A stretch of 64,000 nucleotides of DNA from Octopus bimaculoides (Eukaryota): NCBI RefSeq assembly GCF_001194135.2, contig NC_068984.1, forward strand, positions 18,103,235 to 18,167,234, read 5' to 3'. Every line of letters starts with the position of its first letter. Within the stretch, counting starts at the first letter, position 1. Position numbers and translations under genes: made by a program. The notes under the pieces are model-generated. The model did no database searches. It was not told the origin of the DNA and saw only the letters and a program-made list of their open reading frames with translations. Shown here piece by piece: positions 1 through 64,000 of the stretch.

Positions 1-1489
1 CTTTCGGATTCTTTGTGATTTCCATTTTCATTCCATTTATTTTTATCGCCAGTAACACTTCAACTCTCTGTTCAATCTTATAACATCATCATCATCATCA
101 TCATACATCTGTGTTTCCATACTGGCATGGGTTATCATGGCTCATGTTATCTTGCATATACAACAGTAGATAAAAATGGGCCAACTTAGGAGTTGAACAT
201 GTCTTGAAGTGTGATCTGAATGCATTTCATGCCATTGGCACAACAGCTATTGTGGGAGAACAAAAGGGTCACATCTGCTTTGTGTCAGTTCTTATTCAAA
301 GTTACTGCCCTCCTTCACATATAGCCTACAACATGACTTGTAGAGCCCACATCCTGTACACGTATTCCATTTTGGCATGTTTTCTATACCTGGGTGCACA
401 ACATATCCCTGACAATAGTGTATACCATATTTTAGTGTACCACCAACATGAGAGAACTTATCTGCAGAAGGACTGATGTGTATCCTCTACTCTATATTGG
501 TTTTTATTTGGAGTTATTGCCTCCCTAAATGAGTAGGTTATGATGTGGCTTGTAAAGTTTATTCCTTACTCTTATACATGCACTGGGCACTCGTGCACAC
601 ACACCACACTGCATGCATTGCCTCCTTTTGTATGGCCATTGATATTTCCCATTTACTTTCTAATCTGAAATAGTACAAATATATTTAATTTAATTGTATT
701 TAAATGATCTGACAGTTAATTAAAAAAATGTCGGGTTGGGGCAAAGAAAGAATGTTATGAAGTTATTAATTTGCTACTTAATAGATTTATTAATAATATA
801 TAGTATGAGTTTGTTAATGATACTTAATATATATGTTATAAAATTAAGTGCATAATAAATTTGCTTACTTCTACATAATTTTGTATTAATACATAGTTAT
901 GTAGTTCAAGTCTGTTGCATTAGCAGTTATAGGATTTGAAAGGCATTGGACAATTTCAATAATTCCATAAGGCCTAGATGCTTTCTCACCTTCACTTCAA
1001 ATTACAGCTAATCCTTTTGGCCTCTTGCCAAGAAAATTTCTACTTAATTAACAGAAATATCGTTCATCAAGATGACTCCAGGTAGCATTCCTGCACATAA
1101 GGCCATCCATGTTCTCTCTCTCTCTCTCTCTCTCTCCCTCTCTCTCTCCCTCTCTCTCTCCCTCTCTCTCTCCCTCTCTATCTCTCTACGCACACTTTTT
1201 TTATTCTTTCTGCCTCCCTTATTTGCACACATATCCACCAAGTGCACAAAGCCCCTCTAATCACTCCTAGCATTTTCTTTTTATTACATTCAAGTGAACG
1301 AGATTCAAATTGAATTTGGAATTGCAATAAGCAATTGAGATAGGTCAGGTAAAACTCCACTACAGCTCCCTTCTCAAATTTAGAAGTAACTGCCAAGATT
1401 ACTTTTAAAGAACCATTTTTAACCAAGCAGGCAGAATTCACTCTTAATCAATGGCCCAAGAAGATGGCAAAGGATCAGCAGGAAGCAAA

Positions 1490-2400
1490 GGCGTATTGGA
1501 TGAACCAGTGTTCACTGATGAAAGGGTGTAATAAATGGTGAAGCAGGAGAGGTTTCACAGCGTTTTGGTTCCAATAAATGAAAATGTTCAAGTTGTATCA
1601 AAGCCACTGGGTGAGTAAAAAGAAGATACAAATAGACAGAAGATGTATTTGTTGGCTAAATATCAGGCAGAAAATCACAGAAAAAAGAAAATGTCGACCA
1701 TGTATACTAACTGTCAGAAAACTAAAAAATTTAGCAAAAACCTTCATGTTGCATCGGACCATTTCAAGAATAAATGTTTATCATCGTAGATGAACATTCA
1801 CAATGTCTCTTCATTGCAAGGATGACTCTGATACTGATGGTATAGTAAGATATACCGAATACTCTAAAAACTTTGTAATAAATGGACTGCCAGACGCCAT
1901 AGTGACACACAATATATTTTCATTTATTGGCAAGAAATTTTGCATTTATTAAGTGACAACAGTCATGTTTCATCAACAGGTCAGTGGTCATGCAGAACAA
2001 TTTGTTGTCCAAACATAAAACAAGATATGGAGAGGAATTTGGTAGACAGTATGAAGCTGTTGAAGCAATAAACCTTTTTTCTCATGGCCTATAAATCAAT
2101 ACTGAATTTATGGCAGAATTACAAATCATCACCAGAGATATTCTATGGCTGTAAAGAGTTGTTTTATTGTTGCACCCATATAATAAAGCTGATGTGGAAA
2201 ACTCTTCTCAGCGATATCTAACGTTTGAAGTTGAAAATCTGAACATTGATATATACCAGGAACTATGACAAAAGGCTAAAAGTTGATTCCTGAGAATGTC
2301 AATATATGAAAGGAAATCTTTTCTGTCAGAATGGACAGAGGCTTTTGGAAGAGGCACCAAATCAAATTGTCACAAAAAACATTCTGGGAACATAAAAGAA
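1490..2400 (+). mobile_element. Degenerate Ty3/Gypsy LTR-retrotransposon integrase fragment
   Basis: Motifs occur in correct order across frameshifts and stops: YQSHWVSKKKIQIDRRCICWLNI (zinc-binding region, ~1596-1665), IGPFQE*MFIIVDEHSQC (~1753-1806), GLPDAIVTHN (~1884), SGHAEQFV (~1983; cf. SNGQAERFV), WKRHQ (~2346). Confidence 0.8.
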
Positions 2401-3545
2401 CCTATAATGGAAGAATTTGTTCAAGAACTAAGATTAACTTACCAGAAAAGTATTTGTAGAGTCTACATCTTGCCTCATACATTCCATTTTGTTGTTTCCT
2501 GTGGCAGGATGCTTCTTGTGTCTCCAACCCCTTTACAGAGTGTATTTTAGCATAACACTACCACTAGAAGACTTGCCTGGGGAAGGCCACATTAGTAACA
2601 TCAACCCTGTATCATTTCTGCTTTCCCAGATGGGTACGCTGCAATGTGGTTTTGTGGAATTCATATTTTGCTTGAATGCACCCCCACACCACATTAGACA
2701 CATTCTTTACCCTCCTTCGTGCAGCCACTGACACTTTTTTTGTTTAATTTCTTACGCAAAATGATATAGATATAGTCTATTGAACTGTACTTGAATGATC
2801 TGAGAATTAGTAGTAATAAATATTTCATCAAATGAGTAAATATATCTTCACATGAGTTTATTAATAATATATTTAAACTATCTTCTTATTGAATTATGTA
2901 TACAATTTGGTTATTTACTTACACATAATTGTATATTAATAAAATTTAGCTTTGATTTACTTAATAGATTATGATTTACTTTGCCTTCCAGTCTACACAC
3001 CTCACACCTCAGTTGGTAACCTATGGGGCTTAACAAAATATTTTCCAACTGTGCTTTCTACTTCCTGAAGACAGCCTTATGTTAAACACTACATTGTTCA
3101 GCTGGTTCTACACACTTCCATTCTTTCAGTCATTGACACAGCAATCTTGTATTGCATAGCAGCATGACCTCAGTTGTCTCAATAATGGAAATGTTCACAA
3201 TAATAAAATTAGACTCACTTTTAACACCCATAAATCTCTCCCTGGTGGTACCAGATTTTATGATATTATCACAAAGTTAGTTTGTTGATACTGTCAGTTA
3301 AAAAGTTTTTGTCATAAAACGTATCTCAAGAACTTTCAGTGAATATCTTGCTCACCATCAACATTAACCTTACCTATGTTCTGAAGATAAGCTGAAGTAA
3401 CTTTTTCACAAAACACAATTGCCTGTATTGTATAACTCGGTAAAAGGTTTTCTTAATGTTAATAAATAATTTAACACCTTGGCCCTTCCTTGAGATACAG
3501 AATTTACACACACCTGTTGTAAGGAAGATCAATCACAATTGAGTA

Positions 3546-3695
3546 TATGGCTCTGTGGTTAAGAAGTTTGTTTGCCAACCTCTTGCTTTTGGGTTCAGTC
3601 TCATAGTGTGACATTTTGGGCAAGTGTTTCCTACTACAACATTAGATTGACTAAAGCCTTGTGAGTGATTGCGGTAGATAGAAACTGAAAGAAGC
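3546..3695 (+). mobile_element. SINE family A (tRNA-like head), 5' half, diverged
   Basis: Matches head and core of the copies at 58715 and 53455 (tggctctgtggttaagaag...gggcaagtgtttcctact...gccttgtgagtg...gaaactgaaagaagc). Confidence 0.75.
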
Positions 3696-3704
3696 TCTTG
3701 AGAA

Positions 3705-4165
3705 GACCTGGCAAGTAAAGTGAGATCACAGCCATAGCATACACCAGTGTTGCATAACCAGCCCATTTAAAAAGTACTTTTGAATCGTTGGGTGACATTC
3801 CATGCTTGAGGAGACCTATTGAGTCAAGTAAAATCAAAATCAAATCAAATCAAATCAAATGGAAATTGTAGTTGTGGCCGATGTCAGTGCTGCCTGACTG
3901 GCTCCTGTGCTGGTGGCATGCAATAAGCACCATGCATGCATGGGTCATTGTTAGTGCTGCCTGACTGGCTCCCATGCCGGTGGCACATAAAAAGCACCCA
4001 CTACACTCTCGGAGTGGTTGGCATTAGGAAGGGCATCCAGCTGTAGAAACATTGTCAGGCCAGATTGGAACCTAGTGCGGCCTCCTGGCTCGCCAGTCCC
4101 CATTCAAACCGTCCAAACCATGCTAGCATCGAAAACGGACGTTAAACGATGATAATAATGATGAT
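3705..4165 (+). mobile_element. Family B retroposon with (GAT)n tail
   Basis: Core aaaagcacccactacactctcggagtggttggcattaggaagggcatccagctgtagaaac and tail catgctagcatcgaaaacggacgttaaacgatgat, shared with 29478, 35618, 40205, 53875 and 60165. Confidence 0.85.
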
Positions 4166-4299
4166 ATATATATATGTATATACATATACATGCACATGTA
4201 CCCATGTGTATTTGCGTGAGTGAGTTAATATTTCCCTTGTGTTCACTGGTTTGTAAGCAATGGCTTTTTTGAGGGTATTGTTTGCTTGCTATCCACTGC

Positions 4300-4900
4300 A
4301 AAAGCATATCTGGGCTTCTTCACATTGTGCAATCTTTGTTAAGAAAAGGTTTCCTCTGTTTCCAGTTCTTTGCATAAAACGCATTCAGGCTATTTTTGTT
4401 TGATTGAGAGAGAGATTATTACCCCATTTCGAAGTATTATTGGATGTTGTTAAACTTGGTTCCCATTGGACAAGCTAAGTCATGTGATGAAAATTAGTGT
4501 AGACAGCTAGTGTGTCACTGCTAGCTGTTATTAGGTATTTTTAATATTTTGGGAGAAATGCTTGTCTGCAACAGCAGTAGGAGACTACCTTAGATTTCAT
4601 GTTGAGAAAATCTCATTTTAAGTCTCTTTTTGTATTTTTCCATATTGTTATGGATTAGTTGGATAGCACAACATCTTGTTATTTGTTGTGGTGTTTCATC
4701 ATTTGTTTCATGAATTCCAGTATTTTGAGATCAGTCCTCACTAGTGCTTTGCACAATTTTTTCTTCACAAACCTCCATCCATTCAGATTGTTTGACATTT
4801 TTTCACCCAGCTGACACTGTAGATAGCTGCACAAAATAAGATTTGAAATGCGGATGAAGAAATAATGCTGATTCACTGTTCTGTTTTATTTTTTAGCTCA
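4300..4900 (-). mobile_element. Possible hAT transposase fossil (C-terminal half)
   Basis: Weak motifs in expected order on the minus strand: QLGEK, LKMRFS, EPSL..KW..KIA, TEETFS. Heavily degenerate; eye alignment only. Confidence 0.25.
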
Positions 4901-5107
4901 ATAATCTTGTGTGTACATGTTTTTGAACAGAGTGATGGACTTAACTGAATCAAAGAGATTCAATTTTTTAACAGACTTCTTTCGAAATCATGCTAAATCT
5001 CTCAGTTCTAGTGTTTCCTTGTTGACTGAATCACTATTAAACATAGAATCTGAAGAATTATCAGGAACAATTGTGTTATCAGATAAAGCTCTTTCATTTC
5101 TCTCTCT

Positions 5108-5147
<40 letters not shown>

Positions 5148-5681
5148 ATTCTTATCATCACTACTTTTTTTGTAGTACCTAAAAAGGAAAATGTCAATTT
5201 GATAATAATTCCTCCTAATTTTATATTCTGATATGCTTCAAGAGATTATAGCAATTTTATTTGCCATTAATGTATTCTATCTGATAAGATTTAGAATGGG
5301 AGATGAAGCTCTTCCAGTCTCCTTTCTCCTTATGGTAATAAAGCTTGATGAGTGGTATTGACTTTACAATTTATGTGCTGAGGCTTAGGTAGAAATATTA
5401 TCCAAACTTTGCAGAACATTGCTTTCAGAAGTGTTTTGTCCTATGGGATTATGAAGATACTGAAAATGGTTGTTGCTGGGAAAAAAAAAATAAATAAATA
5501 AAATAACAAAACATTTTTTTCTTCTCGATATTTTTTTGGTATGGTGTCAGAAGATCAAAAGGAAATTGTAATATTTTTTAACTTGATTTCTATAGCGTTA
5601 TAGTGGAGGTACTTGCAACGCAGAATAGAAACCTGATTTTTAGATTGAAACTGATTTCATAAGGGTGGGAAAAGGAAAGAC

Positions 5682-5715
<34 letters not shown>

Positions 5716-5989
5716 ACATTGCAGCAGAAATCCTTTATTTCAAAAGCAGGAATATTGTTCTTTTTAAGTCTTTTAGATTCAGAATGGATTCCTTATTGCA
5801 TCACTAAAATTTTGGGAAAGTTTTATTTCTTTTTTTTATTTTTTAATAGAGTTTTAATCAATAACACTGATTAAATAATTTTTCTAGTGGGGTTGAGAAA
5901 ACTGTCTTTTTTTTTTGTCAATATAATTACAGTTGTTTTTTTTTTAAATGTATTTTGATAGCAATAATAACCTATTGAATCATGGTGAC

Positions 5990-7050
5990 TACATTGAAAG
6001 GGATTTATAGAAAGATACCCTGGAATCATTTACTTGTGTTTGCTACAAGTTCATTGGAATATTTTAAATCTGTTCTGTGCATTAACAAAAAAACTGCCAA
6101 TTACACAGTGATCTTGTTTGTTGCTGTAAAGTATATTGTTCCATGATAGCTATTTGTTGTTAGGAAATGTTGATCCAGTAAGAATTAAGTATATTCAACC
6201 ACTGCCAGTTATTTGACTTCCTATTTATCTGTTGTTAATGGTGATAGCTAGTGCGCATTCTTGAATAAAATGCCTAGTTCATCTTTTGATTTCTTATTTG
6301 TTGCCCTGGTATTTCTTAGGACTCTCAAGATGATTGATCTTTCATGAGACATGCTTCCACACAAACTATGCTTGATAGACAAAAATAAATCTGGTTGAGA
6401 TTGGCAAATTTCTTTGTGTTATCATTCATTCACTTCATTTCTGCACTAGTCAAGAGGATTTGATGCTCTGCACTCAATTCAAGCTGCCATCCATTTGGAT
6501 TGAAATTTCCATTTTGTTATTTTTCCATCATATTTTCTTCTAACTGGTTGTTTTTCCTGATTCTAGGATTGGAAGTCTCGAAGTAAAGCAAGCTTATTTG
6601 TAACTCGGAGATGGTGGTGTTCAGTTGATGATAGAATTAGTTTAAAGGCTTTCACTGGCACCGAGGAACTGTCTCCATAGAATTGTGTGCAGAGTCATGC
6701 GCTTCTCATTGATAGCAATTAGCATGAAGTAATGGTTCTTCATTAGTTCTGTTTTTGCAGCAAAACTAATCTTTGAATGCAGCGTTCCTCACCCCACCAA
6801 AAGAATGGTTCTGTAACCTGAATTAGATTTTTCAATGATGCTTTCTTCTACAAGTCTTGGTTTCACATAAAGCAGCAATATCTAAATACAGCTTTGCTAG
6901 TTTGTGAGTCACAAGTGGTCTGTTGTTGTCCTTCATATCAAGCAGAGTTCTGACACTCTATGAAACAATAATCATTTTGGTACAGAATAAGTGGGAGACG
7001 TCTTGGTGTTTTGTCTGCATAGAGAATGCTAATTATTAAAATATGACTAT
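5990..7050 (+). mobile_element. Possible second hAT transposase fossil
   Basis: Weak resemblance to CFAHxLNL (~6035), LIQ (~6170) and the dimerisation region SWFHIKQQYLNTALL (~6855-6900). Many stops. Confidence 0.25.
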
Positions 7051-7269
7051 AGGAGTTTTACTAGCGACTAATACCGTTGTGTTTGCTCTTTGTTATTATC
7101 AATAGCATGAACAAAAGTCAACTTTCAAGTTTTTCTCTTATTCAGAAAGATCAGTGCAACAGATCTCATTTCACTGGGTTTTATTGTTTTTAATTTTGAT
7201 ATTTGTTATTTTTATTAATCTATACATCTTAGCACCTAGTCCCGGTAATTTGTACACAATACTCTGCTA

Positions 7270-7486
7270 TAAACCTTTACTATTTAGATTACTCTGTCAA
7301 ATATAATGCTTATTTATTCACATTATTTTGAATTAATCATATATTATCATGTAGCTTCAAAATTTTGATGTTGATTTTTACAATGACATTATAGGGTAGG
7401 TGTGAGAGGCGAGGTCTGTCTGGTTTCAATTTAAAACTGGTAGAATATTTATCAAGAGCTGGCTAGTTTAAACATTAAAGGGGTAC
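7270..7486 (-). mobile_element. piggyBac-like MITE, diverged copy
   Basis: Reverse complement matches 19956-20143 (cctctcacacctaccctataatgtcatt...gattaattcaaaataatgtgaataaataa). Confidence 0.7.
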
Positions 7487-8294
7487 ATTGCAATATTATT
7501 GAGTTCATTGGATGAAGTTTTCATATCTCACTCCTTGGCCTTTCGTTTTTGGTAAAAATCAAAAAAGAAAATATTTATGCATTTCACTTAACACTACATT
7601 ATACCATCATGTGGTAGTTATAAATGCTGCAGATTAACAGTATAAATGATATAAATAATGCATGCCATCACTTAAAGATGAACTGGTCCTTGCTAAAGCT
7701 GTATTCAAATGCTCTTTCAATAATGGTATTTTAAAACCTGATTGGCAGGTTTAAATCTGGCATATAGACACCATTTAGGTGCTAGAACATAAAAAATAAT
7801 GCAACGAAACAAATACAAGTTTTACATGAGACAATACTTCATACATTGGTGATGACACGTATGCACAAATGTTCATGCACACTTACCTTTTATTTTCATA
7901 CTATACACACACATTTCCTTTTAACACTGCTAAACTAAACTAGCCCTAAGAACTTAAATCTTCTCTTTACACTCATCTTTTGTTCTTTTTGAAACTTTTC
8001 CCTGATGCATTTCTCTGAAAATTTCCTCCCATTTGTTTCAAATCCTACCACTTTCTTGACTGACTTGCACATAAACCTTACTAATCTCACCTAGTTATCC
8101 TTATATTTTGGTCTTGGAACACTTAAAAAAAAAATGCTATGGATATTGTCCGTCTTTCAGAAATCAGTGAAAATAATCCACATATTTTTAGATATGAATT
8201 TTAGATTTAGATGTTCTGTGTTAGTGGAAATTCCATTGCAGTTGATGTTATCTGTTGTAACTGTGAATATATAGTTTTTTTTTTGTTTTTTTTA

Positions 8295-8485
8295 AGCCAA
8301 TGAGATAGCTTCTATGTGTTGGCTCACTATGCTAGAAATAACAACTAACATATCCTATGAATAACATCTCATTGCTTTAAAAAAAAATGGAAATAATGCT
8401 TTAACCAAACAGTCCTAAAAACTTCTGGCATGGTCACAGGTGGAATGCCTTTAATCACAGGTCTGCTTGATCAGGTTGAGGTAGA
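8295..8485 (+). mobile_element. Interspersed repeat family E
   Basis: gctagaaataacaact...ggtcacaggtggaatgcctttaatcacaggtctgcttgatcagg; an inverted diverged counterpart lies at 57890-58075. Confidence 0.55.
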
Positions 8486-8685
8486 ATGATAAACATTCCA
8501 TCATTGTTATCCTTCATTCTTTTGTTTCCATTGATATCAAATTTCAAATAAAGGTGACACTTGAGTATTTATATCAACAATTACAACTGTTTCCTGATTT
8601 TATTTTACTGTATCTGAACTTATGTAATTACGTGGCTGATTATTTCAAGTTCATAAATAGAAAACACATTTGACTTTTGTTTGCC

Positions 8686-9290
8686 ATCATCATCATCATC
8701 ATCATCTTTGTAACATCCAGTTTTCCATGCTTGCATGTGTTGGATGAATTTGCTGAGGCAGATTTTCTCTGACTAGATGCTCTTCTTGTTGCCAACCCTC
8801 ACTTGTTTCCAATAAATAAAATTATTAACCATAACTCTGAGCACCTTTTCAAATTCCACCTGTTTAACACCCGTGGACATGTTTACAAAGTCAGAAAACA
8901 GCACAGCTCCCATGACTTTCGGAAACACTTTTTCACACTAAGAGTTGCTGAAGTATGGAACAAACTGCCGGCATCGGTTGTTAGTTGTCGGAGCACTGCA
9001 TCCTTCAAAACTTCCATGCTTCCTGAGATTCGCCAACACTACACCTGATTTTCTCCCCTCCATACACACGCAAGCATGTATCTGACTCATACACTGTTCA
9101 CTTTTCCAGACATTTGTACAATACTGCATATGCTTTATACGTACTTTTAACAAGTTGTAGTGCACCTGAGCACTGTATACAATAATTTCATTATTATTTT
9201 AAGGTAATATTACCCCTTCGCCAGACATGTTTTCATGACAGACTGGAGATGAATGACATTGCTTGAATGACAGTAACACTTGCTTACAGC
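8686..9290 (-). mobile_element. Family B2 retroposon interrupted by a CR1 insertion
   Basis: (CAT)n tail then gaggcagattttct...gccaaccctcacttgtttccaa, resuming after the LINE as aaggtaatattacccc...ccagacatgtttt. Compare copies at 51085 and 59894. Confidence 0.7.
8814..9200 (+). mobile_element. CR1/L2-group LINE 3' end (ORF2 C-terminus, 3' UTR, ATT tail)
   Basis: Encodes NTRGHVYKVRKQHSSHDFRKHFFTLRVAEVWNKLPASVVSCRSTASFK, the canonical CR1 ORF2 end (TRGH..K...FF..RV...WN.LP..VV...FK). Ends in ttcattattatttt. Confidence 0.9.
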
Positions 9291-9324
9291 CCTCACATAC
9301 TGTCAGAATAAGGAGGACACACAT

Positions 9325-9482
9325 GATGAGCTTCTTTTAGGTTTCATATACCAAATCGACCCTCTGGCTTTGGCTGGGCCAGGCCTCTATTTCAAGACAT
9401 TTGTCTAAGGTGCCGTGCTGTGAAACTGAACCAAGAACCTTGTGGTTGGGAAGTTAACTACTTAACCACACAGCCACACCTG
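9325..9482 (-). mobile_element. SINE family A, 5' half, diverged
   Basis: Reverse complement of the family A head (cttaaccacacagccacacctgc; gaactgaaccaagaaccttgtggttggg). Confidence 0.7.
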
Positions 9483-12344
9483 CATCTATATGTTTATATA
9501 TATATTGCATGTTGTTGCATGTAGTTTTGCAATCTCACTTATAAATTGTAGCTATAAAAAAAAATGTGAATGATGGTTGGTTTTACTATGTTATATATTT
9601 ACCCCTATTGCTGTATATCATAGTATGTTGATGACTAATTGGTACAATTGTATATTGGGATCATTGTGTTTTCCAAGTCCTTGTGATTTTATTCAGATCT
9701 ATTGTAGTTCACTGAATAATCATATACTGATAGAAGCAGCCAAATTAATGGCTGTGGTTGATGACTTGATTATTAATGAGTATTAATTATAACCAGTTGT
9801 CTTTTGTAATTCTTGCATTGGAGTGACATTCTGTATCATTTCACTAATCTCACATCTAAATTATCTGGAATGATGATGCCGTAGTAAAAGTTAATAATAT
9901 GTAAATGATTAGTATTAAAATAAACAATTTCTTTGTCTCAACTAAATTGCATTTTTTTCATTCTTTGTCCTCATTACAAAGCTGCAGTGACTACACAGTG
10001 TAAAGTTATTTCACTAAATATGCTGTTATACTATTTGTACCCTTAATATAATCAGACTTTATTAGATCTTTAAAAGCTTATTGATATATTGTTTCATAAA
10101 TGCATTTATTTTAAAGATATTTATTCTGCAGCTGCATTAGCAAGCAGGAAGATAACTTTTGTTCTTTTGGAAACTATTGCTTTTAAGAAGTTAAATTTTA
10201 TTATCGATTTATGGAAGCAAATCACCAATTCATTATGCGGCCTTCTCTCCTTTTATCTGCAGCAGCTGCTGTGTAATATAAAATAGCCAAATATTATGGT
10301 ATTTATTTGGTTAAAATTATTATTCAGTCCTGTTTATTGAAGTGGTCTTTGCTTTTGCTCATGTTTGTAGCTTATTAATATGTTCATTGTGTGTTACAAG
10401 GTAGATTATTTCTTCGATCAATTATTAGAATCTATCATTTATTAGCAGACATTATGATTAAGACAGAAAATATCCTTTGATAAATGTTATTTTCTCTCAG
10501 TAGTTGTAAAGAATATATATATATGTGTGTATATATATGTGTGTGTGCATACACTTATAACATGGAAAGAATCATATAGTTCTTTGATGTAGCCTTTAAT
10601 GATGCAAAACGCTCTGATATTATTTATTAGATCTCCTTAACTTTATTCTAAGAAACTACCTGACAAACAGAAGCATATAAAAAAACAGAATTCTGCAGAA
10701 AGAGTTTTCAGAGTTAAAGAATCTGTTACAGTCTGGTCACAATATGGTGAATATATAATTGCTCTAACCTTTATAATATTTATTATTAAAGGTAAAATGT
10801 AGTTATTCAATTGTTTTATTGGGTTTCTGTTTTTTACTGTCTGTAGAAGTGGAGTTATTTAAAGAAAATTGATTTTCTTTAAATCTTTAAGCTAGATGTT
10901 AAAACATTTTCTTTCAAACCTACTTTCCATAATGACATTTTTTTTGATAAAAGTTATTGAATATATTTATGAAAGTAAAAATTGCAAAAATAAGCAATTG
11001 TTTTATTGTAAGACATAATTTGCATATTTTGGATTACTACGACTGAAATTAGAAAAAACTTGCAACAAAACTTATTAAAGAACTGGTTTCTATTCTCAAT
11101 TTTAACCATTTTGCTTATTGTTTCTAACACCTTTAAGAAAATCATGACCAATACATAATATCTCTGTTTAGCCACGTTGCTAGTCTAGAAATCTCTGACG
11201 ACAGCAAACCACTTTCACAATTCACTTGCACTACACATTCTTTCCTCCTGAATTAATATTCCAGACACATTTTATGTCTCTAGACACTGCAGGTATTTTG
11301 TTTTCATCACCTGCAATTAGACTGACATTGAAATAAGTGGTTTTACATTATAATAAAAGGTGTTAGCCAAATAATCTTCTTCTAAAATATTTACTGAGAA
11401 TTAAATGGTACAATTATTGATGCATTTGTCTGTGTACATTTTCTTGACTAGACTTTATATTCAGTAACAAAATAGTGAAAATGAATGTGAATTTCTTATA
11501 TAATCATTCAATTGTTTACACTTTTATTTTTATTAAAAATAGCTTGTATGTAATAGATATTATTAAGTCGAAATTAAATTTTTCGAAATTCTTACTGTGG
11601 AGTTTATTTTATGAAATTGCCAATCTCTTGGTCATGTATCTTTTGTGTACATTTCTATACCTTTGTGCTATTTTGCACATGTGCTTTGTTATAAAAGTCC
11701 AGTAAGTAGACACTTATGTACATGGATTTTTTTATTTCTGTATTGGCATATGTTGTAGTCTTCCTAGTTATTGATCTTTTCATTTATTCAACTTAACCCT
11801 GTAGGACTTTGGGGTATTGATCAGTTCAAATAAGCATATATATATATATATATGAGGAAAATCATGCCACATGCTATGCAGCAGCTATATATTAATACAC
11901 TAAAGCCAAACATGTGACATAGTCACATTGTTAGTTGAAGGGAAAAGCAAAGAAGGAGAAAGAGAGAGCAAGAAGAGCGTTAGTGGTGAGAGCTAGGAGA
12001 AAGGGATTATGTGATTAAATAGTTGGTTGAAAGATGTTCTACAGAAAAGGAAAGAAATAGAACATTTAGCAGAGGGAATGTGGTATTGTTGAAAGGAAAG
12101 AGAGTGAGTGTATGTTTACTGAAGGGAATGTAGGAGTAGAAAATGCTATAACACTTGATATTCCACCTTCAATACTACACATGTTGACTTTTACATCATC
12201 TCATGAATCAAGGGCCTCAGAAAAAATATACAGTTCCATCTTAGAATTTTCAAAACGACTGCGGAATTTTCATGAGTATTGTTAGTATTAATAATTATCA
12301 AATAATGCTATATAAGAACATATTTCTGAGTTATAGTCACCCTT

Positions 12345-12762
12345 TTACTCTTTTTACTCTTACTTGTTTCAGTTATTTGACTGTGACCATGCTGGAGCAC
12401 CGCCTTTAGTTGAGCAAATCGACCACAGGACTTATTCTTTGTAAGCCTAGTACTTATTCTGTCGGTCTTTTTTGCTGAACCGCTAAGCTACAGGGACGTA
12501 AACACACCAGCATCAGTTGTCAAGCGATGTTGGGGGGACAAATGCAGACACATATACATACATATATATATGACGGACTTCTTTCAGTTTCCATCTACCA
12601 AATCCACTCACAAGGCTTTGGTCGGCCTGAGGCTGTAGCAGAAGANNNNNNNNNNGGTCGGCCTGAGGCTGTAGCAGAAGACACTTGCCCAAGGTGCCAC
12701 GCAGTGGGACTGAACCCGGAACCATGTGGTTGGTAAGCACGCTCTTTACCACACAGCCACTC
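12345..12762 (-). mobile_element. SINE family A, full length
   Basis: tRNA-like head with A box (tggctgtgtgg) and B box (ggttcagtccc), internal TG/TA microsatellite, and 3' tail gactgaaacaagtaagagtaaaa. Confidence 0.9.
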
Positions 12763-12979
12763 GATTATGCTAAAATAGTTTTGCTACTGTAAATCTAAGA
12801 GAACCCTTCACAGAGTTATGATCCCCAAATTATTTAGTTGATTCACACTGAAATGATGAAAGAACTCTGTACCATTTAGGACTATTTTAACTGTACACAT
12901 CAAGCAGCAAGACATTTACTGGTTAGGGCAATTTCTTGACAAGGTCTCACTTCTAAAATATTTTTTTCTACTCTGGGTG

Positions 12980-13175
12980 CAAGGCCTCAAATTTTGGGAG
13001 AGGGGGTCAGTCGGTTAGATCAACCCCAGTATGCAACTGGTACTTAATTTATTGACCCCGAAAGGATGAAAGACAAAGTTGACCTTGGCAGAATTTGAAC
13101 TCAGAACATAAAGATAGACAAAATAGCGCTAAGCATTTCAACCAGCGTGCTAACGTTTCTGCTAGTTCACTGCCT
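12980..13175 (-). mobile_element. SINE family F
   Basis: Core aactggtacttaatttattgaccccgaaaggatgaaagacaaagttgaccttggcagaatttgaactcagaac; homologous copies at 33330, 41885, 52815 and 54780. Confidence 0.8.
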
Positions 13176-13670
13176 TTCACTTCTAAAATATTGAATTATT
13201 GTGAGTACTGCTACCAACACTGACTCTTACTGCATACATTAACCAATATCTCTGATGGCAATCAATTTTTTAATTCACTTATTCTTTATTTTTTTTCCTC
13301 CAGTTACTGCAATTATTTTTATTGTCCTTGCCTTTGTTTCACCGTTAGCTGTGCATGCATTTTTTAAACTCTTTAAAAATGCTAAATTTTTAAGTTTCAC
13401 TAAAAACTAGGTCTTTGGAATATAAAAGTTTACAGGAATAACTAGTTTTGGTGCAAACTTGTTATCAGTTCAAATGTGTCTGAGGCATATTTAAACTGGT
13501 AACAAGTTTGTATTTATAAACACCACTGTTTATCGCTGTCACCCTGTACTTTATTTATGGCAAGCCGCTGAATTGCACAACCTGTCATTTTAATAGTTTT
13601 GATCTTTTAAGTAGTTACTGTAATAATTCTAATAACAAGAGACAGTCTAAGAGCTGACAGAGAGAGTGAG

Positions 13671-13713
<43 letters not shown>

Positions 13714-14169
13714 CATAGGGTGACTTTTTAATGCCTTCTTCAGGTTCATGAATGCAAAATGAATTTGATGTTCTCTTACAGTTGTCGCACCGTGGATGTA
13801 ATATAACAACTTGATTTTTTTCTGTAATCAGCCATCGCTTGTGTTTCCTTCACATTTATAGCAGTGGATGATGGTGCATTTAGACTAATCATTGGGGTAA
13901 AACTCCACAATGCACACTGGACTCTGTAGTGTAATACAGTTGCAATAGAAATCTTTTAAAATGTATGGAAGTATTTCTCTACATTTTCTAGTTTTTTTCA
14001 GTCACTGACTGGAAGCACATCCTTGGCACACTTGGCAGTTAGCTTCCCACTTAGACTCTAGATCAGGGATTGGGCCCCAGTGGTGTTTTCTGTGCAACCT
14101 CAAAGCTTTTCTGAAACATTTTCAATTTTAATGTATTTTTGGGCCATCAAGCAATTGATGACTTGTAGA

Positions 14170-14545
14170 TAGTCCTTTGTGTCATGATTTGCTACATATT
14201 TTTGCATTATCAGTGTTCAGTGTCGCACCACAAGATCCAGTCCTTGTTGTTGTGTGATAGCTTGTGTGCTTTGATGAGCCTGAGAGCTTTTCCAGCAGAG
14301 TACAAGTTCCTGGTAGGGCCTCCCATTACTAGACAGGTGAAAGGATAGAGACCAGAGTAATATGGACCAACTCTTTCCTGTAGTAAAAATGGGTTTACTG
14401 AGGGTCAACACCCCTACCCAGAAAAAGTTAAAAAAAAACTAAGTTATAGACGCATCTGTTGCAATTCAAAACCAGGACCTGGGAGAAGGGAACAGCGGGG
14501 GAAAAGTTGTTGAAAGCTTATGCTGCATAGGGAGTGAGAGGCTTA
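14170..14545 (+). mobile_element. RTE-related repeat (5'UTR-like and 3'-like segments)
   Basis: gagggtcaacacccctacccagaaaaag resembles RTE 5' UTRs and cttatgctgcatagggagtgagagg resembles RTE 3' ends; from memory only. Confidence 0.35.
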
Positions 14546-16650
14546 TATATATGGGAGGGATACACAGGGGTATTCTTATATGTAAGGTATAATACGATAT
14601 ATTCATGTGGGCCATGGGAAAATGTTAAACAAAATCAGAAGTGGACCACTTCAAAGAAGAGTTGTTGATGTCTGCTGTAGATATATTCCCCTTCTACTCA
14701 CTTTCCCTTCCTGACTTTCTAGCTCTTACTTATCCCTTATAACTTTGTCTATGACATTGTTTGACTTCTTGACTTAGCAGTTTTGCATCAGGTAGGAAGC
14801 TTCTGAAGAATACCCAACTCTTATCGCTTAGTTTTACCATTATTTTTCCATTTGGATAGCGAAATAGATACAGGAAAAGATACTGAAAATATTGATGGTT
14901 AATTAACATGCTAAATATTTGAAATGAAAGCCTTTATTACAATTTGAAATTGCTAATTGGAAGAAAGATTTACATCTTTTCAAATAAGTGACAAAAATCA
15001 AGCTCCAAAGATCGTTTTTTCTTCAATTGCATTCCATTTTATTTATCTCTTGTTTATTATGTTGTTGTGAATTAAGTTATTCTTATTTAACAAGCTAGTT
15101 TTATTCTGGGAATGCTATTAAGTATTCTTAGTCTTTTAGCTTTCTTTACAACAGGTTTGAAACTCAAAAGTGATAGCTTTTTTCCTTTTTTTCTTTTCTT
15201 CTTATTCCTTGATGAGTTATAAACTACGAGTATTTGTTGTCAACAAGCTTTCAATTTATTTCTTTTATTTACTTGTTACTAACCAAAGAAAAAACAACAG
15301 TGAGATAAAAGGAACCAAACTAAGGTGAGGCGAGGCGAGGTGGTGGGGAGAAATAAAATAACATCAATGACTTAATGTAATGCCAAATTCTTTGCAAATA
15401 AAAGTCTATTTATTCAATTATTGATTGCTTAAATTATAATTTTTTTTTTTTTCTCGGAACTAGATAAACCAATAGGATTACAAAAGTTCCAGTTGAGCAG
15501 TGCAAAAATCTTATTCCTTAAAATTCGATACATTCAAATAAATCTAGTTTGCATTTAAATTCCTAATCAATATGCATTGCTTTAATTTCCGGCAACTGCA
15601 AGTGTTTCTATTGGGAACCCTACTATTCCATTTCCTCTGTTGACTTTTTTTTTTTCTTCTTTTCTTCATTAAGAAATGAAATTCCATATTAGGACTGTTG
15701 CAGAAAAGATTGTAGTAAAAAGTCAAAAATAATGTAATCAAAAGGAGAAATACAAATCAACTGGAACAAAAAAAATAAATAAATAAATAAATAAATCCCT
15801 CATCCCAACCCGCTGAACATGCAGTTGCTCCATTCTTCCTCTTAATTTGTTTACATTTTTTTTTTGTAAGTAATGTTGTCATGTAATAATATGATCAACA
15901 ATGCACACCTACTGTGTGAAATTTGTGATATTTTGGTTTTGAAGATTAGTGATCATTAATGTAATTTTGATTTCAATTTACATTATTTGTGGCTATCATT
16001 TTTTTTTATCATGCACACGCGAATACATGATGATGATGATGATGATTGCCTCATCTTGTCAGATGATAGCTGTCTCACATTCAACCTGATTGTTCTGATT
16101 TACTTTCATCCCTGTCTGTGTGCAGATGTGACTTTTAACACAGTGCATCCATTGCCATAAGACTTTATAAGATACAAAATGAAGCAAGAAACAAAATGAT
16201 AGTGGAACATCTGTACATCGTTGGATTTAAATAACAAAACCTTTTGCCTCACTCTCAGTGGTCGTAGTAGGTTCCAGTGACAAGCATTGCAAGACGACTG
16301 GTGCTAATTTGACTGCAAGTTTTATATCAGAGTATTTGATTCCTAAAAGAGCTGCCTCCTCAATGGCTTTGTCAAAAATAACATGACCCTCTTCTATTTC
16401 TGAGGAATCTGTTTAATCCATAGATGGGGCCCTGGTATCTATTACCATTCCAGGTCAGAATGGATCTGGGAGTAATGGTAATTAAAGGGTGATGTTATGC
16501 TCCCCCCACAACTTTTGAACTGGAGCCTCACCACTGGATGCAATCATACTGAGGTCATGTGTGTACGTATGTGCGCGCGTGAATGCACACACACAAGTGC
16601 AAATCAAACTGGAGAAGATTATACACAAATACCAAAGGTAGTGTAAAATA

Positions 16651-16958
16651 GTATTTTATTGATGCTGAAAAGACTTCACAAACTGTTACATGGTTTCATG
16701 TAACCAGACAGTCATAAGTATTTAGGGCAATGCAATAATTCATAAATGTTTATGAACATTTGTGATTATTAACTCATCAAATAAACATTTGAAATAATTG
16801 CCCAATCAGCTTTAAGTGTTTTATTTGATGAGTTGGTAATTATGAATGCTAATAAATACTTATAAACTATTTCAGTGTTCTAAATACTCACAATTAACAA
16901 TTGATTATGTGAAACTCTGAGTACTTGTTGTGAAGCTTTTTTAGCTTCAATAAAACAC
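16651..16958. mobile_element. Fold-back (palindromic) element, ~310 bp
   Basis: Terminal ttttattgatgctgaaaagacttcacaa pairs with ttgtgaagcttttttagcttcaataaaa. Inner aactcatcaaataaaca pairs with tgttttatttgatgagtt. Confidence 0.75.
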
Positions 16959-19328
16959 AATATGTATATATGTATATACATACATATGTACATATGTGAA
17001 TAAAAACTTCTAGTTGTGGCATCCTGGTTAATATTATGAAGGACTTAGAATTAGGCAGTTAAATTTAACAGGAAAAAAAATGCTGTCACTGATTAGGAAT
17101 AGTTACCTGTATGTCGCTCTCTACATACACCACATCACCAGTATTATAAATAAGGTATAACATGTACGACAGGCTGTATATGACAAAGACTAATCTTTCT
17201 GTAATTGAATAAAGTCATTTGTATTTTCAATATGAAGAATTTTTTTTTTTTTTTTTTTTTTTTGATTAGGGGCTGGATTTTCTAAGTAACTTTGTATTTC
17301 TGAACATTTAGTTGGTTTTACGAAGTAAATGTAGTTTTGGAAATAGGTAAAAGTGCTATGAACCCTTTAAAAAAATCTTTTTGTGTAAAGAGATGCTTAA
17401 ACTAGTTTATATAGTGAAAAATGTAGTTTGTTGATCTACATTAAAGTGTGTCTAGTTGAGGAATTTGCTCATGTTTATGTCTCAGAGATTTTATTAAAAA
17501 TTGTTTTTCAATGTAGGGAAGAGAAAAAAAGATACAGGTTCTTACGCATGAGCAGTTTTATGGAAGTAATTGACAACCTTTTACAATTCTTTTAGTTTAG
17601 AATTCTGCTATAACACCTTTGCCTTTCTAAGAAAGCTCTCTTGTTCAGTTACTACTTTGTATTGTTGAAATATGCTCTGTAAGTGAAAGGATATTGTCAG
17701 ATATACATTATAATCAACAAATAAAAGATTCCATAGACTCAATACTTAACACTCATGCACAAAACTTTTACTGCTGAATAGTCTTTGTATAAAACTAATG
17801 TTTTTATTTTTTATTCTTTTAGCTTATTCTGTTGTTTCGTTACATTGAATTTTGAAATTTACTGCATTGCAATATATGATCATGAATCAAAACGGAACAT
17901 TTCAAAAATAAGTTTAGTTATATGTATGTACGTACGTATAATATATATATATATATATANNNNNNNNNNNNNNNNNNNNNNNNNNNNNNNNNNNNNNNNN
18001 NNNNNNNNNNNNNNNNNNNNNNNNNNNNNNNNNNNNNNNNNNNNNNNNNNNNNNNNNNNNNNNNNNNNNNNNNNNNNNNNNNNNNNNNNNNNNNNNNNNN
18101 NNNNNNNNNNNNNNNNNNNNNNNNNNNNNNNNNNNNNNNNNNNNNNNNNNNNNNNNNNNNNNNNNNNNNNNNNNNNNNNNNNNNNNNNNNNNNNNNNNNN
18201 NNAATGTTATCTACAGAGTTTTTAATCTCATAAATACACTTTTTACGTATTTCGAAACATCAAAAATGTTTTTAATATTAGAAAAACACAAATTTGAGTC
18301 CATCTGTAGCATGATTGCCTAGCTTTAGCTGAATGACATATTTGGTTTTCATTTTGGATATATTGCTGAATGAGTTTTTGTATATTTTAAAATTTGCAGG
18401 AGGGGAAAAAAACAACAACAAAACATCAAAACAACACAAATATTCCTCACAATTTCGTTTTGAAAAGCAATGATGCACATCAAATCTGATTGTAATCACA
18501 ATCACCATGCACATTTTAATGTTAACATATTCATGTTGGCAGGAATTGGATTTTTTGTTCTCTTATCTATTTTTATGGATGTTATATTTGGAGATAAGAT
18601 ATTTGATTGAAAAATAATTTAAGAATTGCATTGATTCAAGAATTAAGCTGAGGTTCAATATTTTGAATGAGTTTCATGGTAATAAAGCTACCACTGAATT
18701 GCAAGAATCAATAAACTTAATTTTATTTCTGCTACAGCACAATAGCAACAAGCTCTGACCTTGTAACCTTTCAATGCACCATCTATACCAAAGCTTTCCA
18801 AAGTTTTTGAACTCACGAAATGTAAATGCAATAATGTTAAAATTACGACACACTTGTCTGACTAAATACATTAATCTTTAGATCTACTAGATAAAGGAAA
18901 AATGATTAACACTTTTAAATATTTAGTTAAAGGGAACTATTCTGTTTTTAACTGGTCTTTTCTAATGAAGCTACTTTCATGTGATACAGGGATATTTCCA
19001 AGATACTAGGATATATCGGAGACACTCTCTTTGTCTCTACAATATCGAAGAAAAGTCCTTCTTTGTTTTCTGTATTTCAAGTTCATAAATATTGAAATAT
19101 CTCAGCTTGAGGCAAAACTTAAAGCAAAATTACTAATAACAGAAAATACATCTTAATAGACACTCAAACTTCGTTGGGCGACTTCAGTAAATTTCAGTTT
19201 TAGGCAAAGGTCACTGGAATTAGCGCTCTGTTCTTCAGTTACAGCAAACTTCGAGTCAGATGGTAGAGAGATATGAATAGGCTTCTTATCATCATTATCA
19301 ACGTTGTTATCATCATCATGCATGCATG

Positions 19329-19399
<71 letters not shown>

Positions 19400-19930
19400 A
19401 TACTCTCATTCAATCATTCACCCATTTTCCCAATTTTACATGAGTTGGTCATGTCTTCATCAAGATGATATCCTATTGTTGCAGTCCTCCCTCTTCTCAC
19501 TTCATGAGATTCAGTATTTTGATATCAGCCTTCACCACTTTTTTTTTCAATGGCTTCTTCTGTAGGTTTCTTCAACTTGGATCACATGACACCAATTTAC
19601 TCAATTGTCATCCTTTACAAACATCATATATCCTTGCCAGTACTGTTACCTTTTATACCCATTTATTATATCAGCTCATTTGTGCTCTGTCAGTTATGCA
19701 CACATTATACTAGCATTATCCACTAGGGCATGTTTGTCTCCTTTCTTTCCATTTTTCATATACATCCTCCACATTCCAGTTATGTTTCACTATCATGCAA
19801 CATCTCACTTCATACACAACCGTCATATGATCTACCCTTCATTCAGAGAGAGATTTCCTTTGTTGCCAACAGAGGTAATAAACCTCAGAACTTTTCAATC
19901 CCATTCTTACTCTGGTTACTATACTGTTAA
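19400..19930 (-). mobile_element. RTE-clade LINE 3' fragment
   Basis: Minus strand reads KF*GLLPLLATKEISL*MKGRSYDGCV*SEMLHDSET (cf. RTE KFRELLPLL...KGRLY..CV.S.MLHGSETW). The 3' end runs into a (TG)n tract. Confidence 0.8.
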
Positions 19931-19955
19931 AGCACCCACATCTTCTGATAGTTAA

Positions 19956-20143
19956 CCTTTTAGCATTTAAACCAGCTATATCCAGCTGAAAATATCCTAC
20001 CTGTGTTTTGTTCAAACCAGTTAGAAATAGCCTCTCACACCTGCCCTACAATATCACTCAAAGATTAAACCATCATATAATTGAAATCTCAAAGCTATGG
20101 GATAATATATGATTAATTCAAAACAATGTGAATAAATAAAGGG
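19956..20143 (+). mobile_element. piggyBac-like MITE with TTAA TSD
   Basis: TTAA at 19952-19955 and 20144-20147; termini cctttt... and ...aaaggg. Confidence 0.8.
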
Positions 20144-20179
20144 TTAAATCCCTTAGTTGTTAACTACATCTAAGAAGAC

Positions 20180-20530
20180 TTATCTTTTATCTTTTACCTG
20201 TTTCAGTCATTAGATTGTGGCCATGCTTGAGCACTGCCCTGAACAATCTGTCTTAGTCGAGTCATTCAACCCCAATACTTATTTTTTTGAGAAACCTGGC
20301 ACTTATTCAGTCTACCAAGTTATGGGGATGCAAATACACCAACACTGGTTGTCAAGCAATGGTCTCTCTCACACACAAACACTCACACATATATGACAGG
20401 CTTCTTTCAGTTTCTGCCTACCAAATCCACTCACAGTGCTTTTGTTGACTTGAGGCTGTAATAGAAGACATTTGCCCAAGGTGTCATGTAATGGGACTGG
20501 ACCCAGAACCATGTGGTAGGGAAGCAAGCT
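20180..20530 (-). mobile_element. SINE family A, near full length, diverged
   Basis: Colinear with 12345-12762 from tail to head. Confidence 0.85.
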
Positions 20531-20903
20531 GGTGCATCTGCTGTTTCTGAAGTCGTTTAGCTCTCTACACCTCTTGGGAGTTATCTATCGCTTCTTTGCA
20601 CACTTCATATCTGACTTTGATCCACCTAATTTTTCCGCATATGACTTGGATGAAATATCACCTCAGGAATGAGTGGGCATTGAACCTTTTTCAAGTATTA
20701 TTGTCCCAAATTACCTTTAGGACTTGATGTAAAAATCTGCTGAAAATTTTTTTTTTCCAACCTTTCCATTGAGTCTTGATTGGTATGAATCATCCACCAA
20801 ACTAATTCGTGCATAGAACAAAAGAGAGCTATCAACTTTGTTCCTACATTTTGAAATTCATACAAAGCTAGGTTTGTTGTTTCTGATTGAAGTAACAGCT
20901 TAC

Positions 20904-20935
20904 CTGTAAATTTCATAATGAAACTACGAAAATGT
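20904..20935 (-). CDS. Candidate 32-nt exon, (R)HFRSFIMKFT(G)
   Basis: tttttccag acceptor and strong ACAG|gtaagc donor, but a short pyrimidine tract and no recognised homology. Confidence 0.2.
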
Positions 20936-21547
20936 CTGGAAAAACACTTTGTCTGTCTGTCTTTTTTTTTTTTTTTTTTTTTGCTTTTGGCGTTTGTGTG
21001 TCTATTTCTGTTACTAATTGCATTTCATTTATTACCAACATCTTTTCATCTTTTTTTGTTTATGTACCTGCTTTTTAGTTATATAATTAGCAACCACACA
21101 TGCACATTTATTTTTCATGTAAATGTCTACTTACATTTAAAGAAACTAATTTTTTTCTGCAATTCTGCCAGTTTTCACTATAATTTGACCATAAGTAGAC
21201 ACTATAAAGATTTGAATACATAAACACATTCTTAGGTATTTTCTACTCACTCATTACAGAACTGAGCTTTTGACTTTAAATTTTTTCAGCAGGATAGTAA
21301 ATTAACTTACTAGACAGTTTCTTAAATATCAGTAGCTTATTTGTTGAAGTAAGGATGTTTAAATTATGTCTTTACATTCTGGTATTCATTCTGTTTAACT
21401 AATCAAATATTTATATTTGATTAGCTAGCATGTCACCCTAATTTTTCCTTGTGACTTTACAAATAGTTTCAGTTTGTCTTTCAATTCCTTCACACAAGCT
21501 AATCTAACTGCCACCTTCTACTTGTAATATCCATAATTTAACCCTTT

Positions 21548-21615
21548 TATCATCATCATTTAACATCTGTTTTCCATGCTGATGTGGGTTGAATGGTTTG
21601 ACAGAAGCTGGCAAG
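21548..21615 (-). mobile_element. Family B tail fragment
   Basis: catcatcatttaacatctgttttccatgctgatgtgggttg. Confidence 0.6.
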
Positions 21616-22871
21616 GGTTAGAAGGTTCCAAAGAGTAGAGGTGACTGTAGTGGTAGTATAAAAGGTCAGTGAAGAGACAGCTCATTTGTGAGTCAGAGAT
21701 AGTTATTCCTAAGATCTGTGTTGAGTTTGACAGTTATTTACCAAGTAAAATAATAAACATTTAAAAATGAGTCTAACTTGTTGAACCGCTGTTAAGTATG
21801 AACCCCTCCCATCAAAAAATTAAGCCAAAAGTTGTGGCGTGACATTCCACTTCATCTTGAGTGTACCTGCATGACAAGTACCATTATATAAGTTTAGTAA
21901 CAGTTTTATTTTCTTCAATTTTGTTGAAAGTCAGTTTCAAGTAAAACTTAAAATAAAGCAAAAGATGGGCTTAAAAAGCAAAATAAATGTAAAGAAGTGG
22001 AACAATGATTATGTTAATGGTAAATATATGACATTTAAAGTGTGTGACAGTTCCTCTGTTTATTGGTCCAAGAGTAATATTACAGCTCTGTTCTGTTGTT
22101 TCTCTTTGAAACCAGAGATAATTCAGGCTGTGTGTGTATGTGTATGAAATCCTTTACTATATAAATAAAAGAATTTATTTTAAAACTTTTCCATAGATTA
22201 AGCTATATTTGGACAAATTCATTATTTGCTAAGGTTAAGAATAAATGACAGAACTTCCCTTTCATAACATTAAAGTTTAACTGATTAATCTTTATTTCTA
22301 CTGGATTGTCAATTGTAGTGGTTTAATTTTGAAATACATTTTGGCATGATCTGTCTTGAGATTAAACCATAGTTTATTTTTCAGTTTTCTTAATAATAGA
22401 TCTCTTAGGCAATTCTCCCTGTTGTTGATGTATTTTGTTTTTTTTTATGAAGTTTTAACATCAAATCTCCTAAACCCTCTTCATATCTGGAAAGAAATGA
22501 TTTTGAATATTTAAGGTTTTCAATTCAATCAGTGTACTGCACTGTTTTTCTTTTCTTTTTAGTTTACATAAAAACTGTAAGGAAACTGATATACATGCAT
22601 GCGTGTGTGTGCGCGCGCGCCCACACACACACACACACACAGGCCCTTAGAAACTAATAAAGGATCAGCAGTGTAAAGAAGTATGTTGTACAGAGATATC
22701 TTTATGTTGCTGTGTAAGCTGCTAATCTCTTTGAATTCTAAACCTGTTTTGAAATCATAAGAAAGAATTGGACATTTTAAATTTGGCTCCCAACAATTGA
22801 CTTATTTGTTTTGTTTTGTTTTGTTTTGTAACCAGGATACTCCATTTTCCATTTGTGGTTTTTTGGTTATA

Positions 22872-22986
22872 CAGGGTGGGTCAAAATGATGGGACATTTT
22901 AAATGCTAATATCTTGGATTAGAAGACCGACATAGAGTACCAAGTATATTGATACTCTATGTGTCCCATCATTATGGCCCACCTTG
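22872..22986. mobile_element. Tc1/mariner-type MITE, 115 bp
   Basis: TA at 22870-71 and 22987-88; ~25-bp TIRs cagggtgggtcaaaatgatgggaca / tgtcccatcattatggcccaccttg. Confidence 0.85.
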
Positions 22987-23419
22987 TATGATCCACCTAT
23001 ATAGTCATCTTTCAAAGTTATATCTCAATTACTTCTGGTTGTTTACATGTTGAGAAGAAAGGTCAATTATGATGGGAAATTTGTTGCATACAATTATTAC
23101 ACTGATGAAGTTTTTACTGGGTTCTGGTTATATTTTGTCTGAGTGGATCAAACAGTTCCTTCTGCTTGGTCCTTTAGCCACAGATGGAAGTTTTGTTTTA
23201 ATTTCTTTTCTGAAAACTTCTTAAGATAGTATAAGATAGGTTAACCGTTGTTGTTTTTGTCTCAAAATATGGTATATTTTATACAGCAAATGAATTCCTC
23301 AATTATAATATATGTATGCACATTACCTTACTGTTTCTTGTATAGGTTTTGGCTCTAGTATCAAGGTTACCCTCCTGGAAGCAATTAAGAGGTGTTAAAT
23401 ACACCAAGGTCTGTTTGAT

Positions 23420-23901
23420 TAGGGTGCACTCAACACATCGCTAGGGTGTACTCAGCACATTGTGGCGGTGTGTAGCTTAGTAGTTAAAGGTGTAGTGCAA
23501 GTGTGTGGCTTTGTGGTTAGGGTGTTGGACTCATGACTGTAAGATTGTGGTTTCGATTCCTGGACCGATCAATGCATTGTATTCTTGTGGAAAACACTTC
23601 ATTTTTCGTTGTTTAAGTCCACTCAGCTCGCAAAAATGAGTAATTCTCAAATGGACTGGCTTCTTGTCCAGGTGGGTAATAGATATGCCACGGAAACTGG
23701 GAAACCAGCCCTATGAGTCTAAATGACTCATGAAAGATCTTTATCCCTTTTTATCTTCTCTACTCAACACATTACTGAGGTGGGCTCAGCACATTACACG
23801 AGTAGACACAACACATTATAAGAGAACTCTTAAACACATTATTAAGGAACTCTCAACACATTACCAGGCTGTACTCTACACATTATTATTCAACACATTA
23901 T
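23420..23901 (+). repeat. Degenerate ~22-bp minisatellite (core ctcaacacatta) split by a SINE
   Basis: Two units at 23420-23462 and about seven at 23761-23901. Confidence 0.7.
23495..23750 (+). mobile_element. SINE family C (tRNA-derived)
   Basis: Head gtggctttgtggttagggtgttggactcatgactgtaagattgtggtttcgattcc, then aaaacacttcatt...gtccactcagct; related to 29163. Confidence 0.8.
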
Positions 23902-24429
23902 CCTCATGTTGTTGTTGTTGGTTGAATGAAGTAAACCATCAGAACCTATTGTATGTGCTTTGTTTTAAACATAGTGTGTAGCATTCCTCAGTGACGATGC
24001 AGCGTCCAACACTAAATCACTGATTGAATATTGGAGTCTGGTTAACTTCAATTATTAGAACATATTTGTTTGACATTTAGCTTACTTTATATTTCATTGT
24101 CTGCTGGAGATAGTGAAGAAATCTTAATAGCAGCAGGTATCTGAAAATAGTATAGTTTTCTGAAGGTTTTAATTTCAACTAGTTATTGCTTTAGCAAGAA
24201 CAAAATTGATCAATGGACAGTTTTTGGAATTTTTCCAGTGCTTACCTTTTCAGCAATTAGCCAATCGTTGTATAGAATAGTCTTTTAGACTACTTCATTC
24301 TCTTAGATACTGATTTGATGGTATAATGTGTGTGCTGCACAGCTTGCTTTATAAAAACATATTAGATTTTTAAAAACAACTGATATTTCAGAAAAATCAA
24401 TAAAATCTTTCACTATCTTGCTCACAACT

Positions 24430-25150
24430 ATGCATACACACATGCACACTCACTCACACGCGCACACAGACTCACTCACAGATTTTCCCTTCTTTTGATT
24501 GATCACACAGTCTCTCAATCATACACATGTTCAGCCAGTTGCGCTTGTACATGTGCATGCAGACACACAAACACACACACTCATTAGTTCTTGCTCCTAC
24601 ACATGGCTTCCAGTTCCTACACTTGACTTCTCACTCTTGTTGCAACTTCACATATATAGATTCATTTTTGCATGCAATCATTCATTTATGCATGCGCTCA
24701 CACTATGCCGCACAGCACATGCACTGCATTGCGTTCATGCATCACACGCTCGTATGCTGCTCACAAACTCATGCACCCTCACATGTGAACACACACACAC
24801 ACACACACGCACACACACATACATACAATCTTGCATGTGCACATTATGACAAATACATGCTTTCGCATGTGCACGTGCGCTTATATATGCACATGCTTGC
24901 ATGCTCACATGTGACCAATCGCATACACTTGTGAATTACCCACTCGTACATGTGCACAAATGTGCATGAACACACTGATGCACTTACTTGCACATCTGTG
25001 CTCTCCTACATGTATTCACACATGCAGAATCTGGTACATGGACACTTTCTCTTTCATGCTATTTGTCTGTCCTTCTGTGCCTCCAGTCCCCTCTCATTCT
25101 CTCTCTCTCTTTCTCTCCCTCTGTCCTTCTCTCTTTCTGTCCTCTCCCCT
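24430..25150 (+). repeat. Degenerate CA/GCAT low-complexity tract followed by a CT tract
   Basis: Dense cac/catgc/gcac words; source of the spurious His/Cys/Thr-rich ORFs. Confidence 0.8.
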
Positions 25151-25257
25151 CTTCTTTGCTAGTACAGCATACACATTATTCCCTTCAATTTACTGTTTGT
25201 ATGATGGTACTTGATAGCAGGTTTTTATGTACACATTCAATAATTAGACTGAAAATT

Positions 25258-25294
<37 letters not shown>

Positions 25295-26303
25295 AATTGA
25301 CACATCTAATGTATACTGCTATTTCAAGTAGCAAGCAAAAACAATATCATNNNNNNNNNNNNNNNNNNNNNNNNNNNNNNNNNNNNNNNNNNNNNNNNNN
25401 NNNNNNNNNNNNNNNNNNNNNNNNNNNNNNNNNNNNNNNNNNNNNNNNNNNNNNNNNNNNNNNNNNNNNNNNNNNNNNNNNNNNNNNNNNNNNNNNNNNN
25501 NNNNNNNNNNNNNNNNNNNNNNNNNNNNNNNNNNNNNNNNNNNNNNNNNNNNNNNNNNNNNNNNNNNNNNNNNNNNNNNNNNNNNNNNNNNNNNNNNNNN
25601 NNNNNNNNNNNNNNNNNNNNNNNNNNNNNNNNNNNNNNNNNNNNNNNNNNNNNNNNNNNNNNNNNNNNNNNNNNNNNNNNNNNNNNNNNNNNNNNNNNNN
25701 NNNNNNNNNNNNNNNNNNNNNNNNNNNNNNNNNNNNNNNNNNNNNNNNNNNNNNNNNNNNNNNNNNNNNNNNNNNNNNNNNNNNNNNNNNNNNNNNNNNN
25801 NNNNNNNNNNNNNNNNNNNNNNNNNNNNNNNNNNNNNNNNNNNNNNNNNNNNNNNNNNNNNNNNNNNNNNNNNNNNNNNNNNNNNNNNNNNNNNNNNNNN
25901 NNNNNNNNNNNNNNNNNNNNNNNNNNNNNNNNNNNNNNNNNNNNNNNNNNNNNNNNNNNNNNNNNNNNNNNNNNNNNNNNNNNNNNNNNNNNNNNNNNNN
26001 NNNNNNNNNNNNNNNNNNNNNNNNNNNNNNNNNNNNNNNNNNNNNNNNNNNNNNNNNNNNNNNNNNNNNNNNNNNNNNNNNNNNNNNNNNNNNNNNNNNN
26101 NNNNNNNNNNNNNNNNNNNNNNNNNNNNNNNNNNNNNNNNNNNNNNNNNNNNNNNNNNNNNNNNNNNNNNNNNNNNNNNNNNNNNNNNNNNNNNNNNNNN
26201 NNNNNNNNNNNNNNNNNNNNNNNNNNNNNNNNNNNNNNNNNNNNNNNNNNNNNNNNNNNNNNNNNNNNNNNNNNNNNNNNNNNNNNNNNNNNNNNNNNNN
26301 NNN

Positions 26304-26347
<44 letters not shown>

Positions 26348-26350
26348 GCA

Positions 26351-26690
26351 TAGGTACAGACATGGCTGTGTGGTAAGAAACTTGGTTTTGAACCACATGG
26401 TACCGGCTTCAGTCCCACTGTGTGGCACCTTGGCTAAGTGTCTAATACTAGAACTTCAGGCTGACCAAACCTTGTGAGTGAATTTGGTAGACAGAAACTG
26501 AAAGAGCCCTGTTGTATATATATGTGTGTGTCATTGTTTACCTATCTCCCCCCTCACTATCGCTTGACAACCGATCTTGTGTTTACGTCCCTGTAACTTA
26601 GCAGTTCAGCAAAGGCGATTGATAGTATATGTACTAGGCTTGTAACGAATAAGTCCTGGGGTCAATTTCTTTGACTAAAAACCCATTAAG
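26351..26690 (+). mobile_element. SINE family A, 3'-truncated
   Basis: gacatggctgtgtggtaagaa...aataagtcctggggtcaattt. Confidence 0.85.
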
Positions 26691-26702
26691 GAATAAAGGA
26701 AG

Positions 26703-26743
<41 letters not shown>

Positions 26744-27160
26744 NNNNNNNNNNNNNNNNNNNNNNNNNNNNNNNNNNNNNNNNNNNNNNNNNNNNNNNNN
26801 NNNNNNNNNNNNNNNNNNNNNNNNNNNNNNNNNNNNNNNNNNNNNNNNNNNNNNNNNNNNNNNNNNNNNNNNNNNNNNNNNNNNNNNNNNNNNNNNNNNN
26901 NNNNNNNNNNNNNNNNNNNNNNNNNNNNNNNNNNNNNNNNNNNNNNNNNNNNNNNNNNNNNNNNNNNNNNNNNNNNNNNNNNNNNNNNNNNNNNNNNNNN
27001 NNNNNNNNNNNNNNNNNNNNNNNNNNNNNNNNNNNNNNNNNNNNNNNNNNNNNNNNNNNNNNNNNNNNNNNNNNNNNNNNNNNNNNNNNNNNNNNNNNNN
27101 NNNNNNNNNNNNNNNNNNNNNNNNNNNNNNNNNNNNNNNNNNNNNNNNNNNNNNNNNNNN

Positions 27161-27304
27161 GGGCTTCTTCCAAATTCACTCACAAGGCTTTGGTTGGCCC
27201 GAGGCTATAGTAGAAGACACTTGCCCAAGGTGCCACGCAGTGGAACTGAACCCGGGACCATGTGGTTGGTAAGCAAGCTACTTACCACATAACCACTCCT
27301 GCGC

Positions 27305-27307
<3 letters not shown>
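27161..27307 (-). mobile_element. SINE family A, 5' half
   Basis: cacaaggctttggttggcccgaggctatagtagaagacacttgcccaagg...cttaccacataaccactcctgcgcct. Confidence 0.9.
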
Positions 27308-27339
<32 letters not shown>

Positions 27340-27349
27340 TACATATATG

Positions 27350-27580
27350 TGTGTGTGTGTGTGTGTGTCTTTGTGTCTGTGTTTGTCACCCACCACTGTT
27401 TGACAACCGGTGTTCATGTGTTCACATCCACGTAACTTAGCAGTTCAGCAAAAGGCAGCCATAGGCTTAAAAAACAAAATAAATACTAGAGGTTGATTCG
27501 TTCAACTAAAAATTCTTCAAGGTGGTGCCCCAGCATGGCTGCAGTCTAATGACTGAAACAAGTAAAAGGTTATAAAAAGA
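27350..27580 (+). mobile_element. SINE family A, 3' half
   Basis: gtgtctgtgtttgtcacccaccactgtttgacaaccgg...ccccagcatggctgcagtctaatgactgaaacaagtaaaag. Confidence 0.85.
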
Positions 27581-27789
27581 AAAAGGATTAAAAAATAAAT
27601 AAATAATGAAACCCAACTCCAAGAGTTACCTAGCTATACCTGGGAATTGTTTCAATGCATTAATGGCAGGTTCTGGCACACACTGCAAACTATTTGACTA
27701 ATGAAATAGGATATCTTTGTATTTTCACTGAAGCAAGAATTACCGCAAAATGTTTTTATTCACTTGTTCATTTCAAAGCTTCAGTAAAA

Positions 27790-27900
27790 TTTCCTGAAGA
27801 GGCCTTCAGAATTTCTAATTGTTGAAGTAGCAACATAAAGCTGACCATAGGAGAGCCTTGTATCTTTGTTAGAAACCAGCTTCTTCCTCAATCGAAGATT
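27790..27900 (-). mobile_element. Helitron PIF1-like helicase remnant
   Basis: Minus strand LSYGQLYVATSTIRNSEGL matches helicase motif VI FSHGQLYVALSRV. Confidence 0.6.
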
Positions 27901-27948
27901 ATTATAGTTAAAAAATAGAAGATAGATAGATAGATACATACATACATA

Positions 27949-28110
27949 CAGTTGCTATTTCTATATGTAGAAACTCTCTTGTTAGTTCATACATACATAC
28001 GACTAGGGTGTGACTTGATGGAGATTTAGTTGCTATTTCTATATGTAGAAACTCTCTTGTTGGTTCCTACATACATACATACATACATACATTGAAGGTT
28101 GTAGTTTGAT
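27949..28110 (+). repeat. Tandem duplication, ~80-bp period
   Basis: gttgctatttctatatgtagaaactctcttgtt(a/g)gttc(a/c)tacatacatac occurs twice. Confidence 0.85.
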
Positions 28111-28455
28111 GGAAATTTGGGTTACTGTTGAGATATTATGTACAGGTACCATCATCAATTCATACATCTATACATACATAATATTGATTGATTTCAGAAG
28201 TGAAAGCAAATAGGAAAAAATGGTGAGATAGTTGGAAGAAGAAATATTAAAATTCTTTAACTGAGCTACAGATATATAATATATATAAGATTGAATTTAG
28301 CCTCTTTGCTGCTATATATATGTAATTAAATGTCACACAAACCTTCTGTGTAAAGTGATTTATAATAGATGTGGTTTTGTGAGTATTCATCCTGTACTTG
28401 AATAAGATAAATCAGATTTTCACACACACACACATATGCATGCACACACACACCC

Positions 28456-28511
<56 letters not shown>

Positions 28512-28799
28512 CAACTATTAAAATTAATCTTTGTAAATTTTAATAAGCTAGCTTGGGATAAGATAAGCAGATATTAAGCTTAGCAATGAAGCAAGAAGTT
28601 GCGATATTAGAGAAACTCAATTGAATGGAAAACTAATATAAGCATTTAATTCTTGATATTAATAATATATTATTAAAATTTGTTGAAAACAATTAATATG
28701 ACATATGAGTAGAGATAAGGTTATAGAACATTAACAGAAAGTAAATAATTTAAAACAAACATTTATTTCTCCTCATCAATGTTATTCTCCATCAATCAC

Positions 28800-29100
28800 A
28801 TTCCTTCTGCGTTGAATACTTTGTAAATTACTATATGGTTCTTTCGTTTAAAACTAAAAGTTCAGTAACAATAGACATTGTATTGTGTTCTCTGCTTCCC
28901 CTTTAACTTCTAAGTGGTTGCTCTAATATGCTGCCTGGTTTAACATCATTACCTGGTCTTTGTGTGATTTTAGCAAAGTTACACGCTGTTGATCAGGTCT
29001 TCAGTTCTTGTAGACATTGTTCTGCAGAAGTTTAAAACGAACATCCGTCATACCAAACTCACCAGATGAGGAGTACTCACAAATGTCATTGACTCTATCC
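28800..29100 (-). mobile_element. Possible Tc1/mariner transposase 3' fossil
   Basis: Minus strand QCLQELKT..ACNFAKIT..MLNQAA..KGKQRT resembles the post-catalytic C-terminus of Tc1/mariner enzymes. Confidence 0.35.
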
Positions 29101-29162
29101 CTCTTCCCCTCACAACCTAATATAAATTATCCTGCCTCTTTTTTTTTCTCTATCTCTTATTC

Positions 29163-29455
29163 TGTGAAGGTGACTTAGTAGTTAGGATGTTGCATTCATG
29201 ATTGCTAGATCATGGGTTCAATTTCCAGACCATGCAGTGCATTGTGTTCTTGAGCAAAACACTTCATTCCCTGTTGCTCCAGTCTACACAGCTGTAAATG
29301 GGTCACCATGCAATGGAATAGTCTTCGATCAGTGGGGATGTTGACCTGTTCACCTACCCAGTGAAGTGGCATCATTCAAAGGCTAAAACAATGTAAAGCA
29401 CATTGAGACCAGTGACGTATAACAACATCCGATAGTCTGGTCAATATCATGATTC
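29163..29455 (+). mobile_element. SINE family C
   Basis: ttagtagttagg...gggttcaatttccagacc...gtgttcttgagcaaaacacttcatt...ccagtctacacagctgtaaatggg. Confidence 0.75.
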
Positions 29456-29477
29456 CATGATTTCTTATAGTGATGCG

Positions 29478-29746
29478 TGGTCATTGTTCGTGCTACCTGA
29501 CTAGCTCCTATGCCAGTGGCACATAAAAAGCACCATTCGAGTGTAGTCAATGCCAGTGGCATGTAAAAAGCACCCATTACACTCTCAGAGTGGTTGGCGT
29601 TAGGAAGGGCATCCAGCTGTAGAAACATTGTCAGATCAGATTGGAGCATGGTGCAGCCTTCTAGTTTGCCAGTCCTCAGTCAAACTGACCAACCCATGCC
29701 AACATGGAAAGCGGATGTTAAACGATGATGATGATGATGATGATGA
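29478..29746 (+). mobile_element. Family B retroposon
   Basis: Family B core and tail ggaaagcggatgttaaacgatgatgatg. Confidence 0.9.
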
Positions 29747-30129
29747 TTTATTCTACTGTTGACTTTGTTCTGATCCAAAAGACCTTTGGTTGTAGATATG
29801 ATAGTACATAAGGACAGTTGAAAACTACTGAGTATTGCATATAAAAATGACTGTTGTCACTGGTGATTTAGTATACTATGAGATTTGTTCATACTTAGTG
29901 TATGTTGTGTTCGTCGCTAACCAAAGGTGAAGTACCTCTTGCCTAAGGGTGAAATTTCATTTGCACTAAAATTAAACATTGCCTTCAGACCAACATGCTA
30001 AAATTCCATATGAAAATAATTTCTTTAATCCTTAATCCCCAAACAATAGTTTAATACTTTATTTACATGCTTAGAAATTTGTGAAATTAAAATTTCATTA
30101 TTTTTCTCATCATGGATGTGTCTCTGCAG

Positions 30130-30152
30130 GTCGTCACCCTTTGACTAAATAA
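30130..30152 (+). CDS. Candidate terminal coding exon, (G)RHPLTK*
   Basis: gtgtctctgcag|GT CGT CAC CCT TTG ACT AAA TAA, followed by ~3 kb almost free of recognisable repeats, as a 3' UTR would be. No homology recognised. Confidence 0.3.
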
Positions 30153-33100
30153 ATTCTGATCAATATGTTTGGTATTTCCCTTTTGTAATATTTAGTGTGG
30201 TTACAGATTAATTAGATATTGTCTTACAGCATTCAAATGTTCTGTAAGTGATATGGTGTTGTTTTCTAAGTTAGCATGATTGTTTCTTCAACTTTCTTAT
30301 CCTAAGTGATAGATATTAGAAATTCAAGAAAATGAAATGTTTTCTTTGCTTTTGTTGTTAATACATGTGACTGTTATTTGTAGCTTTTACTAAAATGTGA
30401 GCTCTCAAATTATTTGGTGTTTGACAGCAAGATATTAGACTATAATGGCAAGTATGAGATATTTTCAGTATGGTTAAGTATCTGGTTTGTAAAGTTTGGA
30501 TAATCATTTCAGTTTATTGAGGTGTAAGTTATCTGTTATGCATCAGTCCTAAATTGTATATAACTTTGGTTTTATGTTGTTTGAGTCTGTGCCAGGATAT
30601 AAAAACTAGAGATACTGGGGTTTTTTTTTCTTTTTCTTTTATCTTTATTTTGTGTTTTTTTTTCTTTTTGTGAAGACTAGTACAAGAAATAAACTCTGCA
30701 AAGATCAATAAAAACAGTTGACTGTTATTTTTCAAAGACCTATCACCCAACCAAAGACTATATTTTGGTTAGAAGAAAATTATATTTCTTGACATAGCAA
30801 TATAGTCTAACCGTATTGACCTAAAGCAAATGAAATATTGTTTTGTGGTGTCACCCATTAAATATCATTAGGAAGGGGAAGTGATGAGGTTTCATCACAA
30901 GAAGTCACAAGTTGTTTTGTTGCTTAACATTCTCTACTTCTATGCTTTGTTGTTCTGACTTCCAGTCAACATTATTCCTAATTCTGTTATGGCTGTTGCA
31001 GTCAATTATAATTATTCCTTTGCTAAACTGTCTTCTTTCTTAGTCAAAATAAATGTAATTTTACTGTTGATGTTCTGCACACAACCTAATAAGTGTTTCT
31101 TCCCATACATACTTTTCCTTAGTATTTATTAATTCCACATACTTATAGGAAATGGATTGACTGGAGATATAAGAAAATTATTCATGAAAGGTAGTCAGAA
31201 TTGATTTTGCAAAAGGATGTAATTATGGGAAATCAATTAGGATAAAATATAGAAAATTAAATTTCACATTTAAAGCTCTATTTTGATTGCATTTAATGAA
31301 GTTATTTTATATCCTCCAAGACAGTTTATAAAATTACAGTTGCAAATAAAGAAATAATTTTGTTACTTAAAATCAAAGATAATTTGTTGAAAATTTATTC
31401 AGTCTTTTACATTTTTCATTTTGGCCCCACAAATCTTAATTGAAAACTTGCTATCTTCCTTTTATCCATTTCATATATTTTATACTTATAATTCATTCTC
31501 ATATGTAGGTAGTAAATCCATATTCCATTCATATCCTCCCCTAAGTCTCATATATAAAATACTGATTATTTTAGAGCAAACAGTTCTTTCTCAATATGTT
31601 CCAATTAATTGTGTTAGGCTGGATTTTGGTCCTTAAAGATGATTTTTAATGATAGTAAGTATTCAAATTTTGATATAGACTATCCAAAATACTTCAGTAC
31701 TTGTGTAACTTTAAAAAGCATTTAGATTCTAAATGTGATTTTGCAAATTTATTTATAGTTGCAATATAATGTTCTCATGTTATTTATGTTTTCAATGAAA
31801 AAAACCATTGGTACAATGTAAGAGAAAATATATCTACATTTTTGTATGTTAACATTTTTGTATGAATCAATCTACCTCTTAGGAATTATAGTTGAATTAG
31901 AAGTTGTATAAAAGCTATTCAGGTGAATTAGTTGTGAGCTTCTATTCTATCTATAGCACCATAGCATGGCAAGTATGAATAGAGAAAATAACTAGGTAAT
32001 AGTGTGCTAAATTTACTAGAAATTGAAGGTGTGATACCATCTCACTTGAGAATAGTTAGGTTTATTTATGACAAAATAAGTATTTTGTATTAACAACCAT
32101 TTGAAAATTTATTGTATTTCATCATCATCATTGTTTGGTGCTGCAAATATCTCTTTACAAAAGCGTTTCCTTAAGTTAGTAGCAAGTCTTTGTCTAAGCT
32201 AACAACATATATCAATAATACTTCATATAAAATAGCTCTAGCCAGGAGGAAAGCTGCCTATGCACAGATGGTCGTACAGAAGCTCTCGTTCTAGTTCCAT
32301 CATCTTTAATTTTTAGTGTAAATATTGTATTTTGATTTTATTACCTGCTAAAGTAGTTTCTTTTGTTTTTGCCAGTCACATAGTTTTCTCAGTTGGAGGT
32401 GATCCAAAATGCTTTACAGCAGCTCCATAACCATTTTCCTTAGCAAATTGTGTTACTTGTAATTTAGAAGAAGCAATGGTATAAAGCATGCCTTCTCTGT
32501 GACTTCATTACATTGGGATCGTGTCAGTTTGCAAATTTTAAACTTGAACGACAGACCATTCAACCAGCAATACATTGTTTGCGTCTGTCAATTAGATAAA
32601 TACCGCTCTGTGAGTTAAACACTTTTATGAAGAAGATCTATCTTAACACTGTTCAACCAAAAATTAGTAATTTGATTCTATCAATCCAACAAACATTGTA
32701 CTGCAAAGTTAAAGTTTATGAAGTTATCTTCCTTCAATGATTTATAGCTTCAATGAAGTGGGATAGGTGGCAGATGCCAAGTTTGGTCTACAACCAATTT
32801 GACATCCTGCACCTGTCCTACTGAATTTCATTAGTTTGATCAACAAAGCAATACACATGCCAGTCGCTTTTCTTCTCCTTACCTCCTTTTCTTTCTTTTT
32901 CCTCCTTTTTTTGTCACCATGCTTTTCAAATATATTTAATCTATATAACAAACTAAATTTCTAAGAATTTAACAACAGAGAAGTGTTCTAATATACCTTA
33001 TATTTTATGTGGGGCCAAAATAAAAAATGTAAAGGACTGAAAGAGGAAGGTAAAAATAAAATCAAGGAAATAAAAAGAAAAGGAAAAGGTGCGATGATGA

Positions 33101-33329
33101 TAAAAATATATTCATGTGGTAAACAAGGTGAAAAGGTAATGCTTATTTATTCATATTGTTTTGAATTAATCATGCATTATCCCACAGCTTCAAGATTTCT
33201 ATGATGTGATTCTTTATTTTAGTATGATATTATAGGATAGATGTGAGAAGTTAGATTTGGACTCATTTGAGCTTAAAACAAGAAGACTGTGGTCAGTTTA
33301 AATGCCAAAGAGTTAAGTTTACATAATAC

Positions 33330-33525
33330 TGTTTCAAATTTTGGCACAAAGCCAGTAGTTTTAGGTGATGGAACAAATCGATTACTTCAACCCCAGTGTT
33401 TAACTGGTTCTTATTTTATCAAGCCTGAAATAATGAAAAGCAGTGTTGACCTTGGCAGGATTAGAACTCAGAATATAAAGAACTGGAGGAAATTCTGTTA
33501 AGATTTTTTGCCTGAAGAATTTATG
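33330..33525 (-). mobile_element. SINE family F
   Basis: Homologous to 12980-13175. Confidence 0.75.
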
Positions 33526-34306
33526 ATTTTGACATCTCAACTGCTTTGTTAGTTATACACAGCACAAAAGTATATTAATTACATTCCGAGATATGACTAA
33601 TGACTGATTGATGGCCCTGTGTCATAAGGCTAAAGTCAGTCTACATAAATATAAGTCCATGTAGTCCTAAGCTAAATACTAAAGAGGAAAAGGAAATTAA
33701 AAAAAGCCTGAGTTATATCATTGCTGGTCATTCACAAACATAACCAAAATGCTGTGGAATTGTGTCAGTAAGCAGGTCATATTTGTGTAATGAAAATTTT
33801 GACAACTTATGAAAAATATGTTTTTTTAATGAATTCAAGTTTTGTGTGCTATTAAATGGTTAGAAAAATATGTAATCTTCAGATTCACTAAGAGCATAAA
33901 TAATTTTGGGCATGAAGTATAACATGTTGAAGACTCTGAACTGCATGTGTCAGCTTCTGAATATGTAAACAATGTCAAATAGCAGTGATGTCCAGAATAA
34001 TAAGTGTAAATTTTTGAAGTATTTCTCTTTTAAACAGAAGCTACAGCCAGTCAGTTGTTTTCATGAACCAACATTCATCAGCTGTTTACAAGCACTGTCT
34101 CTATGAACAAAAGTGATTGTATACCCAGAAAGGAACTCAGTCACCTATGAAACCTCTACACAGGCTTAAAACTAGTGTAGCTGATTGGCCTTCTTCTACT
34201 CATGAAGATATTTTATGTATAGACATGGTTTTTACATGTTGTGTGTATCATCATCATCATCGTTTAACGTCCGCTATATATATATAGATAGATAGATAGA
34301 TATAGA

Positions 34307-34572
34307 TATATAATTTAGAGAGAAAAACCACAATTGAACTCATCCATAAAAATCCACAATCACATATAGAAAAATTTAATGAGTAAATACACTAAAAAGA
34401 CTTATAATAAACATAAAAAAGTACAAAGTAATAAATATTAAAATATTTATTATTTTGTACTTTTTTGGTTTTTATTATAGGTCTTTTTAGTGTATTTACT
34501 TATTAAATTTTTCTATGACTGGTTTTTCATGGATGAGTTCAATAATTGTGGTTTTTTTCTCTAAATTATATA
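34307..34572. repeat. AT-rich palindrome with ~130-bp arms (fold-back element)
   Basis: taatttagagagaaaaaccacaattgaactcatccat...gtacaaagtaataaatatt|aa|aatatttattattttgtac...atggatgagttcaataattgtggtttttttctctaaatta. Confidence 0.9.
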
Positions 34573-34674
34573 TTTATATATTATGTATTGTGAAATTTAA
34601 TTTAATTTTAATTTTGATAAATTAAATTGAATTTTTCCCTGTAAATTTGGATTGTTATCCCTAATATTATTATC

Positions 34675-34711
<37 letters not shown>

Positions 34712-34849
34712 AGAGAGAGAGAGAACATTGGCTAAAGATCTATTAATAGATTCTGGTGTTCATTATAACTCAAACAAAACACTTAAGACTCCAGTAATTT
34801 GTAACAGAGGACAACTTGAAGTTTCCAGAAGACTATTTGTCAGGAGTCA

Positions 34850-35462
34850 TAAACCAGGCTTGTCACAGGACAAGATTCCAGACAAATGAAGGCTTCATGG
34901 GGTATAATAGTACTGTAAATTGAGCTATAGAAGCTAAAACGTTGCTAGAAGCTATATATCAGGTGTATGGAGTGATGAGTAAAGATGAAAGAGCTTTGCT
35001 AGTAGTGTTCTACAATGAAAGAATAAGATGTGTGAGGTGTTCTAAATCATGAAACAGTTTCAGTTCAAATAAAAAAGTAATAGTAGAAAAGCCTGTATGA
35101 AGTAATAGCAGCACAATTACCCTTACTGATGTTAAGAAGAAAGAAGCATGGAAATATCAGAAGAGGTTGTTGAAAGAGAACACATGGAAGAAAGGTCTAC
35201 TGCAAGTAGTCTCAATAGAGGAACCAGCTATTAAAGTTGATTCAGATGTAGCATGCAAGAGAGAATACTGTTTTGGGACAGTCATGTGTTACATACAGAG
35301 GGTGTTTGTTGGGTGTAGAAGTACCACATGGTCGAAGTAGATGGATCATATGAAAAGGGAAGAAATAGTAAAAGTTGGTCTGAGGAAACTGAACCTTGCA
35401 AGATTGTAACAATGGCAAGACACTGCCCTAAAGATGACCAGTGCAAACATAGAAAAGTGTAT
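34850..35462 (+). mobile_element. RTE-clade LINE 3' fragment
   Basis: MQERILFWDSHVLH...VEVDGS...EIVKVGL matches the RTE C-terminus (VQERRLRWYGHV...V.G...). Ends gaccagtgcaaacatagaaaagtgtattcaaaataatggtgat. Confidence 0.55.
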
Positions 35463-35617
35463 TCAAAATAATGGTGATTTATACATTAGTGTCATAGTTA
35501 CTATATTTAAAAGTAAATCATTTTACACTTGGTACTGTACTGATCAACACATTGACTCTTGATTGTTTTGTGGATTTAATTGAAAACAGGGACTAGCAGA
35601 ATAGAATAAAATTATTC

Positions 35618-36062
35618 CATCATCATCATTTAACGTCCGCTTTCCATGCTAGCATGGGTTGGACGAATTGACTGGGGACTGGCGAACCAGATGACTACAC
35701 CAGACTTCAATCTGATCTGGCAAAGTTTCTACAGCTGGATGCCCTTCCTAACTCCAACCTCTCCGAGAGTGTAATAGATGCTTTTTACGTGCCACCAGCA
35801 CGAGGTCCAGTCCGGCGGTACTGGCAATAGCCACGCTCAATGGTGTTTTTTTTACGTGCCACCTGCACAGGAGTCAGTCCAATGTTTTGTTCACATGCCA
35901 CCGGCACAAGTGCCAATAAGGTGAAGCTGGAAACGATTGCACTCAAATGGTGCATTTTACGTGCCACCGGTATGGGAGCAAAACCGCTGCTCTGGCAGTG
36001 ATCCCGCTTGGATGGTGCTGTTAGCGTTCCTCTGGCACGGGTGCCAGTCATCGAATTTGGTT
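35618..36062 (-). mobile_element. Family B retroposon with internal tandem units
   Basis: (CAT)n tail, family B core, and four copies of (ttt)acgtgccacc(g/a/t)gca-like units. Confidence 0.9.
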
Positions 36063-36491
36063 CAAAGACCTAATTGCTTTGGTTGAACTCAGGGACACTT
36101 TGAATAGAAGTGGGGAATTTTGTTGAAGTACTACAAAATAAATTATCATATCTGAAGTTAATTTGGTTTAATTTATACTTCAAAACAAGTGAAGGTAGAA
36201 TTTTACTCCTGAACATCAAATTTAACTGGAAAGATGATTGAATTAATTAAAAATAACGTACACTACAGTTAAAGCAGTTTCTATATACAGGATTACATGG
36301 TTATCAATAACCAGGTATTAGAATGATGAAAAAGAAAAAAAAAAACATGTATCTTTGATATCAGAAATTCATAAAATATAATTGGATAATAATAATTATG
36401 TGAATTCATTATTAGTTTTTGTTATTTTTTTTGCAACCAGATCCTTGTTACTTCATAATTACACCAAACAATAAAATATAATGAATAATAT

Positions 36492-36529
<38 letters not shown>

Positions 36530-37588
36530 TTTATTTTTTATAACATAAATTGTTTAAATTTCGTGTGTATGTGTGTGTTGTTATGGGGAGGAATTAAAAA
36601 ATTAGAATCTGCAATAAGTCAAATCGTATCCATTTTCTGTCTGAGTATGTAATATTAAAAATTCATTTTTCTAATTATATTAGAATTACAGCTATGTCTA
36701 AGTGAACAGAGATTTAGTATATCCATATGCAAAAGCTTATGGTAGTGTTGACTGGTGCTGCACTAATTAATTGCCTATTTTTAAAGCTAGTGACACTAAG
36801 TGGTAATTCAGTGTCAGTCATTCTCACTGAAGCTTCCGTTGTTGCTTCTTGGTATTCACTAAGTTAATGTGAATATTGATTTTTAACATCAGCTTGAATT
36901 CTTGATGTAGGCCATTTCATTTGTTAAAAAAGAGAGAGAATCATTGATTTTATCATAAATTTTATGCATCAGATTACATTGGTTGATCATTGTATTTACA
37001 AAATCTGTTTATTGTAAAGAGAGGCCCTAAATTTCTAATTGTTTTACCAAAATGGAAATCTAGTCATACAAAAACAAAATGAAATAAAGAAATAAAAATT
37101 TTAAAAAAATTGTATAATGCATTGAAGAGAAGCTGAGTGAACTAGCTAGTGTGTGCATAATGAAAATAAAACAGTTATTATTACATCCAAAATTTAACCC
37201 AGCCTGCTTATGTGGTGATGACTTTTAAGACTAGGTTGGGTATGGAATATCGAATCTTTTGTCATTGTAATTATGTCTCTTGCATCAAAATATTGAAAGC
37301 TTTTTTTTCTCCTTTTCTTTTCTTTTTTTTTTAATTTTCTTTTTTATAAAATTTTGTCAATATCCAAGAAGTCAATATTCAAGATGCAATGAAAGACTAA
37401 TGTTTTCTATATTAGATTTTCAATTCTTTGATGGTTAAATATCAGCTTAGATTTCCAAATAATGGTATAAAAGAACAATCTTATCTCAATGGTTAAATGG
37501 AAAATGTGGGTGTTTATACAAATGTGTGTGTGTGTGTGCATTGTGCCCTAAACCCCACCTCCCTTATGTATGTACATACAAACATACA

Positions 37589-37740
37589 TAGGCATGGCTG
37601 TGTGGTTAAGAAGTTTGTTTTGCAACCATATGTTTTCAGGTTCAATTCCACTGCACAACACGTTGGGTGTCTTCTATAGCTCAGGCCAACCGATGCCTTG
37701 TAAATGAATTTGGCAGGCAGAAATTGTGTAGAACCGCATA
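37589..37740 (+). mobile_element. SINE family A, 5' half
   Basis: aggcatggctgtgtggttaagaag...ggttcaattccactgc. Confidence 0.8.
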
Positions 37741-37769
37741 CATACATGCATACATACATACATATATAC

Positions 37770-38197
37770 AAGAGGGATGACCACTAAGTGGACATCCATT
37801 TTGCTAGAAGAAGACCACCTACGGTCTGGTCTGACCACTAGGAATAGATTGTTCTCAAGAAAATTCCGTAAACACCAGAATGTAAGCGAGCAAGACAAAT
37901 GAAAAGATACAAAATATAAGGAATTAATCGTGCGGACGTCTCGTGTATAGTTCTGCAAATTATATTCCAAAGGATGATCATGCTGAAGAGTTGCAGACAA
38001 TTACATAAGTAATTACATAAGTCAACAACGAAACCGGTCTATGATTAATTCTCTATATTTTGTATCTTTTCATTTGTCTTACTCACTTACATTCTGGTGT
38101 TTGCTGAATTTTCTTGAGAACAATCTTTTCTTAGTGGTCAGACCGTAGGTGGTCTTCTTCTAGCAAAAGGGATGTCCACTTAGTGGTCATTCCTCTT
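37770..38197. mobile_element. Fold-back element: ~160-bp inverted arms around a hammerhead-containing spacer (Penelope/retrozyme-like)
   Basis: Left arm 37770-37929 (aagagggatgaccactaagtggacatcc...gaattaatc) is the reverse complement of right arm 38043-38197 (gattaattc...ggatgtccacttagtggtcattcctctt). Flanked by TA-rich microsatellite. Confidence 0.9.
37976..38046 (+). ncRNA. Minimal Type I hammerhead ribozyme, intact core
   Basis: Stem I GATCATG (37976-82) / TATGATT (38040-46); core CTGAAGA (37983-89); stem II GTTG (37990-93) / CAAC (38026-29); GAAA (38030-33); palindromic stem III ACCGGT (38033-38); GUC cleavage after C38039. Confidence 0.85.
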
Positions 38198-38387
38198 ATA
38201 TGTATGTAATATAATTTTTCTGAATCTTCAGATTTTTCAATTTGCTAGGCCACTAGTTTTAAATTGATATTAATCAAATTAATGTTGAATTTTTCACCCT
38301 TATTATTTAAATTTATATATATATGTATAAAGAGAGAAAAGGATAAAGAGAACAATGGCAAAGTTAGAAATATATTTTATGGATAAA

Positions 38388-38436
38388 GTCTTACAGCTGT
38401 TTCAGGGAAAATCCAATGTATCCCTTCATCGGAGAC
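38388..38436 (-). ncRNA. Minimal Type I hammerhead ribozyme with U4C core variant
   Basis: Minus strand 5'-GTCT CCGATGA AGGGA TACATTGGATTT TCCCT GAA ACAGCTGT A AGAC-3': stem I GTCT/AGAC, stem II AGGGA/TCCCT, palindromic stem III, GUA cleavage triplet. Confidence 0.75.
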
Positions 38437-40204
38437 AGAAATATTAGAGGAATGGAAAATTATATCTATAAGAGGAGAGTTATAGTAGGAAGTGAGAGTG
38501 AGTGTGAGCCGGTATACAGCACTTACTCGGTATTACCTGTATCTTTGGGTTTGGTTGAATCCAATACCCTTCTTAACCTTATATGTATATATATATATAT
38601 AATTTTGTTAAGGTTATTTCTACAGATATTCAATGGAAATTATAGCCTTATAGCCACACTGATTTTTGCTACAGCGTTTCATATCCAAGAATTCAAATGT
38701 AAACAAACAATGAAATCAAAGATGAAAAATGGGCAACGGGCACATATGCCATATTTCAAGGGTTTTTGTCCCTTTATCAGCATCCATCTAACCCATTATT
38801 TATCCTCGGACACATTGCTTAAATAGCCATCACATGTGGTAGTATAAAAATTATTGGATATACCAATTTACGTATTAAACACACTCCTTTAGGTTTAGGG
38901 GTTGGTTTGTTTGATTAAAACCTTCATGGTAGTGCCCTAGCATGGCTGCAATCCAATGATTGAAACAAGTAAAAGATAATAGATACTTACATGCTTGTTC
39001 TATCAAAATACTTTACAATTCGTTTGTGGATTTAATTTTACAAATAACAAAATTCTTTGCAATAACTATTGTTGATTACTCTCGTAAAACTTGGAAGTTA
39101 AAAGTATTTTTTATGCTGTTTCTTCTTTAGGTTTTGTTTGTTTCATTGTTTAATAATCTCTTTGTCATTGAAAACATTATTAAAATATTGTGTATTGTTT
39201 CATGAAAAATTCCTTTTGATTTTTGACTTGACTGTTTGAAATTATCTGTCATAGACCAGCTGATTAGATGTGGTAAAAAATTGGAAGGTTGTGGAGAACA
39301 CACAGTCGAAATTTTGAGTGATTTCTCTAAAAAAAAAAAATCAAAAAAGAAAGTAGAAGTGGGGAATCTAACAAAAAACAACTAAAAGAATTAAACTTGC
39401 ATGAAAAATGGTTTTGTCAAAAATCAATATGGAACATTGATCAGAAAGCAATTCTCGGATTATCTGTTCTTTATTTCCCCCCAAAAGCTAAAGAAAAAAA
39501 CAAACAAGTTATCTTTTTGTTTTATAGTAGAAGCAAAACTGTTAAGTGGATAAGGCATTTGGCCTTTAGCTTATAAGTTTTAAGCTCATATTTGTTGAAG
39601 AATTTTGTGAAGTCTTGTCATATTTCTATATTTCTAAGTAATAAGGTACATAGTTTACTTTTGGAACTATTCCTTAGATAGACTGACCAGAGTGTCATTC
39701 AGCTCATTTTCAGAATCAGGAATTAGACACTGGGTTTAAGAATCCCTACAATTCATGGAAATATTTTGTTTTTGTATGGCATTGTTCCAAACCAAATAAG
39801 CATAAGATCATAACATTTAAGGCATATATCACAACTAAAACATAACATATTTAAATGTTATCCATGGGATAGTTGTAAATCTATTAACAACTCAACAAGA
39901 GTAATTATTCTGAACTCCAAATTTTATAATGAAATTAACGAAGAAAGAAAAATTATTATGAACATATTTTAAGTGTTCTGATAACAAAACAGTATATAAA
40001 TTGTAGGTTATCTTTTAACTTTTATTTGTTTTGCTCATTAGACTGTGAGCATGCTGGGACACCTCCTTGAAGAATTCACCTTAGTACTTTTGTTTTCTTT
40101 AAAGCCTGGTATTTATTTTATCATTCTTTTTTGCCACACTGGTAAGTTATGGGAGCATAAACACACCAACACCATTTGTCAAGTGGTGATGGGAGACACA
40201 CAGA

Positions 40205-40415
40205 CACACACACATATAGATATGCGGGTGACACGTAAAAGCACCCACTACACTCTCTGAGTGGTTGGCGTTAGGAAGGGCATCCAGCTGTAGAAACTCT
40301 GCCAAATTAGATTGGAGCCTGGTGTTGCCATCCGGTTTCACCAGTCCTCAGTCAAATCGTCCAACCCATGCTAGCACGGAAAGCGGACGTTAAACGATGA
40401 TGATGATGATGATGA
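40205..40415 (+). mobile_element. Family B retroposon, young 5'-truncated copy
   Basis: Close to consensus; tail ggaaagcggacgttaaacgatgatgatg. Confidence 0.9.
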
Positions 40416-40605
40416 TATGACAGGCTTCTTTCACTTTCTGTCAACAAAATCCACTCACAGGGCCTTGGTTGACCTGAGGTTATAGTAGAAAACACTTGCC
40501 CAAGGTGCCACACAGTGGGACTGAAACTGGAACCAATCAAAGGGGTCCAGAACCATGTGGTTGGAAAACAAACCCCTTACCATACAGCCATGCCTGCGCC
40601 TATGT
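40416..40605 (-). mobile_element. SINE family A, 5' half
   Basis: atatgacaggcttctttc...cttaccatacagccatgcctgcgcct, with a short insert near 40530-40550. Confidence 0.85.
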
Positions 40606-40609
40606 ATCA

Positions 40610-41210
40610 GCTTTCACGATAAATACCCTTTTTCAGCCCTCTCTTTTCTAGAACTGCATATTGTCTGCAACTCATTTCCATTAACCTGCAAAAATTCAAA
40701 TTCAACGTTAATATTGCACTCACTCAGTTCTCTAGTATCAGTTGACTTGCATTGGGGTTCTACTTGTATCTGTGGGATGTTGTTAATGCCTATGCACATG
40801 AGACTGCATCCAAAATAATGCCAGTTTTTTAATTGACAACGATTTGCTCGTCAATACACAGTTCTCACTCACAGACTCACTGTTTCCTCTCTCCGACACT
40901 TCTTGCCTCTCATACTGTCTTGCATCATTGCTCCTATTACCACACGCAACAGTGTATAGTCTTTATTTGCCAGAACATCAACCCACTAGAATTCCTTTGA
41001 TGCCCATATTTGATCTCCAGAGAGAGTCAAACGAAACATCAATTTCTCAAGCCTCACAGGATCTCCATGTAGAAACCCTTTAGTTTGGATTTTAAAATAT
41101 AGAAATGAAAAGCTTTTGCTCTTCTGAACTAGTTGACTGTATCCCTTGCCAGCCAGGACCACCTGATCCACCAATCGTTCTTCCTACCATCACTCTTAAT
41201 AGATTTCTCC
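40610..41210 (-). mobile_element. Degenerate RTE-like LINE fragment
   Basis: Minus strand atgggcatcaaaggaatt (cf. LGIRGI) and a downstream RG(R/K) segment; weak. Confidence 0.4.
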
Positions 41211-41708
41211 TCTAGGCCCTGCATTAAAACCTTTGCTTCCTACCACCACCACCACCACCACCACCACCACCANNNNNNNNNNNNNNNNNNNNNNNNNNNN
41301 NNNNNNNNNNNNNNNNNNNNNNNNNNNNNNNNNNNNNNNNNNNNNNNNNNNNNNNNNNNNNNNNNNNNNNNNNNNNNNNNNNNNNNNNNNNNNNNNNNNN
41401 NNNNNNNNNNNNNNNNNNNNNNNNNNNNNNNNNNNNNNNNNNNNNNNNNNNNNNNNNNNNNNNNNNNNNNNNNNNNNNNNNNNNNNNNNNNNNNNNNNNN
41501 NNNNNNNNNNNNNNNNNNNNNNNNNNNNNNNNNNNNNNNNNNNNNNNNNNNNNNNNNNNNNNNNNNNNNNNNNNNNNTATATATATATATATATATATAT
41601 GTTGAACAGGAAACAAAAAAAAGATTCTCATAACATTAAAAGATGTCATCATCCATCATAATTTTTGTTTTCCCTGTTGGCATGAATCTGTTATATATTC
41701 AGTAGTTT

Positions 41709-41741
<33 letters not shown>

Positions 41742-41884
41742 ATTGTAGCATTGATTTTTATTTTATCCATCACTCGACACAAAGCCAAGTTTTCATATGT
41801 GATTGGATTAACTCTACTCTATAAACTTTACTTGTATCTTTAACTCTGGAATGTAAAAAGCAAAAGTTGAATATTAATATTTGT

Positions 41885-42040
41885 AAGGTGGCTAGCAGGC
41901 TGAATTGTTAGCATCCTGGACAAGATGCTCAGCAGCATTGAGAAAACAAGTACCAATTGAGCACTGGAGTGGGTTTAATCCACTCATTCCACTCCCACTG
42001 AAAATGCTAGTCTTGTACCAAAATTTGAAACCAATATTAA
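41885..42040 (+). mobile_element. SINE family F, internally deleted
   Basis: ggctgaattgttagcatcctggacaagatgc...aagtaccaattgagcactgg...gtaccaaaatttgaaacc. Confidence 0.6.
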
Positions 42041-42969
42041 TATTTGTATGTAATAGAATTCTCGACCTCAAGTTTATTCTTATTCTTATTCTATATTTCT
42101 ATAATAAAGTTAGAAAAATCAAGATAGAAACTGGAAGGACTTAGCCACACAGCATTCATGAATTTCCTGATTGAAAACACTGCTGTTCTCCTTTTGTTGT
42201 CTATTTTTCTTTTGAAGAGAAAAGTGAGTTGCTATTTACTAAGAGAAAGTATCTAGAGACAGCCTTTGGAGAAGAAAGGGAGAAAAGGAATTTCATTGGT
42301 TTAACAAGAAAAGCATTCTTGTTAAATAAAAATCATAACTGTTTTCATTGGTTAAGATTTTACTGATCTGTCCTGTTAAATATAAGGAAATAACAGTTAA
42401 GTGGTTTGTAACTGAACAGGAAATCATACTCAAAGTTGTACTTTGTAAGTTGACAGTGTTATTACATTATGGGCACTTGATTTGCTAAGTATTTCTTGCA
42501 GAAATGGAGAAAAGAAAGATTTTTTTTTTGTTCTTTTGTACATCAATATTAAAGTTCAGTGCTTATGTGGTAGTTTTATCATGGTTTAGATAAATACATT
42601 TTATAAATATCTTATTCTTTTATGAACTGTAGCAAAGTCTTTCAATATATGAACGTTCTGTTTGCTGATGGTTGTGATTGAGATTTTTATTTGTGATGTA
42701 TTTGCCCAAGTAATCATGTTATAGAACTGTATTTGCATAACATTCATGACATAAATGCATGAAGTAATTCTTACAAAGACACAACAGCTATCTTGTTAAT
42801 CAATCTTCCGACATTGGGCATCCATAGACTTGACATTAAGGATTTCTGTGGAGAACTTTTCAGACTAGTTTTCACCCTAAGTTACTGAATACAACTCATT
42901 CTTATCATAGAACCAAGCACTCTCTGTTTAAGGTATGTTGATATCAATAAGGTTAATCCTTTTGAAATG

Positions 42970-43351
42970 TGGAGGCGCAATGGCCCAATGGTTAGGGCAG
43001 CGGACTCGCAGTCATAGGATCGCGGTTTCAATTCCCAGACCGGGCATTGTGTTTAATGAGTGAAAACACCTAAAGCTCCACGAGGCTCCAGCAGGGGATG
43101 GTGGCGAACCCTGCTGTACACTTCCACCACAACTTTCTCTCACTCTTACTTCCTGTTTCTGTTGTGCCTGTAATTCAAAGGGTCAGCCTTGTCACACTGT
43201 GTCATGCTGAATATCCCCAAGAACTACGTTAAGGGTACACGTGTCTGTGGAGTGCTCAGCCACTTGCACATTAATTTCACGAGCAGGCTGTTCCGTTGAT
43301 CGGATCAACTGGAACTCTCGACGTTGTAAGCGACGGAGTGCCAACAACAAC
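42970..43351 (+). mobile_element. Full-length tRNA-derived SINE (family D) with 15-bp TSD
   Basis: A box tggcccaatgg, B box ggtttcaattccc and (CAA)n tail. TSD aatccttttgaaatg (42955-69) / aatccttttgatatg (43352-66). Possibly the tRNA-Arg-related OR family of octopus (inference). Confidence 0.92.
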
Positions 43352-43366
43352 AATCCTTTTGATATG

Positions 43367-43590
43367 GTGATGGAGCCATGTAAAAAGCACCCAGTATACT
43401 CAGTAGAGTGGTTGGCATTAGGAAGCACATTCAGCTGTAGACACCATACTGAAACAGACTGTGGAACCTGGTATAGCCCTTGGCCTTGCCAGTTACTGTC
43501 AAGCTATCTGACCCATGCTAACATGGAAAACGGATGTTAGATATTGTTGTTGTTGTTGTTGAGGATGATGATCATGATAATGATGTACCA
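43367..43590 (+). mobile_element. Family B retroposon, diverged
   Basis: aaaaagcacccagtatactcagtagagtggttggcattagg...ggaaaacggatgttag. Confidence 0.8.
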
Positions 43591-45354
43591 ATCTATCCAA
43601 AACTGCTCCTAGTTCTTTGATACAAGTTTCCTGTTTTAGTGATTTTAAATTAAAACATCCCATCAAAATTTCATGTTAAGTTCCAAATACCAGATTAATA
43701 AAAACAAGTTATTTTACTAAAGTCTTTAGTTTCAGAATGAATTAAGATATAGGGAACATGTTTTTCAACAGAACCATACTAACTAATGGGAGTAAGCAGA
43801 CTTCTAATAGTCTCATTCAGTAAACAATATATTCTGTTCCAGAAATTCTTAAATCTCTAAGCAGATTTCCTAATATATTGATCTCATCAAGTAGTAAATA
43901 AAAGAAAGTTGGTAGCTGTGCTACTCTGATGAGAAAATTTGTAAATGATTAAAAAATTTTTTTTTTATTTTATATAATGTGAAATAACTTAATCTTTAAA
44001 ATTGAGAGGAATTACAGCACAAGGTGTGATCAATTTAACCTTTTTAAAAAAAAAAAACTTTCTTCGATGTTTATCTCGGAATCAGATAAACATTGTAGAC
44101 TAAATTAGATTGAAGGGAAAGTTTTCATGTTTAATCAAAGGTCAAGTTATTTTCATTTTCTATGCACAACAAAAGCATTTCAAACAATGCAGTAGGAAAT
44201 GAAATAATAAAATATATTAATATAAAACTGAATCTGGATTTTCATATAACAGCATCTCGTTCTTTACTAAGTCTGTGTATAACTTCGACTGTAGAATAAC
44301 TGAAACTACATTTTATATATTTTAAAAGTCAGTTTTCTTCTTTATGGAAAAAATAGTTTTTACCAATTTCCTTTCTGTCTAGTAAAAAAAAAAAAAAAAA
44401 AAAAAAAGTAATCAACTTCATATTTCAATTTTTTTCTATAACATTCTTATATATTTTGCAATTGATTTTATTTAAATTTTCTTTTTACTCTATTTAAATG
44501 CTAGTTCGAAATATATGAAATCAACATGTTTACAACTGTATTAAAAAAAAAAAAAAAAGAGTAGTCAACATGTTTTTAATGTTTTTTAATATTTTAGAGT
44601 TATTACTCTTCACCTAACTTTGGACAAAATAAAATTATTTCTCATTGTTATAACCATATTTGTTATTTACTTCCACATTTTTTTAGAATATTATTTCTTC
44701 CCTATATATATATAAATTTGTGCACGCACGTGTGTGTGTGTGTGTATAAAATATTTTTTAATGAATATATTTGTGAATTTTTCTCATACAAATATTCCCC
44801 ACTGAGTTAGAAATTAATGGAAGGAATTTTTAATTAATTAATATTGCAGAAGCGTCACCTTTGCACACATCCAAATAGCTGCTTGACAATATATATACGT
44901 AGCAAAATTTTTTAAAATATTGTAAACATGCTTTTCTGTTTTTTCCATTCTGTCCAAATGAAATGTATTTGTAGAAACCACTGGAACAAATGATGAAGCC
45001 TTATAAATGCTTAATTCATTATCGTTAAGAACAAATTCATCTTCAAAAATATTGGGGGTTACTTTTTAAATGCTCTTTTAGATTCAACGGTTTTAAAACA
45101 GGTATTTTTTTACCATGAAGTCCTTGCCAATGTGAATGATATCTTTATGAATGAATTAACAGCTAAAATTTTCAATGTAAAGTAAAATTTGTAAAAGTTA
45201 ATTTGAGTAATTTAAGGCTAATCTGGGCAAGGATTGATGTTTTTCAATTTAAAGGAAGCACATAATTAAATGATAAACATTTTATGCACAACATGGTGTG
45301 AATCAGGATTGAAATCAATTTAAATATCAGAATGCTGTGTGAAAGAAATGCTTT

Positions 45355-45570
45355 TCATCATCATCAAGATCATTTAAAGTCCAGCTTCCATACTGGCCTC
45401 GGTTGGACAGTTTGACAACATCTGGAGGTCTGTATTGGAGATCTCTGCCATGCGCTAACTTCCACTTCACCATGTTTTCTCAGGCTGGATGCCCTTTTTA
45501 ACGTCAGCCACTTTATAGAGTGTACTGGGTAGTTTTTTAGATATTTTTTTGTGGCACCAGCAATAGTGAG
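45355..45570 (-). mobile_element. Family B retroposon, diverged
   Basis: catcatcatc...ggctggatgcccttttt...gagtgtactggg. Confidence 0.7.
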
Positions 45571-45619
45571 AATCATTCTGTAACTTAGATGACTAAGGGC
45601 CTAAAGTGACCCCTATAAG

Positions 45620-46130
45620 TAAGAGAGAATAGAATAGAAAGTGGGCGATGATTCTAGGTGGAGAGATTAGGGAGTTTAAGTAAAAGGAAAGAATAGGGAA
45701 GTATGGCAGGGAACAGAGGAGAGAAAAGGGATTAGTGACAGGAGTCATTGAGAAAAAAAGGAGGCATAGATTTGAAAGGTGATTGGGTAGGAGGTGTAAG
45801 GGTTATTCAACATTGTGATGAGTAAGGAAATACTGGGATTATCCAATATTATAAGTTGTATGAGGAAAAGGGAAAAGGAAAGAAAGAATAGACTAGAGTA
45901 GAGAGGAATCTGAAGAGAGGGCCATGGAAGAAAAGAAAGGTGTGCAGAATTGTGTGGTTAAGTCAGCAAAGGAAACAGGAGAAGGACTGTTGAAGAGGCA
46001 GAGAAGGTGTGTGGAGGAAAGGGCAGTGAGAGAAAAGGAAATAGGGGTGAAGGGCAAGGAGATGCTGCAGGATACGACAGAAGTAGGGGGGAAATGAAGA
46101 GCAGAGAATGAATACTGTGAAAGTACAACA
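45620..46130 (+). repeat. Purine-rich low-complexity tract
   Basis: About 500 bp of mostly A/G on the plus strand. Confidence 0.8.
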
Positions 46131-46175
46131 AAAACATTCAAAGAATGTGTTTACATTCTTATATTTCTCTTGCAG

Positions 46176-46195
46176 CTAGGCTTTCTAATGTTTAA
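46176..46195 (+). CDS. Candidate alternative terminal exon, (A)RLSNV*
   Basis: cattcttatatttctcttgcag|CT AGG CTT TCT AAT GTT TAA; good acceptor. The phase is assumed. Confidence 0.2.
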
Positions 46196-46866
46196 ATTTC
46201 TTTCAGTCGTACAAAATCAAAATGTTACCTAGGAATGTATTGCTTTATTCATTAATGGCAGCCATTTTGTCCTGGTAGATTGAAGAGATCAGTGACCATA
46301 AAAGCCAATAAGCATTCAAGATTATATTTGCTGAGAGAGGGGGTGGGGAAGGTTAAGTGTTTAGATAAAACAAGGTATATGAAGGCTGTTTAGAAATTAT
46401 TTTTATCTGTACCAGTACAGCTATAGTTTGTTCATTTTGGTCTCTGATATGCCTATACATATTTGAGAACCCATTTGATACATAGTAGCTTAGACTTCTT
46501 TAGGCTTTACTAGAATGAATCACTGCAACTTAGAACAGAAACTTAGATTCAGAACAGTTGATTTATTGCAAATATAAACGACCCCNNNNNNNNNNNNNNN
46601 NNNNNNNNNNNNNNNNNNNNNNNNNCCCAAACATAATCGCCTTTTGTAATCTTACTGCTTGACTTTTACAAAATTATCTTTAAATAAATGTTTTTACTGT
46701 TCCAAAAATATAATTAATAACATTTTTGTTTAATATTAAATCTAATTGTTAAGAATAACTAGATTAGTTTTCTTCTCCATGCAGTACCTAGTTTTTCAGT
46801 TTTAATACTAATATTTCCTTTGAAAAACAAATTATTTATTACTTTTTTCTTTCTTTTCAATTGCAG

Positions 46867-46897
46867 TGGTGAATCTGGTGGGCGCAAAGCTCCAAAG
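46867..46897 (+). CDS. Candidate 31-nt micro-exon: (S)GESGGRKAPK or (V)VNLVGAKLQ
   Basis: tactaat branch-like motif at ~46806, long pyrimidine tract, ttgcag acceptor, GC-rich body tggtgaatctggtgggcgcaaagctccaaag and AAG|gtaaga donor. Best splice context in the window. Confidence 0.55.
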
Positions 46898-48479
46898 GTA
46901 AGATACTACAATTTTAACTATTTCAGAGTAATATTTCAAGAAAATAATTATTCAGAAGTTTTTACGATAATTAATACTTACTACATAGTTGTCTCAATTT
47001 GTATATATTTCATATATCTACAAACAACTATTAAAGTAAGAATTCAAATTTTCTGAATTCACTGGAAAATCAAGTTATTTTTAGTTTCACTGAAATAAAA
47101 GTTTCTTATAGCCTGTCTACAATAATATCATGAAATAATTCTTTTAAAAAATATATTGTTTGGCTGTTTTCTATGTTATCTAATAAATCTGATGCTAAAT
47201 CAACTTGTGACATGTATTTCTAAGAATAAAGAATTTGTTTATATTCTTATCTTTACTTGCAAGAATAACCCCCAAGTCATGCACAACATATTGCAATGTT
47301 ATTAAAAACATTGAACTTTATATAGGGATTGTTTGTTGAACTTGGGGTGTAAGATAAGGGGCTATTCTATTTCTAATTAACAAAGCCACAGAAATGACCT
47401 AGAAAAGGGAACAGTCCATGTTGAAGTGAAGTAATCGCTCTTACTTGCAATCTCGACTCAGATTAAATATATTTTGCTATGCTGTAAAAAGGAGGAAAAT
47501 CCTTTTGCTCCAGTATTAAATATATTTTAGTTGGAAAATGATCAATTTTGTGCTGGCCAAACTTGTAAAAGCTACTGCTTGTTACTTGAGACTATAATTT
47601 AGATAATCAGACTCTGACATATATTGCCCCCTTCTATTAAGCTATTAAAGCTTGTTAGTGTTTTCTCTTGAATCGGCAGAAGTCTTTTTAAAAATTCACA
47701 ATAGGCTATGTATTGTTTTATTTATATGTAATGATAGACTCAAGGATGTGTTTCTTGAGTCTATCATTATCTGTAATCAGATCGTGTTGGTCATTATGTT
47801 TATCTTGACTTTCAAAGCAAAATTCCAAATTAGTTGCTTCTGTACTTTCTTTGAGAGGAATTGAAACGTATCTTGAACTATACCCATGTTCGAATAGTAT
47901 GCGTATTAACACAATTTGAATATTTGATTAACATAACTAGACCAAACAATATCTTGTAAAGGAGAAGTACTTGGATCTGTTTGCCCATAGAGTATTCTTA
48001 TCATTTACTAGAAGCTCTTTAACATTTCCTGGTTGCATTATAAAGTAGTAGTTTGCCTGATTCCTAAATGTAGAGAAAATTATAGCGCTTCATCCACCTT
48101 TCTGTAAAGACAGCTTCATAACAGCAGTGCAGTTAAATAATATTCACAATTCATATTTATTGTAATTATATGAATATGTAGGTAGATATTTTCAAGTTGG
48201 ATGCAAATAGATGGTATTTGAATGCAAGGCAATTAATTTGTCTTTCATATTTTCTTTTATTCAGCCTGATTAAATTCCTTCTCTTCTGTAGTGCCTTCAC
48301 TTAAAAAAAAATTTTTTTTCTTTTAATTATTGTATACAAAGTTAAGCAAATTCTTGGTGATTTAGACACTTGTTACTGGAATAGCAAAAAAATATCTTTT
48401 GGCAGCTGAGAGAGGGAACTAAATTGCACAATTGATTAAAGAGAGAACCAACTGAGATCAGATGAAATTCAGATTTGTC

Positions 48480-49890
<1,411 letters not shown>

Positions 49891-51084
49891 ACTTTTTTAG
49901 CATGTGGTCTTGAGTTCTGTCTCGCTACAGGACACCTTGGGTAAGTGTTTTCCATTGTAGCATCATATCAATTAATGCCTTGTGTGTGAAAATGGTAGAT
50001 GGAGGCTGCACGGAAGCTTGTTACATGTGTGTTTACATTCCATGTCCTCACTTGATATGGATGTAGAAACAAACAACTACGAATGTGTGTTATCTCTGCC
50101 ATTAACACTGAAATGTTTGTTATCAACTCAAATATCTTCCATAATGACATTTAGAAAGAATTGAAAGAAGATAGAAATTTAATTCTGTAGAGTGAGGTAG
50201 GTAAAATGTAAGAGATGTACTGAACTACAGTAATTAGTAACTGATGGTGGGTGGCTGGCTGCCTATTTCAACTGAAATATGAGATTTCTTGTTTGATACA
50301 CATTCAAATGTCTGCCTTCTAATTATCAGTGGTTGCTTAGAGAGATGAGGTCATTCTTGACAAGTTGAATTTTACTTTGAAGTTTGTTGATTTTAGCTTT
50401 TAGGTTTTTTTTCTCCTCTATCTTTTTTTTATTATTATTTGTTTAAAAGTTTGATAAACAGTAAATTAGTAATCACTGTTCAGCAGTAGCATCAGCATCA
50501 TTATTATCATAATTTTCATTATTGCCATCATCATCATCATCATTAGTTCCACAGATTATTTTCTTCTTCTCCATGTCATAGGTTGAATGAGTCAGCCATA
50601 TATTGTTATTCCACCCAATTTTTTTTTTTTTTTTTTGCATTCTAAGTTGCCCTTGGTTTTGAACTTTATTCCAAATGTTTCCTCCCATGTCATTTTTTAT
50701 TTATTTATTTGCCACACCCACTGCATTTTCAGCCACTCTCTAACTTAAAAGCAAAAGACACTTCTAATACCTGCTTCAACCAATCAATTGTTTGTTTGGA
50801 AATAAAGCTGTTCATTTCCAAAAGACACGAAATTTGCAGAAACATCATCTATTCCTCTAATTCTAATCCCAAATATCCCAAACTTATAATTTTCTCCCTA
50901 CTAGTCCTGATTAATATCAACCTGTTTGCTATAGTGTATTCCAGTGCAGCTGTTAGTCCACAAGAGATTTTACTCTATTTCTGAAGAATATTTGCATCAG
51001 CTATGCAGTATTAAGTTCTAACTTCTTTCCAACATTCAAGGACAGACATCACAGTTTAAGGTCCCAGACCATTTCTCCATATAT

Positions 51085-51225
51085 ATCATCCTCATCATCA
51101 TTTCCATTGGTTTAATATCACTTTTCCGTGCTTGCATGAGTAGGCAGAATTCACTGACGTTAGATTTTCTACAACCGGATACCCTTCCTGTCACCAACTC
51201 TCACCTGTTTCCATTTCCATATAAC
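51085..51225 (-). mobile_element. Family B2 retroposon
   Basis: gattttctacaaccggatacccttcctgtcaccaactctcacctgtttcca. Confidence 0.75.
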
Positions 51226-51339
51226 AGAAAACACATGCCTACGATGGGGGAACTGAGAGATTCTTTATCCAAACAAAGGACTGTTTGAATAAAGCATGTT
51301 TAGGAATTGTTGTATTGAAGTAGTAATGCAGAAGTTCTG

Positions 51340-51530
51340 TAATAACTAAAGAGGATCATGCTGTGCATAATCAGACATTAATGCTACCTTGCATGAATGA
51401 CTGAGTATTAATAAGCTGAAAAAGCAATATCAGATATTGGCAGATGTGTGCATGAGAGAAAGAATTGCAAAGGTATGTGCATGTAATTTAAATGGATAAT
51501 GCATGCTGATTGAAAAGGAGCTCGATGCAG
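51340..51530 (+). mobile_element. RTE LINE C-terminal remnant
   Basis: aagctgaaaaagcaatatcagatattggcagatgtgtgcatgagagaaagaattgcaaaggtatgtgcatgta resembles RCxV.ERRL.WYGHV. Confidence 0.45.
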
Positions 51531-52814
51531 ATAGCTTTTTTCCTATATTGGATTTTCTTGCATTGCACTTGATAAATTTACCAAAGAAAAAGTCCCTAAG
51601 AAAAAGTGTAGATGTTATCTAAATTTTCAAAGAGTTTCTTTGCTAATTTTGCTCTGAAAATTATCGTAATTTTTAACGAAATCACCTGATGATAAAACTG
51701 AAAGGATGAACAGGTGTTGTAGCTAGTTACAGGAATTTTTTGTCTTCGAGGTGAGGATAAGAGTGATTGAGTCAAGTTCTAAAGTTGTATGAGATAATTT
51801 AGTTGATTTCTTTGGAGTTTGATTTCAGGTGTGAACATAAAATGGAGTGGAAGAAGTATACCTTTGTGAGTTATGTAATAGTTAAATGAATATATTTTTG
51901 ATAGGGTTGATAGATACAAAAATAACTCTCCTTAAAAGATGTGTGTGTGTAGCTTTACCAAAAGATTAATGGAATGCAAAATCTGTATTAGCGTGAAAGC
52001 AGATCATTTTCAGGTACTTTAAGATTTCATGAGGTGATGCTTTTATCAAATCTTGTTACTAGGATCATGGATAAAATAATTAGCTAAAATGTTATAAAAA
52101 ATCAACATAAGTAACAACGATAGATTTTTTTTTTTTTTTCCTTTTGTTCTTTTTAGGATCAGATATTGATTTATTACAGCAAAGGCATTTCTTGAAAGCA
52201 AATATAATCCTGAATTATTAAAGATAAGAAAGAACAATATCTTGGGAATTTTTGCTTACTGCAGCAACGAATACTGCCAATCTGTTTTATACATTATACA
52301 TTATCAAAACTGGAGAATGAAAAATATTTTATAAGATTTCTGTCAATCTACTTTTGGCAGCTACTTTACAATTAGATTATATTCTCACTTTATATGGTTA
52401 AAGTTTCTACTTTTATTATAGTCAGCGTGTGATTATGACTATAAAAAGAAATATTCTAGTGAAAGAAATATTCAATATCCGCACATATAATTTACACCTA
52501 TTTTAAACTTGGTTTTCTAATTCATCACATTTACCATTTTTTAAAAGACATTATGATCAACTTCTCTTTTGTTCTCTCAATTCTCTTTTTTCTTCTTTCT
52601 CAGCTTCTCTGATCAATTTTATTTTTATCTGTTTCCACCATTATTTCTTTTCATTCTTCATATTTATTTCTCTTTTAGTTCTTCTCATTTGCTATTCACC
52701 CTTTTAAACAAACCGTTCCCTAAAGGTTCTAGTTTGTTATAATTTTTCTTCTTCTTCTCACTCATATCTATATGTCCAGGTGTAGCTTACATGGTCCATA
52801 GCTACAATAGTGAG

Positions 52815-53035
52815 AAGGGCAACCAACTGGTGGAATCATTAGCCTTTTGGATGAATTGCATAGCTGCATTTCTCCCAGTTTGTTACATTCTGAGTTCAAA
52901 TTCTGCTTAAGTCAATTGTGCCTTTCATCCTTTTAGAATACATAAAATAAAGTACCGGCCAAGTATTGGGGTCGATGATATCCACTGACCTCCTCCCCTC
53001 AAAATTGCTGGCCTTGTGCCAAAATTAGAGACCAT
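52815..53035 (+). mobile_element. SINE family F
   Basis: tctgagttcaaattctgc...gcctttcatccttttagaatacataaaataaagtacc...tggggtcgatg. Confidence 0.8.
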
Positions 53036-53454
53036 TCTTAATGCAGAGAGCCTCAAAAAGCTAATTAGAAAACATTAGTTATTGGCTAATATCAATTCTA
53101 AGCCTTTGGACAAGTATGGGAGACAACTCTGAATATGTTCTAGCATTATTGTACCTGTTCAATGAAGTATATATTTCACTGCACTTGTCAAAATAGTGAC
53201 AAGTGATCCGTACAATAATTTATACTTGTAGGTATAGAAAAGTAGAAATATTCAGAGAATAAATTTGTTTTAGGTGTTAACTGTATGAAAACTTTTTCAA
53301 TGCTTGTAGTGTTTGACATTATTAAGGCAGCTAACTATAAAATAATTATATGGGGATGGATAGGTGGTAGCATTATTAATCATTAGCTAATAGGATTCTG
53401 AGTCTTTCTGAATGTACAAACGGGAATATTTAGTTGATTTCTTGGCCATGTATT

Positions 53455-53848
53455 CTTTTATTCTTTTACTTGTTTCAGTCATTTGACTGCGGCCATGCTG
53501 GAGCGCCACCTTTAGTCGAGCAAATCGACCCCAGGACTTATTCTTTGTAAGCCTAGCACTTATTCTATCGGCCCCTTTTGCCGAACTGCTAAGTTACGGG
53601 GACCTAAACACACCAGTATCAGTTGTCAAGTGATGTTGGGGGGACAAACACAAACTCATACACACACATACATACATGTATACACACACATATGACGGGT
53701 TTCTTTCAGTTTCCATCTACCAAATCCCCTCACAAGGCTTTGGTCGGCCTGAGGCTATAGTAGAAGACACTCGCCACACAGTGGGACTGAACCTGGAACC
53801 ATGTGGTTGGTAAGCAAGCTACTTACTGCGCAACCACTCCTGCGCCTG
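53455..53848 (-). mobile_element. SINE family A, full length, young
   Basis: Colinear and highly similar to 12345-12762. Confidence 0.92.
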
Positions 53849-53874
53849 TGTTTAAAGCCTGTTACTAAAGTGAA

Positions 53875-54440
53875 CATCATCATCACTGTTTAACATCTGC
53901 TTTCCATGTTGGCATGTGTTGGACGATTTGACTGAGGACTGGCAAACCAGATGGCTGCACCAGGCTCCAATCTGATCTGTCAGAGTTTCTACAGCTGGAT
54001 GCCCTTCCTAATGCCAACCACTCCGATAATGTAGTGGGTGCTTTTACGTGCCACCGACATGAGGGCCAGTCAGGCGGTACTGGCAATGGCCAGACTCAAA
54101 TGGTGTTTTTTACCTGCCACCTGCACTGGCAACAACCTTGCTCGAATATTTTTTTTTTTACGTGCCACCAGCACAAGTGCCAGTAAGGTAACACTGTAAT
54201 GATCACGCTTGAATGATGCTTCTTACGTGCCACCGGCATGAGAGCTAGTCAGCTGCTCTAGCAAGGATCACACTTGGATGATGCTCTTAGCACTCTACTC
54301 GCACAGATGCCAGTCATGTGGTGCTGTCATCGAATTTGATTTTGATTTCGATTTCCTCAACAGGTCATCGCAAGCAGAGTTTAGTGCCCAATGAAGGAAA
54401 AGTACACATAAGTGGGCTTTGTACAATATTTAGATATTGT
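53875..54440 (-). mobile_element. Family B retroposon with internal tandem units
   Basis: Tail, core and four ttacgtgccacc-like units, as in 35618-36062. Confidence 0.9.
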
Positions 54441-54779
54441 AACATTTGAAACTGCTGCTGCTGCTACTGTTTGATATTTGAACGCATATGTCTCTCTTCT
54501 GTTTTTTAAAAATCCTTTTCCCTTAGTTCTGGTTGCAGTTTAAACTTACTAAAGAGAACTATGTAGTGAGTGAGGTATACACTCAGGTATTCGTGTCCTT
54601 TGTCTGGCTTATCACCTTCAAGTTTGACCATGCTGGGCACATTTATGAATCCACTGTTGTCATCAAAGGATGGCATCTTTTTTATTCCTCCAAGCATTTT
54701 GCTCTAAGAGGCAGAATCAATTTCAATTTATTTCATAGCAGTAGTTATAATAGTAATAATAATAATAATGGTTTTGAAT

Positions 54780-54930
54780 TGAGCACAGAGCCAGCAATTT
54801 TTGAGAGAGAGAACATTAGTCATTAATATTGACTCTAGTGCCTGACTTGGTGTTTTTTTTTTATCAACCCTCCAAAAGGATGAAAGGCAAAGCTGACCTT
54901 AGTGAGATTTGAACTCTAAACATAAAATTG
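54780..54930 (-). mobile_element. SINE family F fragment
   Basis: ccaaaaggatgaaaggcaaagctgaccttagtgagatttgaactc. Confidence 0.7.
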
Positions 54931-55231
54931 TGGTGTGATGGGGTGGGGATTTGTAACTTTTTTTTCCAATGTTCAAGTTTGCCAGCTCACCTTCAATAAT
55001 GATAATAATAACAATAGAAGAAGAGGAGGAAGAAGAATTGATTTCTTTTATTGGCCACTGAGACCCAGGACATTGAGGACAATATCAATAATAATAATAA
55101 TGATGATGATGATCCAATAACAGAATCATGTTTCATTAAAATTTTATAATAATTGCTACTGAAAAAAAAAAACAAAAAAACTATGAAATAGTTCAAACAT
55201 AATTCTGCTATTAGAATTATAATTGCTGCTT

Positions 55232-55264
<33 letters not shown>

Positions 55265-55322
55265 GCATGATGTTACGCTAAAAGAGATAGACATAAAAAG
55301 TAAATTAATAATTTGAATTTTT

Positions 55323-55609
55323 CATCTGCTTTCCATGTTGGCATGTGTTGGACGATTTGACTGAGGACTGGCAAACCAGATGGCTGCACCAGGCTCCAAT
55401 CTGATCTGTCAGAGTTTCTACAGCTCCCCCATCTCTCCTTCTCTCACTGCACACACATGTGCGCGCGTGTGTGTATACAATTCATCACACACTAAAAAAT
55501 GCATATACGTATGATCATACACATATTAGCATAAGCATACATAGGTGTACATTCACACAAATACAAAGGCTTCAGCCAAGGGAAACCACTATGAAAAATA
55601 ATTGAACTT
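55323..55609. repeat. Chimeric local duplication
   Basis: 55323-55425 is identical to 53894-53996. 55424-55609 matches 55858-56043 with one mismatch. Confidence 0.9.
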
Positions 55610-57457
55610 ACCTTACATTTTTTTCTATAACCTCTGTTGTAGAAAACACAGTCCTGTCTGCGGACAAGAAGCCTGTTTCTTAGCTATATGGTTCTGGGTT
55701 TAGCACCACTGTGTTACACCAAATGTCTTCTACTATAGTCTTGTGTGTGTGTGTGTGTGTGTACCACTGTGTGCTTGTGCTTGTCCAAAAACCTGAATGG
55801 ATGTCACTGCTAAGAGATTTTCTCTTTTGAACAAAAAGTCAAGAAATTTTATCTCACCTCCCCCATCTCTCCTTCTCTCACTGCACACACATGTGCGCGC
55901 GTGTGTGTATACAATTCATCACACACTAAAAAATGCATATACGTATGATCATACACATATTAGCATAAGCATACATAGGTGTACATTCACACAAATACAA
56001 AGACTTCAGCCAAGGGAAACCACTATGAAAAATAATTGAACTTTTGACCTTTGTTTAACCATGTCTCTTTGACAGAAATTCCCTTGGCCAAAATACTGAG
56101 CACTGAATTCTTTTACACACACATTCAGTCTTTTGTTTTCGTCATTTTTGTTTTATTTCTTTGCTTTCTTTAATATGCACACACACATAAAATACATTGT
56201 ATTGAAATAAAAAAGTTTCCCCAAAATTAAGCATATACAAAGTATATAGCAACTCACACACAAACATATGCACACATATATACATTCAGTTCACCATACA
56301 CTTAAACAGCCACATACATACTCTCACACACACAAATATTTTACCCAAACATACCCATAAACACTCCCAGATATGCACATACATACATGCATACATACAC
56401 TAAAAATACCAGCAAGGCTGACCCAAGCAATTTTGGATGAATGGTTTTATCTTTTGGTATCTTGTATCGCTAAAGTGTAAAAGGTATGTTCTTTTATTAA
56501 GGAGCATTTTTATGTAGATTTATTTTAAACTTCAGGGAGACCACCTTCATGAAATTTCGCAGTATAGGATGTGGCTTCCTTGAGCGTGGTGCCCCCTTGG
56601 GTGTGGAGGCTGATTGGGAGCAGTCGGTCCAGTTGGCTTAAGGCCGGCCCTGTGTCACATGGTCAACTACTTCTGTTCTGCATCTGCAACTGGTCTTTCA
56701 GTTTTCTGTATTTTCATCTCTAGATTTCTTTTCTTTTTATTTTGAAAGAAAATAACTTTTTTTTTTATAAATAATTTTCTGTGTATTTATAAATCAAATT
56801 GATAACTTCAACAACAAATACTTTTCTGACATTAATTTTAAAATGCTCTCGTTTAAATTTATCCTAAATATACTCTCCATTTTTGGTAGTTCTATCTTGG
56901 GATTAGAAATTATACTATAGAAAGCTTTGAATGTTTAATTCAAAAAATAACATGACTCTGTCTCCAGGGTAGATCTTTTAATATATTTCTCCTGTTGAAA
57001 CTGTTTTCTTAATCTGTGAGGGGGGAAAAGACAATTTATCAGTAAGTTCATGTCTAATCGTATTTATGGTCGAAAATCTTCTTCCTTACATCTTAGTTAT
57101 CATTAAATTATTGTAATTTGCTTTACTGAAAGGTTTTATACAAACCTATTTATTTATATTTAGCTGTAGTTTATAGAAACTAGAATAGCTTTGCATTTAT
57201 ATATATTGAGAAAAATGGTTGATGAAACCACTAATGCCATACAGTATTTGATGTTATAAAGTATAAAAAGCCATTTACTGATGAATCATGTCACCAATCT
57301 CGTCTGCTTGAGAATAAAAGTTTATGCTACTGAGTAGAATGTCTAGCCAACTCTCAGATATAAGAGGTGTGTGTTTGTGTGTTTCTAGAAAAATCTCTTG
57401 ATGCTTTGTTGGCTGAAAGCCTACTAATGTGTTGCCAGTTTATGATTTACATTGCAG

Positions 57458-57505
57458 CATTCAATTCCAAGACATCATCGAACACCAGGCTATAATTCTT
57501 ATCAA
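57458..57505 (+). CDS. Candidate exon HSIPRHHRTPGYNSYQ (alternative frame AFNSKTSSNTRL*)
   Basis: tactaat at 57422-28, about 30 nt before the attgcag acceptor; possible donor CAA|gttaac is weak. Confidence 0.25.
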
Positions 57506-57889
57506 GTTAACTCCCATACATTTCCAGTGGTGTTTTGATCATGTTGACTTTTAATATATTAGGCTAGCTTTCTGATAGACTTGGCCTGTGTTTACTGATT
57601 ACAGAATAACTGTTGGTCGAAAGCCAGATAATTTTTCATTAGGTTGCGAATACTTGTAACTATGCCATATTTGGAAAACCCGCATCATAAAATAGATTTA
57701 ACATAAAATAGAAAAAGATCCAAACACGGATCAAATATCTCTTCCTGTAGATTCCTAACAATTTAAAGTTGATTATTTTACAAAGTTAATACTTTTACAT
57801 ATTGTTTAATATTCATTAAAGTAAATTTTCTGTAGATGATTAATGACTTATGCAATTACAACATAATCATGTGCATTGTTGTTGCTGGT

Positions 57890-58075
57890 GCTTACCTTTG
57901 GTTAAGTAGACTTATGATCAAAAGCATTCCAGTTGTGACCATCTCACCTTCATTTTAGATGTAATGTAACTAGGACCATCGTATGCAATGAGTCCCTTTT
58001 TTTAAAGACAGTGAGCTATGATTTCGCAGATATTGGTTGCTATTTCTTCTATATCAACCAGGTAGAGTGAGGTCT
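57890..58075 (-). mobile_element. Interspersed repeat family E
   Basis: gacttatgatcaaaagcattccagttgtgacc...ttggttgctatttct is the reverse complement of 8295-8485-like sequence. Confidence 0.55.
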
Positions 58076-58714
58076 TCATTGATTTAACCTGTATAATTAT
58101 ACAGTTAAGCATGGGTCAGCATTCTTAATGTAGTGAATCTAAACAAATGTTTAATCAACTGAAATTATACACTTGCAATGAGAATAAAGTCATTAATGTT
58201 AATGTTAATGACTAGTCTTCTCAATAAGAGCAAAGGGGAGAGAACTTTGAAGTATAAATTGATTAAAAACTAAATAGATACATGCAGCAGAAAGTGTGTC
58301 TGATTTTTGGTGCTGATATAGTGTAATGTCTTAATATTGTTTTGCTGAAGCAGAGTGGTGAGAGGTTTAAAAGGAATTTGTAATAAAACAGTTTCAATGT
58401 AAATGAAGTTTTGCCTACTTTTAAGATGATAGTCAAATTTATGAGAACATGTATTTGTTGAACAATTTTTTTTTATGGCACTAAGCCAATTTTCTAGAAA
58501 GTATTTATCACAAATTTGCAATTTTATAGCAATTTTGTGATAAATATTTCATTTCCTTTTTAAATTTATTTTTATTGGCTTTAGCAAAACTAAATCTGTA
58601 ACTGTGGTCAATATACTATGTTAAAATTAATTATAGTCATATACTATGCTAGAGCTACAGATATCAGTTTTCTATATTTGTTCAATAATCTATGATGAAA
58701 ATATTTTTTAAATA

Positions 58715-59072
58715 GACATAGGCATGGCTCTGTGGTAAGAAGCTTGCTTCGTAACCACATGGTTCCAGGTTCAGTCCCACTGCATGGCACTTTGGGCAAG
58801 TGTCTTCTACTACAACCTCAGGCTGACCAAAGTTTTGTGAGTAGATTTCAAAACTGAAAGAAGCCTGTTTGTGTGTGTGTAACTATGTATGTGTATCTTT
58901 GTATCTGTTTGTCCCCTGCCACTGCTTGACAACAGGTGTTGGTGTGTTTACGTTCCTCTAACCTAACAGTTCAGCAAAAGTACTCAGTTCAACTCATTTG
59001 ATTAAGAATTCTTCATGGTGATGCCCCCGCATGGCCACAGTCTATTGAATGAAACATGTAAAAGATAAAAGA
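58715..59072 (+). mobile_element. SINE family A, near full length
   Basis: aggcatggctctgtggtaagaagcttgc...gcatggccacagtctattgaatgaaacatgtaaaagataaaagat. Confidence 0.9.
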
Positions 59073-59893
59073 TATTCATTTACTCTGAAAATAGCCAAAA
59101 ATAGCCATATGTGTCTGTTTGTTTGTGCATGCATAGATTTGTTATGCATATGTACAGATTTGTGTGTGTGTGTGTGTGTGTAAGTTGATGTTTAAGTATA
59201 TGTTCATGAGTGTATGTATGAGAATTCAAATTCAACCAGAAATAAATCTTTTGAAAAGTTAATGCTGATGCAAGCATTGAAGGCAATTCTTTATCAATTA
59301 CAATGGTGTGAACGATTCAAGCCACACACAGATGAATTGCAAATGTAATTCCATGTTGTCTTCATCTGTAATTAAATCTCACTATACATATAACTTGTAA
59401 TAAAAAATTATGTTGTACAAATACACTCTAAACGAAGACATTGAAAGTCTGTAAAAAACACAGAACGCNNNNNNNNNNNNNNNNNNNNNNNNNNNNNNNN
59501 NNNNNNNNNNNNNNNNNNNNNNNNNNNNNNNNNNNNNNNNNNNNNNNNNNNNNNNNNNNNNNNNNNNNNNNNNNNNNNNNNNNNNNNNNNNNNNNNNNNN
59601 NNNNNNNNNNNNNNNNNNNNNNNNNNNNNNNNNNNNNNNNNNNNNNNNNNNNNNNNNNNNNNNNNNNNNNNNNNNNNNNNNNNNNNNNNNNNNNNNNNNN
59701 NNNNNNNNNNNNNNNNNNNNNNNNNNNNNNNNNNNNNNNNNNNNNNNNNNNNNNNNNNNNNNNNNNNNNNNNNNNNNNNNNNNNNNNNNNNNNNNNNNNN
59801 NNNNNNNNNNNNNNNNNNNNNNNNNNNNNNNNNNNNNNNNNNNNNNNNNNNNNNNNNNNNNNNNNNNNNNNNNNNNNNNNNNNNNNNNNNNNN

Positions 59894-60015
59894 GAACAGG
59901 TGAGGGTTGGCAGCGGGAAGGATATCTGACTGTAGAAAATCTGCCTCAATAAACTCCGTCTGACCCATGAAACCATGGAAAAGTGGATGATAAAATACCG
60001 ATGATGATGATGATA
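59894..60015 (+). mobile_element. Family B2 3' end
   Basis: gaacaggtgagggttggcagcgggaagg...catggaaaagtggatg...gatgatgatgat. Confidence 0.8.
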
Positions 60016-60164
60016 AAAGATTTGTAACTATAGTTACTCATTATTATAATGAAAAGCAATATTAAATGGAGATACCTCTGAAGAAAAGGAGGATATCCCT
60101 TTACCTATATTGTGCACTAAATTTATTAGAATAACAAGGGAATCGTTTGTATCCTTCAACACCA

Positions 60165-60580
60165 TCATCATCCGCTTTCCATGCTGGCATGGGTTGGACA
60201 GTTTGACTGAGGACTCGCACGCCAGGAGGCTGTACCAGACTCCAATCTGATCTGGCAAGGTTTCTACAGCTGGATGTCCTTTTTAATGCCAACCACTCCA
60301 AGAGTGTAGTAGGTGCTTTTTACATACCACTTGGACTGGGGCCAGTCAGGTGATCATGGCATCAACCATACTCAAATGGAGCTTTTTATGTGTCACCAGC
60401 ACGGGAGCTAGTCAGGTGGCACTGGTGTTGGTGATGACAATGGTTTCACTTGACTCAGCAGGTGTCCTCAAGCACAGTATGCTACTCAATGATTGAAGTT
60501 TACTCATAAATGGGCCGGTTATGCAACACTGGCATAGGCCATGGTTATGGTCTCACTTGGCTTGCCGGGTCTTCTAGAGT
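60165..60580 (-). mobile_element. Family B retroposon
   Basis: Tail, core and 5' extension matching 3705-3830. Confidence 0.85.
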
Positions 60581-60710
60581 TTATTCATTTCCAAAATAAT
60601 GTCCAATAAATCTTTTAGGCTACATTTTATATTAACTATGATACTGAAGTCTGTTATTCTAAATAACTTTACTAATGTGTTGTAAAACAATCTAGATTCC
60701 AATTATTCAC

Positions 60711-60832
60711 CTTGTGTGAGAATATGTAACCATCATCTCTATTAAAACCCCTTGCAAGATAGAAAATTTTATATAAAGGAGATGTCTTATAAATTCCAAT
60801 AGCTCCACATACTTCAACCCCTTTGTGAAACA
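60711..60832 (-). CDS. Candidate 122-nt exon, VFHKGVEVCGAIGIYKTSPLYKIFYLARGFNRDDGYIFSHK
   Basis: ttcttcatag acceptor, open frame, and AAG|gtgaat donor. A second frame is also open. Could instead be a transposon remnant. Confidence 0.35.
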
Positions 60833-61282
60833 CTATGAAGAAATTAAACTGTTTGTTTCCATTTTTAAAAATCCTGATTAACTTATCAAAATCTAGAAGC
60901 AATTTCCTTGTGCGCATAATGATTTTAATATCAGATTTATTTACTAGTGCTTCTCATTTTCGAATGAGATTCTTTGGAATAGTGGTTCCACAGATTAAAT
61001 ACAATCTACTACTCTCACTAATATTCTCAAGCATCGAAAGTAGACAAAGAAATTATTCTGTGATAATAGAACACACTTATACCACTTTGTGATGCAAGAA
61101 TACATAACTGTACATCCATGTGCACACACTACTGCACACACACACATGTGCGAGCACACACCCATAACTGCCTTATTATGATGCACACATTAATTTATTG
61201 GATGTTCTGCTTTATAAGTGATGTCACTAACACTTAAATTTAGCTTTGAATGTATGACTTGTTGTTGTTATATGTTATATTA

Positions 61283-61492
61283 GTGAACAGGGATGCTGTC
61301 TTTAGATTTGGTAACAACAAGTCTCCTCAAATCTCTTACATAATACAGGATTGCATTTTTCTGCAGGTCAACAACGTGTGTCTTAACTCCAATAGCATAC
61401 ACTCTCTTAGGTAGAAGACTGGGTATTGTACCAAGTACACCAATTATCACAGGAATAATTGTTGTTTTAGTCTTCTGCAATCGCATCATCAC
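61283..61492 (-). mobile_element. REL-endonuclease non-LTR retrotransposon (R4/NeSL-like) C-terminal remnant
   Basis: KTKTTIIPVIIGVLGTIP...AIGVK...DLQKNAILYYVRDLRR matches the typical end ..VPVVIGALG.IP...LQK.ALL...ILR. Confidence 0.8.
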
Positions 61493-61535
61493 TCTGGCTA
61501 GGTCCTTCTATTTTCAGTTTTTTTTCTAATTTTTA

Positions 61536-61544
<9 letters not shown>

Positions 61545-61570
<26 letters not shown>

Positions 61571-61735
61571 NNNNNNNNNNTTATTGAGTGAGAGCGTAGT
61601 GCATGCCATCAAAAGGGACGCTGGAGTAAAATGTATGAAACCCAGTTTGCCCATCACGACTACCTGTCTGATAAGGGTACACCAGGCACATGCATCACAA
61701 CATGGTGATCTCATATCAAGGTAAGCAGTGCATAC
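61545..61735 (-). mobile_element. Retroposon 3' end with (AAT)n tail
   Basis: (ATT)n then gagtgagagcgtagtgcatgccatcaaa...gggtacaccaggcacatgcatcacaac, next to the REL-type fragment. Confidence 0.55.
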
Positions 61736-62940
61736 ATATAAATGTATACATATGCACACACACAGAGTTGAAGCACTGTTTGATTTTTTTTTTTTCACTT
61801 TTCTGTACCCTTTTCATATATAAAATACTACAATTAATTGTTCTTTTTAACAGTACGGGGGTCAGCTAGTAATAACGATAATACTGCAAAGCAGTGGAAA
61901 GTTCTAAATGTTCTTGTTGTCACTGTTAATGCTCATTAGTTTAGCTAGCTGAGCTCTTTCTTAGTTATTGCAAATGGCTTTACTATGAATGTCTTTAGAA
62001 ACTTTAGATTATTCAGATGACAACTTGTAATCTGCTATAACATGAACAGAAGAGTAACATTTGAAGCATTTCATTTCAGCAGACTATTATAAATTCTAAG
62101 CTGCACCCTGCTAGCTCTCTTTGCACACTTGTGCAGCTGCCTACCTTAAAATGTCAATCATTTAGTGGAAACGAACCTATATATCAACAAGATTTATCTT
62201 CCCCAACACCACCACCACCACCACCACCAGCAGCAGCCTTCTCTGCATCAAAATGAATTTGTCTGCCAACATCTAACATGAGATGAAACCGCTGAAAATA
62301 CAGTGAGGTACTAAAAGAATAGCAGATATAACGATCAGGTCAGGTATCTCTCTGGTATGAACAGGGTGGAGAGAGAGAAGGAAGAAATAGCTACCAGTTT
62401 GATCTATCAGACTGAGAACCTCTCTACACTGTCACTCAACTGTACACCTGTATGACACTCACGTGCATACATGTACATACAGTTGTATGGCACAAACACA
62501 CTGTATGAGATGCTAACATACACCTACAACTCTGTCACACAACATCATACAACACAAGCATTTATTGACTGTTAACCTTATTTATAAATGATATTATTAA
62601 ATAATTAAAATTAATTGAATGTGTCCGTGAGAGACAACCAAAAATTGTAAATGTTCTTATTTGTCACTGTTAGTACTCATTAGTAAAGAAAGCTTCCTCT
62701 CTCTCTCTCTCTCTCTGTTGCAAACACAAGAAATGGGGCGTAAAAAGGTATCTTGAAAAAATTGTGTTGCACAGAGGGTAGTTTATTGGGTGACCAGTCA
62801 CGTGAAGTGAGCTTTAAAATTGGAGATGGGGGGAATGAAATCTTAATATTTTCTGTCACTTTCTCACATTAATATGAAAACTCAGGATTAATGTAAGTTT
62901 ATATAGCAATTAATGACATAATTAATTACATAAGAGTTAT

Positions 62941-63117
62941 GTAATTAACTTCATTATCTTACAGCTGTTTCTGCAGTACAAAACTGCACTTAGAGCTGAA
63001 TGCTTGTGCAACATCCTATAACTTCTGGTTCTGAGGAAGCAATAAGATGTTGCACAAGCACTCAGTTTTCAATGCACAGCATAGCAGAAATAACTGTAAG
63101 TTAATGAAAGTGATTAC
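62941..63117. mobile_element. Fold-back element with ~85-bp arms, each ending in a decayed hammerhead-like motif
   Basis: cttacagctgtttctgc...tgcttgtgcaacatc pairs with gatgttgcacaagca...gcagaaataactgtaag. Confidence 0.75.
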
Positions 63118-63382
63118 ATTACTCCTGTTCTTTTGCTGTTCATTAATTGATATTCTGCTCTGTACTTGCTTAATGCTTTACTGTAAAGCATAAGTAAATT
63201 TAGTTTCTAAAAACTGGTTATTAGTATCACTATACCTAAGTGAAATCATTGTATATACTTGTGAATTTTTGCAGAGAAAAGGTTACTAGTGACATCAGAG
63301 TCACTATCAGCATTACTAAATATATACTCTACTAAAAAGTATTGAGCAGTTGTTCAGTTTAATGTTCAGTGTGTGTGTATAT

Positions 63383-63520
63383 GAGAAGTTTCTTTCTGCT
63401 TCTGTCTGCTGAATTCACTTGCAGAGTCTTGGTTAGCTCAAGGCTATAGTGAAAAATACTTGCTCAAGGTGCTGCACAGTGGGACTGAATCCAGAACCAT
63501 GTGGTTGGGAAGCAAATTTG
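63383..63520 (-). mobile_element. SINE family A, 5' half
   Basis: aaggctatagtgaaaaatacttgctcaaggtgctgcacagtgggactgaatccagaaccatgtggttgggaagc. Confidence 0.8.
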
Positions 63521-63557
63521 TTTTATTGTATGTTATAGTAGGCTTTAAAATGCATGC

Positions 63558-63589
<32 letters not shown>

Positions 63590-63685
63590 ACATATATATG
63601 TATGTATGTATACATATATATGTATGTATGTATACATATATATGTATGTATGTATACATATATATGTATGTATGTNNNNNNNNNN

Positions 63686-63772
63686 TTTAACGTCCGCTTT
63701 CCATGCTAGCATGGGTTGAACGATTTGACTGAGGACTGGTGAAACCGGATGGCAACACCAGGCTCCAATCTA
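63686..63772 (-). mobile_element. Family B tail fragment inside a TA/TG microsatellite field
   Basis: tttaacgtccgctttccatgctagcatggg...caccaggctccaatct, nearly identical to 40205-40415. Confidence 0.85.
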
Positions 63773-64000
63773 TGCATGTATACATATATATGTATATATA
63801 TATGCATACATATGTATATATATATATATATATATGCATACATATATATGTATACATGTGTGTGTGTGTATACATATGTATGCATATGTATATATATATA
63901 CATATATGTATATGTGTGTGTGTGTGTATATATGTGTATTTATATATATGTGTGTGTATATACAAGTATATATATATATGTGTATATATATGTCATCATC

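Follow-up and report, generated by a model that had tools for sequence, protein, structure and literature searches.

A type I hammerhead motif between the arms of an Octopus bimaculoides fold-back: a candidate relic of a non-autonomous retroelement insertion

How did a motif with every hallmark of a hammerhead ribozyme come to lie between the two arms of a fold-back in the genome of Octopus bimaculoides, and is it more than a chance arrangement of letters? To answer this we analysed a window of 64,000 nucleotides (contig NC_068984.1, positions 18,103,235 to 18,167,234; coordinates below are those of the window), which contains no long ORFs and, in this draft assembly, is interrupted by nine N runs (12646-12655, 17960-18202, 25351-26303, 26744-27160, 41273-41577, 46586-46625, 59469-59893, 61571-61580 and 63676-63685). 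These assembly gaps, several of which lie beside TA/CA microsatellites, yield false 'perfect' inverted repeats and long X-filled ORFs.

On sequence grounds we judge the plus-strand segment 37975-38047 to be a complete type I hammerhead, genuine by descent rather than a chance match. All of the invariant positions are present (C3 U4 G5 A6 N7 G8 A9, G12 A13 A14, the A15.1-U16.1 pair, and an H17 that is not G). The 5' strand of helix I (37975-37982, +; TGATCATG in DNA and UGAUCAUG in RNA, by direct reading and descriptor) pairs over 8 bp with the 3' strand (38040-38047, +; TATGATTA in DNA and UAUGAUUA in RNA), the last 5 nt of which are within the right arm of the fold-back. This helix includes two G.U pairs (G37976.U38046 and G37982.U38040), and its outermost pair, T37975-A38047, extends both the 7-bp stem I and the span of 37976-38046 given in an earlier, sequence-only reading of this DNA; helix I is open, which makes the topology type I. 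The catalytic core box C3-A9, CTGAAGA (CUGAAGA), occupies 37983-37989 (+) both by direct reading and in the Rfam alignment, and it is followed by helix II with loop 2 (37990-38029, +), a helix of 4+3 bp interrupted by a 2x2 internal loop. In its proximal part GTTG (37990-37993) pairs with CAAC (38026-38029), i.e., GUUG/CAAC in RNA, the closing pair G10.1-C11.1 being G37990-C38029; beyond the internal loop CA/AA, GAC (37996-37998) pairs with GTC (38021-38023), i.e., GAC/GUC, leaving a loop 2 of 22 nt (37999-38020). The 12-bp tandem duplication previously noticed in stem II is exact, with TRF reporting two 12-nt units of AATTACATAAGT at 37999-38022 (+, 100% match); it spans loop 2 and distal helix II, and the undivided form would give a 10-nt loop. 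The rest of the core, consisting of G12 A13 A14, A15.1-CCGG-U16.1 and C17 (38030-38039, +; again by direct reading and Rfam alignment), comprises GAAA at 38030-38033 and the palindrome ACCGGT (ACCGGU) at 38033-38038, with U16.1 at U38038 and C17 at C38039; the predicted cleavage is between C38039 and U38040. Our direct reading agrees with the complete type I core claimed earlier (CUGAAGA, G-C-closed stem II, GAAA and cleavage triplet), and the palindromic stem III ACCGGU is where it was said to be. Within one molecule, helix III is a single A-U pair capped by the palindromic CCGG tetraloop; as modelled, a proper helix III would require two molecules, which pair as a 6-bp ACCGGU duplex, and the ribozyme would be of the dimer-dependent kind.

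The Rfam Hammerhead_1 model (RF00163) aligned over its full length (model positions 1-45 of 45) at 37977-38045 (+) in a permissive search of 221 nt (37900-38120), scoring 22.5 bits with an E-value of 0.0024. The covariance-model check that had been proposed thus gave a full-model alignment with a score below Rfam's gathering score of 34; in whole-window Rfam searches no family reached its gathering threshold, and Hammerhead_1 was lost at the filter stage in permissive E-value mode. The alignment places a 28-nt insertion in loop 2, and we infer, by judgement and not by computation, that the low score is mainly due to it. Rescaled for this family only, the E-value corresponds to ~1.6e-4 per window and ~7 per 2.7-Gb genome. 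In the other proposed check, a hand-written type I descriptor (CUGANGA, G-C-closed helix II, GAAA, palindromic helix III insert, U, H, helix I) identified one site on both strands of the whole 64-kb window, this being the 37975-38047 motif, and a looser descriptor (without the G-C closure or the palindrome) again found this motif only in the whole window. When the window was shuffled 1,500 times with dinucleotide composition preserved, the descriptor matched nowhere, even after its minimum lengths had been relaxed to 4 bp for helix I and 3 bp for helix II. Analytically, chance should produce 3.3e-4 sites per window under the relaxed descriptor; for sites as good as the observed one the figure is 2.9e-6, equivalent to 0.13 per 2.7-Gb genome, or to 0.007 if the 4-nt palindrome is demanded. 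The intactness of the core, noted in the earlier reading, need not mean function, and we rejected it as a sign of selection because the neutral probability that the 13 invariant core positions stay unmutated at ~4% divergence per arm is ~0.55-0.62.

Would such an RNA cleave itself today? In predicted folds of the isolated 71-73-nt RNA, helices I and II form; in the fold of minimum free energy, which is not the hammerhead, there is in addition a GCUG/CGGU pairing across the core. A double-hammerhead dimer with the 6-bp ACCGGU helix III is predicted at -24.5 kcal/mol, versus -15.6 kcal/mol for two monomeric hammerhead folds; the minimum-free-energy folds of two monomers sum to -29.6 kcal/mol and the dimer minimum is -33.2 kcal/mol, so that the double hammerhead is not the minimum either. 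In short transcripts all but one of the eight helix I pairs have a pairing probability of 0.5-1.0 (the exception, the core-adjacent G37982.U38040, has 0.1), and helix II reaches at least 0.95. Most pairs of helices I and II have predicted pairing probabilities of 0.8-1.0 in transcripts starting at 37930, and likewise in transcripts from 37759 to 38047, and fall to ~0 once a left-arm-containing transcript reaches 38060, 13 nt beyond helix I. The full 458-nt region folds as a near-perfect predicted hairpin (-275 kcal/mol, z = -26); in read-through transcripts the arms would be expected to win, with a hairpin of ~170 bp replacing the hammerhead fold. On these models self-cleavage at the present locus is unlikely, because a single dimer-dependent ribozyme has no partner within 64 kb, because read-through transcripts favour pairing of the arms over the hammerhead fold, and possibly because loop 2 bears a duplication. 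The sequence-only reading suggested possible activity on plus-strand transcription; for this locus that is doubtful, there being one ribozyme, no dimer in cis, and helices I and II at ~0 when both arms are present.

The ribozyme sits in the 113-nt spacer of a 450-bp fold-back with arms at 37759-37929 and 38043-38208, which agrees with its earlier placement in the spacer of a long fold-back element. By repeat finding and alignment, the right arm (38043-38208, +) is the body and 3' end of a plus-strand copy, ending in UAUAUGUAUGUA, and the left arm (37759-37929, -) is an inverted, 5'-truncated copy of 38043-38208. Upstream of the ribozyme there is a unique 45-nt leader (37930-37974, +) whose alignment scores are within the shuffle range, with no significant inverted or direct similarity to the remaining element. 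The plus-strand copy (37930-38208; 279 nt, GC 0.36) is made up of the 45-nt leader, the ribozyme and a 166-nt body, and our reading of the sequence is that this non-coding copy of ~279 nt is probably joined head-to-head to an inverted, 5'-truncated copy of the body only. The arms differ by 7.2% (12 of 166 positions, with nine transitions and three transversions) and by one 5-nt indel, and are 92-94% complementary; we consider the fold-back biological, and rejected an assembly artefact, because the arms are 7% apart and differ by an indel. No other long inverted repeat in the window is real; the remaining candidates are N runs and microsatellites. The two arms have common outer ends (37759 and 38208), and the plus-strand copy reaches 113 nt further in the 5' direction. 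The inner end of the inverted copy corresponds to 38043, or to 38040 if two T/C transitions are allowed, which places it 0-3 nt past the predicted cut (38039|38040), an observation made at a single locus; by our estimate, a site would fall this close (within 3 nt) to one or other inner boundary by chance with a probability of 14/450 (~0.03). Two further resemblances within the spacer were rejected: an extension of the inverted repeat into it as a degenerate minus-strand second ribozyme (466 of 2,000 shuffles score equally), and its start as a direct repeat of the 5' half of the ribozyme (1,089 of 3,000 shuffles score equally). With a Jukes-Cantor distance of 0.09 equated to ~25 My in octopus (PMC13282606), the divergence of ~0.04 per arm suggests, as a rough estimate, that the insertion is ~10 My old.

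The outer end of the left arm abuts and overlaps a (CATA)n microsatellite of 8.5 units (37737-37770; TRF and sequence), which is probably the insertion target and/or the tail of a SINE-like repeat upstream. The right end bears TATATGTATGTA and the left boundary (CATA)8.5; target and element sequence are inseparable from one copy, and with one copy no target-site duplication or tail could be defined. The SINE-like repeat itself (37565-37735, +) is directly upstream of the fold-back, ends in the (CATA)n tract, and is not continued in the right flank. Its related copies in the window (approximately 58710-58809, 27167-27331, 26327-26500, 12656-12759, 3547-3597, 9407-9505, 40551-40595 and 20408-20530) and in an Octopus vulgaris locus, L001 (2743-2881, 6785-6923 and 19590-19755), are 69-85% identical and dispersed. 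Also upstream of the fold-back are two short collinear resemblances to the right arm, 37472-37493 being 86% like 38117-38138 and 37558-37574 82% like 38192-38208; these are probably due to chance or driven by microsatellites, and we do not favour their being a third, heavily decayed partial copy.

Elsewhere the window has the look of repeat debris. A 91-aa stop-free segment at 8773-9045 (+) resembles the C-terminal part of a LINE-type ORF, with best matches of 86% and 84% to 'hypothetical predicted protein' entries of Octopus vulgaris, one match being named 'Tick transposon' by UniRef, and no Pfam domain was found in it. Four other stop-free translations (29386-29679 (-), 43195-43503 (-), 53932-54183 (+) and 60104-60319 (-)) share motifs such as LQLDALPNANHS and appear to mark another dispersed repeat family; near two of them, blastn matched window positions 29498-29740 and 53875-54053 to L001 2058-2303 and 19195-19377. 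A 75-aa stop-free segment at 61283-61507 (-), containing IIPVIIGVLGTIPSLLPKRVYAIGV, had no Pfam match; it presumably resembles the C-terminal region of some invertebrate retrotransposon ORFs. At 63550-64000 a compound TA/CA/CATA microsatellite block gave many sub-threshold matches to mir-297, mir-466, mir-1277 and mir-3149, the best of them scoring 60.6 bits against a gathering score of 90, and we read these as low-complexity artefacts and not as microRNA genes.

Searches for relatives of the element were negative throughout. In the 64-kb window blastn found no second copy of the element, and the two descriptors no second hammerhead, nor is there a tandem unit. Exact scans for an arm 22-mer and for the ribozyme pattern gave no hit in JGI metagenomes, IMG/VR or prokaryote genomes, the spurious ORFs translated from the element had no match in a collection of 5.8 billion proteins (which includes octopus-derived ORFs), and exact-ORF look-ups in public assemblies also gave no match. 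The O. vulgaris locus L001, which was reached via the LINE-like ORF, has only dispersed repeats in common with the window and contains no convincing hammerhead; it was rejected as an orthologous locus. We identified no remnant of a Penelope-like element (PLE) reverse transcriptase or endonuclease in the window by tblastn with the Poseidon_Ac protein (PMC11167929 supplement); among the stop-free segments of the window none is RT- or EN-like, and the four scanned against Pfam had no match. An adjacent autonomous PLE was rejected on these negative tblastn and Pfam results, and it is possible that the ribozyme copy is a truncated or non-autonomous PLE derivative. Our literature search found no paper describing hammerheads in cephalopods.

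The explanation that we favour, with a probability of about 0.58, is that the locus is the relic insertion of a non-autonomous, hammerhead-bearing retroelement by PLE-type machinery. PLE insertions often have an inverted, 5'-truncated copy at their 5' end and favour microsatellites (PMC8557442), and they may carry an optional tail of 30-40 bp (PMC8557442, PMC11167929). In experiments with a purified PLE protein, both DNA strands served as substrates for cleavage and extension, and reverse transcription began at an internal site (PMC11167929); initiation of this kind on both strands would give two head-to-head copies with common outer ends. By analogy with these systems, PLE machinery would have inserted the element once, at a (CATA)n/(TA)n microsatellite, with both target DNA strands priming reverse transcription from the same internal 3' site of the element RNA, and this shared start site would account for both outer ends, 37759 and 38208. 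One cDNA would have run through an uncleaved ribozyme to 37930, and the other may have run out of template where the ribozyme had cut the RNA (38040-38043), leaving what would now be a solo relic of ~10 My with a single ribozyme and no dimer partner in cis. The last of these steps stands apart from the others: on the position of the boundary, it is a tentative and rather doubtful proposal that a hammerhead-cleaved RNA was later reverse-transcribed and that the inner end at 38040-38043 records its 5' terminus. In this scenario the PLE machinery, the two-strand priming and the severing of the template RNA are inferences. Counting against the favoured reading are the sub-threshold Rfam score, an arm boundary that is 3 nt off unless two transitions are allowed and was observed once, the lack of any further copy of the element or ribozyme and of any PLE RT or endonuclease remnant, the absence of two PLE min-hammerhead traits, a hammerhead fold that is not the minimum-free-energy fold, and the fact that insertion of the one PLE tested in vitro needed no ribozyme cleavage (PMC11167929).

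Several of these points can be turned towards other explanations. If the ribozyme is genuine and the fold-back arose from a DNA-level event, such as template switching at a replication fork or break repair, the closeness of the boundary to the cleavage site would be coincidental, and the structure would be a piece of a tandem retrozyme or pLTR array duplicated in inverted orientation and not the product of both-strand-primed reverse transcription. This would suit a boundary that misses the cleavage site by 3 nt except when two transitions are granted, the weakness as evidence of a one-locus coincidence with p ~0.03, the lack of a definable target-site duplication, and a copy that at 279 nt and GC 0.36 is within the 170-400-nt range of retrozyme units (PMC7229834). 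We nevertheless think it unlikely, as the arms end together at a microsatellite, which fits a common start of reverse transcription, the layout has been described repeatedly for PLE insertions (PMC8557442), and there is no tandem array or second unit nearby. That the motif is itself a chance match, within an unrelated fold-back such as a MITE-like DNA element or another hairpin-forming inverted repeat, is distinctly improbable in our view. While a score of 22.5 bits against a gathering score of 34, the ~7 matches of at least 22.5 bits expected by chance in a 2.7-Gb genome, the unusually long loop 2 (22 nt), the GCUG/CGGU pairing across the core in the minimum-free-energy fold and the want of homologues would all be explained, chance alone should satisfy the descriptor 3e-6 times per window and 0.13 times per genome (0.007 with the 4-nt palindrome), and none of the 1,500 shuffles contained a match even in relaxed form. 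A chance match also leaves features that the core does not force, i.e., the G10.1-C11.1 closure, the palindromic helix III and the 8-bp helix I, as well as the closeness of the cleavage site to the arm boundary.

Finally, the fold-back might be a hairpin RNA used by the host, its stem of ~170 bp feeding small-RNA or A-to-I editing pathways and the ribozyme trimming the loop or separating the strands. Cephalopods edit double-stranded RNA heavily, the 458-nt region is a near-perfect hairpin (-275 kcal/mol, z = -26), and the hammerhead would have just the brief time until transcription of the right arm in which to form, all of which can be taken as points for a host role. Its arms, however, have drifted by 7% and an indel with no sign of compensatory maintenance, its surroundings are remains of SINEs and microsatellites, neither a promoter nor conservation being in evidence, and a single dimer-dependent ribozyme would be a poor processing device; we consider this explanation very improbable.

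The position of the inner boundary is where the favoured reading, a PLE-type insertion of a hammerhead-bearing element, would have consequences beyond this locus. If the inner end is that of a cleaved RNA, the fold-back would be the genomic footprint of hammerhead cleavage in vivo ahead of both-strand-primed reverse transcription. Cleavage of the template RNA has been proposed as a step since 2014 and was unseen in the one PLE reconstituted in vitro, where insertion did not depend on the ribozyme cutting and none of the RNA-seq reads terminated at the cut (PMC11167929). Should the end of the inverted copy recur at the cleavage site among copies, this would be in vivo evidence for the role, long uncertain, of cleavage in Penelope-type retrotransposition, and would also back the both-strand priming model for the inverted layout of PLE insertions.

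How, then, does the octopus motif compare with known hammerhead systems? Metazoan type I hammerheads with a helix III of 1-2 bp and a small palindromic loop act as dimers (PMC4209133), and the combination of a single-bp helix III, a palindromic tetraloop and dependence on dimers is known from the hammerheads of amphibian satellites and retrozymes and of PLEs (PMC7229834, PMC4209133), which agrees with the earlier view that this architecture is known from dimer-dependent PLE and retrozyme hammerheads. By this comparison the helix III of the octopus motif matches the amphibian/PLE dimer-dependent type, whereas the published ribozymes of invertebrate retrozymes are described as usually having a more stable helix III (PMC7229834). 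Like the amphibian satellite 2 and axolotl retrozyme ribozymes (HHR_Amex1 type), the motif is of type I with a 4-bp proximal helix II, G-C closure, a 1-bp helix III and a palindromic tetraloop, an arrangement in which efficient cleavage is dimer-dependent (PMC7229834). Unlike in that type, loop 1/loop 2 tertiary-contact nucleotides are not identifiable in the octopus motif, its loop 2 has 22 nt with a 12-nt duplication, and its host is a mollusc; moreover, the amphibian ribozymes are in tandem arrays of 330-350 bp with tens of thousands of copies, whereas here there is a single one within an inverted repeat. The string GAAACCGGTC is reportedly indexed twice in a 1986 paper on newt satellite 2.

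With the min-hammerheads of PLEs (PMC4209133) the motif shares type I topology, a minimal palindromic helix III, the G10.1-C11.1 pair and a long helix II (4+3 bp). Those of PLEs are mostly solo motifs from truncated elements, some being paired on opposite strands 100-700 bp apart (PMC4209133). The locus also has the inverted-copy layout and microsatellite target of PLE insertions (PMC8557442), with an inverted 5'-truncated copy beside the 5' end of a longer copy and shared 3' (outer) ends. It differs in that the octopus helix I has 8 bp where theirs has 4-5 bp, in that G10.1 follows A9 directly with no unpaired nucleotide between them, and in that the window contains no RT/GIY-YIG ORF and no pseudo-LTR pair; the short helix I, the bulge after A9 and the pseudo-LTR of an RT and GIY-YIG element that mark a PLE min-hammerhead are all lacking.

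The invertebrate non-LTR retrozymes of mussels and corals (PMC7229834) offer a second likeness, since the octopus copy too is a non-coding unit of a few hundred nt with low GC (0.36) and one type I hammerhead; at 279 nt it is inside the retrozyme ranges of 170-400 nt and GC <45-50% (PMC7229834), if it is indeed a full unit. The units of metazoan retrozymes, 150-450 bp long and each with its own type I hammerhead, are repeated in tandem and give rise to linear and circular unit-length RNAs (PMC7229834); the octopus locus is instead one unit with an inverted partial copy, and there is one hammerhead and no tandem unit in 64 kb. ARAGORN found no tRNA-like gene in the whole window. The Sm-alpha SINE of Schistosoma is a dispersed, non-autonomous retroelement with a type I hammerhead, mentioned in PMC4209133, and to that extent is a further likeness; unlike it, the octopus element shows by eye no tRNA-like or pol III promoter module in its 45-nt leader.

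Taken together, these comparisons indicate that the motif would work in the manner of the PLE/retrozyme hammerhead families and is most likely derived from them, and we regard it as a candidate new member rather than a confirmed one, because its Rfam score is below threshold, PLE traits are missing and the tandem arrangement of retrozymes is absent. The earlier attribution to a non-autonomous cephalopod retroelement stands as to the octopus host and the PLE-like layout (PMC8557442), but several defining PLE and retrozyme traits do not accompany it, and the family spoken of there is putative, no second copy having turned up in the window or in the collections scanned. Octopus genomes contain PLE families, and these have expanded there (PMC13282606, PMC8967140), and there is precedent for a mollusc host in the ~5,000 retrozyme copies of Mytilus (PMC7229834). 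Type I hammerheads in animal retroelements, including those of molluscs, are already known, and the motif in octopus adds a host rather than a principle.
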